Origin: Thermoplasmata archaeon
GTDB lineage: Archaea > Thermoplasmatota > E2 > JACPAO01 > JAHFTW01
Length of the DNA stretch: 64,000 nt
Direction of reading: 5' to 3'
NCBI GenBank assembly: GCA_034667725.1
Contig: JAXDQS010000012.1
Span: 1-64,000, forward strand
The stretch's first letter is position 1; each line of letters starts with the position of its first letter. The position numbers and the translations under genes were made by a program. This document shows, one piece after another, positions 1 through 64,000 of the stretch. A model generated the notes under the pieces. That model ran no database searches and was not told where the DNA came from. It saw only the letters and a program-made list of their open reading frames with translations.

Positions 1-46
1 GGGGGCCCCCCCCCCCGCCGCGCGGCCGCAGGCCGCGCTTCAGGTC

Positions 47-65
47 CTAGGAGCGAAGCTCCTAG
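47..65 (-). terminator. Hairpin directly 3' of the tRNA(CAT) gene
   Basis: Perfect inverted repeat CTAGGAGC-GAA-GCTCCTAG abutting the tRNA discriminator base. Confidence 0.45.
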
Positions 66-138
66 TGGGGATGGCCGGAATTGAACCGGCGACCTGGGCA
101 TTATGAGTGCCCCGCCCTAACCCCTAGGCCACATCCCC
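66..138 (-). tRNA. tRNA with CAT anticodon (elongator Met or Ile2)
   Basis: Reverse complement folds as a cloverleaf: acceptor GGGGATG/CATCCCC, anticodon arm GGGCA-CTCATAA-TGCCC, T-loop TTCAATT. No encoded CCA and no initiator features. Confidence 0.92.
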
Positions 139-200
139 GGGTCGTGCAAAGCGCGGGGCTGGCCCGGGGGACCAGGCCGCGGCCCTGCGGGCTTTGCGAG

Positions 201-273
201 TGGAGCGGGGGGGATTCGAACCCCCGGCCTCGTCCATGCCAAGGACGCGATCTTCCAACTGATCTACCGCCCC
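201..273 (-). tRNA. tRNA-Ala(GGC)
   Basis: Acceptor GGGGCGG/CCGCTCC with G3:U70, anticodon arm CGTCC-TTGGCAT-GGACG, T-loop TTCGAAT. Confidence 0.96.
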
Positions 274-362
274 GAAGGGTTGCCAACATCCAAGTCCTGG
301 GATGCCGGCGGGCGGGCCACAGAGGGCGGGTATAAGACCTGAGCGGAACCGCGAACCGCGGT

Positions 363-1016
363 TCACTCTGCGTCGTCGGGCGCGGCGGGCTTCGGCTTGG
401 GTTTGCGGGCGTCGCCGCCCAACAGCAGCGCGCCGATGGCCAGGAGCAGGAACGGGGCGGTGAGCGCGATGGTGCGCGTGGTGGGGTCGTCGAGGTCGCC
501 GAGCGCCTCGTCGAGGCCGGCCGCCGCGAGCATGAGGACGCCGGCGACGATGGTGGCGGCGCCGGCGACGACCATCCAGCGCAGCACGGCGCGGCCGGCG
601 TCGCGGCGCGCGACGGCCGGCAGCTCGCCGCGGGCGAGGATGGCGTCGCGCAGGGCGATGGCCTCCTCGGCGGCGTGGGTGGCGGCCGACAGGAGGAGGG
701 TGACGAGGGCGAGGGCGATGGCGCGGGAGGGTGCCTCGCCGGTGGTCTCGAGGCCGCCGAGCCAGAAGGGGTGGCGGCTGGCGTCGGAGAGCGCCCAGCA
801 GACGCCGCCGAGGGCGAGGGCGGAGGCGGCCCAGCGGGCGGGGGCCCAGCGCCAGGCGAGGACGGCGACAAGGAGGGTGGCGACGAGGACGAGGGTCTGG
901 ACGGTGGCGGTGGTGCCGGCGATGGGGACTTCGGGGGCGTCGGCGAGGCCGGGGCCGTTGCCGAGCAGCAGGCCGGTGGCGATGCCGGCGGCGAGGTAGA
1001 CGGGCAGGCGGATCAT
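363..1016 (-). CDS. Multi-pass membrane protein, last gene of the MoxR operon
   Basis: MIRLPVYLAAGIATGLLLG... with several hydrophobic helices. ATG overlaps the upstream stop (ATGA). Confidence 0.75.
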   Translation of the reverse strand: MIRLPVYLAAGIATGLLLGNGPGLADAPEVPIAGTTATVQTLVLVATLLVAVLAWRWAPARWAASALALGGVCWALSDASRHPFWLGGLETTGEAPSRAIALALVTLLLSAATHAAEEAIALRDAILARGELPAVARRDAGRAVLRWMVVAGAATIVAGVLMLAAAGLDEALGDLDDPTTRTIALTAPFLLLAIGALLLGGDARKPKPKPAAPDDAE

Positions 1017-2302
1017 GCGCGCAGCCCCTCCAGCACGCTTTGGATGGGGAAGCGGCCGGCGTCCCACCGCAGCACGGGGACGCCGAGGCGGCGCCACGAC
1101 TCCAGGGGTGCTTCGCCGAGGAGGCGCAGGGTGGGCGCGATGTGGTCGCCGGCGGGGTCGGGGTAGTAGCCGGCGGGGTCGACGTCGAGGACGGTGAGCG
1201 GGGGCGGGCCGCGGCCGCGGGCGAGGGTGTTGCGGAGGCGGCGCAGGCCGTCGGACACGTCGTCGGGGGCGCCGAGGCTGGTGGTGACGACGAACGCCTG
1301 GGTGTTGGCGGAGCGGAGCTGGCCGCGCACGGCGTCGACGGCCTCGGGCAGGGGGCGGCCCGGCAGCGGCTCGGGCACCAGTTCTTCGAGCGCTTGGCGG
1401 AGGCGGAGGCGCTGGCGGCCGGACTGGTCGGCGTACGGCAGGCCTTCGGCGCGGTGGTGGAACACGGTGAAGCCGACGGGGTGGCCGCGCTCCAGGTGGT
1501 GCTGGGCGAGGGCGGTGGCGGCGGCGACGCGCGCCTCGAAGCCGTTGTGCAGGTTGGTGCCGAGGTCGCCAGCACTCCGGGCGTCGAGGAAGATCCAGGC
1601 TTGCTTGCGGGCCTCGTGCTCGTATTCGTTGACCAGGAGCTGCATGGTGTGGCCGACCTCGCCGCGGCGGGCGGTGGCCTTCCAGTTGATGGCCTTCATC
1701 GGGTCGCCGCGCTGGTATCTCCGGATGTCGCGGAAGTCGGAGGTGGCGGTGCCGGTGCGGACGCGGTCCTCCTCGCCGGTGCGCAGCTTGGCGCGGGTGC
1801 GGACGGCGGCGTTGCCGAGGCGGGCTTGCCGCAGGTCGACGCGCACCTCGACGGGGTCCGCGAGGCGGGTGACGGTGGGCGGGCCCAGCAGGGCGGGGTG
1901 GGTCGCCTCGGCCATGAGGGGGCCGACGAGGTGGGCGCCGCGCCGGTCGCCGGCGGCCTGGAACTGCCAGACCAGGGGCGTGTCGCCGTCGACCCAGGCG
2001 TGGACGGCGTTCTGGCCTTCGAGGAGGCGGAACGACTCGGGCAATGCGACGTGGAGGCCGAGCGGGCCGTGGCCGCGCGCGGTCGCCTCGACGTACACTT
2101 GCATCGGCTCGCCGAGGACGGCGCGGTTGGGAGCGACGACGAGACGGGCGGACTCGACGCGGGGCCGCAGCACGAACGAGGCGGCCAGCAGCATGAGGGG
2201 GAACGCGGCGGCGGCCAGGACGAGGCCGTTGGCGGAGGCGACACCGAACGCGGCGAGGGCGCCCGTCATGAGCACCAGGCCGGCGCGCACGTTCCGGGCC
2301 AT
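1013..2302 (-). CDS. DUF58 domain protein
   Basis: N-terminal TM pair, then DFRDIRRYQRGDPMKAINWKATAR and VNEYEHE..IFLD motifs. Follows the MoxR gene. Confidence 0.92.
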   Translation of the reverse strand: MARNVRAGLVLMTGALAAFGVASANGLVLAAAAFPLMLLAASFVLRPRVESARLVVAPNRAVLGEPMQVYVEATARGHGPLGLHVALPESFRLLEGQNAVHAWVDGDTPLVWQFQAAGDRRGAHLVGPLMAEATHPALLGPPTVTRLADPVEVRVDLRQARLGNAAVRTRAKLRTGEEDRVRTGTATSDFRDIRRYQRGDPMKAINWKATARRGEVGHTMQLLVNEYEHEARKQAWIFLDARSAGDLGTNLHNGFEARVAAATALAQHHLERGHPVGFTVFHHRAEGLPYADQSGRQRLRLRQALEELVPEPLPGRPLPEAVDAVRGQLRSANTQAFVVTTSLGAPDDVSDGLRRLRNTLARGRGPPPLTVLDVDPAGYYPDPAGDHIAPTLRLLGEAPLESWRRLGVPVLRWDAGRFPIQSVLEGLRA

Positions 2303-2304
2303 GC

Positions 2305-3357
2305 CTAGAGGCTCGCGGGCGGGGCGGCCTCGATGGCCTCGCGCACGATGTCGGCGGCCTGGACGCCCTCGATGGCCTGGTCGACCTTGACGAGGGTGCG
2401 GTGGGCCAGCACGTCGGCGGCGAGGTCCACGATGTCGTCGGGCGTGACGTAGTTGCGGCCGCGCACGAAGGCGAGGGCGCGGCTGGCGCGCACCAGGGCG
2501 AGGCTGCCGCGGGGGCTCGGGCCGACGTCCACCTTGGGGTGCTCGCGCAGGCGGCGGACCAGGGAGGCGATGTACTGTAGCAGCACGTCGTGGATGTGGA
2601 CCTCCTTCTCGACGCTCGCTTGCCAGGCGGCGAACTGCTGCTTGGTGGCGACGGGCTGGATGAGGCGGGTCGGGTCGTCGCCTTGGTTGCGGACGCGGCG
2701 GCGCAGAATCTCGTGCTCGGCGGCGAGGTCCACGGGGTAGCCGGTGCTGAGGCGCATGAGGAAGCGGTCCATCTGGGCCTCCGGCAGCGGGTAGGTGCCT
2801 TCCTGCTCGATCGGGTTCTGGGTGGCAAGGACCAGGAACGGCTTGGGCAGCGGCAGCGTGTTGCCCTCGATGGTCACTTGGCGCTCCTCCATCGCCTCCA
2901 GCAAGGCGCTCTGGGTCTTGGGCGGGGCGCGGTTGATCTCGTCGGCCAGGATCAGGTTGGTGAACAGCGGGCCTTGGTGCAGTTCGAACGTCCGGGTCGC
3001 CGGGTTCCAGATCTTGGTGCCCAGGATGTCGGCGGGCAGCACGTCGGGCGTGAACTGGAGGCGGCGGTGGTCGAGCCCGAGCGCCTTGGCGAACGACTTG
3101 ACGAGGACGGTCTTGCCGAGGCCGGGGTAGTCCTCGAACAGGATGTGGCCGCTCGCGATCGTGCCGGCCAGCACCTTCTCCAGCAGGTCGGGGCGGCCGA
3201 CGAACGCGGTGCCGACCGCTTGCAGCACGGCTTGGCAGCCGGCGCCTGGCTTCGGCCCGGCAGTCGCAGGCGGGGCGGGCACGGCAGGCGCAGGCGGGCG
3301 CAGCGTGGCGATGGGGCGGGCGACGGGCTTGGCGGGGATGGCGGGTTGGGTGGTCAC
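2305..3357 (-). CDS. moxR: MoxR family AAA+ ATPase
   Basis: EDYPGLGKT Walker A, RLQFTPDVLPADI, LADEINRAPPKTQSALLEAM, ATQNPIEQEGTYPLPEAQMDRF. GTG overlaps the upstream TGA. Confidence 0.96.
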   Translation of the reverse strand: MTTQPAIPAKPVARPIATLRPPAPAVPAPPATAGPKPGAGCQAVLQAVGTAFVGRPDLLEKVLAGTIASGHILFEDYPGLGKTVLVKSFAKALGLDHRRLQFTPDVLPADILGTKIWNPATRTFELHQGPLFTNLILADEINRAPPKTQSALLEAMEERQVTIEGNTLPLPKPFLVLATQNPIEQEGTYPLPEAQMDRFLMRLSTGYPVDLAAEHEILRRRVRNQGDDPTRLIQPVATKQQFAAWQASVEKEVHIHDVLLQYIASLVRRLREHPKVDVGPSPRGSLALVRASRALAFVRGRNYVTPDDIVDLAADVLAHRTLVKVDQAIEGVQAADIVREAIEAAPPASL

Positions 3358-4736
3358 AGGGCCGTCTCCAGGCGGGACAGGATGCGGGCGTGGTGGGTGC
3401 GGCGCCGGGTGGCGTCCGCCTTGGCCAGGCGTTGCAGCAGGGCAAGGTGCGGGCGGTTGCCCGGGCCGGCCAGGGCGGCGGCGCCGATGCGCAGCAGGCC
3501 GGCGGCCGCGAGGGCAAGCGGCACGAAGAGGGGAATCTCCAGCGCCGGCTCGTCGAGGGTGCGGCGGAGGGTGTCGGTGCTCATCGGCGCCGCGGCGCCC
3601 GCGAACGCCAAGAGCATCCCGAAGCCGAGGGCGACGACCCAGCGGCGCTGCAACTGCTCGGCGCGCTCCAGCTGCGCCGCCGCCGGCCACGGCGTGGCGC
3701 GCGCGAGCGCGGCGCGCACGGCCGTGGCGGCGAACGGCAGCGCGGCCACGGCCGGGAGGGCGAGGCCCCAGGGCCCGAGCGGCAGGGCCAGCGGCAGCGT
3801 GGCGCCGGCGACCCCGAGGGTCGCGACCGCCCACGGCAGCGGGCCCATCGGGTGGCCGGGGCCGAGGAGGCTGCGGGTGGCGGCGGGGAACGCGACGCCG
3901 AGGACGAGGGCGGCCGTGGCCACGCTGAACGCCGGGTCGCCGAGGGCCGCGCCGGCGGCGGCCAGGGCGGCCCAGCCGACGGCACGGAGCGCGGCTGCTG
4001 CGTGGAGGCGCGCCAGGGGCATGCTGGCCTGCTGGGCAGGCAGCTCCAGCGGGTCGCCGACCTTGGCCGCGTTGCGGACGGCCAGCACCCGGAGCACGTC
4101 GGCGTACTGCGAGGCCGCCTGGCCGGTGGCGAGGTGCCGTTGCAGGATGCGGGCGGCCTCCTTGGCGCCAGGCTCGGCCACCGGCGCGACGGTCTGGGCG
4201 TGGGTGCGCACCAGGCCGGACTCGATGGGGCGGCCGTGGAGCAGCTCCTCGCGCGCCCAGAACCAGGCGAGCGACAGGGCCGCGAACGCCAAGGCCAGGA
4301 GGTCGAGCTGGAGCGTCGGCGGCACTTCGGGGACTTGCGGGTGGAGGCCCACGAACAGCAGGCAGGCGAGCACCATGGCGTTGGCGCGCCAGCGCAGCGC
4401 AAGCCGGCCGAACGGGCCGGACCAGCCGCGGAAGCCGGCGATGGCGCCGAGGAGGCCGGCGGCGGCGAGGCCGGCGAGGTAGAGCAGCAGGACGAAGTGC
4501 AATCCCTCGGCGCCGGTGGCGATCAGCATGGCCACGCCGCCGACGGCGAACACGGCGGCGACCAGCGGCACCCAGCGCACGGTGAGGCGGCCCCAGGCGC
4601 CGCCGTCGGTGAACTGGCCGTGGGCGAGCACCGCGCCGAGCAGCCCGAGCCCGAGGGCGAGCCCGCCCAGCCAGAGGAGCCCTTCGCCGGGGCCGCCCGT
4701 CAGCACCACGATGCCGCCGGCGAGGCTGGCGCCCAT
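3354..4736 (-). CDS. Multi-pass membrane protein
   Basis: C-terminal part of ORF 3354..8243 has many TM helices and a duplicated layout. Start may lie further upstream (in-frame CTG at 4775 overlaps the upstream stop). Confidence 0.75.
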   Translation of the reverse strand: MGASLAGGIVVLTGGPGEGLLWLGGLALGLGLLGAVLAHGQFTDGGAWGRLTVRWVPLVAAVFAVGGVAMLIATGAEGLHFVLLLYLAGLAAAGLLGAIAGFRGWSGPFGRLALRWRANAMVLACLLFVGLHPQVPEVPPTLQLDLLALAFAALSLAWFWAREELLHGRPIESGLVRTHAQTVAPVAEPGAKEAARILQRHLATGQAASQYADVLRVLAVRNAAKVGDPLELPAQQASMPLARLHAAAALRAVGWAALAAAGAALGDPAFSVATAALVLGVAFPAATRSLLGPGHPMGPLPWAVATLGVAGATLPLALPLGPWGLALPAVAALPFAATAVRAALARATPWPAAAQLERAEQLQRRWVVALGFGMLLAFAGAAAPMSTDTLRRTLDEPALEIPLFVPLALAAAGLLRIGAAALAGPGNRPHLALLQRLAKADATRRRTHHARILSRLETAL

Positions 4737-4771
4737 CGCGAGCGCCTGGGCGGTGCGGGCGAGCTGCAGCC

Positions 4772-7700
4772 TCAGGCCTGCGCCTCCTTGGCGGCGCCGA
4801 GGGCAGCGTAGCAGGCGTGGAACGCCGGCCGGTCGCAGGGGGCGCCGGAGAACAAGGTCCGCTCGAAGGCGGACTGGACCTGGTCGGCCTGGCGGGCGGG
4901 GACCCCGCTGCGCGCAAGCAGGCGGCGGAACTCGCGCACCGGCACCGGGCCGTCGCGCGGGCGGCCGCGCAACTGCGACGCGACGCCGCGCATGGTGGCG
5001 TCGAGGTGGCTGTGCAGCGGCGCGACCTCCAGCTCGGCCTCGGCGACGTTGCGGCCGTCGGCGTCGAGGAAGCGCACCGTGCTGCGGCCGGCGGGCAGCC
5101 CGGCCAGCGGGACGTGCAGCTCGGCGCCGTGCGCCTCGAACGGCGCCTCGACGCCGCCGGCCTCGACGCGGGCGATGGCGCCGGGGCTCTGGAAGCGGAG
5201 GGTGCCGTCGAGGTTTGGGTCGAACACCCACGGCACGTGCCGGGGGAGGGCGGGGTGGAGGAGGCGGACGGCTTGCGGGCCGGCGTCTTCCAGCTCGATG
5301 ACGGGGCGGCGCTGGAGCCGGTTGCGAATCACCAGGGCGAGCACCACGCCGGCCGCGACCGCCAGCAGCAGCCCGGTGGTCCAAGGGTTGACCAGGAGGA
5401 CGGTGCGGGTCTCCGAAACGGGCGCCAGGTTCCCCTCGACGGGGCTTGCGACCGCCTCGATGGTGACGACCGAGACGAACCAGTTGGACAGGCTGGCGCG
5501 GTGGGTGCCGTTGACGCCGCGCAGCGGCTTGCCGTCGATGGTGACGCGGACCCGCGAGTCGGGGCCGCCGGTCGCCTCGATGGCAAGCGTGTCGTCGAAG
5601 CCGACGAACGCCAGGCCGGGCGCGTCGAGCGCCACGGCCGGCGCGTCCCGCAGCGGGACCTGCGCCTCGGCGCGCCACAGCCGCGGCTCGCTCTCGACCA
5701 GCAGGGTGGCGCTGGTGCCGTTGGACCGCAGCGCGGGGATGGTGAGGGCGAAGCGGCCGTCCGGGTCGGCCTCGGCCTCGATCATGCCGGCGCCCAGGCC
5801 GGCGGCGACGGGGCCCGCCGCGGGCTTGCCTTCGAACAGCAGCGTGCCCGCGAGCGTCAGGTCCTGGCCGCGGATGGCAAGCGGCGGCGCGTCCCACACG
5901 ACGCGGTGGCTGCCCGCGGTGGTGTTGGCGGCAAGCGGGGCCGCGGGCTGCCAGTCGCCGAGCACCGTGAGGGCGAAGGTGTGGTCGCCCGGCGCCAAGG
6001 CGGGCCCTTCGACGGGCTCGCCGGTCCACGGCACGACGTTCCAGAGCGCGCCGTCCACGACGACGCGCACGGTCGCCGTGGGCAGCGCCGTGTCCACCAT
6101 GATGTCGAGCGGCACGGGGACGCCGGCCTCGACCTGGGGCGGGACCCGCAACCACGCCGCGACGGTGGCGCGCTCGGTCCATTCCAGCGTGGTGCGCGAG
6201 CCGTCGGCCGCCGTCACGTTGGCGACGGCCGGCCCGGGCGGGGCCTTGGGCGTGAACGCGAACGACCCGTTCGCCAGCGGCACGACGACCGGCTTGCCCT
6301 TGCCGACCGCGATGGCGACCGAGCCGTTGCCGGTGTAGCTGCCCGTGATGGCGGTGCCGGCGGCACCCGTGCGGACCTGGGCCTGAAGCGTCGCGGGCTG
6401 GCATTCGAGCGTGGTGCTGCCGGCGGCGCCTGCGCCCTCGGCCTCGATGACGGTCGTGCCGGGCTCGGGGCAGGACGTGGTGAGCGTGGCGGTGCCGTCG
6501 GGGCCGGTGCGCACCAGGTCGGCGAACGCGCCGCCCACCCAGACCGCGACGTCCTGGCCGGCGATCGGTTCGTCGCGCAGGTCGCGCAGGGTCACGCGCA
6601 CCTGCGTCGGGTTGCCGGCCAGCGCGCGGGGCGCAGTGTCGACGAACAGCGCGGCCGGGGTCGAGACCAGGACGGGCGCCTCGACCGTCGAGGTGCCGGT
6701 GGCCGGCTCGCCGGCGCGGGCCCGCAGCGTGGCGGCGCCGAGGGCGAGGTCCGCGGGCGCCTGGCACATGGCGTAGAACTGGCCCGACTTGCCGCTGGTG
6801 GCCTCGCACACGGCGCGGGCCGGGCCTTGCTGCTCCAGGTACACCTGGACGTTGGTGTGGGGCGCGGTCGTGCCGGCGACGGTGAACGGCGCGCCGGGCT
6901 CCAGCGCCTGGGGCGCGTCGTGCAGCACCAGGCCGGGCCCCTCGGGGACCGCGGGCGGCGGCGCGCCGCAGCCGCGGAGGTCCATGCGGCGCCAGCCGAC
7001 GCCGGCCAACTCGGCCTCGGCCGACACGCCGGCTTGCAGGCGCACGACGCGCGCCGGCGTGCCGAGCGCCTCGGCGGCGGCCACGAACAGCACGGCGCGG
7101 GTGGCGGCGCAGCCCTCGTGGGCGCGGGCGGCGGCCAGGAGCGCGTCGAGGGTCGCGGGCGGGTCGGTGGCGGCGGTCGGGCCGAAGCCGCGCAGCATCG
7201 CCTGGAGGCCGTTGAGCTGGGTGGCGACGGGGTCGGCGCCGTCGAGGCCGGCAAGCGCCGCGATGGCGAGGCCGGCTTCGCGCAGGGCAGGGTCCTGGAG
7301 GGGCGGCGACGGGTGGCGGGGCGTGCCGGCCGGGACCACCGCGATGCCGTAGTCCAGGTCGGTGCGCAGCCCAAGCTCGACGACCACCAGGCTGCCCTGC
7401 CCGTAAGCCTCGACGCTGCCGTCCTCCATCTGCCGGAAGTCGAGGCGGGCGTAGCCCCAGGAGTCGCGCGCCGACACGCTGACGAGCACGTCCATCGGGC
7501 CCAGCGTGGGCACGACGGCGCGGCCGTCGGAGAGCAGCAGCACCTCCTCGCGCACGGCGTGCGGCGCCATCTCCCCCATCACCCAGGTGGTGCCTTGGAC
7601 GGGGCCGGTGAAGGTCAGGTTCGCGCCGGCCACGCCGACGCGCACGGTGGCGAGGCGACCGCCGCACACGGCGTCCCCCGCCGGCGGGCACGGGTTCTGG

Positions 7701-8371
7701 GGCAGGTCGCCGAGGGCGCCGGCGCCCACCTCCTGCGGCCACGGGGCCATGGCGCCGAGGCCGATGCCGGCCAGCGCGACCGCCTGCGCGAACGCGGGGT
7801 CGGCGGTGCCGTCCCGGAGCGCCGCCAGCGACTCCTGCAAGTCTTGCAGGTCCACGCCGGCGAGGGCGTCGGCGTCCTGAAGAAGCTCGGTCATTGCGCG
7901 GGAGTCGAGGCCGGCCACGGTCTCCAAGAGCGCCTGCTGCTGCTCGGGGTCGAGCGCGGCCATCGCCTCCTGGAGCGCCGCGATCGCCGCGTCGCTGAGG
8001 CCGGCGTCCTCCAGGGCCTCCTGGTCGCCGGCGGCGGCCTGCTCCAGCAGCGACGCCAGATCCTCGACCTGCTCGGGGTCGAGCTGCTGGGCGGCCTCGG
8101 CCAGCTCCTCCAGGTCCTCGGGGTCCATTTCGCCCAGCTGCTCCTCCAGGTCCTCCAAGGGCCCGGACGGAATCTCGTCGAGCGCGCCGCCCAGGTCTTG
8201 CAAGTCCTCCGGCCGGTAGTCGCTCTCGGCCGGGTCGAACCACGCGTCCTCCTCGTAGGCCTCGGACAAGGCGTCCTGCGGCGGGGGGCGCAGCGCAGGC
8301 AGCACGGCCGCAAGGGCGAGGATGGCCACGGCCACGAGGACGAGGCCCACGGCCGCGCGGACGCCGGACAT
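4772..8371 (-). CDS. Large membrane-anchored protein with a transglutaminase-like domain and Ig-like repeats
   Basis: Signal/TM, acidic helical region, GCAATRAVLFVAAAEALGTPARVV...GVGWRRMD TGase-like segment, beta-rich repeats, C-terminal TM and cytoplasmic tail. Confidence 0.82.
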   Translation of the reverse strand: MSGVRAAVGLVLVAVAILALAAVLPALRPPPQDALSEAYEEDAWFDPAESDYRPEDLQDLGGALDEIPSGPLEDLEEQLGEMDPEDLEELAEAAQQLDPEQVEDLASLLEQAAAGDQEALEDAGLSDAAIAALQEAMAALDPEQQQALLETVAGLDSRAMTELLQDADALAGVDLQDLQESLAALRDGTADPAFAQAVALAGIGLGAMAPWPQEVGAGALGDLPQNPCPPAGDAVCGGRLATVRVGVAGANLTFTGPVQGTTWVMGEMAPHAVREEVLLLSDGRAVVPTLGPMDVLVSVSARDSWGYARLDFRQMEDGSVEAYGQGSLVVVELGLRTDLDYGIAVVPAGTPRHPSPPLQDPALREAGLAIAALAGLDGADPVATQLNGLQAMLRGFGPTAATDPPATLDALLAAARAHEGCAATRAVLFVAAAEALGTPARVVRLQAGVSAEAELAGVGWRRMDLRGCGAPPPAVPEGPGLVLHDAPQALEPGAPFTVAGTTAPHTNVQVYLEQQGPARAVCEATSGKSGQFYAMCQAPADLALGAATLRARAGEPATGTSTVEAPVLVSTPAALFVDTAPRALAGNPTQVRVTLRDLRDEPIAGQDVAVWVGGAFADLVRTGPDGTATLTTSCPEPGTTVIEAEGAGAAGSTTLECQPATLQAQVRTGAAGTAITGSYTGNGSVAIAVGKGKPVVVPLANGSFAFTPKAPPGPAVANVTAADGSRTTLEWTERATVAAWLRVPPQVEAGVPVPLDIMVDTALPTATVRVVVDGALWNVVPWTGEPVEGPALAPGDHTFALTVLGDWQPAAPLAANTTAGSHRVVWDAPPLAIRGQDLTLAGTLLFEGKPAAGPVAAGLGAGMIEAEADPDGRFALTIPALRSNGTSATLLVESEPRLWRAEAQVPLRDAPAVALDAPGLAFVGFDDTLAIEATGGPDSRVRVTIDGKPLRGVNGTHRASLSNWFVSVVTIEAVASPVEGNLAPVSETRTVLLVNPWTTGLLLAVAAGVVLALVIRNRLQRRPVIELEDAGPQAVRLLHPALPRHVPWVFDPNLDGTLRFQSPGAIARVEAGGVEAPFEAHGAELHVPLAGLPAGRSTVRFLDADGRNVAEAELEVAPLHSHLDATMRGVASQLRGRPRDGPVPVREFRRLLARSGVPARQADQVQSAFERTLFSGAPCDRPAFHACYAALGAAKEAQA

Positions 8372-8395
8372 CGGGCCCCAGGTTCTCCCCTGTTC

Positions 8396-8407
8396 ACTTA
8401 AGAGTTG
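8396..8407 (-). promoter_or_regulatory. TATA-like promoter of the MoxR operon
   Basis: Minus-strand AACTCTTAAGT about 26 nt upstream of ATG 8371, consistent with a leaderless archaeal transcript. Confidence 0.5.
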
Positions 8408-8433
8408 CCAGGACGGCCGCTTTCGACCGAACC

Positions 8434-8895
8434 CTAAGAACGGCGGCGCAGCCCGCGGCGGCGCGGCGCCTCAGGCTCGGCGGCCGCCGGCGGCGCCTGC
8501 GCGACCGTCCACTTGGTGCCATAATAAATCACGCCTTGGTCGCCGTCGGCCCCAAGCCGCCGGAACACGGCCTGCACGTGGGCCCCTTCGCGGACGGCGG
8601 CGGCCTCCGAGTCCACGATCTGTCCCGTCACGAGCGGCCCCTCCTCGGTGCGCACCAAGGCGACGACGTATGGCACTTGCAGCTCGTAGCCGGGCGCCGC
8701 CTTGTGGACGCGGGTCCACTCCACGATGGTGCCGCGGCCGGCGAGCTTGACGCGCTCCAGCTTGCCGATCGACTGGCGGCGGCAGGTGGGGCACACCTCG
8801 CGGGGCGGGTAGTAGGTGGCGGCGCACACCGTGCAGCGGGTCGCCGTGAGGGCGTAGCGCTGGGGGATTTCCCGCCAAAACCGGGGGACGCTCAT
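8434..8895 (-). CDS. DUF35 Zn-ribbon/OB-fold protein (thiolase-HMGCS scaffold)
   Basis: MSVPRFWREIPQRY, CTVC..CPTC, VFRRLG...GVIYYGTK, in the conserved cluster position. Confidence 0.95.
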   Translation of the reverse strand: MSVPRFWREIPQRYALTATRCTVCAATYYPPREVCPTCRRQSIGKLERVKLAGRGTIVEWTRVHKAAPGYELQVPYVVALVRTEEGPLVTGQIVDSEAAAVREGAHVQAVFRRLGADGDQGVIYYGTKWTVAQAPPAAAEPEAPRRRGLRRRS

Positions 8896-10097
8896 GGGGC
8901 CGCCTCCAAGATGTGGACGACGGCGGTCGCACCCGTGCCGCCGGTGTTGTGCGTGAGCGCCATGCGGGCGCCCTTGACCTGCCGCTCGCCGGCGGCGCCC
9001 CGCAGGTGCCACACCGCCTCGCACACCTGCGCGATGCCGGTGGCGCCGGCCGGGTTGCCGCGCGCCTTGAGGCCGCCGGACGGGTTCACGGTGGGCAGGT
9101 CGCCGCCCGCCGTGGTGCGGCCCTCCAAGGTGCCGACGCCGCCGTGGCCCTTCTTGACGAAGCCCAGGTCTTCGATGGCGAGGATCTCGGTGATGGTGTA
9201 GGCGTCGGACACTTCGGCCACCTGGATGTCGGCCGGGCTCGCGCCAGCTTCTCCGTAAGCCCGGCGCGCAGCCGCCTCGGTGGCGCGGAACGCCGTCAGG
9301 CTGCCGCGCGAATGGAGCGCCAGGCTGTCGGCGGCCTGGCCGGAGCCGGCGACCCGGACGGCCTTCGGGTAGCCGTCCACGACGGCGGAGCTTGCCAGGA
9401 CCACGCAGGCGGCGCCGTCGGAGGTGGGGGCGCAGTCGAACATGGTGAGCGGATCCGCGACCATCGGGCTCCGGAGCACGGTGTCCACGTCGATCTCCTT
9501 GCGGAACTGCGCCAACGGGTTCTTGGCGGCGTGGCGGTGGTTCTTGACGGCCACGTGGGCAAGCTGCTCGCGGGTGGTGCCGAACTCGGCCATGTGCCGC
9601 TTGGCGACCATGGCGTGCAGCGCCGCGTCGGTGGCGCCCAGGAAATGCTCCCACTCCTGGTCGATGCCGGCCGAGGCGATGGCGGCGGCGTCCGCGTCGG
9701 AGACGTCGGTCATCTTCTCGATGCCGCCCACCACGACGATGTCGGCCGCGCCGCTGCGGATGCACTGCACGGCCTGGCGGAACGCCACCCCGCCCGAGGC
9801 GCCCGCGGCCTCGATGCGGGTGGCGGGGAGGCGCAGGTCGGCAAGCCCGGCGCCGTCGAGCAGCAACGGAGCGACGTGCTCCTGCCCGACCAGCTTGCCG
9901 GTGCTCATGGTGCCGACATAGACGGCGCCGATGTCCTCGCCCTGGATGCCGGCGTCCTGGATGGCGGCGAGGCCCGCCTCCGTCAGGAGGTCGCGGTAGG
10001 ACTTCTCCCACGCCTCGCCAAACCGGGTGTGGGCGGCGCCGATGACGTAGGCGTCGGGACGGCCGGCGGAGCGGCGCGGCGGCGGCAGGCGGCCCAT
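8892..10097 (-). CDS. Acetoacetyl-CoA thiolase, archaeal type
   Basis: VVGGIEKMTD, VAVKNH, CAPTSDGAA, VNPSGGLKARG, HNTGG. Several catalytic positions deviate (see findings). Confidence 0.9.
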   Translation of the reverse strand: MGRLPPPRRSAGRPDAYVIGAAHTRFGEAWEKSYRDLLTEAGLAAIQDAGIQGEDIGAVYVGTMSTGKLVGQEHVAPLLLDGAGLADLRLPATRIEAAGASGGVAFRQAVQCIRSGAADIVVVGGIEKMTDVSDADAAAIASAGIDQEWEHFLGATDAALHAMVAKRHMAEFGTTREQLAHVAVKNHRHAAKNPLAQFRKEIDVDTVLRSPMVADPLTMFDCAPTSDGAACVVLASSAVVDGYPKAVRVAGSGQAADSLALHSRGSLTAFRATEAAARRAYGEAGASPADIQVAEVSDAYTITEILAIEDLGFVKKGHGGVGTLEGRTTAGGDLPTVNPSGGLKARGNPAGATGIAQVCEAVWHLRGAAGERQVKGARMALTHNTGGTGATAVVHILEAAP

Positions 10098-11149
10098 CAG
10101 TCCATCCCTCCCATGATCAGCTTCCCCCGGTTCTTGGCGTAGGTCGCGTAGTCCAGATCGTTGGTGCGCGCGAGCTGCGCCTCCAGCGTCTTGGCGCGGT
10201 CGTAGCCCTCGATGTTCTTGGTGACGGTGAGCTTGAAGGCGTCCGCGCCGGCGCCCGACCCGTAGCCGCACATGAAGATGGAGTCGCCCGGCTTGGCCTG
10301 GTCGAGGATGTTGCAGAGGCCCAAGAGGACGGCGGCGCTGTAGGTGTTGCCGATGCGCGGCGCCAACAGGCCGGCGGCGTACTGGTCCTGGGTGAAGCCC
10401 AGCTTCTGCGCGATGGTGGCCGGGAACTTGCCGTTCGGCTGGTGGAACACCGCCCAAGTGTAGTCCTTGGCGAACGTGCCCGTGTCCGCGAACAGCCGCT
10501 CCGAGGCCATCCGGACGTGGCGGAAGTAGGCGGGCTCCCCGGTGAAGCGCTCGCCGTGGCTGGGGTACTTTTGCCCCTCGCGCCGCCAGAAGTCGGGCGT
10601 GTCGGTGGTGAACGAGACGGTGTGGTCGATCTCGGCCAGCACCTGCCGCTTGTCGTTGCCAACCAGCAGGGCCGCGGCGCCGGCGGAGGCGGAGTACTCC
10701 AGCGCGTTGCGGGGGGCGCCCTGCGAGGTGTCCGCCCCGACGGCCAGCACCGTCTTGCACATGTTGGACTGGACGAGGCCCATGGCGGTCTGGACGGCGG
10801 CGGTGCCGGCCTTGCACGCGAACTCGTAGTCCGCCATCGTGAGGTAAGGCCCGGCGTCGAGGGCGGCCTGGACGATGGTCCCGGTCGGCTTGACCGCGTA
10901 GGGGTGCGACTCGCTGCCGACGTAGATGGCGCCGATGTCGGCCACGGCGGACGGGGCGCGGGCCATGCACTGGCGGGCGGCCTCGACGCTCATGGTGGCG
11001 ACGTCCTCGTCGATGGCGGGCACCGACTTCTCCAGCACGTTCAGGCTGCGGCCGACGTTCTGGTCGTCGCCCCAGACCCGCGCGATCTCCTCCGACTTGA
11101 TGCGGTGCCGCGGGACGTAGGCGCCGTACGAGATGATGCCGACCGGCAT
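10097..11149 (-). CDS. Hydroxymethylglutaryl-CoA synthase
   Basis: YVGSESHPYAVKP, EFACKAGT (catalytic Cys), FHQPNGKFP, IGNTYS, GYGSGAG. Confidence 0.97.
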   Translation of the reverse strand: MPVGIISYGAYVPRHRIKSEEIARVWGDDQNVGRSLNVLEKSVPAIDEDVATMSVEAARQCMARAPSAVADIGAIYVGSESHPYAVKPTGTIVQAALDAGPYLTMADYEFACKAGTAAVQTAMGLVQSNMCKTVLAVGADTSQGAPRNALEYSASAGAAALLVGNDKRQVLAEIDHTVSFTTDTPDFWRREGQKYPSHGERFTGEPAYFRHVRMASERLFADTGTFAKDYTWAVFHQPNGKFPATIAQKLGFTQDQYAAGLLAPRIGNTYSAAVLLGLCNILDQAKPGDSIFMCGYGSGAGADAFKLTVTKNIEGYDRAKTLEAQLARTNDLDYATYAKNRGKLIMGGMD

Positions 11150-11174
11150 GGACGCGGCTTCGACTTCAGGGGAC

Positions 11175-11185
11175 CGTTAAAAGTG
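11175..11185 (-). promoter_or_regulatory. TATA box of the HMGCS-thiolase-DUF35 operon
   Basis: Minus-strand ACTTTTAACG about 28 nt upstream of ATG 11149. Confidence 0.55.
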
Positions 11186-11222
11186 TGACGAGAAGATTAT
11201 CGGCGGTTGCCGATGGCGCCGG

Positions 11223-11252
11223 TCCACCGAACCTACCGAACGCACCGAGGGC
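11223..11252. repeat. REP-like 9-bp-period element, partial copy
   Basis: TCCACCGAACCTACCGAACGCACCGAGGGC resembles the copies at 23788 and 24808. Confidence 0.6.
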
Positions 11253-11287
11253 GTGGGCCAGCCGGGACATGTCCACGCGACACTCCT

Positions 11288-11800
11288 ATGACAGATGCCC
11301 CCCTGGCCACCCCGTATGACCCCGACGCCCTCCCTCCCCCAACCCGCCGCCGCGGGGGGACGCCTCTGAGGAAGGCCACCCTGACGCGGCGCGTCGCCGC
11401 CCCGCCCGAGGCCTGCATGGCGATCCTCCTGGACCTCGACGGCTGGCCCGCCTGGCGGCCCGGCCTCCAGGAAGTCGCGTCGGTCTCCGACCGGCCCGTC
11501 ACCGCCGGCACCGCCTGGACCGAGGCCCGCGCCCTCGCAGGCCGCGGCCTCCAGCTCGGCGCCCGCGCCGTCCAGGTCGAGTCGCCGCTCGCGTTCTCGT
11601 ACCGCCTCGCCGGCGACGGCCTGGAGGCGACGGTGCGCTGGGAGTTGCGGCCGGACGGCGACGGCACCCTCGTGACCCAGGCGTGCGCCGCCCGCGGCCG
11701 CGGCCTGCCGGCGCGGCTCGGCGGCCTCGCGGCCCGGTTCCTCGAGGAGCAGCCGGCGGCGCTCGACGCGCTCGACGCCCTCGCCTCCAAGCGGGCGTGA
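11288..11800 (+). CDS. SRPBCC (START-like) family protein
   Basis: VAAPPEACMAILLDLDGWPAW and WELRPDGDGTLVT patterns. Confidence 0.8.
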   Translation: MTDAPLATPYDPDALPPPTRRRGGTPLRKATLTRRVAAPPEACMAILLDLDGWPAWRPGLQEVASVSDRPVTAGTAWTEARALAGRGLQLGARAVQVESPLAFSYRLAGDGLEATVRWELRPDGDGTLVTQACAARGRGLPARLGGLAARFLEEQPAALDALDALASKRA

Positions 11801-13155
11801 CGGGCGTGGCGCGGGCCACCATGGTCGTCTCGACCCAGACGCCGCTGCTGCGGTTCGACGAGAAGGGCGACACGCCGGGGCCGGCGGGCCCTGGGCTGCC
11901 GCCGCACCGCCTGAGCCCGGGCGGGGTCTGCCGCATGGTGCTGCCGACCATCCACCAGCTGCAAGGCACGGGCATGGTGGGCAAGGTCCACTGGTACTCC
12001 CTCAACCCGGGCGCGCCGCCGCAAGTGGAGCTGGACGGCGGCGGCATCACGCTGCACCACCTCCAGATGCGCGCCTCCGACCTGGAGGCGTACGGCCGCA
12101 GCAAGGAGAAGCTGTGGGCGGACATCCACGGCCTGCCGCATCCCCCGCTCCAGCCCGAGGACTTCCGGCAGTACGCGCGCTACAACGCCCGCACCGCCGA
12201 CGCCATCCTGGAGCACGCCGCCGACCTCGACGTCGCCTACATCCACGACTTCCAACTGCTCCAGGTCGGCGGCCTCATCGGCCTCGCCGCCCCGTGCGTG
12301 CTGCGCTGGCACGTGCCTTGGGACCCGCGCCGGATGCCGCCTTACACCCGGCAGTTCCTGATGCGCGTGATGGAGGACTTCGACGCCGTCATCGTGAGCA
12401 CCCGCCGCGACCTGCAAGGCCTCCTGGACGCCGGCTTCCGCGGCACCGTCCGCCAAGTCTACCCCCACATCGAGCCCGCCGACTGGCCGCCTGCGACGCC
12501 CAACGACATCGCCCGCCTGGAGGACGCCTGGAGCCTGCGCCCCGACGACCCCTTGTTCCTGATGGTCGCCCGCATGGACCCGATGAAGCGCCAGGACCTC
12601 GCCGTGCGTGCCTTCGCCCAGGTCGCCAAGGAGCATCCGCGCGCCCGCCTTGCCCTCGTGGGCAACGGCAGCTTCAGCGGCCGCCTTGGCAGCAGCGTCG
12701 GGCCCGGCAAGGCCGACCGCTGGCGCGCCCAGGTCGAGGACGAGGTCGCCCGCCTCGGCCTCCAGGACCGCGTGCTGTTCACCCATTGGGTTCCGGACGG
12801 CCTGCTGTCCGCCGCCTACGCCCGGGCGCTCGCGGTGCTCTTGCCCAGCGACGTCGAGGGCTTCGGCCTGACGCCGCTCGAAGGCTGGGCGCACGGCCGC
12901 CCCGCCATCCTCTCCTCCGGCATCGGCGCCAGCGAGGTGGTGACGCCGGGCCTCAACGGCCTCGTGTTCCCGGCCGGCGACGCGCAGGCGTTCGCGGCCG
13001 CCATGCGCCACCTGCTGGACCGTCCCGACGAGGCCGACCGCATGGGCGACGCCGGCCGCCGCACCCTGCCCGGCTTCACCGCCAGCGCCGCCCAGCCCGC
13101 CATCCAGGCAGTGCTGTCGGAGGCGCTCGACGGCTTCCGCGCCAGCCTAGGCTGA
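11797..13155 (+). CDS. GT4 glycosyltransferase, trehalose(-phosphate) synthase-like
   Basis: AYIHDFQLL, RWHVPW, VARMDPMK, PSDVEGFGLTPLEGW (EX7E motif). GTG overlaps the upstream TGA. Confidence 0.88.
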   Translation: MTGVARATMVVSTQTPLLRFDEKGDTPGPAGPGLPPHRLSPGGVCRMVLPTIHQLQGTGMVGKVHWYSLNPGAPPQVELDGGGITLHHLQMRASDLEAYGRSKEKLWADIHGLPHPPLQPEDFRQYARYNARTADAILEHAADLDVAYIHDFQLLQVGGLIGLAAPCVLRWHVPWDPRRMPPYTRQFLMRVMEDFDAVIVSTRRDLQGLLDAGFRGTVRQVYPHIEPADWPPATPNDIARLEDAWSLRPDDPLFLMVARMDPMKRQDLAVRAFAQVAKEHPRARLALVGNGSFSGRLGSSVGPGKADRWRAQVEDEVARLGLQDRVLFTHWVPDGLLSAAYARALAVLLPSDVEGFGLTPLEGWAHGRPAILSSGIGASEVVTPGLNGLVFPAGDAQAFAAAMRHLLDRPDEADRMGDAGRRTLPGFTASAAQPAIQAVLSEALDGFRASLG

Positions 13156-13830
13156 CGCCGGCACCGGGGTCAGCCGCTCCCGCACCACCCAGGCGAAGCC
13201 TTGGGAGGCGGGCAGCGGCGCGACCTCGTCGGCCGCGGCCCGGAGCGCTGGCACCGCGTTGGCCACCGCCACCGTGTAGGTGCTGGCGGCGAACAGGCCG
13301 AGGTCGTTCTCGCCGTCGCCGACGGCCACCACGCGGGCGTCCGGCTCGCCCCAGGACTCCAGCAGGCGCCGGAGGCCGACGCCCTTGTCGACGCCCATCG
13401 GCAGGATGTCCATGCGGTCGCGGTTGCGCTGCAGGCTGCATTGGCCCGAGGCGGGGATGCCCGCGAGCGCCGCGGCGTTCTCGATGGCGATGCTGCAGCT
13501 CGCCGAGCGCCGCCGCACCGGGATGCGCTGCGCCTCCAAGGCGTCCGCCACCGCGTGCACGGCGCCGAGGTCGGCCTTGGTGAGCCGCCAGTCGCCCGGC
13601 GTGCCCCACACGGCGCCGCCTTCGAGGACGAAGCCGTCGAACGCGCGCGTCAAGAGCGGATGGGCGGACAGGACGCGGAAGCCGCGGCCGGTGGCAAGGA
13701 CGCAGCGGACGCCGCGCTTGCGGAGGTGCTCGGCGGCCTTGAGGGCGTCCGGGTCCAGCTCCAAATCCTCGGTGCTGAAGGTGCGGTCGAGGTCGGAGAC
13801 CAGGACGTCGGCGGCCACCATGGGCTTCAT
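13147..13830 (-). CDS. HAD phosphatase (Cof/phosphoglycolate phosphatase-like)
   Basis: SDLDRT motif I, ATGR, GVDKG, VGDGENDL. Confidence 0.92.
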   Translation of the reverse strand: MKPMVAADVLVSDLDRTFSTEDLELDPDALKAAEHLRKRGVRCVLATGRGFRVLSAHPLLTRAFDGFVLEGGAVWGTPGDWRLTKADLGAVHAVADALEAQRIPVRRRSASCSIAIENAAALAGIPASGQCSLQRNRDRMDILPMGVDKGVGLRRLLESWGEPDARVVAVGDGENDLGLFAASTYTVAVANAVPALRAAADEVAPLPASQGFAWVVRERLTPVPASA

Positions 13831-13854
13831 GCGGTCCCGATGCGGGGGCCCTCC

Positions 13855-14019
13855 TTAATCGCCCAAGAAGTCGGTCGCCATGTTCTCGGTCCAGGCGTCG
13901 AACGCGTCCTGGCAGGCCGGGGCCTCGTCCAAGTGGTCGATGAAGGCCAGGTTCTCGGGCTCGTCGGCCGCGGCCAGTTCGTCGTGGCAGAACATGCAGG
14001 CGCGGGGGTCGGACTCCAT
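13855..14019 (-). CDS. Small CxxC/H/C zinc-finger-like protein (54 aa, not in ORF track)
   Basis: MESDPRACMFCHDELAAADEPENLAFIDHLDEAPACQDAFDAWTENMATDFLGD. High GC3, promoter-like AACCGTTTTG upstream, and its stop overlaps an AAGGAGG before the HAD gene. Confidence 0.75.
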   Translation of the reverse strand: MESDPRACMFCHDELAAADEPENLAFIDHLDEAPACQDAFDAWTENMATDFLGD

Positions 14020-14105
14020 GCGAGACCAATGTCGCGGGCAAGGTCCAAAACGGTTGTCCGTGGAGGCCGCGGCGATCGTCCGCCGAGGACACGAAAGCCG
14101 CAGGC

Positions 14106-14534
14106 TCAGGCCGCGCCCGCCGCCTTCGACGAGATGTACCCCGCCACGCGGCTGCCCAGGACCCAGGGCTGGAACCAGCCGGCCAGGCTCGGGGCGTCCT
14201 CCTCGAGCGGGATGACGAGAAGGGGACAGTCGATGCGGCGCGCGAGGTTCGCGAGGTCCACCGCCATCTCGGGGTTGGGCCGCACGGCGTAGACCAGGTC
14301 GGCGCCGTGGTAGACCGTCATGCGCGGGTTGCGCAGGTCGTCGTGCACCAGGCGCAGGCCGGGCGGCGCGGCGGCGCGCAGCGCGGCGGGGTCGATGTCG
14401 GTGCCGACCAGCTCGAGGGTGGGGAAATGCTTCAGCAGGCGCTGCGCGGTGGCTTGGTCGTGGCCGATGCCGACCTCGACGGCGCGTTCCGGCGCGCGCG
14501 GCGCAAGGTAGGCGGTGACGGGGCAGGGCGTCAC
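14106..14534 (-). CDS. UPF0146 family protein
   Basis: VEVGIG, GTDID, HDDLRNP..VYHGADLVYAVRP..EM. GTG overlaps the upstream stop. Confidence 0.88.
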   Translation of the reverse strand: MTPCPVTAYLAPRAPERAVEVGIGHDQATAQRLLKHFPTLELVGTDIDPAALRAAAPPGLRLVHDDLRNPRMTVYHGADLVYAVRPNPEMAVDLANLARRIDCPLLVIPLEEDAPSLAGWFQPWVLGSRVAGYISSKAAGAA

Positions 14535-16591
14535 AGGACCCACTGCGGCGGGGCGCCGCCCTCCTTGCCGTTGCGGAGGCTGCGCACGCCGTCCAGCAGG
14601 ACCTTGCGCTCGATGCTGGCCACCAGGTGGCGGGTCGCGACCGCCTTGTCGGGGTTGACGCTCAGGCTGGTGGCGCCCTCGCGCACCAGGAACTCGACCA
14701 TGGCGGGGTCGTTGCCGGGGGCTTGGCCGCACACCGAGGTGGGGACGCCGGCGGCGACGCAGGCTCGCAGGACGTGGCCCATGGCGCGCAGCACGGCGGG
14801 GTCGCGCTCGTCGTAAATCTCCTGGGTGCTGGGGTCGTCGCGGTCGATGCCGAGCACGAGCATGGTGAGGTCGTTGGTGCCGAAGCTGACCCCGTCGAGG
14901 CCCTCGGCGAGGAACTGGTCGATCAGGAAGACGGTGGCGGGGACCTCGACCATGATCCAGACCTGGAAGCCGTCGCGCCGGCGGAGGCCTTCCTCCTCCA
15001 GGATGCGCTTGGCCTGGCGGAACTCCCGCAGGGTGCGCACGAACGGCAGCATGGCGTGGACGTTCCGGAGGCCGTGCTCGTCGCGGACCTTGCGGAGGGC
15101 GCGGCACTCGAGGCGGAAGACGTCGGGCTCCTTGGTGTAGCGGAAGCAGCCGCGGTAGCCGACGAGCGGGTTGGGGCCGAGGTGGCCGGCGTCCCGCTCG
15201 TGCTTCTCGCCGCCGGGCAAGCGCAGGTACTCGTCGGGCTTGAAGTCGAGGAAGCGGTACAGCACGGGCCGGGGCGAGAACGACTGCGCGACCTTGCGGA
15301 TGCCTTCGGCGAACGCCTCGACCATCCGGTCCTCGCCGCCCTCCTCGATAAGCGAGCGGGGATGCTTGCCGAGGGAGAGCATGAGGTGCTCGGCCCGGAG
15401 CAGGCCGACGCCGTCCGCCTGGGTCTCGGCGGCGACCTTCTCGGCCAGGTCGGGCAGGCTGAGGTTGACGTAGATCCGGGTGGAGGTGACCGGCAGCGGC
15501 ACGGCGGGGGCGACGGCCGTGGCCGTGGCCGCGGCCTGGGGCGCGGGCTGGGCCGGCTTCGCGGCCTTCGCCGCCGGCTTGGGCGCCTTGCGGCTCCACG
15601 CCGTCTCGGGCCGGGCCTGGACGATGCGGACGCGGCGCCGGCCGCGCCACTCGATGGCGAACTCGACCTCCTGCGGGCCGCCGAAGTGCTCCTCGATGCG
15701 GCGGGCGACCTCGCACAGCTGGGCGGCCTCCTCGTGGGTGAGGCTGGGCGCGTCGGAGCGTTCGGCGGGGACCGCGCGCTCCTCGGCCAGGCCCTCGCCT
15801 GCGCGCACGACGTGGGCGATGGCCTTGTGGGCGATGTCGCGCGCGAGGACGGCGCCGGTGCGCTTGTCGAGGACGAAGCGGTCGGGCTGGACCTGGCCGT
15901 CCGCCAAGGTGTCGCCGAGGCCCCAGGTCGACTCGATGACGCACTTGGTGGCGTCGCCGTTGGCGGGGTCGAGGGTGCAGCAGACGCCGGAGGTCTCGGA
16001 CTCGACCATGGCCTGGACGGCGACCGCGAGGAGGGCGCCGTCGTGGGGGAAGCCCTTCTGCTCGCGGTAGAAGATGGCGCGCGGCGTGTAGAGCGACGCC
16101 CAGCATTGGACGACGTGGCGGACGACGGCGTCGGCGCCCTGGACGTTGAGGTAGCTGTCCTGCTGGCCGGCGGCCGACGTTTCGGTGGCGCTGGAGCGGA
16201 CGGCGACCGAGACGCGGCCGTTGCCCGTGTCGCGGCACAGGTCCTCGTAGCCGGCGCGGATGCCGGCGGCGACGTCGGCGGGGACGGGGGCGCGCTCGAT
16301 GGCCGTGCGGATCGCCTTCGAGGCCTCCTGGAATGCCTTGGGGTCCTTGGCGCCCTTGACCTTGGCGAGGGCGGCGGCGACGGGCTTGGCAAGGCCGTTG
16401 GCCTCGGCGAAGCGGCGGAACGCCTCGGCGGTCACCGCGAACCCGGCCGGCACGTCGATGCCGAGGGACATGAGCTCGCCCAGGTTGGCGCACTTGGCGC
16501 CGACGTGCGGGAGGTCGGCGCGGCGGCAGTCCGCAAGCGACACGACGGGGGCGGTCTGGGCGAGTTGGAGGGTGGGTGGGGACATTGGCAT
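14531..16591 (-). CDS. PEP synthase-like protein lacking the central phospho-His domain
   Basis: ATP-grasp motifs (GAKCANLGEL, VAVRSSAT, IVQARPET) and PEP-domain motifs (GVGLLRAE, DFKPDEY, SFGTNDLT, VCGQAP) are present. No GGxTxHAAI motif. Confidence 0.9.
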   Translation of the reverse strand: MPMSPPTLQLAQTAPVVSLADCRRADLPHVGAKCANLGELMSLGIDVPAGFAVTAEAFRRFAEANGLAKPVAAALAKVKGAKDPKAFQEASKAIRTAIERAPVPADVAAGIRAGYEDLCRDTGNGRVSVAVRSSATETSAAGQQDSYLNVQGADAVVRHVVQCWASLYTPRAIFYREQKGFPHDGALLAVAVQAMVESETSGVCCTLDPANGDATKCVIESTWGLGDTLADGQVQPDRFVLDKRTGAVLARDIAHKAIAHVVRAGEGLAEERAVPAERSDAPSLTHEEAAQLCEVARRIEEHFGGPQEVEFAIEWRGRRRVRIVQARPETAWSRKAPKPAAKAAKPAQPAPQAAATATAVAPAVPLPVTSTRIYVNLSLPDLAEKVAAETQADGVGLLRAEHLMLSLGKHPRSLIEEGGEDRMVEAFAEGIRKVAQSFSPRPVLYRFLDFKPDEYLRLPGGEKHERDAGHLGPNPLVGYRGCFRYTKEPDVFRLECRALRKVRDEHGLRNVHAMLPFVRTLREFRQAKRILEEEGLRRRDGFQVWIMVEVPATVFLIDQFLAEGLDGVSFGTNDLTMLVLGIDRDDPSTQEIYDERDPAVLRAMGHVLRACVAAGVPTSVCGQAPGNDPAMVEFLVREGATSLSVNPDKAVATRHLVASIERKVLLDGVRSLRNGKEGGAPPQWVL

Positions 16592-16646
16592 CCTCAGGAT
16601 CGGGCGAACTGCTTGCTGGCCGGCGCCGGCTTTTGGCGCTTCTGGC

Positions 16647-17603
16647 TCATGCGGCGAAGCGAACAGGGACATCCATGCGCACGGCGGCGGCGCCCGGCGC
16701 GGACTTCGCGTAAACGGCGACGACCCTGGAGGCGGCGGCGTCCGCGTCGTGCCCCGCTTCCGCGAGCGACCGCGCCTCCAGCCCAAGCCGGCGCCGCAGC
16801 CCTTCGTCGCCGGCCATGCGGCCCAGCGCCTCGACCAGGTCCAGCCGGTCGCCGGGCTCGACCAAAAGGCCGCAGCGGCCGTGCGGCAAGAGCTCGGGCA
16901 GGCAGCCGGCGGCGCTGGCCACGACGGGCAGCCCGGCGGCCATCGCGGCCAGGATTTCGGGCGGGTGGCACGGCTGGCCGTCGCCTGTGCGCCACGGCGC
17001 CACCACGAAGTCGGCGGCGGCGTGCAGCAGCGCCGGCGCGGCGTCCGACACCAGCAACTGGAGGCCCGGGACGCGCTCGGCCGCGTCGCGCGCGACCGCG
17101 ACGCCGGCGGCGGTGCCCGGCGCGTCGCGCACCAGCGCGACGGGGCCGGGGCCCAGGCCCAGCTTGGCGCGGGCCTCGGCCCGGGCCTCCGGCGACGCGG
17201 GCGCGTGCTCGCGCAGGTCGACGCCGCCGGGCACGACGTGGACGGCGCCGGCGCCCGCGTCCGCGAGGCGGCCGGCCTGGCAGGCGCATGGCACGATGGC
17301 GTCGGGCACGCCGCGCAGCGCCATCCGGCCGAGCCAGCCCAGCGGCGCGTCCGGGGCGACGTTCCAGAGGTGGACGACGCCGGCGCCGCGCCGCGTGGCC
17401 AGCAGGTCGCCGGGCAAGGCCGCGTGCAGGTGCACCAGGTCGGGCTTGGCTTGGGCGTGGGCTTGGGCCAGCACGGCGTCGACGTTGGCGCGCCGCAGCG
17501 CACGCACCAAGCCCGCGACGGACTCGCGCAGGGCCAGGCGGTCGGGACGGTGGGAGGCTGGCGGGGCGGGCGCGACGCGGTGGAGGACCGTCAACGGTGC
17601 CAA
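16647..17603 (-). CDS. Degenerate GT4 glycosyltransferase
   Basis: ADFVVAPW...ILAAMAAGLPVVASAAGCLPE...GLLVEPGD GT-B C-terminal domain with altered EX7E glutamates. Confidence 0.75.
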   Translation of the reverse strand: MAPLTVLHRVAPAPPASHRPDRLALRESVAGLVRALRRANVDAVLAQAHAQAKPDLVHLHAALPGDLLATRRGAGVVHLWNVAPDAPLGWLGRMALRGVPDAIVPCACQAGRLADAGAGAVHVVPGGVDLREHAPASPEARAEARAKLGLGPGPVALVRDAPGTAAGVAVARDAAERVPGLQLLVSDAAPALLHAAADFVVAPWRTGDGQPCHPPEILAAMAAGLPVVASAAGCLPELLPHGRCGLLVEPGDRLDLVEALGRMAGDEGLRRRLGLEARSLAEAGHDADAAASRVVAVYAKSAPGAAAVRMDVPVRFAA

Positions 17604-17788
17604 GGGTCCGCGAGGCTGGGCTTTCCGGCTTCTGGGACGATGCTCGAAGCGGGCGCCTGCCGGCGCGCCAGGAGGGGCCGCGCTCTCCGCGGCGCCGCCA
17701 GGAGGCTTGCCTCTGGATTTGGCGGCATGGCTTCGACCAATGTTCGGGAGAGGGTTTCAATGCCCGCCTCCCTCAGTGGACGGCAGCC

Positions 17789-18760
17789 TTGTCGAAGCTT
17801 CTCGTTGCCGTCCTCATCGGGCTGTTGGCGTTCGCGGCGCTGATGGCGGGGATGATGGCCCTCGGCCCTGCGTCCACGGACGCCGCCGACGCGCCGTCGT
17901 CGCCCTCGTCGCCGTCGTCGCCGCGCGCCGTCCCGCCGCCGCCCGCCCCCACCACGACCACGGCGCGCCCGGCCAGCGGCACCGTCACGGTCGAGGCCGT
18001 CGACGTCGCCTGGGCCCCGGGCCCGGCGCTCCGGGTCGAGGTGACGTTGCGCAACACGGGCGACGCGGCCGCCGAGGCCACCGCCGCCGACTGGACGTTC
18101 CGCCTGCAAGGCGACCGGGTCGACGACGGCCACGCCGACCTCGGCGCCGCGCTGCCGCCGGGCCGCGCCACGGTCGCGTTCGAGGTGCCGTTCGACGGCG
18201 GCCTGGCCGCCGACTGGATGCGCGAGTACGCCGACAACGACGAGCGCGCCAGGGCCGCCGTCGCCGGCACCCTGTCGGTCCTGTCGGGCGGCCGCGCCCT
18301 CCGCCTGGAGTTCACGTGGGACCGCGCCTGGACCGGCACGCTTGCCGCCCAGGTCGGGGAGGCCGCCGACTGCGACGCCAGCGCCGCCGCCGTCTGCCTC
18401 GTGTCGGCCGCCCCCCAATGGAGCGGCGACGACCTGGAGGTGCGCCTGAAGCTCCAGAACCGCGGCGACGACCCCGTCCGGCTGCGCGGCGACGTCGGCC
18501 TGGCGCTGGGCGGCGTCGTCGTGGCCGAGGCCGAGCTCGACCGCACCTACGTCGGCGCCGGCGGCACCTCCACCACCGAGGTCCGCCTGGCGTTCTCGGC
18601 CGACGCCCTCGCCTCCTGGTGGGACGGCCACGTCGCCGCCTGCGAGGCCTCCCCGCTGCAGCTCGTCCTCGACCTCTCGGACGCCGACGGCCCCCTCGGC
18701 GACTGGGCCCTCCCCTTGCCTGACTTCCACACTGAGCTCGCCTGCGGAGGCGCCGCATGA
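17789..18760 (+). CDS. Membrane-anchored LEA type 2 (WHy)-like two-domain protein
   Basis: TTG start, N-terminal TM, P/S/T linker, two beta domains (VTLRNTG, LKLQNRG, LASWWDGHV). Confidence 0.7.
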   Translation: MSKLLVAVLIGLLAFAALMAGMMALGPASTDAADAPSSPSSPSSPRAVPPPPAPTTTTARPASGTVTVEAVDVAWAPGPALRVEVTLRNTGDAAAEATAADWTFRLQGDRVDDGHADLGAALPPGRATVAFEVPFDGGLAADWMREYADNDERARAAVAGTLSVLSGGRALRLEFTWDRAWTGTLAAQVGEAADCDASAAAVCLVSAAPQWSGDDLEVRLKLQNRGDDPVRLRGDVGLALGGVVVAEAELDRTYVGAGGTSTTEVRLAFSADALASWWDGHVAACEASPLQLVLDLSDADGPLGDWALPLPDFHTELACGGAA

Positions 18761-19260
18761 GCGCCCTCACCGACCTCGCCGGCCAAGCCTCGATTCCGCT
18801 CTTGGCCGGCGGCCTCGTGATGCTCGCCGTCCTGGTGGTGCTGGTGTTCATCCAGAACCTCGTGCCCAACCGCCAGCCCGCCGCCGGCGCCCCCGCCGAA
18901 GGGGTCCCCAGCCTGCGCCCGCTCGACGGCAAGGCGGTGTTCCACGCCGTCACGCCCGCCAAGGGCCGCCGCCGGAAGGCCACCCCCGAGCGCCCGCCGC
19001 TGCCCGTGGACGCCGCCCTGCTGCGCCTCTTGGAGCAGAAGGCCGGCGAGCCCCGCCTGCTGCGGGTCCGCGAGCGCATGGCCAAGATTCGCCTCTACCA
19101 CTGCGCCGGCTGCGCCCGCAAGGAGGAGAACGGCTGCACCGTCGAGCGCGACCAGGTGCGCGCGGCCTTCGGCGCGCTGCACGGCGACCGCGCCTCGGTC
19201 GCCGAGGTCCGCTGCACCATCCGCGGCGACCCCCACTGCGAGTTCGAGGTGCGGCACTGA
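18757..19260 (+). CDS. Membrane-anchored V4R-like domain protein
   Basis: TM, then CAGC...C...VAEVRCTIRGDPHCEFEV, a typical V4R C-terminus. Translationally coupled on both sides. Confidence 0.75.
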   Translation: MSALTDLAGQASIPLLAGGLVMLAVLVVLVFIQNLVPNRQPAAGAPAEGVPSLRPLDGKAVFHAVTPAKGRRRKATPERPPLPVDAALLRLLEQKAGEPRLLRVRERMAKIRLYHCAGCARKEENGCTVERDQVRAAFGALHGDRASVAEVRCTIRGDPHCEFEVRH

Positions 19261-21587
19261 TGGCGCGCCCCGCCCCGCCCGGCTCGCTCCTGTTGGCCCT
19301 CGCGGGCGCCGCCGTCGGCGCCTTCCTGGCCGCCGCCGTCCACGCCGGCCTTTGGGTCGCCGCCCACCCGGGCCAGAGCCTCGACGACCTGCCGAGCCTC
19401 CTCGGCGGCCCGGCGCTGCCGTTCTCCATCACCGGCTTCGCCGTCGGCTTCCTCGCCACCGGCCTCGCGGTGCGCAACCGCCTCACCCTGCGCATCGTCG
19501 GCGCCGTCCGGCGCAGCCTCCAGCTCCTGGTGGGTGCCGCCGCCGGCCTGCTGTTCGGCGCCGCCTGCCACGTCGGCTTCTACGTCGCCAGCCATCCCTC
19601 GGAGCCCCTGGACGCCGCCATCGCCAGCCTCGGCGAGGTCGGCGGCCGCGCCGGCCAGTTCCTGCTCGCCGGCACCCTCGCCGGCCTGCTGGCCGCCTCG
19701 ACCCTGATGGGCCGCCGCTCCATCGGCTCGGCGTTCCGCCACCTCGGCGGCCTGGCCTCGGGCGCCCTCACCGGCCTTGCCATCTACGTCCTGGGCGAGG
19801 TCGCGATCGCCTACCACGAAGGCACCTCGCAAGGCATCGCCGCGGACCTGGCGGCGGCGTTCTCCGCCGTGTCGGTCGGCATGATCCTCGCGGTCGGGCT
19901 GGGGGCGCTGGCCGGCGCCTTCCTGACGCGCTACTCCTGGCGCCTCTACGGCCTGCTGACCTTCATCTCGATCCTGGCGGTCGTCGCCGGCTACCTGCTC
20001 TACACCATCGGCGTCACGCTGCCCCACGTCCCGCCCGAGCACCGCCTGCTGTCGCACGCGCTGTTCGCCGTCGAGTCGACCAGCCTGCTGATGGTGCTGC
20101 TCTACAGCTTCTACACCATCGACGTCGCCGCCCGCAAGCGCTGGCGCCGCGCCACCTCCGAGGCCCCGTTCTCGCCGTTCTACCTCCCCAAGGTGTGCAT
20201 CCAGGTCCCGACCTACAACGAGCCCGCCGACCTCGTCAAGGAGACGCTGCGCTGCCTGATGGCGCTCGACTACCCGCACGACCGCTTCGTCATCATGGTG
20301 GGCGACGACTCGACCCGCCCCGAGCGCGCCGAGCCCATCCGGAAGTTCTGCGAGGAGCACGGCCTGCACTACACCCACCGCACCGACCGCACCGGGTACA
20401 AGGCCGGGATGCTCAACCGCCTGCTCCGGGAGATGCCGGCGGACTGCAACCTCATCGCCGTCGTGGACGCCGACTACCAGGTCGAGCCCAACTTTTTGCG
20501 GGAGACGGTCGGCTACTTCATCGACCCCGAGCTGGGCTGGCTCCAGACGCCGCAGGACTACCGCAACCGCCACCAGTCGTTCCTCACGGAGCAGTACTAC
20601 CTCGCGGACGCCTACTTCTACCGCACCGTGTTGCCGTCGCGCAACGAGGAGAACTCGATCATCTTCTGCGGCACCATGGGGATGCTGCGGGCCCGCGCCG
20701 TCGTCGAGGCCGGCGGCTGGGGCGAGAAGTACATCACCGAGGACGCCGAGCTGTCGGTGCGCCTCCTGAACCGGGGCTGGCGCTCGCTCTACGTCAACAA
20801 GACCTACGGCCGCGGCCTCATCCCCTCCGACTTCGAGGCCTACAAGCGGCAGCACTACCGCTGGGCCTTCGGCGGCGGCAAGATCATGCGCGGCCACGGG
20901 CTTCGCCTGCTGTTCGGCCGCTTCACGTTCCGCCAGCGCCTCGACTACCTGGTCGGCGCCGTCAACTGGTTCGAGGGCGCCTTCGTGCTCGCCATCGCGC
21001 TGTTCGTGCTCGGCATGGGGGTCGGCGACGTCATGGGCGACGCCGTCGTGACCCACCACAGCCAAGAAATCATGCTCATCGGCCTGGTGCCGATCTTCCT
21101 CCTCTTGGACGGCCTCACCCGGGTCCACTTCGTGCTGCGGCGCAGCATCCAGCTCGGCTTCGGCGGCACCGTGCGCATCCTCGGCATGTGGTCGAGCGTC
21201 AAGTTCAGCAACACCCGCGCCGCCCTCAAGGCCCTCCTCGGGTTCAGCATCCCGTTCGTCCGCACCCGCCGCCAGGCCGCCCAGCGCACCAGCCGCCGCG
21301 TCGCCTTGGCCCAGGCCTTCCGCATCACGCCCTTCGAGTCGTTCATGGCCGGCCTGTTTGCCGCCACCACCATCGGCGTGGTCGCCCGCGTCTTCTCGGC
21401 GGATGCCAGCGGCGAGCTGCTGGCGGCCCGCGCATCGATGGCGTTCTGGCTGCTGTACTACTGCGTCCTGTTCGCGGCCGCCCCGCTCTACGCCTACAAG
21501 TCCTTCTCCACGGCCTCGGCCGACGCCGGGCCTACGATGCGCCTCCACACCGCGCCCAACGATGTCCCCCAGGACGTGAACGCATGA
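19260..21587 (+). CDS. Processive GT2 glycosyltransferase, cellulose synthase/beta-glucan synthase-like
   Basis: VPTYNE, DDS, GYKAG, DAD, QTPQ, FCGT, ITED, QHYRW (QxxRW) and multiple TMs. Confidence 0.93.
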   Translation: MARPAPPGSLLLALAGAAVGAFLAAAVHAGLWVAAHPGQSLDDLPSLLGGPALPFSITGFAVGFLATGLAVRNRLTLRIVGAVRRSLQLLVGAAAGLLFGAACHVGFYVASHPSEPLDAAIASLGEVGGRAGQFLLAGTLAGLLAASTLMGRRSIGSAFRHLGGLASGALTGLAIYVLGEVAIAYHEGTSQGIAADLAAAFSAVSVGMILAVGLGALAGAFLTRYSWRLYGLLTFISILAVVAGYLLYTIGVTLPHVPPEHRLLSHALFAVESTSLLMVLLYSFYTIDVAARKRWRRATSEAPFSPFYLPKVCIQVPTYNEPADLVKETLRCLMALDYPHDRFVIMVGDDSTRPERAEPIRKFCEEHGLHYTHRTDRTGYKAGMLNRLLREMPADCNLIAVVDADYQVEPNFLRETVGYFIDPELGWLQTPQDYRNRHQSFLTEQYYLADAYFYRTVLPSRNEENSIIFCGTMGMLRARAVVEAGGWGEKYITEDAELSVRLLNRGWRSLYVNKTYGRGLIPSDFEAYKRQHYRWAFGGGKIMRGHGLRLLFGRFTFRQRLDYLVGAVNWFEGAFVLAIALFVLGMGVGDVMGDAVVTHHSQEIMLIGLVPIFLLLDGLTRVHFVLRRSIQLGFGGTVRILGMWSSVKFSNTRAALKALLGFSIPFVRTRRQAAQRTSRRVALAQAFRITPFESFMAGLFAATTIGVVARVFSADASGELLAARASMAFWLLYYCVLFAAAPLYAYKSFSTASADAGPTMRLHTAPNDVPQDVNA

Positions 21588-22981
21588 CCCCCCCTGCCCC
21601 GACCCCCCGCCCCGCTGCCCCGAAGACCGCCCCCAAGGCCGCCGCCCCCGCCGCCCAGGCGCCCCCGAAGCCGACCGCGTTGCACTGGGGCATCCTCGCC
21701 GTCGTCGCCCTCTTGGCCGTCGGCCTCCGCCTCGTCGACCCGCTCGGCGACCCCGTGCTCGCCACCGAGAAGCCGTTCTTGGAGATGGGGCAAGCCTGGG
21801 ACTTCGTGCAAGGCGACGGCCCGCCCACCGGCTACGCCCTCGTCCTTGCGCCGTTCGCCCTCATGGGCACGGACGCCCTCTACGCCGCCGCCCGCTTCCT
21901 GCCCGCCGTCCTCGGCGCCGTCGGGGTCGTGGGCGCGTTCTTCCTCGCCCGCCGCTTCATGCACCCGGCCGGCGCCATCACCGCCGCCCTGCTGGCCGCC
22001 ATCATCCCCGAGCTCATTGTGCGCGGCAGCGGCCTGTTCCAGCCGACCTTGGACCTCGCGCTGCTGCCTTGGCTGCTCCTGGGCACCCTCCGCCTCGCCC
22101 AAGGCCACTGGAAAGGCGCCCTGCTCGCGGCCCCCATCGCCCTCGTGATGCTGATGTCGAACCCCGGCTTCATGGCCCTCCTCTTGCCCACGCTCGCCGT
22201 GGTCGGCGCCGTGGCCGGCGCGCACTTCGCGCCCAAGGCCCGCGTCGCCATCGGCGTCGCCGGCGGTGTGGCTGCGCTCGCGCTGCTCTGGCTCGCCGTC
22301 GCCGGGCCGCTGGCGCCCGGCACCGTGCCCGAGCCCGGCGAGGTCGAGCTGCTGTCCCAGCTCACCATCCCCGCGCTGCTGTTCGCCCTCGCGGGCGCCA
22401 TCGTCGCCGTCGTGCGCCCCAGCCCCTACGGCTGGGTGGCGCTCACGTTCACGGCCACGGCCGCCGCCGCGACGCTGCTGCTGACCGCCGGCGACCCCGC
22501 CCTCAAGGTGGCGTACCTCGGCTACGGCATCGCGCTCCTGGCCGCCGTGCCCGTGTCCGAGACGTTCCGCGTCGTCGGCGACGCCCGCCCGCAGGCCCAG
22601 ACCAGCACCACCTTCGGCGTCCTCGCCCTGAGCACCATCCTGACCCTGCCCGCCGGCATGGGCCTCGACCCGTGGTACCGCCTCTACGACGAGAACGAGC
22701 TGCACGCCTACGACGCGCTGGGCGACCTGGCCCCCGCCACCGTCATCTCCGGCTCCTGGCAAGCCCAGGTCGGCTACCACGCCCTCACCGGCGGCGCCGT
22801 CCAGTACAACCCGGACTTCTTCCACGACGACGGCATCCGCGCGTACGAGCTGGAGCGCGACCCGCGCCTTGTCGTCCTCGTCGACCAGCACGCCAAGGAC
22901 GACGGCATCCCCCCCGGGTTCCTGGAGTCGTGGCAGAAGGTCGGCCAATGGGGCTCGACCGTGGCCTACAAGGCGCCCTGA
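21584..22981 (+). CDS. Polytopic membrane protein, GT-C-like
   Basis: About 12 TMs, RFLPAVLGAVGVVGAFFLARR...AALLAAIIP pattern, C-terminal soluble domain. ATGA-coupled to the GT2 gene. Confidence 0.7.
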   Translation: MTPPAPTPRPAAPKTAPKAAAPAAQAPPKPTALHWGILAVVALLAVGLRLVDPLGDPVLATEKPFLEMGQAWDFVQGDGPPTGYALVLAPFALMGTDALYAAARFLPAVLGAVGVVGAFFLARRFMHPAGAITAALLAAIIPELIVRGSGLFQPTLDLALLPWLLLGTLRLAQGHWKGALLAAPIALVMLMSNPGFMALLLPTLAVVGAVAGAHFAPKARVAIGVAGGVAALALLWLAVAGPLAPGTVPEPGEVELLSQLTIPALLFALAGAIVAVVRPSPYGWVALTFTATAAAATLLLTAGDPALKVAYLGYGIALLAAVPVSETFRVVGDARPQAQTSTTFGVLALSTILTLPAGMGLDPWYRLYDENELHAYDALGDLAPATVISGSWQAQVGYHALTGGAVQYNPDFFHDDGIRAYELERDPRLVVLVDQHAKDDGIPPGFLESWQKVGQWGSTVAYKAP

Positions 22982-23164
22982 CCCCCGCCACGGAAACCCC
23001 GGAGCGCCACGGTTCCCGCAGCGGAAGCCACGGCGGCCACGCCATTTTTGCCGCGTTGCCGCTTCATCAATGGGGAACCCCTGAAGAACCCTCAAGGCGG
23101 CCCCGCCGTTGCTAGGAATGCCTCCGAGTGGAGAGACTCCCGGGCACGCAGGAGAGAACCCCCT

Positions 23165-23677
23165 ATGGTCCGCATGGATGAAACCAACCTCATGATCCTG
23201 CAGCTGCTGCAGAAGAACGCCCGCACGAGCATGACCGAACTGGCCCAGGCCGTCGGCCGCTCGGAGTCCACGGTGCGCGAGCGCGTCGTGGCCCTCGAGC
23301 TGGCCGGCCTCCTCAAAGGCTACCGCGCCGAGATCGACTGGGACCAGGCCGGCCTGCCCGCCGTCGCCGTCGTCCAGGCCCGTTGCGACCTGCAACGCAT
23401 CGCCGACGTCGCCAAGCAGCTCGCCGCCATCCCCAACGTGACGCGCGCCCTCTACCTGACCGGCAACAAGCCCATCTTCGCGCTGCTGCGGGTCCGCGAC
23501 ATCGAGCACCTCCACCAGCTGCTGCGCGAGCGCTTCTCCAACGGCGAGATCCGCGACATCGAGGCGCACATCGCCCTCGACTCGCTCGTCGACCGCCGCA
23601 CCCCGCCGCTGCGCGACTCGGTCCTGAAGGCCAACGAGGACGGCTCCCGTCCCACCTTGGCCGCGACCACCATCTGA
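23165..23677 (+). CDS. Lrp/AsnC family transcriptional regulator
   Basis: MDETNLMILQLLQKNARTSMTELAQAVGRSESTVRERV...GLLKGY. Confidence 0.95.
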   Translation: MVRMDETNLMILQLLQKNARTSMTELAQAVGRSESTVRERVVALELAGLLKGYRAEIDWDQAGLPAVAVVQARCDLQRIADVAKQLAAIPNVTRALYLTGNKPIFALLRVRDIEHLHQLLRERFSNGEIRDIEAHIALDSLVDRRTPPLRDSVLKANEDGSRPTLAATTI

Positions 23678-23688
23678 ACGCGCGTCGC

Positions 23689-23717
23689 TTCCCTCTTTCC
23701 TTCCTTCCCTTTTTTTT
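23689..23717 (+). terminator. Pyrimidine/oligo-T terminator
   Basis: TTCCCTCTTTCCTTCCTTCCCTTTTTTTT right after the Lrp stop. Confidence 0.65.
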
Positions 23718-23732
23718 GGCTTGTCAGGAGGC

Positions 23733-23818
23733 TCTGTGGATGGTCCGGCCGCGGCCCGACCCATCCACCGAACCCACGGAGGCGCAAGGGGTTCGGTGGT
23801 CTCGGTGCCCTCGGTGGA
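23733..23818. repeat. REP-like element with 9-bp-period CAC(C/G)GA units
   Basis: 23788-23818 is the exact reverse complement of 24808-24838. Additional imperfect hairpin TCTGTGGATGG/CCATCCACCGA. Confidence 0.8.
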
Positions 23819-24040
23819 TTGGTCGGCGCCGCGCCCGACGCATCTCCGCCCGAGGGCCCGAACCCCTCGCCGCTCGCGACACGCCGGCACGCCCAAGGGA
23901 TTCGCGCCTCGGAGCCTGCGCCGCCGCGCTCGCCACGGAACCGTGGTTTTTCCGCGGCAGCCTTCCTGCCGGCGGCCCCAGATACCTCGGGCAACGCCTT
24001 AGGCCGCCAGGATCGTTTAGGGTGGTGCGAGGACCTGACC

Positions 24041-24133
24041 ATGAAGTACCCTGCCCCACGTGGACTCCCCTTCTTCCGCGACCCCCACGCCCCCTCCGAG
24101 GAACACGACCAAGCCTGGAACGGTGACGCATGA
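24041..24133 (+). CDS. Putative 30-aa small protein or leader peptide
   Basis: MKYPAPRGLPFFRDPHAPSEEHDQAWNGDA, GAGG upstream, stop overlaps the next ATG (ATGA). Confidence 0.4.
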   Translation: MKYPAPRGLPFFRDPHAPSEEHDQAWNGDA

Positions 24134-24738
24134 GGCGCGCCGTCACCTCGGTGCTGGAGCTCGACTCGCGCCGCCGCATCGCCGACGCCGTGCGCGCCAA
24201 CCCGGGCATCCACCTGCGCGGCCTGGCCGACCTCTTGCAGATGCCGGTCTCGACGCTGGAGTACCACTGCCACGTGCTCCAGAAGGGCGGCCACCTCGCC
24301 ACCCGCGCCACCGGGAAGTTCAAGGCGTTCTTCGTCCCCGACGGCATCGACCGCCGCGACAAGGACATCCTGTACGTCGTGCGCCACGACGCGCCCCGCC
24401 GCATCTGCCGCCACCTTCTGGACCACCCCGGCAGCACCCCCGGCGAGCTGTGCGCCGTCGTGCAGCTGTCCGCGCCCACCCTGAGCTTCCACATCAAGAA
24501 GATGCGCAACGCGAACCTGCTGCGGGAGGAGCGCGACTGGCGCCAGAAGCGCCTGTTCGTCGAGGACCCCGAGCGCGTCGCCGAAGTGCTCGCCTCCCTC
24601 CGGGACATGCCGGCCCGCCCCGCCCGCCCCGCGCGCCGCCCCGCCCCGCCGATGGAGGCGCCGCCCATCGTGGCGCTTGCCCCCGCCCAGGAGCCGCCCA
24701 GCGCCATGGCCGAGGGCATCGGCGTCGGGCCCATCTGA
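24130..24738 (+). CDS. Double winged-helix transcriptional regulator
   Basis: RRRIADAVRANPGIHLRGLA...STLEYH and a second wHTH HPGSTPGEL...TLSFHIKKM. Confidence 0.9.
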   Translation: MRRAVTSVLELDSRRRIADAVRANPGIHLRGLADLLQMPVSTLEYHCHVLQKGGHLATRATGKFKAFFVPDGIDRRDKDILYVVRHDAPRRICRHLLDHPGSTPGELCAVVQLSAPTLSFHIKKMRNANLLREERDWRQKRLFVEDPERVAEVLASLRDMPARPARPARRPAPPMEAPPIVALAPAQEPPSAMAEGIGVGPI

Positions 24739-24748
24739 TCAACGTCGA

Positions 24749-24778
24749 TCCTTTCTCCCTCCTTCTTCCTGCTTTTCT
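24749..24778 (+). terminator. Pyrimidine-rich terminator
   Basis: TCCTTTCTCCCTCCTTCTTCCTGCTTTTCT after the stop. Confidence 0.5.
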
Positions 24779-24807
24779 GAGCGCGAGGCGCCGCGTGCGC
24801 CGAACGG

Positions 24808-24838
24808 TCCACCGAGGGCACCGAGACCACCGAACCCC
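24808..24838. repeat. REP-like element, inverted partner of 23788-23818
   Basis: TCCACCGAGGGCACCGAGACCACCGAACCCC. Confidence 0.8.
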
Positions 24839-24933
24839 AAAGTCCATGGTCGTCGGTTCGAGGAACGCCCGAAGGGGGTTTTCTACGCCCAGACGCGAAC
24901 CTCGGGGTGTTGCGGGCGCCCGTCGCCCGGTTG

Positions 24934-26546
24934 ATGTCCATGGAGAACCCCATCCTAGTCCCCGGTGTCCAGGTCACGCGGCCGCCCCACCCGCGCCTGT
25001 CCGACCTCCTGAGCCAGGAGTATCTCGAGTTCCTGGTCCGGCTCCAGCAGGCCTTCGGCGCCCGCCGCCGCGACCTGTTGGCCCGCCGCGCCGCCCGCCA
25101 GGCCACCCTCGCCATGGGAGGCACCCTCGGCTTCAACCCGGAGACCCGCGAGGTGCGCGAGTCGAGCTGGCAGGTCACGGCGCCGCCGGACGACCTCAAG
25201 GACCGCCGCGTCGAGATCACCGGCCCGCCCGAGGCCAAGATGATCCTGCACGCCTTCAACTCCGGCGCCCAGGTCTACATGGCCGACTTCGAGGACGCCC
25301 TCAGCCCGACCTGGCAGAACCTGCTGCAAGGGCAGGCCAACCTCGCCGCCGCCTCCCGCGGCCACCTCTACTACGAGTCCGCCGACGGCCGCTCCCACGA
25401 GATCCGGCAGGACGCCGCCACCCTCACCGTCCGCCCCCGCGGCTGGCACCTGGACGAGCGCCACGTCCGCATCGGCGGCGTCCCGGTCTCCGCCAGCCTG
25501 TTCGACTTCAGCCTGCACGCGTTCCACAACGCCCGCCTGCTGCGGGAGAAGGGCTCGGGCCCCTACTACTACCTCCCCAAGATGGAGTCGCACCTGGAGG
25601 CCCGCCTCTGGAACGACGTCTTCACCTTCACCGAGGACCACCTCAAGCTGCCGCGCCACACCATCCGGTGCACGGTGCTGATCGAGACCATCCAGGCCGC
25701 CTTCGAGATGGAGGAGATGCTCTACGAGCTGCGCGGCCGCAGCCCCGCCCTGAACGCGGGCCGCTGGGACTACCTGTTCAGCATCGTCAAGACCTACCGC
25801 GAGCGCCCCGGCTTCGTGCTGCCCGACCGCGCCGACATCCCCATGACGACGCCGTTTTTGTGGGCCTACACCTCGCGCCTGGTGCAGTCGTGCCACCGCC
25901 GCGGCGCCTACGCCATCGGCGGCATGGCCGCGTTCGTCCCCAGCCGCAAGGACCCCGACGGCAGCCGCGGCGCCCTCGACAAGGTGCGCGCCGACAAGCT
26001 CCGGGAGGCCCACGACGGCTTCGACGGCACCTGGGTCGCGCATCCTGACTTGGTGCCCGTGGCCCGCGCCGCCTTCGACGAGGTGCTCGGCGGCCGCACC
26101 AACCAGCTTGAGCGCCTGCGGTCGCGCATCCGCCCCGACGCCCCCGACCTGCTCTACTTCCAGGTGCCCAGCGCCGCCGTCACCGAGCGTGGCGTCCGGA
26201 GCAACTGCCGCGTCGGCACCGCCTACCTCGCCGCCTGGCTCGCGGGCCAAGGCGCCGTCGCCATCGACAACTGCATGGAGGACACCGCCACCGCCGAGAT
26301 CGCCCGCAGCCAGGTCTGGCAGTGGGTCAAGCAGGGCGTCGTGCTGGAGGACGGCACCACCCTGACCGGCGCCCGCGTCCGCGGCTTCCTGGAGCAGGAG
26401 ACCGCCCGCCTGGTGGCCGAGTCCACCCTCGCGCCCGCCATCCTGTCCAAGCTGCCGGAAGGCCGCCGCCTGTTCGAGGAGGTCGCCCTCGGCGAACGGT
26501 TCCACGACTTCCTCACCATCGCCGGCCAAGACCGGCTCGACCCGTG

Positions 26547-26547
<1 letters not shown>
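24934..26547 (+). CDS. aceB: Malate synthase A
   Basis: [64 protein letters not shown]. Confidence 0.97.
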
Positions 26548-27896
<1,349 letters not shown>

Positions 27897-27909
27897 GCCG
27901 CCTCCCCGC

Positions 27910-27968
27910 CCACGGACTCCACGGATCGCACGGACCGAAGGTTTCCGCGCGATCCGTGCAATCCGTGG
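27910..27968. repeat. REP-like palindromic element
   Basis: CCACGGACTCCACGGATCGCACGGA...TCCGTGCAATCCGTGG: 9-bp-period units in both orientations after aceA. Confidence 0.7.
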
Positions 27969-27999
27969 TTTCTTGAGGCCGGCGAAGCTCGCGCCGCCC

Positions 28000-28389
28000 A
28001 TGGACGTCGAGACCGCCACCGCCATCCCCCAGAGCCCCGTCGCCGTCCGCGTCACGATGCGCGGCCACACCGTCGTCCAGGACAAGCCTGCCATCAACGG
28101 CGGCCAGGACCAAGGCCCGATGGCCAGCGAGCTGCTGCTGGCGGCCATCCTGGGCTGCCAGCACTCGACGTTCGTCAAGGTCGCCGCCAAGCGCCGCCTC
28201 GCGGCCCGCATCGAGCGGCTCGAGGGCGCCATGCACTTCGCCGACGGCGACATCCGCAAGGTCGAGGTCGAGGCCCACGTCTCGGGCGCGACCGAGGGCG
28301 TGGACACCGCGCTCCGGCTCACCGAGAAGACTTGCACCATCAGCCGGGCGCTCAAGGTGCCGGTCGAAGTCACCTGGAAGCCGGCCTAG
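28000..28389 (+). CDS. OsmC family protein
   Basis: DKP..GGQDQGPMASELLLAAILGC...CTISRAL with two conserved Cys. Confidence 0.92.
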   Translation: MDVETATAIPQSPVAVRVTMRGHTVVQDKPAINGGQDQGPMASELLLAAILGCQHSTFVKVAAKRRLAARIERLEGAMHFADGDIRKVEVEAHVSGATEGVDTALRLTEKTCTISRALKVPVEVTWKPA

Positions 28390-28895
28390 CCCAGCATCTG
28401 CACATACGCCCGCCGCTCCTCTTGCCTGGGGTCGAGGCCCAACTGCCGCGCGGCCGCCTCGACCTGGGCCCGCGCCTTGGCGACGTCGCCGTCCGTCACG
28501 ACCTCCAGCTCGAGGAACGTGCCGAGGCCTTCGACCTCGTCGAGCGCCAAGGCAACACCGTCCCAGTGCGCGGCGCGGCGGCGCTTGTGGACCCGCGGGC
28601 CTTCCGTGAAGCCGAGGGCGGCCAGCAGCGGACGCGGGTCGGCGCCCACGGGCAGGTCCAGCTCCTCCCGCGCCTTGCCCGCCCCCGGCTGCCGCGGGCC
28701 CTTGTAGGTCAGCGTCCAGCGGTCGCCCTCGCGGCGCACGCGCAACGCCTCGTCGGCGGCGGCCAGGTCGCGCGCCGGATGGTGGAGGAAGACGTCCTCC
28801 TGGACGACCGAGGGGCCGAAGGCGACGCCAAGGGCCTGGAGGCGGGCGAGCAGGCCGGCCGCCGCGCGCAGCTTCAGCTCGACCTCGACGGGCAC
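28386..28895 (-). CDS. cyaB: CYTH domain protein (class IV adenylate cyclase-like)
   Basis: EVELK, QEDVF, ALRVR, LTYKGP, REE, DEVEGLGTFLELE. Confidence 0.9.
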   Translation of the reverse strand: MPVEVELKLRAAAGLLARLQALGVAFGPSVVQEDVFLHHPARDLAAADEALRVRREGDRWTLTYKGPRQPGAGKAREELDLPVGADPRPLLAALGFTEGPRVHKRRRAAHWDGVALALDEVEGLGTFLELEVVTDGDVAKARAQVEAAARQLGLDPRQEERRAYVQMLG

Positions 28896-28947
28896 GGCGG
28901 CGGCGGACCGCCTACAAGCCTTTGAGGGTGATGGCCGTGGCCGCCGC

Positions 28948-29613
28948 GTGCGCGCGTCCGTGGGGGCCCTGGCCGCGGCCATCGTGCTGCTGGCGGGCTG
29001 CGCTTCGCCGTTCCAGGCGCACGTCGATCCGTCGGTGCTCCGGAGCGAGCTGCCGTGGTCCGAGGAGCGCAAGGCGCCGGAGTCGGACGGCTGGCTCGGC
29101 GCCACCACGGTCGAGACGCTCTACACCTTCGACCCGGCCAGCAACGGCCCGCCGTTCCCTGGCCTCCTGCAAGTGTTCTCCGCCAAGGGCGTCACGCATG
29201 ACCGCGAGGAGCTGCTGCGCGTGGCCCGCGACGCCGTGGAGGCCGCCATGGAGGCACAGAACCTCCAGCCCATCGCCGACGGCCGCCACGAGGGCCGCCG
29301 CGCCTTGCAAAGCGGCCTGGAGACCAGCTGGTTCACGATGGAGGCCACGGCCACCGAGTCCGGCGCGCTGTTCTCCCAGTCGGTGCGGGTGCGCATCCTG
29401 GGCGAGGCGGCGTTCGACGGCCTCAGCAGCACTAGCGTCGTCCTCGTCGGCCTGGCCCAGGTCGCCGCGACGCCCTCCTGCCCGACCATCCTGCAATGCC
29501 CGCCCGACAACGACCTGCGCACCTGGGGCTCCTTGGCCGGCGACCCCGAAGGCTCCCCCGCCTGGGACCGCAACGACCGGGGCCTCGTCGACCACCTGGT
29601 GACCCATGGCTGA
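28948..29613 (+). CDS. Hypothetical lipoprotein
   Basis: LLAGC lipobox. TATA-like AAGCCTTTGA about 25 nt upstream. Confidence 0.75.
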   Translation: MRASVGALAAAIVLLAGCASPFQAHVDPSVLRSELPWSEERKAPESDGWLGATTVETLYTFDPASNGPPFPGLLQVFSAKGVTHDREELLRVARDAVEAAMEAQNLQPIADGRHEGRRALQSGLETSWFTMEATATESGALFSQSVRVRILGEAAFDGLSSTSVVLVGLAQVAATPSCPTILQCPPDNDLRTWGSLAGDPEGSPAWDRNDRGLVDHLVTHG

Positions 29614-30598
29614 CGCCCCGTTGGCCGCCCGCTTCGCCGCCGGGCCCAAGATCCGGCAATGGGCGCAGGAGCACGGCTTTTCCGAGTGGATGGTGGCGCG
29701 CCTGGTCCGCCTCACCGACAACCCCAACGCGCTCCTCGACGGCCTGCTGCGCCGCCCGCCCCGCTACCTGCGCGTGAACCCGCTGCGCGGCGACTTCGAC
29801 GAGGTCAAGGTCCGCCTGGAGGCCCGCGGCTTCGAGCTCAGCCGCAGCGACCTCGACCCCCGCATCATGCGCGTCCGCCAAGCCCCCATCAGCCCCGGCG
29901 CGACGCTGGAGCACATGCTCGGCATGACGACGTTGCAGGACCTCGCCTCCGCCTCCGCCCCGCTGGCCGTCGCGGCCCGCCCCGGCGACGTCGTGGCCGA
30001 CCTAGCCGCAGCCCCCGGCGTCAAGACCCTGCACGTCGCGGGCGACCTGGGCGCCAAGGGCGCGGTCGTCGCCGTGGAGCCCGACCGTGACCGGATGCGG
30101 GCGCTCCGGTTCAACCTCGAGCGCGGCGGCGCCACCACGGCCCTGCTGCGCCTCCACGAGGCCCAGGCGCTGCCGGGCGAAGCGTGGGCGGACAAGGTGC
30201 TGCTCGACGCGCCTTGCACCGGCGAAGGCACCATCCCGAAGGACAAGAACCGCCGCTTCGCCAAGCCCGAGGAGATTCCCAAGCTGTGCGCCGTCCAGGC
30301 GGAGATCCTCGACGCCGCCGACCGCGTCCTCAAGCCCGGCGGCCGGCTGGTGTACGCCACCTGCACCTTCGGCCCCGAGGAGAACGAGGCGCAGGTGCAG
30401 CGGATGCTCGCGAAGGGCTACCGCATGGAGGCGTTGCCGTTCGACCGCTGCGGCGGCGTGCCGCTGGCCCCCGGCGTGACGGAGTGGCCCGGCTTCACCC
30501 TGGACCAAGAGCTGCGGCTGGCGCGCCGGTTCGTGCCCGGCGTCCACCCCACCCTCGGCTTCTTCGTCGCGGCCCTGCGCAAGGGAGGCGGCGCATGA
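29606..30598 (+). CDS. RsmB/NOP2/Sun family RNA m5C methyltransferase
   Basis: LRVN, QDLAS, DLAAAPG, LLDAPCTGEG, VYATCT..PEENE. Confidence 0.95.
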   Translation: MADAPLAARFAAGPKIRQWAQEHGFSEWMVARLVRLTDNPNALLDGLLRRPPRYLRVNPLRGDFDEVKVRLEARGFELSRSDLDPRIMRVRQAPISPGATLEHMLGMTTLQDLASASAPLAVAARPGDVVADLAAAPGVKTLHVAGDLGAKGAVVAVEPDRDRMRALRFNLERGGATTALLRLHEAQALPGEAWADKVLLDAPCTGEGTIPKDKNRRFAKPEEIPKLCAVQAEILDAADRVLKPGGRLVYATCTFGPEENEAQVQRMLAKGYRMEALPFDRCGGVPLAPGVTEWPGFTLDQELRLARRFVPGVHPTLGFFVAALRKGGGA

Positions 30599-31116
30599 GG
30601 CCCGCCGAGCCCGCCGAGGAGTCGGCCGTCGTCGACTTCCTCGAAGGCATGGAGGAAGGGCTGGCCGCGCGCGTCCTGGCGGGGCTGCGCCTCGGGGTCG
30701 TCGAGCGCGACGGCGTCACCTTCGTCGCGCTCCGGAGCCGCGAGATGGACGCGCTGCCCGCCGCCCTGCTGGACGGCGCCGACGCCGGCGGCCTCCCCAT
30801 CGGCACCTTGGAGGACGGCGGCTTCCACCTCGATTTGCAGGGCGCCGTCCAGGTGGCGCGGTTCACCAAGGCCCAGTCGGTGCGGGTCACCGAGCACGCC
30901 GCCCGTTTGTTCCTCTACGGCCGCAACATCCTCGGCGACTCCGTCGAATGGCACGACCGCGCCCTCGAGAAAGGGGACGCCTGCATCGTCGCCAACCCCC
31001 GCGGCGAGGCCCTCGGCATCGGTGTCGTCGTCGGCAGCTTCAAGGGGAACCGGGAAGCTGTCCAGCCCGTTCATGACCTTGGCACCTACCTCCGGGACCA
31101 AGACGAAGGCGAATGA
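30595..31116 (+). CDS. NIP7-like PUA domain ribosome biogenesis protein
   Basis: ARLFLYGRNI...GEALGIG...DLGTYLR, coupled to the NOP2-like gene. Confidence 0.85.
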   Translation: MRPAEPAEESAVVDFLEGMEEGLAARVLAGLRLGVVERDGVTFVALRSREMDALPAALLDGADAGGLPIGTLEDGGFHLDLQGAVQVARFTKAQSVRVTEHAARLFLYGRNILGDSVEWHDRALEKGDACIVANPRGEALGIGVVVGSFKGNREAVQPVHDLGTYLRDQDEGE

Positions 31117-31510
31117 GGCGGCCGAGCTGGAGTACACGGTGATCGTGGCCACCCGCGACACCCGCGACGGGAAGGAGTTCCTCATGGTTCACCACGGCGA
31201 GCGCGGCTGGGAGCTGCCCGGCGGCAAGCTCGAGCCCAACGAGGGCCCCGTCCACTGCGCGCTGCGGGAGTTCCGCGAGGAGACCGGCCACCTCCTGGGC
31301 TCGCCGCACTTCGTCGCCAAGCTGCGCAAGGACAACGGCGTCTGCTTCATCTTCACGGGGACCCTGGGCTCGGCGGTCGAGTCCAAGGACAAGGAGGAGG
31401 TCGTCGGCGAGATGCGCTGGTTCGGCCGGCTGCCGCGCGAGCTGGGGCTGGCGTTCCCGGACGACCCCTACGCCGAGATGGGGCAGATGCTGGGGATCGA
31501 CTTCGGCTGA
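31073..31510 (+). CDS. NUDIX hydrolase
   Basis: WELPGGKLEPNEGPVHCALREFREETG Nudix box. Start uncertain. Confidence 0.9.
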   Translation: MTLAPTSGTKTKANEAAELEYTVIVATRDTRDGKEFLMVHHGERGWELPGGKLEPNEGPVHCALREFREETGHLLGSPHFVAKLRKDNGVCFIFTGTLGSAVESKDKEEVVGEMRWFGRLPRELGLAFPDDPYAEMGQMLGIDFG

Positions 31511-31513
31511 AGG

Positions 31514-32032
31514 TCACGAGTCGTAGAGCGACAGCCACAGGTCCGCGAACTCGCTCTTCAGTTCCGGCGTCGGCGCGTGCTCCAGCAGCAGCCGCTCGGT
31601 GGCCTTCGGGTCCGCGACCTCGAACAGGCCGTCCGGCGTCTTGCGCACCAGGCCGACCGCCTCCAGCTTGCGCAGGTGGAAGCTCAGCTTGCTCTTGCCG
31701 AGGCCGAGCGCCTCCGCGACCTGGCCGTGGCGCTGCGGCGCGCCCTGCTCCAGCAGGTGGAGCGTGACCTGGAGCGGGATGCGGCCGCGCAGCACGCCGA
31801 GCGCCTTGCGGGTGGCGGCGTCAGGGGTGCCGGGGCCCGGCGCGAACAGCCGTTGGTAGCGCTCCTCGCGCTGCTCCTGCAGCAAGCCTTCGGACAGCAG
31901 GAACTGGAGGTGGTACTCGACCAGCGCGACCGAGGTGCCGAGCCGGCGGGCGACGTCGCGCACGTGGAGGCCGGGATACTCGCGCACGAGGCGCACGATG
32001 CGGCGGCGGATGTCGAGCTCGCCCGCGGCCAT
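31514..32032 (-). CDS. Double winged-helix transcriptional regulator
   Basis: RRRIVRLVREYPGLHVRDVA...LVEYHL and a second wHTH KSKLSFHLRKL. Paralogue of 24130..24738. Confidence 0.9.
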   Translation of the reverse strand: MAAGELDIRRRIVRLVREYPGLHVRDVARRLGTSVALVEYHLQFLLSEGLLQEQREERYQRLFAPGPGTPDAATRKALGVLRGRIPLQVTLHLLEQGAPQRHGQVAEALGLGKSKLSFHLRKLEAVGLVRKTPDGLFEVADPKATERLLLEHAPTPELKSEFADLWLSLYDS

Positions 32033-32035
32033 GGC

Positions 32036-32335
32036 TCACGACCGGCGCAAAAACGGCGTCACCAGCAGGCCGACGATGACCAGGTCGAAGGCGCTGCCGA
32101 GGAACTCGAGGTGGCCGTGCGACAGGTAGCTGCTGGGATGGTTCGGGTCCTCCAGCAAGGCGTAGGCAGTGACTAGCGACTTGACACAGAACGCGAGGAA
32201 CGCGGCCGCGACATAGCCGAGCTTGCGGTTGCCGGTGCGGCGCCGCGCCTGCAACGCAAGGACGAACAGCCCGAACGAGACCACGGCGGTGCCGCCCACC
32301 AGGAGCAGGGTCACCGTGCTATGGGACTCCACCAT
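32036..32335 (-). CDS. Small 3-TM membrane protein co-transcribed with the wHTH regulator
   Basis: LALQARRRTGNRKLGYVAAAFLAFCVKS...FDLVIVGLL, a pattern recalled from DUF7521/DUF5985-like proteins. Confidence 0.75.
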   Translation of the reverse strand: MVESHSTVTLLLVGGTAVVSFGLFVLALQARRRTGNRKLGYVAAAFLAFCVKSLVTAYALLEDPNHPSSYLSHGHLEFLGSAFDLVIVGLLVTPFLRRS

Positions 32336-32391
32336 GCGCCACGGACGCCGCGTCCCTGGAAAAGGCGCGCGAAGCTTCCGCGGGCCGGACA

Positions 32392-32403
32392 CAAGGCTTA
32401 AGC
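32392..32403 (+). promoter_or_regulatory. BRE/TATA-like promoter of the His1-protein/copCD cluster
   Basis: CAAGGCTTAAG about 26 nt upstream of ATG 32428. Confidence 0.55.
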
Positions 32404-32427
32404 CGCTGGCCCCAAGTCGTTCAAACC

Positions 32428-33516
32428 ATGACAAAACCCGCGGTCCGGCTGGCGGCCTGCGCCATGCTCGCGGCCCTCCTGGCTGCGCCTGCCGTCCAGG
32501 CCCACGGCGCCCCGGTCCCGCGCACCATCGACACCCGCGTGCTGGCCGACGACGACGGCGCGCTCGGCTTCGGCGGCTGCGTCCCCGAGGTGGGCTGCCA
32601 AGCCGACGGCATCGACCTGCTGGCGCTCGACGTCCGCGAGGCCGCCGACGCCCTCGGCCGCCCCATGATCGCGTTCCGGGTCATCTTCCAGACCGAGCTG
32701 GACTCGCTGGCCGGCACCAGCTTCACGCTCTCCTTCACCGCCGGCGGCCAGGCCAAGACCGCCACCGTGACGCTGGCCGACGGCAACGCCACCAGCCCGG
32801 ACGCCGTGCGCGTCGAGGGCCCGGTCCCCGTCGGCGACCAGCACCCGCAGGCGGTCGACGTCTGGTTCCACAGCCAGCCGCTCGGCATCGCTCCAGGAGG
32901 AAGCACGCCGACCCTCGGCACCCAGCCCGGCGACGCCATCACGGAGATCAGGGTCACGAGCCAGGCCGGCGCGGACGGCGCCAACGACGCGATGCCCGGC
33001 ACCTGGACGACGCGCGGCCAGGCGGTCCCGTTCCTCCCGGAAGACCCGGAGCCCAGCGTCCCCGAGCCGGCGCCCGCCGGCAACTACACCGTCGCCGGCC
33101 CCGCCCGCCTCCTGAACGCCACCGCGCCCAGCCCCGTCCTCGTCCACCACGGCAACGCCACGGCGAAGGTCACGCTCCGGAGCACGGTGGACCTGCCGCA
33201 GTTCGCCAGCCTGCGCCTGGACGCCGCGGGGGCCAACGCGACCCTGGACGCCGCGGTCCTCAACCTGCCCGACCTGACGGCCCGCGACGTGACGGTCACC
33301 ATCCAGTCCGCGGCGCCGGGCGCCACCTTGGCCCTGCTGGTGTCCACCGACCTCGGCGGCTTCGAGCGCATCCCGATCCCCCTCATGGTGGAGGAGGAGC
33401 GCCACGAGCACACCGACCCGACCGCGCAGGGCTCCGAGACCGAGCCCGCCCCTGCCCTCGCCCCTGGCGTGACCCTTGCCGTGCTGGCCCTGGCCGCCCT
33501 GGCCCGGCGCCGGTGA
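32428..33516 (+). CDS. Surface protein with predicted mature N-terminal His and C-terminal sorting-like anchor
   Basis: Signal peptide ...AVQA|HG and C-terminal APG-hydrophobic-RRR. Confidence 0.85.
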   Translation: MTKPAVRLAACAMLAALLAAPAVQAHGAPVPRTIDTRVLADDDGALGFGGCVPEVGCQADGIDLLALDVREAADALGRPMIAFRVIFQTELDSLAGTSFTLSFTAGGQAKTATVTLADGNATSPDAVRVEGPVPVGDQHPQAVDVWFHSQPLGIAPGGSTPTLGTQPGDAITEIRVTSQAGADGANDAMPGTWTTRGQAVPFLPEDPEPSVPEPAPAGNYTVAGPARLLNATAPSPVLVHHGNATAKVTLRSTVDLPQFASLRLDAAGANATLDAAVLNLPDLTARDVTVTIQSAAPGATLALLVSTDLGGFERIPIPLMVEEERHEHTDPTAQGSETEPAPALAPGVTLAVLALAALARRR

Positions 33517-33564
33517 ACCACGCACAACGCCTATGGCCAAGTGCCCCCTCCTGGAGATGACCTG

Positions 33565-34638
33565 ATGCGCGCCCCCCTCGCCCTGCTCCTGCTGTCCGCC
33601 CTGCTCGTGGTCGCCCTGCTGCCCGGCGCAACCGCGCACGGGCCGCCGCAGCGCCGCGACCCCGACACCCGCGTCCTCGTCGACTGGAACGACGACTGCG
33701 GCGGCGACGGCGGCGCCTCCCTGGCCACCGGCGCCTGCCGCGGCTCGCACGACCTCATCGGCCTCGACCTGGTCGAGCGGCACGACGCCGGGCTCGGCGA
33801 CGTCGTGGTGTTCCGGTTCTTCCTCGACAAGGGCACGAGCGGCGCCCGCCGCGACACCCTCTCCGTCGGCACGCCCAGCGGCACGCAGAGCTTCAGCCTC
33901 ACCAGCAGCGACGCCGCCACCTTCACCGCCACCGGCTTCGACCGCAGCACCAACGCCCAGTCGCTCAACGACGGCACCCGCTTCGTGGTCGAAGGCACCG
34001 TCCAGCTCTCCAAGCTCGGCTCGCCCGGCCAGACCATCGGGCCGTTCAAGGTCGAGGCGTTCAACGGCAACCAGGTCGGCGACTACATGCCCGGCGGCTG
34101 CAACAACACGGTGGGCACCTGCCCCCCGCAGGACCCGGACGCGGACATCGCCTACGAGCTGCGGCAGTACAAGCTCGCCGGCCCCACCCACTACCTCGCC
34201 GTCACGGCGCCCTCCGCCACGCTCGACGTCCCGGCCGGCGGCGAGGCCGGCGTCACCTTCGACATCCACAACCAGCTTGCCCGCACGGCCCAGACCGTCA
34301 CCGTCGCCGCCATCCCCGGCGCGGGCGTCACGGCCGGCTTCCACGCCTCGGGCGCAAGCCACGACGCGCCCACCCAGCCCACCGCCACCCTCGACCTGGC
34401 CGCCAAGGGCGACGGCAACGTCCACCTCATGGTCAAGGGCTCCCAGGAAGGCGCCAAGGGCGTCGTCAAGGTCTGGTTCGACACCGACCAGGGCGGCCAC
34501 CAGTCCGTCGACGTGCCCTACCGCGTCGTCGCGCCCGGCGCCGCCTCGTCGTCCCCGGGCACCACCGCCAAGCCTGCGCCCGTCCCGCTGGCCCCGCTGG
34601 CCCTCCTGGCCGCGGCCCTCCTGCGGCGGTCGCGCTGA
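33565..34638 (+). CDS. Paralogous surface protein with predicted mature N-terminal His
   Basis: Signal peptide ...GATA|HG. Shares DTRVL, a Cys pair, DxMPG, YxxAGP and TDxGG with the upstream gene. C-terminal hydrophobic-RRSR. Confidence 0.85.
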   Translation: MRAPLALLLLSALLVVALLPGATAHGPPQRRDPDTRVLVDWNDDCGGDGGASLATGACRGSHDLIGLDLVERHDAGLGDVVVFRFFLDKGTSGARRDTLSVGTPSGTQSFSLTSSDAATFTATGFDRSTNAQSLNDGTRFVVEGTVQLSKLGSPGQTIGPFKVEAFNGNQVGDYMPGGCNNTVGTCPPQDPDADIAYELRQYKLAGPTHYLAVTAPSATLDVPAGGEAGVTFDIHNQLARTAQTVTVAAIPGAGVTAGFHASGASHDAPTQPTATLDLAAKGDGNVHLMVKGSQEGAKGVVKVWFDTDQGGHQSVDVPYRVVAPGAASSSPGTTAKPAPVPLAPLALLAAALLRRSR

Positions 34639-36293
34639 TGCGGCGCCCGGCCGCCTGGGCCTTGCCGCTGCTCTTGGCGGCCGTGCTGGCGGCGCCGCTG
34701 GCCGCCGGCCACGCCACCTTGGTCGAGTCGCACCCCGGCCGCGGCGACCGCCTGGCCGAGGCGCCCGACCGCGCCGTCGTGTTCTTCTCCGAGCAGGCCG
34801 ACCCCGGCGGCAGCTTCGTCCACGTCCAGGACGCGGCCACCGGCGAGCGTGTCGACCTGGGCGACCTCCGCTACGATGCCGACCCGCCACGACTCAGCGT
34901 CGGCCTGCCCGACCTGCCGGCCGGCGCCTACACCATGCAGTGGCAGGCGCTCTCCGGCCGCGACGGCCACACCACCTCCGGCGTCGTCGGCTTCGCCATC
35001 GGCAGCCACGAGCCCCCCGCCTCCTCCGAGTCCTCCAAGGACAGCGCCCGCCCCCTCGCCGTCGCCGCGCGCGTGTTCCTCTACGCCGGCTTCAGCCTCG
35101 CCTTCGGCGCCCTCGCGTTCCTCGCCTGGATGCCCGCCGACGCCCGCCCCCTCGCCCGCAAGGCGCTCGCCGCCGGCGCCGGCCTGCACCTTCTGGGCGT
35201 CCTCGTGCTCGCCCGCGAGACCGCCCTCAGCTCCAGCCTCCCCGTCGAGGCGTTCCTCGCCACCGGCACCGGCCAGATCCTCGCCTTCCGCGCCATCGTG
35301 GGGGCCGCCGCCCTGCTGGTCGCCGTCCTTGCGCAGCTGCGCCCCACCCGCACCGCCGCGCCCGCCGTCTTGCTGCTGCTGGCCGCCGCCGGCCTCGCCT
35401 CCGCCCGCCTCGGCCACGCCTCCAGCGAGGGTGTTGCCTTCATCGCGCTCGACTTCCTGCACCTTGCCGCCGCCAGCGCCTGGACCGGCGGCCTCGTCCT
35501 GTACGCCTGGTGGCTGCTGCGGTCCCCTGGCCCTGTCCCCGCCGGCGCCGGCGCGCGCTTCGGCGCCCTCGCCCTCACCGCCGTCGCCATCCTCGGCGGC
35601 ACCGGCGTCGTGCTGGCCGTCGCCATCCTTGGCGTCGAGCTTGCCGCAAGCGGCGCCGCCCTGTCCGCCGCGTGGGGCGTCTTCCTTGCGCTCAAGATCC
35701 TCGCCTTCGGCCTCATGCTGCTCGCCGCCACCGTCAACCGCTACGTTCTCTTGGAGCCCGAGCGCGCCAAGGGCCCTGTCGCGGCCCTGCAGCGCGCCGC
35801 CCGCGCCCTGTCGGGCGGGCGGCTGCGCGCAGGCCTCGCGGACGGCCGGCGGCTCGGCCGCTCGGTCGCCGTCGAGGCCGGGGTCGGCGCCGTCGTCCTC
35901 GTGCTGGCGGCGCTTTTGACCTCGGTGTCGCCGCCGACCGCCGACGCCGCCGCGCCCGGCGTGACGTTCGAGGCGCGCGGCGAGCACCACCTCGTGCGCG
36001 TGGCGTTCGACGACGCGCCCCGGTTCGGCGCCACCGGCCACGCCACCTTGACGGTGACCGACGAGGACGGCCAGCCCATCCAGAACGACTGCGGCCGGCC
36101 CAACTGCCTGGCGATCGAGCTGCGCTACCCGGACGGCGGCAGCGAACGACGCAGCGTCCCGGTGGAGAACGGCACCGCCTACCTGCACAGCGTGGTGTGG
36201 GCGGCGGCCGGCCCCGCCGAGCTCGTGGTCACGGTCTCGACGCAAGCGCACTTCGAGGACGTCGCGACGGTGGCGTTCACCATCGCCCCGTGA
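34638..36293 (+). CDS. Copper resistance/uptake CopC-CopD fusion
   Basis: AG|HATLVESHP...GAYTMQWQALSGRDGHTTSG (CopC) and LGHA, DFLHLAAASAWTGG, LKI...VNR, VEAGV (CopD). Confidence 0.93.
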   Translation: MRRPAAWALPLLLAAVLAAPLAAGHATLVESHPGRGDRLAEAPDRAVVFFSEQADPGGSFVHVQDAATGERVDLGDLRYDADPPRLSVGLPDLPAGAYTMQWQALSGRDGHTTSGVVGFAIGSHEPPASSESSKDSARPLAVAARVFLYAGFSLAFGALAFLAWMPADARPLARKALAAGAGLHLLGVLVLARETALSSSLPVEAFLATGTGQILAFRAIVGAAALLVAVLAQLRPTRTAAPAVLLLLAAAGLASARLGHASSEGVAFIALDFLHLAAASAWTGGLVLYAWWLLRSPGPVPAGAGARFGALALTAVAILGGTGVVLAVAILGVELAASGAALSAAWGVFLALKILAFGLMLLAATVNRYVLLEPERAKGPVAALQRAARALSGGRLRAGLADGRRLGRSVAVEAGVGAVVLVLAALLTSVSPPTADAAAPGVTFEARGEHHLVRVAFDDAPRFGATGHATLTVTDEDGQPIQNDCGRPNCLAIELRYPDGGSERRSVPVENGTAYLHSVVWAAAGPAELVVTVSTQAHFEDVATVAFTIAP

Positions 36294-36335
36294 TCGGCTT
36301 CAAATAGCCCCGCCCAGTCGCACGAAACACCTCCT

Positions 36336-36408
36336 GGGGTGGTAACTCAGCTGGGAGAGTGCCAGACTGAAGATCTGGATGCCGCCGGTTCGATCCCGGC
36401 TCACCCCA
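36336..36408 (+). tRNA. tRNA-Phe(GAA)
   Basis: Acceptor GGGGTGG/TCACCCC, anticodon arm CCAGA-CTGAAGA-TCTGG, T-loop TTCGATC. TTCAAATA box about 30 nt upstream. Confidence 0.96.
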
Positions 36409-36409
36409 C

Positions 36410-36553
36410 TTGTTGCGCGCCCTGCAGGAGCACGCCCACGGCGCCGGCCAGGGGACCCTGGAGGAATGGCTGCTGTACGTCGCCGGCCTGGTCGCGGTCG
36501 GCGCCATGGCCTACGTCTATTTCCGGCACATCCGGCCCCGGCGCAAGGCGTAG
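36410..36553 (+). CDS. Putative 47-aa single-TM protein (not in ORF track)
   Basis: (M)LRALQEHAHGAGQGTLEEWLLYVAGLVAVGAMAYVYFRHIRPRRKA, high GC3, TM followed by a basic tail. Confidence 0.55.
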   Translation: MLRALQEHAHGAGQGTLEEWLLYVAGLVAVGAMAYVYFRHIRPRRKA

Positions 36554-36617
36554 GGACGGCCGTCGTTTCCAAGGGTGTTCGGGAACGTTGATGGGGTGCC
36601 GCGGCCAGCGATTGGGC

Positions 36618-36830
36618 ATGGCCCTCAAGCACGTCTTGCTCGGCATCGGGGTCGTCGCCGCCGTCGGCGCCGGCTACCTTGCCTACCGCTACGCCAGCGC
36701 CCCCGCCAACACGACCTCGACCCCCATGGTGGAGGTCAAGCGCGCCGCCCAGGAGTCCGGCAACGCCATCCAGTCGATCGCGCCCAACAACCACTTCGAG
36801 GCCGGCAAGCCGCAGGCCACCGCCTACTGA
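36618..36830 (+). CDS. Small membrane-anchored hypothetical protein
   Basis: MALKHVLLGIGVVAAVGAGYLAYRY..., coding-like codon usage. Confidence 0.7.
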   Translation: MALKHVLLGIGVVAAVGAGYLAYRYASAPANTTSTPMVEVKRAAQESGNAIQSIAPNNHFEAGKPQATAY

Positions 36831-36851
36831 ACGTTTCTAAGGTTCCGCCCC

Positions 36852-38516
36852 GTGGCGCCGCCCGTGCCGCGCCGCAAGGCCGACTGGGACGCCTCGACCT
36901 ACGCCAAGGCCAAGGCGAAGGCGCCGGAGCGCCAGGAGGAGTTCTCGACCTTCGGCGGCCGGCCCGTGGCGCCGCTCTACACGGCGGAGGACGTCGCCGG
37001 CGACCCGGACGCGAAGCTCGGCTACCCCGGCCTGCCGCCGTACACGCGCGGCGTGCAGCCCACGATGTACCGCGGGCGGCTGTGGACGATGCGGCAGTAC
37101 GCCGGCTTCTCCACGCCGGAGGAGTCGAACAAGCGCTACAAGATGCTCCTGCAACAGGGGAGCACGGGCTTGTCGGTGGCGTTCGACCTGCCCACCCAGA
37201 TCGGCATGGACTCCGACGACGAGCGCGCGCTCGGCGAGGTCGGCAAGGTCGGGGTCGCCATCGACTCGCTGCGGGACATGGAGATCCTGTTCGACGGCAT
37301 CCCGCTCGACAAGGTCACCACCTCGATGACCATCAACGCCCCCGCCGCGGTGCTCCTGTGCATGTACCTCGCGGTGGCCGAGAAGCAGGGTGTTGCGTTC
37401 GCCAAGGTCGGCGGCACCATCCAGAACGACATCCTGAAGGAATACATCGCGCGCGGCACCTACATCTTCCCGCCCGGCCCGTCGATGCGCCTCATCACCG
37501 ACACCTTCGCCTTCTGCGCCCGCGAGGTCCCCGAGTGGAACACCATCAGCATCTCGGGCTACCACATCCGCGAGGCCGGCAGCACCGCCGCCCAGGAGCT
37601 GGCCTTCACCCTCGCCGACGGCATCGCCTACGTCCAGGCCGCCGTCGACGCCGGCCTCCCGGTCGACTCGTTCGCGCCGCGGGTGGCGTTCTTCTTCAAC
37701 GGCCACAACGACTTCTTGGAGGAGGTCGCCAAGTTCCGCGCCGCCCGCCGCATGTGGCACCGCATCATGACGGAACGGTTCCACGCCAAGGACCCGCGCT
37801 CGTGGATGCTGCGGTTCCACACCCAGACCGCCGGCAGCACCCTCACCGCCCAGCAGCCCGAGAACAACGTCGTCCGCGTCGCCCTGCAAGCCCTCGCCGC
37901 GGTGCTCGGCGGCACCCAGAGCCTGCACACCAACGGCATGGACGAGGCGCTCGGCCTGCCTACTGAGAAGGCCGCCCGCATCGCGCTCCGGACCCAACAG
38001 ATCATCGCCCACGAGTCCGGGGTCGCCAACACCGTCGACCCGACCGCGGGCAGCTACGCCGTCGAAGCGCTCACGGACGCCTTGGAGCACGACGCCTTGG
38101 CCCTGATCGCGCGCATCGACGAGATGGGCGGGATGCTGCGCGCCATCGAGAAGGGCTGGGTGCAGGCGCAGATCCAGGACGCGGCCTACACCTTCCAGCG
38201 CGAGGTCGAGGAGTCCGAGCGCATCGTCGTCGGCGTCAACGACTACGCGTTGGAGGGCGAGGCGCCGATGGAGATCCTCAAGGTCGACGACGGCCCCGAG
38301 AAGGCGCAGCTCGCCAAGCTCGCCATCACCAAGGCCGCCCGCGACAACGCCGCCGTGACGGCGAAGCTGGCGGCGCTGCGGCAGGCGGCCCGCGAGCCCA
38401 AGGCCAACGTCGTGCCGTTCATCCTCGACGCGGTGCGCAGCTACGCCACCCTCGGCGAGATTTGCAACACGCTGCGGGCGGAGTGGGGCGAGTACGTGCC
38501 GGGGGCAACACTCTAG
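36852..38516 (+). CDS. Methylmalonyl-CoA mutase, large (substrate-binding) subunit
   Basis: [68 protein letters not shown]. No B12-binding domain. Confidence 0.96.
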
Positions 38517-38578
38517 CGCATCCACCACGTGGCCACACGCCTTTAGAGGCCAGCGTCCGGTCGGCCTGCGTCGGTGCC

Positions 38579-41500
38579 ATGCCCAGGACCCTGCTTTCCC
38601 GGAGCCTGCCCGCCCTCCTGGCCCTCGGCGCCCTCCTCGCCCTTGCCCCCTTGGCCCACGCGACGGCCCCTGACGCCGTGGTCTCCACCGGCACCGTCAT
38701 GGTCCTCGTCAACGCCAGCGGCGGCGTCGGCGAGCCGTACGTGGACCACGACCCGAACGAGGGGGTCGCCTGCCCCGTCCCGTCGGTGGCCGACTGCCAT
38801 CCCAGCACCTCAGGCAACGTGTACACCGGCATCCGCTACCTGCCCACCAACCACGACGCCTTCGGCCCGCGCGGCTTCGGGATGTGGGGCCTCTCCTACG
38901 ACACCGCCACGGCCTCGCCGGGCGGGCTGTGGTGCAGGGCCTCCGGCACCTGCGACGCGACCGGCGCGACGGCCACGGTGCGGCCGGCCGTCGCGCTTGT
39001 CGCCTCCGGCGCGTGCGGCGACCCCGTGGCCGCCTGCGCCGCCACCGCCTGCGTCGAGGCGCCTCCCGGCGGCGCCCCCGTGGTGCGCGCCTGCCGGGCC
39101 TACACCGCGGCCACCGCCCTCGGGGGCGGCGCGGTCGCCGACCTCGTGCAGGTGGAGGTGACGATCACGAACCTGCGCGCGACCCCGCTTGGCGGCATCC
39201 AGTTCCGCGAGACCCTGCCGCTCGGGCAGGACGCCCGCTCGGTGCCGTACACCTTCTGGCCGCCGGCGGCGCAGGACCTGGAGTGGCCCGGCAGCCACGT
39301 CTCCATCGGGATGGCCGGCGCCACGCCCGCCGCCCTGCGCTGCTCCTCGGACCTCTGGGTGCCCCTGGCCGGCGGCAACGGCGCCCCCCACGAACTGCCA
39401 GGCTGCGTCCCGCCGATGGCGTGGCCCATCCTGTACGGCCAACTTGGCAACGGCTGCGACCTGGGCGGCCCCGACCCCTACTACCGGCTCGGCCCCGGCA
39501 CGCTCTCCGGCGGCGCCCCGTTCGCGGACCACGGCCCCTGCGCCGTCCACGGCGCGACCTTCGAGGCGGCCCTCGGCGACCTCGCCGCGGGCGCGTCGCG
39601 CACCTTCCGCATGTGGATGGGCGCCGCCCCCGACGAGGCCACCGCGCTGTCGGACCTGGCGATGGTCGGCGCGCGCTTCCATGCCCTGTCGCAGCACGAG
39701 GCGGACCCCGCCACCCTCGGCGACCCCGCCGCCGGCACGCCCATCACGGGCGTCTGGGGCTGGGGCCCGCTCGACCCGCCGCAGGCGGACTTCGCCTGGA
39801 CGGCGCCCGCGCCCGCCTGGACGGTCCCCGGCTGGGCGCCCGGCACCGCCTGCCTCGGCGTCCCCGTCGCCTTCGCGGGCCTCGCCACCCCGGACTTCGC
39901 CGCCATCGCCTCCGGCCGCTGGACGTTCGGCGACGGCGCCGCCCACACGGAGTCGCCCGGCCCCGGCAGCCCGGCGCACGCCTACGCCACGGCCGGTGCC
40001 TACACCGTGCGCCTCGAGGTGCGCGACGCCGCCGGCGCCACCGCCACCGTCGCCAAGGCGCTGCTGGCGATGGACTGCGACGTGCCGCCCGTGGCCACCT
40101 TCACGATGGCGGGCGGGCCGGACTGCATCGACAGCCGCGTCCGGTTCTTCGCCACCGGCTCCCACGACCCCGACGGCGGCCCCGTCACGTTCGCGTGGGA
40201 CTTCGGCGACGGCGGCACGGCCACCGGCGACCCCGTCGTCCACCAGTTCCGCGACGCCACCCCCCTCACGGTGCGCCTCACGGTGGCCGACGACGACGGC
40301 CGCGCCGCCACCGCCTCGCTGCCCTACCCGCCGCCGGGCGACCCCAACTGCGTGCCCGACCTCGCGCCGCTCCCAAGCATGGTCGCCGTGCAGGGCGAGA
40401 GCATCACCGTCGCCCTGTCCGCCACCGACGCCGACGGTCCCACCCTGACGCTGCGCGCCGCCATCGGCAAGGACGACGGCCTGCTCGCGGCGGCCCCCGG
40501 CGTGACGGCGGCCACCGGCACCTACACCTTCACGACCGCCGGCTGGGACCCTGGCGTGCACACCCTCGTCTTCCAGGCCAGCGACGGCCTCGCCTACGAC
40601 GCCGAGCCCCTCCAGGTCCAGGTGCGCGGCCGCGAGTCCGACTCCGACCGCGACGGCGTCCAGGACGCGGCCGACAACTGCCCCGGCCTCCCCAACGGCG
40701 ACCAGGCCGACGCCGACCAGGACGGCACCGGCGACGCCTGCGAAGGCACCCCCGCCGCCATCCTCGCCCCCATCATCCCTGCCCGGCTGGGCCTGAGGCC
40801 CGACCGCGACCACGACGGCGTGGCCGACGGCGCCGACGCCTGCCCCGACGCGCCGGACCCCGCCCAGGCGGACGTGGACCGCGACGGCCTCGGCGACGCC
40901 TGCGACCCCGACCGCGACAACGACGGCGTCCCCGACGCCCGCCTGCCCCTCGGCGCCTTCCCCGACAACTGCCCCGACGACCCGAACCCCGACCAGGCCG
41001 ACGCGGACCACGACGGCGCCGGCGACGCCTGCGCCCCGCCCGCCGTCGGCGCGCCGCCCCGCGCGCGGCCGGCCGGCGCCGCCCTCGCCCCGCCCGCCGG
41101 CCCGCCCGCCGGCCTCTGGGCCGGCGTGGCGGCGGTGGCGGCCGGGCTGGGCGCGGCCCTGCTGCGCCGCCGCGCCATGGCCGCCCTCGTCGCGCTGTTC
41201 AGCCGGCTGCGCGGCCGCGACGTGCTGGAGCACCCGGCCCGCCTCCTGCTGGTGCAGGCGATGGAGCGCAGCCCCGGCCTTCCCACCAAGGAGTTGGCGC
41301 GCCTGTGCGGCCTCGGCCGCAGCAGCGCCAAGCACCACCTCGCCGTCCTGGCGGCCGCCGGCCTCGCCTGGAGCCAGCGCGCCGGCAAGTTCACCTGCCA
41401 CTTCGCCACCGAGGCGCACGCCGGCGAGGCCGCGCGCGCCCTGGTGCTGCGAAGCCCGCTTGCGCGCCGGCTCGCGGAGCTGGCCGCGGCCGCCCCCGGC

Positions 41501-41638
41501 ATCCGGCTGCCCGACGCCGCCCGCCGCCTCGGCGCCAGCTACAAGGCGACGTGGCACCAGGCGCGGCGCCTGCAGCGCGCCGGCCTGCTGGGCCCCGGCG
41601 CGACGGCGGGCCTCTGGCCGGCGGGCGCCCCCGGCTGA
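38579..41638 (+). CDS. Surface protein with PKD domains, thrombospondin type-3 repeats, TM and cytoplasmic double winged helix
   Basis: Signal peptide, WTFGDG/WDFGDG PKD motifs, DxDxDGxxDxxDNCP repeats, TM, then FSRL...VLEHPAR...SPGL...HHLAVL...APGI. Confidence 0.9.
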   Translation: MPRTLLSRSLPALLALGALLALAPLAHATAPDAVVSTGTVMVLVNASGGVGEPYVDHDPNEGVACPVPSVADCHPSTSGNVYTGIRYLPTNHDAFGPRGFGMWGLSYDTATASPGGLWCRASGTCDATGATATVRPAVALVASGACGDPVAACAATACVEAPPGGAPVVRACRAYTAATALGGGAVADLVQVEVTITNLRATPLGGIQFRETLPLGQDARSVPYTFWPPAAQDLEWPGSHVSIGMAGATPAALRCSSDLWVPLAGGNGAPHELPGCVPPMAWPILYGQLGNGCDLGGPDPYYRLGPGTLSGGAPFADHGPCAVHGATFEAALGDLAAGASRTFRMWMGAAPDEATALSDLAMVGARFHALSQHEADPATLGDPAAGTPITGVWGWGPLDPPQADFAWTAPAPAWTVPGWAPGTACLGVPVAFAGLATPDFAAIASGRWTFGDGAAHTESPGPGSPAHAYATAGAYTVRLEVRDAAGATATVAKALLAMDCDVPPVATFTMAGGPDCIDSRVRFFATGSHDPDGGPVTFAWDFGDGGTATGDPVVHQFRDATPLTVRLTVADDDGRAATASLPYPPPGDPNCVPDLAPLPSMVAVQGESITVALSATDADGPTLTLRAAIGKDDGLLAAAPGVTAATGTYTFTTAGWDPGVHTLVFQASDGLAYDAEPLQVQVRGRESDSDRDGVQDAADNCPGLPNGDQADADQDGTGDACEGTPAAILAPIIPARLGLRPDRDHDGVADGADACPDAPDPAQADVDRDGLGDACDPDRDNDGVPDARLPLGAFPDNCPDDPNPDQADADHDGAGDACAPPAVGAPPRARPAGAALAPPAGPPAGLWAGVAAVAAGLGAALLRRRAMAALVALFSRLRGRDVLEHPARLLLVQAMERSPGLPTKELARLCGLGRSSAKHHLAVLAAAGLAWSQRAGKFTCHFATEAHAGEAARALVLRSPLARRLAELAAAAPGIRLPDAARRLGASYKATWHQARRLQRAGLLGPGATAGLWPAGAPG

Positions 41639-41670
41639 GCCTTATCTTCGCGCCCAGGTTCGGCCCCGCC

Positions 41671-41937
41671 ATGGCCCGGCTGCGCTTCGACGCGACCCCG
41701 AACCCGAACGCGCTCAAGGTGACGGCGCCCAGCCCCTTCTGCAACGGCTCCAAGATCGTCTCCAAGCCCGAGCAGGCCGTGAGCCCGCTGTCGAAGGCGC
41801 TCTTGGCGGTGCCCGGCGTGACGAGCCTGTTCTTCCTCAACGACTTCGTCACCATCTCGAAGCGCCCGGACGCGGAGTGGGACCAGATGATGCCGGCCAT
41901 CCAGGACGCGCTGGGGAAGCATCCGCACTTCGTCTAG
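41671..41937 (+). CDS. NifU/Nfu N-terminal domain protein
   Basis: TPNPNALK, SPLSKALL.VPGV..LFFLNDFVTISK...EW. Confidence 0.92.
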   Translation: MARLRFDATPNPNALKVTAPSPFCNGSKIVSKPEQAVSPLSKALLAVPGVTSLFFLNDFVTISKRPDAEWDQMMPAIQDALGKHPHFV

Positions 41938-42482
41938 GCGACCGCCTTCCGGACCCGCCTGGGCCGTGCCGGCCGCGCCACCGGCTTCTTGGCATGGGCG
42001 ACCGGCGCCTCCTGCTGCCGCTGCCGCATCTCCTCCAGCGCCTCCAGGTCCATGGGGTCCTCGAACTCGGCGTCCGGCGCCTCCTTCAGCCTCCGCAGCG
42101 CGTCCTCGAGCGCCGCGATGACCTTCTGGCGGGCGCCTTTGTGGCCGCGCTGCTGCGTGCTCCAGCCGCGCCAGCCCGGCTTCTTGAACGCGACCAGGTA
42201 CTTGGCGCCCTCCAGGTGGGTGGCGTAGGTGTTGGCGTCGAGCTTGTCGGCCCACTGGTGCGCGACGATGAACCAATGGTACTTGCTGCCCTCCTCGGCG
42301 CCGGAGCCCTTGGGCGCCTTGGCGCGGCGGACCTTGCGGCTGGTGAAGGTGACCTGCCAGCGGCTGGGCTCGGCCTTGCGCTCGGTCCAATGGCCGTCCG
42401 GGTAGGTCCAGCGGTGGATGCCGCCGACCTTCATGCCGTGGTAGGCCTTGCCGGCGTGCGTCTTGGCATCGCCATACGCCAT
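41934..42482 (-). CDS. Conserved hypothetical basic protein
   Basis: YHGMKVGGIHRWTYPDGHWTE...YHWFIVAHQ...KLDANTY, globular and aromatic-rich with clear coding bias. Confidence 0.8.
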   Translation of the reverse strand: MAYGDAKTHAGKAYHGMKVGGIHRWTYPDGHWTERKAEPSRWQVTFTSRKVRRAKAPKGSGAEEGSKYHWFIVAHQWADKLDANTYATHLEGAKYLVAFKKPGWRGWSTQQRGHKGARQKVIAALEDALRRLKEAPDAEFEDPMDLEALEEMRQRQQEAPVAHAKKPVARPARPRRVRKAVA

Positions 42483-42585
42483 GCCTTGCGTTCTCTTGCC
42501 CAAGGCGCATGACGGTGTTGCTGGGGGCCGGCTGCACGTTCCTGTCCAACAAAGCCCAAAAACCCCCGCCGAGTCGGAGCCTTCG

Positions 42586-42716
42586 TGGGCGCACCGCTGC
42601 ACCACCCCATGCCCATGCGCGTGTGGGGCGGCAGCAAGTGCGCCCAGTCTGTCTGCCCCAAGCACGCGTAGGACGCAATCCTCGCGCGCTTGGTGCGTCG
42701 AAGGAGTTGCGTCCCG
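42586..42716 (+). promoter_or_regulatory. Structured 5' leader with alternative SD-sequestering helix (candidate cis-regulatory RNA)
   Basis: Hairpins at 42586-42646 and 42658-42693. 42671-42682 can instead pair with 42702-42714, covering AGGAG. Confidence 0.5.
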
Positions 42717-42848
42717 ATGATGTCCCAGCCTGAGCCCTGCAAGCACCCGAAGCCCATGAACGCCGCCTGGAAGGCCCGCGGAACGGACCTCCAGACCATC
42801 CTCGGCATCGCCGACGATCGCGTGGCGCCTTTGGGGGAGATTCGGTGA
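42717..42848 (+). CDS. Small 43-aa protein (not in ORF track)
   Basis: MMSQPEPCKHPKPMNAAWKARGTDLQTILGIADDRVAPLGEIR, AAGGAG SD, stop overlaps the next GTG. Confidence 0.55.
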   Translation: MMSQPEPCKHPKPMNAAWKARGTDLQTILGIADDRVAPLGEIR

Positions 42849-43336
42849 CGGACGCGGTCCCTGGCGTGCTGCGGCCGCCCCGCCTGCCCCCGGCGGCGGC
42901 GCGGCCCGCGGTGGCGAACCTGTTCGTCCTCACGCTGCTGTCCACCGTGGACGGCACGCTCCTGCTGCTTGCGGCCTCCGGCCAGCTCGGCGGCCTCGGC
43001 GGCGCTGTCGCCGCGGGCCTGACCCTCATCGCGGGGGCCGGCTCGTGGCTCGCGGCCCACCAGGCGTTCGGCGCCCGCGCCCGCACCCGGCGCGACTGGG
43101 CGACCCTCGGCCTGCTTGCCGCCCTGACGATGGCGAGCACGGTGGCGAGCGTCTGGCTTGGCGCCCGGCTTGGCACCGCGCTGACCCTGCACGTGCTGCC
43201 GAAGGCCGCCGGCGTCGTGCTGTTCCTGGTGGCCGCCGAGGTCGCTGGCCTCCGGCTGCCGCGCCCGGGCCGCGTCCCGCTCGCGCTGCACGTGCTTGCC
43301 GCCGCCCTCCTCGTGGAGGTGGCGCTGGTTGGATGA
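42845..43336 (+). CDS. Membrane protein (DUF5794-like N-terminal part)
   Basis: About 5 TMs, LLSTVDG...ASGQLG motif. Family assignment from memory. Confidence 0.7.
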   Translation: MTDAVPGVLRPPRLPPAAARPAVANLFVLTLLSTVDGTLLLLAASGQLGGLGGAVAAGLTLIAGAGSWLAAHQAFGARARTRRDWATLGLLAALTMASTVASVWLGARLGTALTLHVLPKAAGVVLFLVAAEVAGLRLPRPGRVPLALHVLAAALLVEVALVG

Positions 43337-43583
43337 CGTCGCCTGGGCGTTCGTCGCCGGCCTCGCCGCTGTGGCCAGCATCCTGGCCGCCGCCGTGCTG
43401 CCGCTCGGCCGGCTCGACCTGGGCCGCGTCCGCCTCTTTGGCGCCGCCAGCATCGCCCTCACGGGCGCGCAGGCGCTGGGCGCCGGGCTGCCCGGCTGGC
43501 TGCCGTTGGCCGTGCTGGCGGCCGGCGTCGGGGTGGCCGCTTGTGGAACGCGGCCCAAGGCTTCCCGCTCGCCTCGCACTTGA
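43329..43583 (+). CDS. Small membrane protein (DUF5794-like C-terminal part)
   Basis: TTG start with GGAGGTG SD, RLDLGRVRLFGAASIAL, 3 TMs. Confidence 0.6.
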   Translation: MDDVAWAFVAGLAAVASILAAAVLPLGRLDLGRVRLFGAASIALTGAQALGAGLPGWLPLAVLAAGVGVAACGTRPKASRSPRT

Positions 43584-43761
43584 TGCCCAGGAGGGCGATC
43601 TGGTGGGTGCGGATGCGCTTGGTCTTGGTGGGCTCGATGACCGTGCCGCACGCCGGGCATTTGGCCATCCCCTGCGGCGCCTTGCCCTTGCGCTGTGCCG
43701 CGAGCAGCAGCTCCCGCAGGTCGGAGGTCAGCCGCTCGACCTGCCCTTGCAGCGCGTCCAT
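43459..43761 (-). CDS. Coiled-coil plus CxxC-H-C zinc-finger protein
   Basis: CPACG...RIRTH...KCEASG. The 3' end overlaps the convergent gene by 125 nt. Confidence 0.65.
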   Translation of the reverse strand: MDALQGQVERLTSDLRELLLAAQRKGKAPQGMAKCPACGTVIEPTKTKRIRTHQIALLGIKCEASGKPWAAFHKRPPRRRPPARPTAASRAARRPAPARP

Positions 43762-43847
43762 CGAGGATGCTCGGGCCCGCAGGCCCATCACGGTTTCCCT
43801 TGGGGCGCGGCAAAGCCCTTGAATCCTGCGGGGCCGTGCAAGCGGAC

Positions 43848-44285
43848 GTGCCCATCCTCGGCGTGGACCAGGTGTCCGTGGCGGTCGAGTCGCTCGACGA
43901 CGCCAGCCGCATCTACGAGCGCATCCTCGGCCTCAAGGCGACCCACGACGAGACCGTCGCCGACCAAGGCGTCACGACCCGGTTCTTCCCCGTGGGGCAG
44001 ACCGGGTCGGTCGTCGAGGCCCTGCTGCCCACCGGCCCCGACACCCCCGTCGGCAGGTTCCTCGCCAAGCGCGGCCCCGGCGTCCACCACATCGCGTTCC
44101 GCGTCGACGACCTGGAGGCCGAGCTGGCCCGCCTGAAGAAGCTGGGCGTGCGATTGATCGACGAGACCCCCCGCAAGGGCGCCGAGGGCAAGCGCATCGC
44201 CTTCCTCCACCCCAAGGAGACCGGCGGCGTGCTCATCGAGCTGTGCGAGGCGCCGCACGGCCACGGCAAGCCCGGGGGCCACTGA
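43848..44285 (+). CDS. mce: Methylmalonyl-CoA epimerase
   Basis: ETVADQGV, FLAKRGPGVHHIAFRV, IAFLHPKETGGVLIEL. Confidence 0.92.
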   Translation: MPILGVDQVSVAVESLDDASRIYERILGLKATHDETVADQGVTTRFFPVGQTGSVVEALLPTGPDTPVGRFLAKRGPGVHHIAFRVDDLEAELARLKKLGVRLIDETPRKGAEGKRIAFLHPKETGGVLIELCEAPHGHGKPGGH

Positions 44286-45007
44286 TGGAGTGGCGCGTCG
44301 AGCGCAAGGCCGAATGCGCCAGCACCCAGGACGAGGCCCGCAAGCTCGCCCGCGCCGGCGCGCCCGAGGGCACCGTCGTCGTCGCCGAGCGGATGACCGG
44401 CGGCCGCGGCACCGAAGGGCGCCCATGGGCAGCGCCGGCCGGCGGCCTCTACCTCAGCCTGGTGCTGCGGCCTCCCCTCGAAGCCAGCCTCCTGACCATC
44501 GCCCTGGGCTGTGCGGTCGCCGACACGCTGGAGATCGCCGGCGCCGAGCCGAAGCTGAAGTGGGTCAACGACGTCCTCGTGGACGGCCGCAAGTGCGCCG
44601 GCGTCCTGGTCGAGGCCGAGTCCACCGGCGACAAGGTGGACTTCTGGGTGTGCGGCATCGGCGTCAACGTCAACGGCCAGGCCGCCAAGCTGTTCCCCCC
44701 GCCGCTCAACGCGCAGGCCATCACGCTGGAGGAGGTCCTCGGCTGCGACTCCTGCGTCCCCGACCTGGAGGCCGCCCTCCTGGCCGCGGTCGCCAACCGC
44801 GTGGCGCAGCTGCGCCGCGGCATGGGCGCCGTCGTGCTCACCGACGTCCGCGCCCGCGACGCCCTGCTCGGCAAGCGCGTGACCGTGCGCAGCGGCAACG
44901 TCGAGCAGGCCGGCACCGCCGACGGCATCGACGACCGCGGCCGGCTTCGCCTCCAGACCGCCGGCGGGCCGCGATTGGCCGACGTCGGCACCGTCACCAT
45001 CCACTAA
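44285..45007 (+). CDS. birA: Biotin-protein ligase
   Basis: STQ, TGGRGTEGRPW, LYLSL, KWVNDV..DGRKCAGVL.E, GIGVNV, GIDDRGRL. Confidence 0.92.
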   Translation: MEWRVERKAECASTQDEARKLARAGAPEGTVVVAERMTGGRGTEGRPWAAPAGGLYLSLVLRPPLEASLLTIALGCAVADTLEIAGAEPKLKWVNDVLVDGRKCAGVLVEAESTGDKVDFWVCGIGVNVNGQAAKLFPPPLNAQAITLEEVLGCDSCVPDLEAALLAAVANRVAQLRRGMGAVVLTDVRARDALLGKRVTVRSGNVEQAGTADGIDDRGRLRLQTAGGPRLADVGTVTIH

Positions 45008-45111
45008 GGCCGCTCTCCGGATTTGGCCAGAATCCGAAACCGGCGCGGGACGGGCGGCTTTCGTCGTCGGCCTCCTCGCCGTGCCCTCCGTGCCCAAATC
45101 CTGCGAGCGTC

Positions 45112-45324
45112 TTAGCGGACGCGCAAGGTCCGGTAGTTGTTGCGCACGTTGCGGGTGAAGAACGCGCCCCGTGACTCCGCCCCCATCAGTTTGCGGTACA
45201 CGGCGCGCGGCACGCCCAGGTAATGGTACTCGCCGCCGTGCCGGAACTCCACCTTCAAGGTCTGGCTCGGCACGTCGTAGTCCACCCAGCGCAGGCTCTC
45301 CGAGTCCAGCACGACGCGGGCCAC
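45112..45324 (-). CDS. KTSC domain protein
   Basis: SESLRWVDYD...LKVEF..GGEYHY.GVP..VY..LM.AESRG.FF. Confidence 0.9.
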   Translation of the reverse strand: MARVVLDSESLRWVDYDVPSQTLKVEFRHGGEYHYLGVPRAVYRKLMGAESRGAFFTRNVRNNYRTLRVR

Positions 45325-45340
45325 GCCGTCGATGTGGGCC

Positions 45341-45877
45341 CTAAGGGGCTTCAACCTGCTCGAAACGGGCCAACAGCTCCCGCACTTGGGCCTGGAACGC
45401 GGCGGTCACCTCGACCACCACGACGCCCCGCCGCGGCATCCCGTAGAGGACCCGCGCGCCAATCGGGCTCTCCAAGAAGGCCGGGATGCCCAGAAGATCC
45501 TCCTCGCCCTCGACCTCCACCCGCACCGGGCCCGGCCCCTGCAGCGCCGCCCGCATCGCGTCCCACGCCGCCCGCGTCAGGAGGCCCGCCGGGTTCGTCG
45601 CCCGCACCACCCGCACGCCCCAGGAGCCCAGCTCGTGCTCGTAGAGCGGGTCGCGGGTGCCGCGCTGCGTCGAGAAGTCGCACACGAACGCCTGCGGCGC
45701 GAGGCCCAGCCGCTTCAGCGTCAGGCTCACCACGTCGCCCACCGCCACCACGGTCTTGCCGGCCACCGCCGCGGCCAGGTCGGCCTCCTGGAGGACAGGC
45801 CCGAACGGCCGCGCCAGCTCCGCCCGCAACGCCTCCGGCAACCGGTACGCCTTGACGGGCCGCAAATCGGCCGCCAC
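45341..45877 (-). CDS. GTP-dependent dephospho-CoA kinase (DUF359)
   Basis: LR.EL..PFG, AVGDVV, NPAG, VEGEEDLL, VLYGMP..GVV. Confidence 0.93.
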   Translation of the reverse strand: MAADLRPVKAYRLPEALRAELARPFGPVLQEADLAAAVAGKTVVAVGDVVSLTLKRLGLAPQAFVCDFSTQRGTRDPLYEHELGSWGVRVVRATNPAGLLTRAAWDAMRAALQGPGPVRVEVEGEEDLLGIPAFLESPIGARVLYGMPRRGVVVVEVTAAFQAQVRELLARFEQVEAP

Positions 45878-45881
45878 CGGC

Positions 45882-46061
45882 CTACTCCTTCGGGCCGAGG
45901 CCAGGGTGGACGGCCTGGACGACGCGCCACGCGGCCGTCGCGGCGTGCGCCTCGGAGCAGCGCCACCCGAAGTCCTTGTTGTAGGCCGCGACCCACAAGG
46001 CCTGCGCCTCGGGAGGAATCGCCTTGACGTCCTTCGGGACGGACTCCAGCGTGACCGTCAT
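45882..46061 (-). CDS. ChaB family protein (59 aa, not in ORF track)
   Basis: VPKDVKAIPPEAQALWVAAYN...EAHAATAAWRVV matches the ChaB pattern. Confidence 0.75.
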   Translation of the reverse strand: MTVTLESVPKDVKAIPPEAQALWVAAYNKDFGWRCSEAHAATAAWRVVQAVHPGLGPKE

Positions 46062-46097
46062 CGCGCGGCGACCTGGGGGCAGGACTTGGAGTCTTCG

Positions 46098-46850
46098 CTA
46101 CTCGGTGGGGTCGTCGAAGCTGGAGCAATCCGGGTCGTTCGGGTAGTCGCGGCCGCCGGTGCCATCGTTGTCGGCCTTGTCGTCGCATTGGGGCGGCGTG
46201 CAGCCGGCCCCGCCAATCCGCAACCAGACGTCGTAGGTTCCAAACGACCAGCCCATTCCAGTGTTCTCCGTGCCTGCGTCGGCCCACGACCCCACGCGGA
46301 CCGCGACTTGACCGACGGTCCATGGAGTCGGCGCCCCAGACGTCGCCGGCATCATGCAGAACCCTGCCACCTCCGCTTCCGTTGGGTCCGGGCAGTTCTT
46401 CTGGTCCTTGTCGGCGTCGGCGCAGTCGGTGCCAAAAAGGGGCTCATTGGACGTCGTCAGCCGGACCTGGTCCTCGGAACCCTCCACGCACCAGCCGTCC
46501 ATGTTACGGTCGTTGCACACGACGATGAAGAACCCGCCTTCCTCAGGGGGAAAAAGCCCGGAAGCCCATCCGGCCCAGACGTTCGTGTGGACGTTCACGG
46601 GAAGCGCAGGCAACGAACTCCCCGAGAACACGGCGACGTCCGGCTGGCTGGTGCTGAACACGATGGGCGACTTCATGGACAGGGCCCCGGCGGCCACCTG
46701 CAGGCACTCGATCCGGTCGCCGTCCGCATTGTTGTTGTTCTCGTCGAAGCAACTCGTGTCCCCGTCCGACGGGTTGGTGTCATACGGCGAGCCGTTGACG
46801 GAGCACAAGGCGAGCACCAGAAGAAGCGCGGGCAAGGAGGCTTGGCGCAC
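46098..46850 (-). CDS. Secreted Cys/Asp-rich protein with a C-terminal Ca-binding-like motif
   Basis: Signal peptide and QCDDKADNDGTGGRDYPNDPDC. Visibly lower GC than its neighbours. Confidence 0.7.
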   Translation of the reverse strand: MRQASLPALLLVLALCSVNGSPYDTNPSDGDTSCFDENNNNADGDRIECLQVAAGALSMKSPIVFSTSQPDVAVFSGSSLPALPVNVHTNVWAGWASGLFPPEEGGFFIVVCNDRNMDGWCVEGSEDQVRLTTSNEPLFGTDCADADKDQKNCPDPTEAEVAGFCMMPATSGAPTPWTVGQVAVRVGSWADAGTENTGMGWSFGTYDVWLRIGGAGCTPPQCDDKADNDGTGGRDYPNDPDCSSFDDPTE

Positions 46851-46903
46851 GCCCGCGCAACGACGCCACGCGCAATAAGGGCGCGACCCGGTTCGTTCCC
46901 CGC

Positions 46904-47080
46904 CTAGCGGACCTTGAGCGCGTACACGCCCGGCTTCGAGATGTTCATCGTCCTGGCCAATTCGCTGTCGGCGTCCAGGATGGTGAGCATCCCCGACCAG
47001 TTCTTGCTGGTGCCCTGGCCGCAGTTGGGGCAGGCGGCCTCGTCGCACAGCAGGTGGCAGGCCTTGCACGCCTTGTTCAT
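46904..47080 (-). CDS. spt4: Transcription elongation factor Spt4 (RpoE'')
   Basis: MNKACKACHLL...CPNCG...SKNWSG...SELA..MNISKPGVYALKVR, directly after rpoE1. Confidence 0.95.
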   Translation of the reverse strand: MNKACKACHLLCDEAACPNCGQGTSKNWSGMLTILDADSELARTMNISKPGVYALKVR

Positions 47081-47083
47081 GCG

Positions 47084-47731
47084 CTACGCCCCCGCGGCGG
47101 CCTTCTCGGCCTTCTTGACCTGCTTCTTGGAGGTGGGGCGGTCGCCGGCGGGCGCGTCGCGGCCCTCGCCGGGCGCCTCGGGGCGCTTGCGGCGGTCCTC
47201 GTCGATCCACTCGAACTTGCCCAAGCCGGGCTGGCGCATGGTGAGGCCGATCTTGGACTCGCGCGGCGACAGCTCATTGAGGCTGGCGGTCACGATGCGG
47301 GCGCGGACGTTCTCGCCGACCTCGAGGGTGCGGCCGGTCTCCTTGCCGATGAGGCGCTCGTTGTGGACGTCGGCCGTCATGAAGTCGTTCATGACCTGGC
47401 TCATGTGCGTCAGGGCGTCCAAGGGGCCGATGTGGACGAAGGCGCCGAACTCGACGACCTCCGCCACGATGCCGTCGACGACCTCCTGGTTGTCGGGCTT
47501 GAAGACGAGGGCGTCGAACGCGACCTTCTGGTAGATGGCGCCGTCGCCATGGATGACCTGGCCCTCGCCGTCGGGGCGCACCGACATGGTGAGGACGGTG
47601 ATGCCGTGGACCTTGTTGAGGCGGCCCTCGAACGACTTCTGGACGAGGTTGCTGATGGTGGCGTCCAGGTCCTCCGTCATCTGCTCAGGCGGGATGCGGA
47701 CGGTGTCGCTCATCTGGATGACGCGGTACAT
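47084..47731 (-). CDS. rpoE1: DNA-directed RNA polymerase subunit E' (Rpo7)
   Basis: DTVRIPP, GDGA.Y, EVVDG...EFGAFV.IGPLDAL.H.SQ, KIGLTMRQPGLGKFEW. Confidence 0.97.
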   Translation of the reverse strand: MYRVIQMSDTVRIPPEQMTEDLDATISNLVQKSFEGRLNKVHGITVLTMSVRPDGEGQVIHGDGAIYQKVAFDALVFKPDNQEVVDGIVAEVVEFGAFVHIGPLDALTHMSQVMNDFMTADVHNERLIGKETGRTLEVGENVRARIVTASLNELSPRESKIGLTMRQPGLGKFEWIDEDRRKRPEAPGEGRDAPAGDRPTSKKQVKKAEKAAAGA

Positions 47732-47805
47732 AAAGGCGGAGTGCCCCCTGAGGACGGGCTTCGCCAAGAGGGGGCGGTTTTAAGCGTTTGGCAAGGCGGG
47801 CTGGC

Positions 47806-49482
47806 TCACGGCAGCGGCGGGTCCGGCTCCAGCCCGTCGTTGCCCTGTCCGTAGGTGCCGCACAAGGGCCTGCCGTTGAGCTTGTGGTCGAGGCGGATTT
47901 GCTCGTACGAGTCGTAGTAGTCCACGGTCGCGGTGAGCAGGACGGTGACCTCGACGCTGGTGCCGGCGACGGTGACGTTGTAGTCGCCCTTCAGCAGCGC
48001 GCCGGGCAGCTTGTTGGGGAACGTGTATTCGCCGGTCCATTCGTCCTCGGTCTGGGGCTGCTCCTGCGCTTGCTTGCGGCCCAGGGTGAGGCGGGCCACG
48101 GGGTCGCCTTCGGGGTCCATGAGGTCGAGGGTGAGCTGGGTCAGGATGTTCGACAGGGTGTCGCCCTGGAGCTCGGCGCGCAGCGTGGCGGTGCGGACGG
48201 CGCACGGGTTCTCGATGGGGAAGCTCCAGGCGGCGGCGACCTCCTGGCTGGTGCCGAGGGGGAGCTGGCGGCTCGTGACCAGGTCGTCCGGGATGGGGAC
48301 GGGCGGCATGTAGGGCAGGCCGCCCGGGGACTCGGCGGCGAAGCCGTGCATCTGGTCCTCGTAGCCCTCGTACACCAGCATGGTGTGCATGCCGCCGGGG
48401 AACTGGTGGTCGTTGGTCTCGTGGGTCTCGACGTGGGTGTGGACGAGCCAGGGGCCGGGGTTGTTGCCGTGCAGCACGACGTCGTAGCGCTCCGCCGGCA
48501 GGATCGCGAGGGTGTCGGCCCAGTAGGGCGTGGGGAGGGGGACGCCGTCCTTGTGGGTGACCTCGAAGTCGTGGCCGTGGACGTGGATGGCCTCCGCCGT
48601 GGTGCCGGCGTTGAGGAGGCGGACGCGAATCTTGCCGCCCTCCTTGAGCTTCCACAGCGTGGATTCGTCATGCTCGGTCAAGGGGTAGCTGTGGCCGTTG
48701 ATCAGGAACACGTCCGGGTCGCCCACGATGGGCTGGTTCTGGCAGTTGGGGGTGCCGGAGATGGCGCAGGGGTTGCTGCCGTGCTGGTGGGCGCCGACGC
48801 CCGGGACGGCCTCGACGACGCTGCGCTTGGCGGTGCCGAGGATGAAGACGTACTCCTGGTCGATGTCCTTGGGCTCGAAGCGGTCGTCCTGGGGCTCGAC
48901 GATGAACATGCCGTAGAGGCCCTGCATGACGTGGAGCTGGGGGTCGACGTGGCAGTGGTACCACAGGGTGCCGGCGCGCTGAGCGATGAACTCGTAGGTG
49001 GTGCTGGTGCCCTTCTTGGTCGCCTCTTGGCTGACGCCTTGGGCGCCGTCCTGCTCCCAGGGCAGCTGCTGGCCGTGCCAGTGGATGGTGTGCGGGTGGA
49101 CGTGGGCGTGCGAGAACTCCACGACGACGCGGTCGCCTTGGGTGACGCGGATGGTGGGGGCCGGGACGCTGCATTTGCCGCGCAGCGACTCGCTCAGGAG
49201 GGGGGCGTCGGTGGGCAGCGCCGGGAAGTACTCGATGGCGGCGGCGGACACCTGGTCGTTGGGGTCGACGGGCTCGATGCAGAAGGCCCACAGGTTGGCC
49301 TGCAGCCCGGGGTAGAGCTGGTGGTCGAGGAGGTCCTCCACGCTGGCCTTGAGGTGGATGGTGCGGCCGGTCTCGGCCACGCGCGCCAGCGGGTCGTAGG
49401 GGTCGACGGCGCTGCTGGTGCAGCCGGAGAGGACGAGGGCGGCAAGGGTCGCCAAAGCGGCCAGGGGAGGGAAGCGGGCCAT
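47806..49482 (-). CDS. Two-domain multicopper oxidase lipoprotein with an extra C-terminal domain
   Basis: LSGC lipobox, HTIHWHG, WYHCHVDPQLHVMQGL, IHVHGH, WLVHTHVETH. Confidence 0.92.
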   Translation of the reverse strand: MARFPPLAALATLAALVLSGCTSSAVDPYDPLARVAETGRTIHLKASVEDLLDHQLYPGLQANLWAFCIEPVDPNDQVSAAAIEYFPALPTDAPLLSESLRGKCSVPAPTIRVTQGDRVVVEFSHAHVHPHTIHWHGQQLPWEQDGAQGVSQEATKKGTSTTYEFIAQRAGTLWYHCHVDPQLHVMQGLYGMFIVEPQDDRFEPKDIDQEYVFILGTAKRSVVEAVPGVGAHQHGSNPCAISGTPNCQNQPIVGDPDVFLINGHSYPLTEHDESTLWKLKEGGKIRVRLLNAGTTAEAIHVHGHDFEVTHKDGVPLPTPYWADTLAILPAERYDVVLHGNNPGPWLVHTHVETHETNDHQFPGGMHTMLVYEGYEDQMHGFAAESPGGLPYMPPVPIPDDLVTSRQLPLGTSQEVAAAWSFPIENPCAVRTATLRAELQGDTLSNILTQLTLDLMDPEGDPVARLTLGRKQAQEQPQTEDEWTGEYTFPNKLPGALLKGDYNVTVAGTSVEVTVLLTATVDYYDSYEQIRLDHKLNGRPLCGTYGQGNDGLEPDPPLP

Positions 49483-49487
49483 GGGGA

Positions 49488-50651
49488 TCACTCGTAGAGG
49501 CGGTAGGGGTCGATGTCCATCCGGAAGTCCAGCGTGGCGTGGAACTCGACGCTTGCGCCCTGCTCGAGCACCACGATGAGGTGGTAGTTGTTGGCGCCGA
49601 CCAGTTGGCCGGTGGGCAGGATGGCGTGCTCGTCGGCCGTCTTGTCGCCGATGGCCACGACGTAGTCGCCGCGCTTCAGGGTCCACTCCACGATGTTGGC
49701 TTCGCCGGGGCCGGCGTCGTAGGTGAAGTTGAGGTGGCCGGCGGCGGCGCCGGGGGCGGGCAGCGCGAAGTCGAACAGGGAGGTGTCGCAGGTCGGCGGG
49801 TCGGGCGCGTTCTCGCAGATGGCCTGGAGCTGGCCGCCGACGCCGGCGGGGGCGCCTGCGGTCATGGTGGCGTTGTGGTAGAACGAGACCTTGGCGGCAG
49901 GACGCTCGGCGGGCGAGGTCACGAAAATCTTGAACTGGCCCGAGACCGCCGGGTTGGCGGCGTCGGCGGCCGACATGAACAGCAGGTAGATGCCGGGCTT
50001 GCTGAAGCTGCCCTCGATGGTCTCGTGCTCGGGGGCAAGGCCGGTGCCGGAGCCGAGCGCGTCGCACAGGTCGCCCGGGTAGGCCTTGGTGGCCGTCGGG
50101 AGGGTGCGGTTGGTGACGCCGGAGGTGACGGAGCCGGCGGGCGGGGCCTTGAACGGCGGGACCTTGGTGTGGGTGTGCGGGTCCTTGGCCTTCGGGACGC
50201 CGATGCTCTGGCACGACCAGCCGTAGCTGCGCACGTCGTTCTCGGTGTCGAACGAGCCGGAGCCGCTGAAGCGGACGGTCTCGCCGGTGACGGCCCAGTC
50301 GCGCTGGGCCTCCAGGAGGAAGGTGGGCTTGGCGTTGGTGCCGGCGCCCCGGACGACCTCGCGCTGGAAGGTCTGGGTCTCGCCGCCGGTGGTGGTCTTG
50401 AGGGTGACCTTGGCCTTGCCGTTCTCGAACGAGTAGGCGTGGGTGACGGACTCGCCGGTGGCGGCCGGGGTGTGGTCGCCGAAGTCCCAGGAGTAGCTGT
50501 CCGCCGCGACGTCCGCTTCGAAGGCGTAGGCCCCCGCCGGGTCGTCGGGCGGGGTGATGGTGAAGCCGAGGGTGGGGTCGCTGTCGGAGGCGCAGCCGGC
50601 GAAGGCCATGGCGGCAACGAGGAGGGCGGCGCCGCCCTTCCAGGAGTGCAT
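49488..50651 (-). CDS. PKD domain lipoprotein
   Basis: FAGC lipobox, YSWDFGD...GESVTHAY, FSGSGSFD, DPHTH motif. In an operon with the oxidase. Confidence 0.85.
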   Translation of the reverse strand: MHSWKGGAALLVAAMAFAGCASDSDPTLGFTITPPDDPAGAYAFEADVAADSYSWDFGDHTPAATGESVTHAYSFENGKAKVTLKTTTGGETQTFQREVVRGAGTNAKPTFLLEAQRDWAVTGETVRFSGSGSFDTENDVRSYGWSCQSIGVPKAKDPHTHTKVPPFKAPPAGSVTSGVTNRTLPTATKAYPGDLCDALGSGTGLAPEHETIEGSFSKPGIYLLFMSAADAANPAVSGQFKIFVTSPAERPAAKVSFYHNATMTAGAPAGVGGQLQAICENAPDPPTCDTSLFDFALPAPGAAAGHLNFTYDAGPGEANIVEWTLKRGDYVVAIGDKTADEHAILPTGQLVGANNYHLIVVLEQGASVEFHATLDFRMDIDPYRLYE

Positions 50652-50674
50652 GGCGCGCCCAGGGCGAAGGAATC

Positions 50675-50687
50675 GGTATAAGTGTTA
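50675..50687 (-). promoter_or_regulatory. TATA box of the PKD-oxidase operon
   Basis: Minus-strand AACACTTATACC about 26 nt upstream of ATG 50651. Confidence 0.6.
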
Positions 50688-50781
50688 TGGCCGGGGACCG
50701 GAAGCCTGGGCCCAGCAATCCCCTTCCTCCATCGTGCGCGCCATCTGGAAGACTGATAAGCGAAGGGGCGGTCGAGCGGGC

Positions 50782-51693
50782 GTGCGCGTCGTCTTCGTCG
50801 GACGGGACCGTGGCGCCTGGCGCTGCATCCTCCTGTCCCTCGTGACCCTCGGCATCTGGCGCCGCGTCTGGCTCCATCGGGTCCACAAGGAGATCGACGG
50901 CCACGACGCGCTCGGCGTCCGCCACGACCTCATGGCCGTCCTGCTTTGCCTCCCCATCGGCGGCCCCGCCGTCGTCTCGTTCCTGGTCGCCCGCCGCGCC
51001 GCCGCCATGATGGCCGCCTCCCCCGTGCGCTACGGCCCGCCCGCCGCCGTCGGCCTCGCCGTCGTGGTGCCCATCCTCGGCAACCTGTTCCACCTGGGCT
51101 GGACCCAAAGCCGCCTCAACCGCTTCTGGGCCCACGAGCGCGCCCACCCCGGCCGCGGCCTCGAGGTCGACGTCGAGCTCGGCGCCGACCCCGCCTTCCT
51201 CGTCGAGCTGCAGGAGGCGCTCAAGGCGTCCTACCACGCCGGCTCGCGCTTCGGCCGCCGCGCCGCCGCCCGCAAGACGCGCTGGCAGGCCCGCGCGCGC
51301 ACCTTCGGCGAGGTGCAGCGCGAGCGGGCCGCCGTCCGCGCCGCCGGCGGCTCCACCCCCGTCCTGCCCTTCCTGCGCCCGCAGCGCCCGGCGCCGCGCA
51401 AGCTGAAGGTGACCTGCGGCCGCTGCCGGCACGCCTTCGAGCTGGTGGCCGACCCGACGGCGGAGACCCGCCTGCTGTGCCCGAGCTGCGGCCTGGCCGA
51501 AGTGCTGCCGGCGCTCTCCAGCAACCCGCTGGCGCCGGCCGAGCCGGCCCGCCTGCCCGTGCTGCGGGTCAAGTGCCCGGCCTGCAAGACCCAGTTCCAG
51601 GCGGTCCACGAACTGGCGGGGCCGACGCAGCTCACCTGCCCAAAGTGCGGCCGGCAGGACACGCTGCCGCCGGCGCGCGGCCTGGCGTCCTGA
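50782..51693 (+). CDS. DUF4234-like membrane protein with two C-terminal zinc ribbons
   Basis: ILLSLVTLGIW..VW...HKEI...QSRLN and four CxxC motifs. Confidence 0.8.
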   Translation: MRVVFVGRDRGAWRCILLSLVTLGIWRRVWLHRVHKEIDGHDALGVRHDLMAVLLCLPIGGPAVVSFLVARRAAAMMAASPVRYGPPAAVGLAVVVPILGNLFHLGWTQSRLNRFWAHERAHPGRGLEVDVELGADPAFLVELQEALKASYHAGSRFGRRAAARKTRWQARARTFGEVQRERAAVRAAGGSTPVLPFLRPQRPAPRKLKVTCGRCRHAFELVADPTAETRLLCPSCGLAEVLPALSSNPLAPAEPARLPVLRVKCPACKTQFQAVHELAGPTQLTCPKCGRQDTLPPARGLAS

Positions 51694-51709
51694 GAACCGC
51701 CGCCGGGCC

Positions 51710-52528
51710 TCAGCGCCGCCGGAACGACGACCGCCCCGACGCCACCATCCAGATGGCCGCCACCTGCAGCCCCAAGAGCGCCAGCATCCCCGGCTCGTAG
51801 GTGAACAGGAACCACAGCAGCGTCGCCACCGCGATCGGAAGGGGTGCTGCGACGGCGACGGTGGGGCCGCGCAGGCCGAGTGCTGCCGCGCCGCCGACCG
51901 CGGTCAGGCAGGCCCCGAGCAGCAGGCTGCCGTACAGGATCGGGGTCACGACCTCCAGGTCCTGCAGGCCAACGCGGGTGGCGGCCGCGTCGGGGTCGCG
52001 GCGCAGGTCGAGGCGGACCTCCTCCCGGACGGACCAGGGCACGAAGGCGCGGCGCTCCAAGGTGCGGTTGCCTTCGTGCACCACGATGGTGACGGCCGCC
52101 TGGCGCCCGAGGGAGACGTTGTACCAGCCCGCCCCGGTCGTGTTGCCCTGCAGGTAGGCCTGGCCGGACGGGAGCAGGAGGGCCACGAGGTGGCCGGCGG
52201 CGGGATGGCCGTCGCGCACCAGCTGGACATGCAGCTCGCCGGCCGCCAACGGCTGGTCGCCGCGCGCGTCGATCTGCTGCTCGACGGCGTCCACCAGCGT
52301 CGGGCCCCACACCATCTGGGCGCCCACCAGGAGCGCGATGGCCAGGCCGACCAAGAGCAGGATGGCGCCGCCCATCTGGACGCGGCGGCGGCGCGGGTCG
52401 TCGCGCGACAGGGGAGCCAGCTCGGCGTCGGCGCGGCCGCGCAGCGTGCTGCCGCAGCGCGGGCAGAACGTCGTCGCCTGGGTGTCGTAGCGGGCCGCGC
52501 ACTCTGCGCACGAGACCCAGCGGACCAC
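51710..52528 (-). CDS. Zinc-ribbon membrane protein
   Basis: CAEC...FCPRCG, TM, extracellular beta domain, 3 TMs. Confidence 0.8.
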   Translation of the reverse strand: MVRWVSCAECAARYDTQATTFCPRCGSTLRGRADAELAPLSRDDPRRRRVQMGGAILLLVGLAIALLVGAQMVWGPTLVDAVEQQIDARGDQPLAAGELHVQLVRDGHPAAGHLVALLLPSGQAYLQGNTTGAGWYNVSLGRQAAVTIVVHEGNRTLERRAFVPWSVREEVRLDLRRDPDAAATRVGLQDLEVVTPILYGSLLLGACLTAVGGAAALGLRGPTVAVAAPLPIAVATLLWFLFTYEPGMLALLGLQVAAIWMVASGRSSFRRR

Positions 52529-52589
52529 GGCCACCGGACCCGCCGGCGGGCCATCAAGGCTTTGGACCCGTGGGGCGGTCGCCGTGGCG

Positions 52590-52868
52590 ATGAAGCTGCG
52601 CATCCGCTGCCCGTCCTGCCGCACCGTCCTCAACGTGCCCGCGGGCGCCGACCCGGTCTGCCCGGCCTGCGGCTTCGGGGGCGTCGGCGACCCGCCGCAG
52701 CCCTCGCAGCCGGCCGGCTGGGAGCCCGCGCCGGCCGAAGGCGCCCCGGCCGAGTGGCAGGAGGCCCCCGCGGGCGACTGGGCCGAGACCCCGCAGACGC
52801 CCGAGGGCTGGGACGCGCCGGCCGAGGCGCCCAAGAAGCGCGGCCTGTTCAGCCGCCGCAAGAAGTAG
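52590..52868 (+). CDS. Small zinc-ribbon protein with an acidic Trp-repeat tail
   Basis: IRCPSC...VCPACG, four Trp-centred repeats about 11 aa apart, KKRGLFSRRKK end. Confidence 0.8.
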   Translation: MKLRIRCPSCRTVLNVPAGADPVCPACGFGGVGDPPQPSQPAGWEPAPAEGAPAEWQEAPAGDWAETPQTPEGWDAPAEAPKKRGLFSRRKK

Positions 52869-52877
52869 CGCCTGCGG

Positions 52878-53681
52878 CTACTTGGCGAACAGGTCCGGGT
52901 TGCGCCGCACCGTGAACAGGCTCCAGATGCCGACGACCAGCAGGCCGACGCCGATGGGCGACAGCGCGATGCCGCCCGTCAAGAGGCCGATGGCGGCCGC
53001 GGCGCCGGCGCCGCCCGAGGCCAGGCGCGGGTTGCGGGCGCGGGCCAGGCTGACGCCGCCGGCCACGGCGAGCGCCACCAGGGCCGTGAACAGGCCGATG
53101 ATGACCCAGTCGACCGCCTTGATGGCGGGCTTCTCGCCAAGCCATTCGTGGGCGGGGCCGTTGCTGTCGAGCGTGACCACGGTGGCCGCGTTCTTGGGGG
53201 CGTGGACGTTGCCGGCGACGGTCGTGTTGTCGCGGGTGGCCTCCAGCCGGAACACCTCGTCCTGGACGGAGCCGAAGTCGGCGGTGCCGTTGGCGTCGGT
53301 GCCGAGGCGGGCGAACTCGCGCTTCTCGCCGTCGAGCGCGAACAGCTTGACCTCCCAGCCCTCGGCGGGAGGCACGACGTGGACCTCCAGGGAGCCGCCC
53401 TCGCGGAACGGCCCGTTGGCCAGCGTCTCCTGCTCGTAGGTGGCGACGTTGTAGGCCATGAAGCCCACCGTGACCAAGGCGAGCACCACCATGATGATGC
53501 CGAGGTTGCGCATCCGGCCGCGGATGCTGCGGCGCCGGAGCTCGTCGACCGGGCTGGGGACCGAAGGCTCCACGGGCGTGGGAGGCGCGGGCACCCAGGA
53601 CGCGGCGGCCCCCGGGTCGGCAGGCGGCGGGGACGCGGGCGGGTCGGCGGCTCCGGGCGCGGGCGCCGGCGGGGTCTCCAT
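52878..53681 (-). CDS. Membrane protein with a beta-sandwich (carboxypeptidase regulatory-like) domain
   Basis: Pro-rich N-terminus, TM, TDANGTADF, 3 C-terminal TMs. Same layout as 51710..52528. Confidence 0.8.
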   Translation of the reverse strand: METPPAPAPGAADPPASPPPADPGAAASWVPAPPTPVEPSVPSPVDELRRRSIRGRMRNLGIIMVVLALVTVGFMAYNVATYEQETLANGPFREGGSLEVHVVPPAEGWEVKLFALDGEKREFARLGTDANGTADFGSVQDEVFRLEATRDNTTVAGNVHAPKNAATVVTLDSNGPAHEWLGEKPAIKAVDWVIIGLFTALVALAVAGGVSLARARNPRLASGGAGAAAAIGLLTGGIALSPIGVGLLVVGIWSLFTVRRNPDLFAK

Positions 53682-53771
53682 GCACCGCGCACGGAAGGCC
53701 CGGGAAAAAGCCTGGGGCTTTGCCGCGGGCCCGGCAAACCGTTATGGCGACGGCCCGGCTCGCGCGCGCCC

Positions 53772-54740
53772 GTGCCCGACAAGCCCGGCGTGACCGCAGC
53801 CCTCCTGGGGAACCTGGCCGCGCGCCGCGAGTTCGGCAAGGTCGGCACCCAGAGCGACATCCACCTGCACGACCTCAAGGAGGGCGGCCGCGACATCACG
53901 GTCATCGTGCCCGACCGCTACCCCGAGTCGGTCAAGTCGCTCTCCTACGCCCTCACCGGCTCCGACTGCGCGGCCTTGGTCATCGACAAGATGTCGGCCC
54001 CCGTGGGCGAGCAGATCCTCGGCGCCGACGCCATCGGCCTCCGGCACGGCATCATCGTGCTGCAGAACTACCTCCAGCCCGAGCAGCTCAAGCCCCTGCT
54101 GAAGGGCACGACCCTGGAGTCCTGGCCCATCCTGACCGAGGAGGACTGGGCGAAGGCCCGCGCGCACCTCGCCGCCTGCCCGCCCATCGACCGCCCCGGC
54201 CCCGTCCTGGTCCCCGTCGACCACCACTTCAACGTCAAGGGCGTCGGCGCCGTCATCCTGGGCGTCGTCAAGCAAGGCGTCCTTCGGAAGGGCGAGACGC
54301 TGCACGCGTTCCCGGGCAAGGTCATCTGCCCCGTCCGCAGCATCCAGGTCCACGACGTCGACGTCGACCAGGCCGTGCCCGGCGACCGCGTCGGCCTCGC
54401 GCTCCGGAACACGCCGCCCGAGGCGATGGACCGCGGCCTGGTGCTCGCCCCCGCCGACGCGCCGCTGGTGGCGCACAACCTCGGCGGCGCCATCTCGTTC
54501 AAGCTCAAGCGCAGCCCGTTCAGCAAGCAGCCCCTCAAGGCGGGCAGCGTCGTCCAGGTCGGCGTCGGGATGCAGTTCGTCCCCGTCCGCCTCACCGCCG
54601 ACCTCCCGGGCGCCGGCCAGGAAGGCGTGCTGCAAGGCACCGTCGAGAAGGCGATGGTGCACGCGCCGGGCGAGCGGGCCATCCTGTGGCACGTGGACAA
54701 TGCGCCGCAGCGGGTCGTGGGCTCGCTGACCTTGACGTAG
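53772..54740 (+). CDS. Archaeal SelB-like/EF-Tu domain 2-3 protein with a degenerate G domain
   Basis: FGKVGTQSDI, VDHHFNVKGVGAVILGVV, VRSIQVHDVDV...GDRVGLAL. Confidence 0.88.
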   Translation: MPDKPGVTAALLGNLAARREFGKVGTQSDIHLHDLKEGGRDITVIVPDRYPESVKSLSYALTGSDCAALVIDKMSAPVGEQILGADAIGLRHGIIVLQNYLQPEQLKPLLKGTTLESWPILTEEDWAKARAHLAACPPIDRPGPVLVPVDHHFNVKGVGAVILGVVKQGVLRKGETLHAFPGKVICPVRSIQVHDVDVDQAVPGDRVGLALRNTPPEAMDRGLVLAPADAPLVAHNLGGAISFKLKRSPFSKQPLKAGSVVQVGVGMQFVPVRLTADLPGAGQEGVLQGTVEKAMVHAPGERAILWHVDNAPQRVVGSLTLT

Positions 54741-54763
54741 GCCGCCCCGGGTCGTGGGCTCCC

Positions 54764-55189
54764 TTACCCTGCCTTGAGCACTTCCGCCGACAGCCGGTCC
54801 AGGTTCTGCTCGTTGGCCGGCACGACGACGGGCGCGACGCTCGCCGCGGTCTTGGCGTCCTCGAACTCCTGCTCCCACCGCACCATCGTCCCGCCGCTCG
54901 CGGTCGGCTCCAGCAGGACCGTCAGCAGGAACCGCGGCTGCGACACATGGTGGACGACGACCTTCCGGGCGGGCTCGATGGCGCGGAACACGCTCTCGTT
55001 CGGGTGATGCCTCCCGTCGGGCCCGTGCATCACGAACGACCACCGCCCGCCCGGCCGGAAGTCGCACGCCGTGAACGTGTTGGTGAAGCCGGCCGGCCCC
55101 CACCAGGCCGCCAGGCGGGCGCTGTCGACGAAGGCGGCAAAGACGCTGGACGGAGGGGCCGCGATCTCCCGCGAGGTCCGGAACGCCAT
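54764..55189 (-). CDS. SRPBCC (AHSA1-like) protein
   Basis: LAAWWGPAGFTNT...DFRPGGRWSFVMHGPDG...ANEQNLDRL. Confidence 0.92.
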   Translation of the reverse strand: MAFRTSREIAAPPSSVFAAFVDSARLAAWWGPAGFTNTFTACDFRPGGRWSFVMHGPDGRHHPNESVFRAIEPARKVVVHHVSQPRFLLTVLLEPTASGGTMVRWEQEFEDAKTAASVAPVVVPANEQNLDRLSAEVLKAG

Positions 55190-55303
55190 GCTGCCTCGGA
55201 GGCGCGACTGCCTCATCACCGTGGCGGCGTTCCACCCGGTCCGGGCGACCCGTTCCGAAACGGGCTTGGCCCATCACGGACCGACCTTTGCTCAGGTGTC
55301 GAG

Positions 55304-55711
55304 ATGACGATCCCCCAACGGCCCATGCGGGCCATGCAAGAATGCGCCGACTGCGGCGGCAAGCGGTTCGAGATGCAGGCCGGCCAATCGGTGTGCGCCG
55401 ACTGCGGCGAGCCCATCGCCGGCGGCGCGCCGGACAACTGGTCCGCGGGCGGCGCCCACACCGAGCGCATGAACCAGGCGCAGGACCACGAGCGCAGCGC
55501 GCGCCGTGGCGGCGCGAGCTCCAAGAAGCGCACCCGCGCCCCGGCCAAGGCGCCGAAGAAGGCCGCGCGGCGGCCGAGCGCGAAGCGCGCCGCCCGCCCG
55601 ACCGGCGCCGACCGCGTCGAGGGCCTGGCCGGCTCGCCGACCGAGGTGGGCGGCGACGAGATGCAGGCCAGCACGCCGCACCGCGCCAGCCAGGGCCGCA
55701 CCGTCATGTGA
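55304..55711 (+). CDS. Zinc-ribbon protein with a basic low-complexity tail
   Basis: ECADCGG...VCADCG followed by a K/R/A-rich segment. Confidence 0.65.
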   Translation: MTIPQRPMRAMQECADCGGKRFEMQAGQSVCADCGEPIAGGAPDNWSAGGAHTERMNQAQDHERSARRGGASSKKRTRAPAKAPKKAARRPSAKRAARPTGADRVEGLAGSPTEVGGDEMQASTPHRASQGRTVM

Positions 55712-55798
55712 CGACGGACCAGGAGCCGCGGCTTTCGCGGCGGCGCTCCTGAGGCACCTTGGGCAGCCTATTCAACGACGCAGCGCCAAGGTCCGACC

Positions 55799-56290
55799 AT
55801 GCAGCGCATCGAGAAGACCATCGAGGTCAACGTGCCCGTGCGGACGGCCTACAACCAGTGGACCCAGTTCGAGCAGTTCCCCCAGTTCATGGAGGGCGTG
55901 CTGCGCATCGAGCAACGCGGCGACAAGGCGCTGCACTGGGTCGCCGAGGTCGCCGGCCGCCGCAAGGAGTGGGACGCCGAGATCGTCGAGCAGGTGCCGG
56001 ACGACGTCGTCTCCTGGCGCAGCACGTCGGGCACCCTGAACGCGGGCAGCGTCAGCTTCACGCCGCTCGGCCTGGACAAGTGCCGCATCACGCTCATCAT
56101 GAGCTACGAGCCGGAGGGCGGCCTGGAGGCGGTCGGCAGCGCCTTGGGCGTGTTGTCGGCCCGCGTCGAGGGCGACCTGCGCCGCTTCAAGAAGTACATC
56201 GAGGAGCGCCAGGTGGAGACCGGCGGCTGGCGCGGCGAAATCCACGAGGGGCAGGTGGAGAAGCGCGACGACGGCATGGGCCTCGCGTGA
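55799..56290 (+). CDS. SRPBCC cyclase/dehydrase family protein
   Basis: IEVNVPVRTAYNQWTQFEQFPQFMEGV...GDLRRFK..IE...ETGGWRG. Confidence 0.95.
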   Translation: MQRIEKTIEVNVPVRTAYNQWTQFEQFPQFMEGVLRIEQRGDKALHWVAEVAGRRKEWDAEIVEQVPDDVVSWRSTSGTLNAGSVSFTPLGLDKCRITLIMSYEPEGGLEAVGSALGVLSARVEGDLRRFKKYIEERQVETGGWRGEIHEGQVEKRDDGMGLA

Positions 56291-56337
56291 GTTCCACGGC
56301 CAAGCCTTATGGGGCGGCTGCGGGGAAAGCTCCATTC

Positions 56338-56745
56338 ATGTCTCCCCAAGGTGACAAGTCGGCGTACACGGGCAAGCAGAAGCGCCAGGCGCACCACATC
56401 GAGAAGTCGGTGAAGCGTCGCGGCGGCTCGTCCCGCACGGCAGCGCGCATCGCGTACGCGACCGTCAACAAGCAGGACAAGGGCGGCAAGAAGGGCGGCA
56501 CCGTCAAGTCGCGCGCCGGCCGCGCCACCCGCACCCGCAACGCCGCGGGCCGCTTCACCAAGGCCCGCAAGACGGCCAAGCGCGCCACCCGCAAGACGGC
56601 GGCGCGCAAGACCGTCCGCAAGACCGCCAAGCGCGCCAACCGCAGCAAGCGCACCGTCGCGACCCAGCGCCGCAGCCCCGAGCGCGCCTACGAGCGCAAG
56701 GAGCACCTGAACCCGATGCAGAAGATCCTCTCGGTCTTCCGCTAG
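56338..56745 (+). CDS. Basic histone H1-like protein
   Basis: GDKSAYTGKQKRQAHHIE...RIAYATVNK..GG and RKTA repeats. Confidence 0.85.
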   Translation: MSPQGDKSAYTGKQKRQAHHIEKSVKRRGGSSRTAARIAYATVNKQDKGGKKGGTVKSRAGRATRTRNAAGRFTKARKTAKRATRKTAARKTVRKTAKRANRSKRTVATQRRSPERAYERKEHLNPMQKILSVFR

Positions 56746-56751
56746 GCCAAG

Positions 56752-64000: not shown

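What the first reader, a model, noticed from the sequence alone, without database searches (positions are those of the whole stretch)
31514..36293. Candidate new copper-handling system: two His1 surface paralogues upstream of copCD, with a divergent membrane protein plus wHTH regulator
Seen: both 32428 and 33565 proteins have a signal peptide ending just before His-Gly (AVQA|HG, GATA|HG), as does the downstream CopC domain (AAG|HA). They share DTRVL, an N-terminal Cys pair, DLxxLD, DxMPG, YxxAGP...TAPS and TDxGG, and end in a hydrophobic-plus-Arg anchor resembling archaeosortase signals. The second gene overlaps copCD (TGATG). Established: a mature N-terminal His forms the copper histidine brace in CopC, LPMOs and YcnI. 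Inference: these are an unrecognised family of surface His-brace copper scavengers or copper enzymes that feed CopD, regulated by the divergent 3-TM protein and double-wHTH pair.
Basis: partly seen in the sequence, partly recalled or inferred. Interest (0 to 1): 0.78.

Follow-up and report, generated by a model that had tools for sequence, protein, structure and literature searches.

The report
New archaeal copper-uptake surface protein family
Two related surface proteins encoded just upstream of a copper-importer gene in a soil Thermoplasmata archaeon belong to an undescribed protein family whose processed chain almost always starts with a histidine, which makes them strong candidates for a new kind of copper-capturing partner of the importer.

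Summary
Genes A (32428-33516) and B (33565-34638) are paralogues (26% identity, E 2e-10). Both have a signal peptide, a C-terminal hydrophobic-plus-Arg anchor and the listed shared motifs. B overlaps a confirmed CopC-CopD fusion gene by one base.

They belong to a real family absent from Pfam and NCBIfam: 297 representatives at 50% clustering, found only in Thermoplasmatota among the genomes searched.
- In 140 of 147 representatives a His follows a canonical signal-peptidase site (A/G/S at -1, A/V/T/G at -3).
- The His-bearing domain always sits at the N-terminus (152 of 152).
- Asp16, Glu47 and Asp149 are also 95-99% conserved.

Copper is linked in two independent ways:
- The family gene lies next to CopCD in about 21 genomes of the order, and in two genomes of other classes.
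- Seven of 91 members carry a fused plastocyanin-type domain, five of 160 with an intact type-1 copper loop.

The small 3-TM protein and double-wHTH regulator travel with the family even where CopCD is absent.

AlphaFold models are confident (pLDDT 93). The N-domain has only weak DOMON/CBM9-like matches (Z 7.6), and LPMO, CopC and YcnI do not appear. The closest functional analogue is Bacillus YcnI-YcnJ. Metal binding is untested, and I could not inspect the site geometry.

The parts
31514..32032 (-). Regulator with two winged-helix domains (172 aa), ArsR/SmtB-like, no Cys
   Evidence: Pfam HTH_5 E 1.3e-15, HTH_24 E 1.2e-12 and HTH_HVO_0163_N at 39.1 bits. NCBIfam HTH_metalloreg scores 52 bits against a cut-off of 55. 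Orthologues lie next to the family gene in L001, L002, L004, L019, L022, L023, L024 and L025.
32036..32335 (-). Small membrane protein with 3 TM segments (99 aa from the ATG at 32335). It has a conserved H-x-H-L-E motif at the loop before TM3 and is co-transcribed with the regulator (3-nt gap).
   Evidence: Alignment A5 of 8 orthologues shows an invariant His73. Only weak Pfam hits to DUF7471 and 7TMR-DISM. It always lies beside the regulator.
32336..32427 (.). Divergent intergenic region of 92 bp. It holds a 10-1-10 imperfect palindrome at 32339-32359 and AT-richer boxes (GGAAAAGG, CTTAAG) about 25-30 nt from each start codon.
   Evidence: The promoter and operator roles are inference only, and the palindrome was not seen to be conserved in L002 or L004.
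32428..33516 (+). Family member A (362 aa). Signal peptide 32428-32502, mature His26 codon at 32503-32505, C-terminal anchor about 33445-33513.
   Evidence: A-type orthologues lie upstream of B-type genes in L001-L004 and L012-L020.
33565..34638 (+). Family member B (357 aa). Signal peptide 33565-33636, mature His25 codon at 33637-33639. N-domain = mature residues 1-185, Ig-like domain = 186-300, anchor about 34573-34635.
   Evidence: AF2 models reach pLDDT 93.4 and 93.1, each with pTM 0.90. Conserved H1, R12, D16, D39, E47, D149, M151, P152 and Q219.
34638..36293 (+). YcnJ-like CopC-CopD fusion (551 aa). Signal peptide, then His25 codon at 34710-34712, a DGH ligand motif, the CopD membrane domain, and an unassigned C-terminal domain of about 100 aa.
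   Evidence: Pfam CopC and CopD both above cut-off. NCBIfam copper_CopD E 7.9e-21. The best solved relative is the B. subtilis YcnJ CopC domain 9c14_A, E 5.4e-10, with His1 and DGH aligned.

Best explanation
A and B are two anciently duplicated members of an undescribed Thermoplasmatota family of cell-surface proteins.

Proposed mechanism:
1. Each protein is exported by Sec and cut by signal peptidase directly before a conserved His.
2. Each is held at the membrane by a C-terminal hydrophobic-plus-Arg tail, possibly processed by archaeosortase A.
3. The free amino terminus and imidazole of His1, together with conserved carboxylates (Asp16, Asp39, Glu47, Asp149) and perhaps Met151 of the N-terminal beta-sandwich domain, form an extracytoplasmic Cu(II) site. 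This site would resemble the single-His brace of Bacillus YcnI. The Ig-like second domain acts as a stalk.
4. The proteins capture or buffer copper at the cell surface and exchange it with the His1/Asp/His site of the CopC domain of the co-translated YcnJ-like CopC-CopD importer. This supplies an aerobic archaeon that has a haem-copper oxidase and several cupredoxins.
5. The divergently transcribed 3-TM protein, with its outward HxHLE motif, and the double-wHTH repressor are the dedicated control pair.

Shown here: the family, the His1 conservation, the N-terminal position of the domain, the synteny, the fusions and the fold models. Inferred: copper as the ligand, the ligand set, transfer to CopC, and regulation.
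For: The family is real: 297 representatives with E <= 1e-3 and 161 with E <= 1e-30.

The N-terminal His:
- His is at +1 in 140 of 147 representatives. Position -1 is A/G/S and -3 is A/V/T/G in 139 of 139, and the median signal length is 24.
- The N-domain starts at residue 15-66 in 152 of 152 representatives and is never internal or repeated.
- Conserved acidic residues: D16 and D149 in 145 of 147, E47 in 139; M151 in 125.
- N-terminal residues 1-20 are modelled with pLDDT about 94, so they are packed against the domain rather than floppy.

Synteny:
- The order A-B-CopCD is the same in four MAG loci.
- Coordinates put a family gene within 2 kb of CopCD in about 21 genomes of three families.
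- The same adjacency is seen in G296 and G262, which belong to other classes and have a different gene order.
- The B stop overlaps the CopCD start.

Fusions:
- PF00127 matches 7 of 91 members.
- An intact YHCHPHPxM type-1 loop is present in 5 of 160 representatives, and His/Asp-rich linkers in 6.
- In G143, where no CopCD was found, the family protein carries PF00127 at 43 bits.

The importer and the genome:
- The CopC domain is closest to the YcnJ CopC domain, with ligands aligned.
- YcnI and YcnJ exchange Cu(II) (PMC12362106). The YcnI site is the N-terminal amine, His27 and Glu50, and YcnI has a C-terminal TM helix (10.1101/2021.06.11.448128).
- The own genome has no DUF1775 or PCuAC but does have COX1 and 7 cupredoxin hits.
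- The regulator pair is adjacent in 8 loci.
Against: - No metal-binding data exist.
- The tools gave no model coordinates, so I could not check whether His1 lies near the conserved carboxylates.
- A site rich in carboxylates could prefer other metals such as Ca, Mn, Fe, Zn or Ni.
- The six complete representatives that lack His1 keep the acidic residues, so those residues may have a separate structural role.
- Genera g3 and g4, and G144 and G146, have the family but no CopCD was found with this query.
- A third, divergent paralogue in this genome (C3:75344-76336) lies beside unrelated genes.
- The regulator has no obvious metal-sensing Cys or His cluster.
- Fold searches did not return YcnI, CopC or LPMO.
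Confidence: 0.6

Rival explanations
1. The proteins are surface redox proteins rather than passive binders. The His1 metal site, fed with electrons by cupredoxins (fused in some members, free in this genome), reduces Cu(II) to Cu(I) for transport. Alternatively it acts as an oxidase or oxygenase on an envelope or environmental substrate, as LPMO-type enzymes do.
For: Fusion to an electron-transfer type-1 copper domain with an intact Cys/His/Met loop. The N-domain is large (185 aa) and strongly conserved, more than a simple chaperone would need. Its weak fold resemblance is to DOMON-type electron-transfer modules. The genome has 7 cupredoxin matches.
Against: There is no second conserved His, so the two-His brace of LPMOs is missing. 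No LPMO appears among the fold matches. Only a minority of members carry the cupredoxin. No substrate-related genes are conserved nearby.
Confidence: 0.15
2. The proteins bind a different metal (Ni, Zn, Fe, Mn or Ca), or they are mainly structural envelope proteins. On this reading their position next to copCD reflects shared envelope expression rather than copper transfer.
For: Families with an N-terminal His bind several metals, for example DUF4198 with Ni (PMC12537917). The conserved residues are mostly Asp and Glu. The second domain matches S-layer and Ig-like modules at Z about 11. The C-terminal anchor is shared with about 59 other ORFs in the genome. Members without His1 keep the acidic cluster. 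Some lineages lack CopCD.
Against: Adjacency to CopCD recurs across classes with varied gene order. The only recurrent fused domain that is not Ig-like is a copper protein. The B gene is translationally coupled to CopCD.
Confidence: 0.15
3. The N-domain is a DOMON-type haem b domain, with His1 or Met151 as axial ligands. It would form a lipid- or TM-anchored surface cytochrome like plant AIR12.
For: The best VIA matches cover the whole domain and are haem-binding DOMON-like proteins: ethylbenzene dehydrogenase gamma at Z 7.6, cellobiose and pyranose dehydrogenase cytochrome domains at Z 6.3-6.8, and NxrC at Z 6.2. Met151 is conserved in 125 of 147.
Against: All Z scores are below 8, which is within the tool's stated background. 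CBM9, which has no haem, scores the same (Z 7.5). The strict requirement for the domain to be N-terminal and the dominance of Asp and Glu fit a metal-ion site better than a haem pocket. Met151 is replaced by V, A, I or L in about 14% of members.
Confidence: 0.05

Closest known systems
Bacillus subtilis YcnI (DUF1775) with YcnJ and YcnK (ycnKJI operon)
   Same: An extracytoplasmic protein whose mature chain starts with a conserved His, held by a C-terminal membrane anchor. It is encoded beside a CopC-CopD fusion importer and a dedicated regulator. The window's CopC domain is most similar to the YcnJ CopC domain. The YcnI Cu(II) site uses the N-terminal amine, the His imidazole and one carboxylate, which matches the conserved residue types found here.
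   Different: No sequence relationship: PF07987 gives no match to A, B or 91 relatives, and none in the genome. The N-domain is 185 aa with weak DOMON/CBM9-like matches, not a cupredoxin-like domain of about 130 aa, and it has an extra Ig-like stalk domain. There are two to three paralogues per cluster. The regulator is a double wHTH paired with a 3-TM protein, not YcnK. The organism is an archaeon.
CopC family (periplasmic Cu(II) chaperones, C0-1 type)
   Same: An N-terminal His after a signal peptide, a beta-sandwich fold, and partnership with CopD.
   Different: PF04234 matches only the downstream gene, not A or B. A and B lack the DGH motif and any second conserved His.
N-terminal-His metalloproteins found by signal strapping (DUF4198, DUF6702, Ang-1/Ang-2 'anglerases'; PMC12537917)
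   Same: The same logic applies: a conserved His directly after the signal peptide, and association with a membrane permease.
   Different: Those families are bacterial and have Pfam or other definitions. None matches A or B. The anglerases are appended to the permease, whereas here the proteins are separate and anchored.
LPMOs and X325/Bim1-like histidine-brace proteins
   Same: A mature N-terminal His (often His-Gly), secretion, and in X325/Bim1 a lipid anchor and a role in copper acquisition.
   Different: No second conserved His, and no LPMO among the fold matches.
DOMON / CBM9 / EbdC-gamma beta-sandwich superfamily
   Same: The best full-length structural matches of the N-domain (Z 7.5-7.6, about 130 residues aligned). 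An ESM Atlas lead also points to Glucodextran_C.
   Different: The scores lie within the background range. There is no sequence signal, and the haem and sugar ligand residues are not evident.

Membership tests
YcnI / DUF1775 (PF07987) | Match to the DUF1775 profile | tested here: not met
   No Pfam hit for A or B at E <= 1. No PF07987 among 91 relatives. No match in the genome, while the control rings in B. subtilis.
YcnI / DUF1775 (PF07987) | Conserved His as first residue of the mature protein | tested here: met
   His at +1 in 140 of 147 representatives, behind a -3/-1 small-residue site.
YcnI / DUF1775 (PF07987) | Carboxylate ligand (Glu50) and Trp137 placed next to His1 | not testable with these tools
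   Conserved D16, D39, E47 and D149 exist, but no model coordinates were available to measure distances.
YcnI / DUF1775 (PF07987) | C-terminal membrane anchor and genomic association with CopC/CopD | tested here: met
   Hydrophobic-plus-Arg tails. Adjacency to CopCD in about 21 genomes, plus 2 in other classes.
YcnI / DUF1775 (PF07987) | Cupredoxin-like fold of about 130 residues | tested here: inconclusive
   YcnI is not among the top 50 matches of either fold search of the N-domain. The best matches are DOMON/CBM9-like at Z <= 7.6.
LPMO-type histidine brace | A second conserved His completing the T-shaped brace | tested here: not met
   H1 is the only His among the columns conserved at 90% or more.
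LPMO-type histidine brace | LPMO fold | tested here: inconclusive
   No LPMO in the listed matches.
CopC (PF04234) | Profile match and the His1 ... DGH ligand set | tested here: not met
   A and B give no hit. The downstream gene does meet it: 59.7 bits, and aligned with YcnJ CopC.
CopC-CopD / YcnJ-type importer (the gene at 34638-36293) | CopC and CopD domains above Pfam cut-offs, with an N-terminal His after the signal peptide | tested here: met
   CopC 59.7 bits against 23.3, CopD 42.8 bits against 32.1. His1 and DGH align with 9c14_A. A YtkA-type C-terminal domain was not detected by Pfam.
PGF-CTERM / archaeosortase A substrates (TIGR04126) | Match to the sorting-signal model | tested here: inconclusive
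   A and B give no hit. The best relative, P0102, scores 18.1 bits against a cut-off of 24.5. Others give sub-threshold Heimdall-, Loki- or MYXO-CTERM hits.
PGF-CTERM / archaeosortase A substrates (TIGR04126) | Archaeosortase A present in the genome, and the signal shared by many surface proteins | tested here: met
   TIGR04125 scores 125 bits combined at C10:252081-252941. 59 ORFs end in a hydrophobic-plus-RR tail, some with a true PGF motif.
DOMON / CBM9 superfamily | Shared beta-sandwich fold with a significant structural score | tested here: inconclusive
   Z 7.6 (2ivf_C, rmsd 4.3, 132 residues aligned) and Z 7.5 (1i82_A), both below the tool's threshold of 8 for trust. The best Foldseek E-value is 3.9e-3.
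ArsR/SmtB metalloregulators | Profile match above cut-off and metal-sensing residues | tested here: inconclusive
   HTH_5 scores 57.5 bits, above the Pfam cut-off. NF033788 scores 52 bits against a cut-off of 55. There is no Cys in the protein.

The most novel reading that the evidence does not exclude
The N-domain is a new fold class of mono-histidine-brace cuproprotein. Together with the cupredoxins (fused or free), the 3-TM sensor and CopCD, it would form a complete and so far undescribed archaeal pathway for copper capture, reduction and import. The His1 copper site would be redox-active, acting as a surface cupric reductase or a new copper oxidoreductase rather than as a passive chaperone.
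Probability: 0.15. Interest if true: 0.85.

Novelty: new variant of a known kind. Interest (0 to 1): 0.64.

Why it matters
How cells recognise and acquire extracellular copper is poorly understood even in model bacteria, and almost nothing is known for archaea.

This cluster offers a well-defined and testable archaeal counterpart of the Bacillus YcnI-YcnJ system. It is built from an unrelated protein family with its own fold, its own paralogue set, its own sensor-regulator pair, and natural fusions to blue-copper domains.

If copper binding through His1 is confirmed, it would add a new structural class to the N-terminal-histidine metalloproteins. It would also give a Pfam-less family of about 300 sequence clusters a function, and provide a marker for copper acquisition in soil and groundwater Thermoplasmatota.

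Tried and rejected
- Gene neighbourhoods of the metagenomic homologues P0002-P0020 could not be read, so I used genome contigs and the genome search instead.
- **First related-loci run.** The wide alignment had no conserved stretch to search with. A narrower alignment worked.
- **Whole-model fold searches.** They returned only generic Ig-like matches driven by the second domain, so I modelled and searched the N-domain alone.
- **N-domain fold searches.** Foldseek gave nothing at E <= 1e-3. VIA-align gave only Z <= 7.6. LPMO, CopC, YcnI and PCuAC did not appear in the lists.
- **Profile search of PDB sequences.** One chance hit at E 0.52.
- **ESM Atlas.** Only unnamed clusters and a weak Glucodextran_C lead.
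- **Search for longer fused forms.** Nothing found, which is weak evidence.
- **Co-loss test.** I asked whether loss of His1 goes with loss of the acidic residues. It does not, but n = 6.
- **Conserved operator.** The palindrome at 32339-32359 in the divergent promoter has no evident counterpart in L002 or L004.
- **Bacterial promoter and terminator scans.** Uninformative in this archaeon.
- **Literature.** Searches found no description of the family.
- **Earlier scan notes.** They hold no look-alike of protein B.


Full report
**1. What is in the sequence**

The window has 70-77% G+C. The closest public loci are Thermoplasmata and Thermoplasmatota MAGs.

The finding covers five genes:
- A double winged-helix regulator at 31514-32032 (-).
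- A small 3-TM membrane protein at 32036-32335 (-). Its real start is the ATG at 32335, as in its homologues.
- Gene A at 32428-33516 (+).
- Gene B at 33565-34638 (+).
- A 551-aa CopC-CopD fusion at 34638-36293 (+).

tRNA-Phe at 36336-36409 closes the cluster.

Pfam and NCBIfam confirm CopC, CopD and two HTH domains. They give nothing for A or B.

The B stop and the CopCD start overlap as TGATG. The 3-TM gene ends 3 nt before the regulator's start.

A and B are paralogues: 26% identity, E 2e-10.

**2. A and B belong to a real, undescribed family**

Word-based searches found 3 relatives of A and 15 of B.

A profile search of 1.84 billion cluster representatives found 297 proteins at E <= 1e-3 and 161 at E <= 1e-30.

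Scanning 91 members against Pfam gives no family for the N-terminal domain. The second domain gets only weak Ig-like hits.

Among 401 sampled genomes of the phylum, 29 carry the family:
- Most belong to the window's own order, where the class scan found it in 25 of 31, 2 of 4 and 1 of 2 genomes of the three families.
- A few belong to three families of other classes.
- None was found in the remaining families searched.

**3. The N-terminal histidine**

In a 147-sequence alignment with 15% mean column identity, His occupies the first mature position in 140 sequences.
- The residue before it is A, G or S in 139 of 139.
- The residue at -3 is A, V, T or G in 139 of 139.
- The median length of the preceding segment is 24 residues.

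This is the classical signal-peptidase I pattern, so cleavage directly before the His is the expected outcome. I had no SignalP.

An HMM of the N-domain places its first residue at protein position 15-66 in all 152 representatives with a complete domain. It is never internal and never repeated, even in the 621- and 644-aa multidomain members. This is what a requirement for a free amino terminus predicts.

Other residues are conserved too (of 147):

| Residue | Conserved in |
|---|---|
| Asp16 | 145 |
| Asp149 | 145 |
| Glu47 | 139 |
| Arg12 | 137 |
| Pro152 | 136 |
| Asp39 | 133 |
| Met151 | 125 |
| Gln219 (second domain) | 146 |

No second His is conserved. A two-His brace of the LPMO or CopC kind is therefore not supported. 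A YcnI-like site fits the residue types: amine plus imidazole plus carboxylate.

**4. Structure**

AlphaFold2 with the 147-sequence alignment gives a confident two-domain model: pLDDT 93.4, pTM 0.90. The N-domain alone gives pLDDT 93.1. The first 20 residues score about 94, so the N-terminus is modelled as packed against the domain.

Domain 2 (residues 185-300) is a generic Ig-, MG- or S-layer-like sandwich at Z about 11. It is plausibly a stalk.

The N-domain has no Foldseek match at E <= 1e-3. Its best VIA-align matches are weak but consistent, and cover the whole domain:

| Match | Z |
|---|---|
| Ethylbenzene dehydrogenase gamma (2ivf_C) | 7.6 |
| CBM9 (1i82_A) | 7.5 |
| Cellobiose and pyranose dehydrogenase cytochrome domains | 6.3-6.8 |
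| Dopamine beta-hydroxylase DOMON | 6.2 |
| NxrC | 6.2 |

This points to a DOMON/CBM9-like sandwich, but the scores lie inside the tool's stated background. LPMO, CopC and YcnI are not among the listed matches.

The tools do not return coordinates. The key geometric test, His1 next to the conserved carboxylates, could not be made.

**5. Links to copper**

*(a) Synteny.*
- The order A-type, B-type, CopCD is the same in four MAG loci and in loci L012-L022.
- Comparing the coordinates, a family gene lies within 2 kb of CopCD in about 21 genomes spanning three families of the order.
- Arrangements vary: the regulator is downstream in L001 and the genes are convergent in G123.
- In two genomes of other classes (G296, G262) the family gene is again within 2 kb of a CopC or CopCD gene, in a different order.

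*(b) Domain fusion.*
- Seven of 91 members carry a plastocyanin/azurin domain, best E 8.7e-11.
- Five of 160 representatives keep the type-1 loop YHCHPHPxM. Others have a Cys-less version or His/Asp-rich linkers.
- In G143, a genome where no CopCD was found, the family gene next to the regulator pair carries this domain at 43 bits.

*(c) The importer.* The window's CopC domain aligns end to end with the solved CopC domain of B. subtilis YcnJ (9c14_A, E 5.4e-10). His1 aligns to His1 and the DGH motif is matched.

*(d) Demand.* The genome encodes a haem-copper oxidase (530 bits) and seven cupredoxin matches. It has no DUF1775 or PCuAC (the genome is 90% complete).

**6. The regulator pair**

The 3-TM protein and the double-wHTH protein lie beside the family gene in eight loci. 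Three of these come from genomes without a detected CopCD (L023, L024, L025). The stable core is therefore sensor-regulator plus the His1 protein or proteins, with CopCD as the frequent third partner.

The 3-TM orthologues share an invariant His in an H-x-H-L-E motif at the loop before TM3. By the positive-inside rule this loop should face outward. I propose it as the sensing element, by inference only.

The regulator's second wHTH resembles ArsR/SmtB proteins (52 bits against a cut-off of 55), but the protein has no Cys.

**7. The anchor**

The tails have three parts: a Ser/Thr-Pro-Gly/Ala-Pro box, a hydrophobic stretch, and an Arg cluster. Some relatives have a true PGF.
- The best PGF-CTERM score is 18.1 bits against a cut-off of 24.5.
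- The genome has an archaeosortase A homologue.
- About 59 ORFs have similar tails.

Archaeosortase processing is plausible but not shown. A plain C-terminal TM anchor would serve the model equally well.

**8. Interpretation**

The best-supported reading is a functional analogue of Bacillus YcnI, not a homologue. In it, surface-anchored proteins bind Cu(II) through the mature N-terminal His and carboxylates, and exchange it with the CopC domain of a YcnJ-like importer.

YcnI-YcnJ Cu(II) exchange is documented in PMC12362106. The use of a post-signal-peptide His to predict metalloproteins is documented in PMC12537917, which describes only bacterial families unrelated to this one.

Rivals:
- A redox role, such as a cupric reductase or oxidase fed by cupredoxins.
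- Another metal, or a mainly structural role.
- A haem-binding DOMON domain.

Points that do not fit neatly:
- Members lacking His1 keep the acidic cluster.
- Some lineages lack CopCD.
- A third, divergent paralogue with His1 and D-x-A-P-G lies at C3:75344-76336 next to unrelated genes. Its orthologue in MAG nzgw65 sits inside the cluster.

**9. Verdict**

The family is new. The kind of system is known: an N-terminal-His copper partner of CopCD. I therefore rate it a new variant of a known kind, of clear interest to copper-trafficking and bioinorganic specialists, and directly testable.

Noticed in passing
G000 contig C3:75344-76336 (L028:6345-7337, +): A third, divergent family member of 330 aa. 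It begins AEG|HN, has D-x-A-P-G in place of DxMPG, and carries the same C-terminal tail. It lies beside a succinyl-CoA synthetase beta-like gene, away from any copper gene. Its orthologue in MAG nzgw65 (L002:5627-6754, -) sits inside the copper cluster, between the regulator pair and gene A.
   Followed up: partly
window 35985-36293 (C-terminal ~100 aa of the CopCD protein): After the CopD membrane domain there is an extra domain with a Cys pair and several His residues that Pfam does not recognise. YcnJ has a YtkA domain at this position.
   Followed up: no
window 31184-31510 (+): A NUDIX-like gene lies next to the regulator. Its orthologues (71-73% identical) keep this position in L002, L004, L021 and L022. 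This is probably plain conserved gene order rather than part of the system.
   Followed up: partly
window 32339-32359: An imperfect 10-1-10 palindrome (CCACGGACGC / GCGTCCCTGG) lies between the start of the 3-TM gene and a GGAAAAGG box in the divergent promoter region. It is a possible operator but was not seen to be conserved in two related loci.
   Followed up: partly
window 38462-41638 (+): A large surface protein whose cytoplasmic tail resembles the free double-wHTH regulators; an earlier scan note also flagged it. The same regulator type is therefore used several times in this genome.
   Followed up: no
G000 genome-wide: About 59 ORFs end in a hydrophobic stretch followed by RR or RRR, often after SPAP, APGP or a true PGF box. 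An archaeosortase A homologue lies at C10:252081-252941. This looks like a variant PGF-CTERM sorting signal that current models score below their cut-offs.
   Followed up: partly
window 36336-36409 (+): tRNA-Phe (GAA) lies directly downstream of the CopCD gene.
   Followed up: yes
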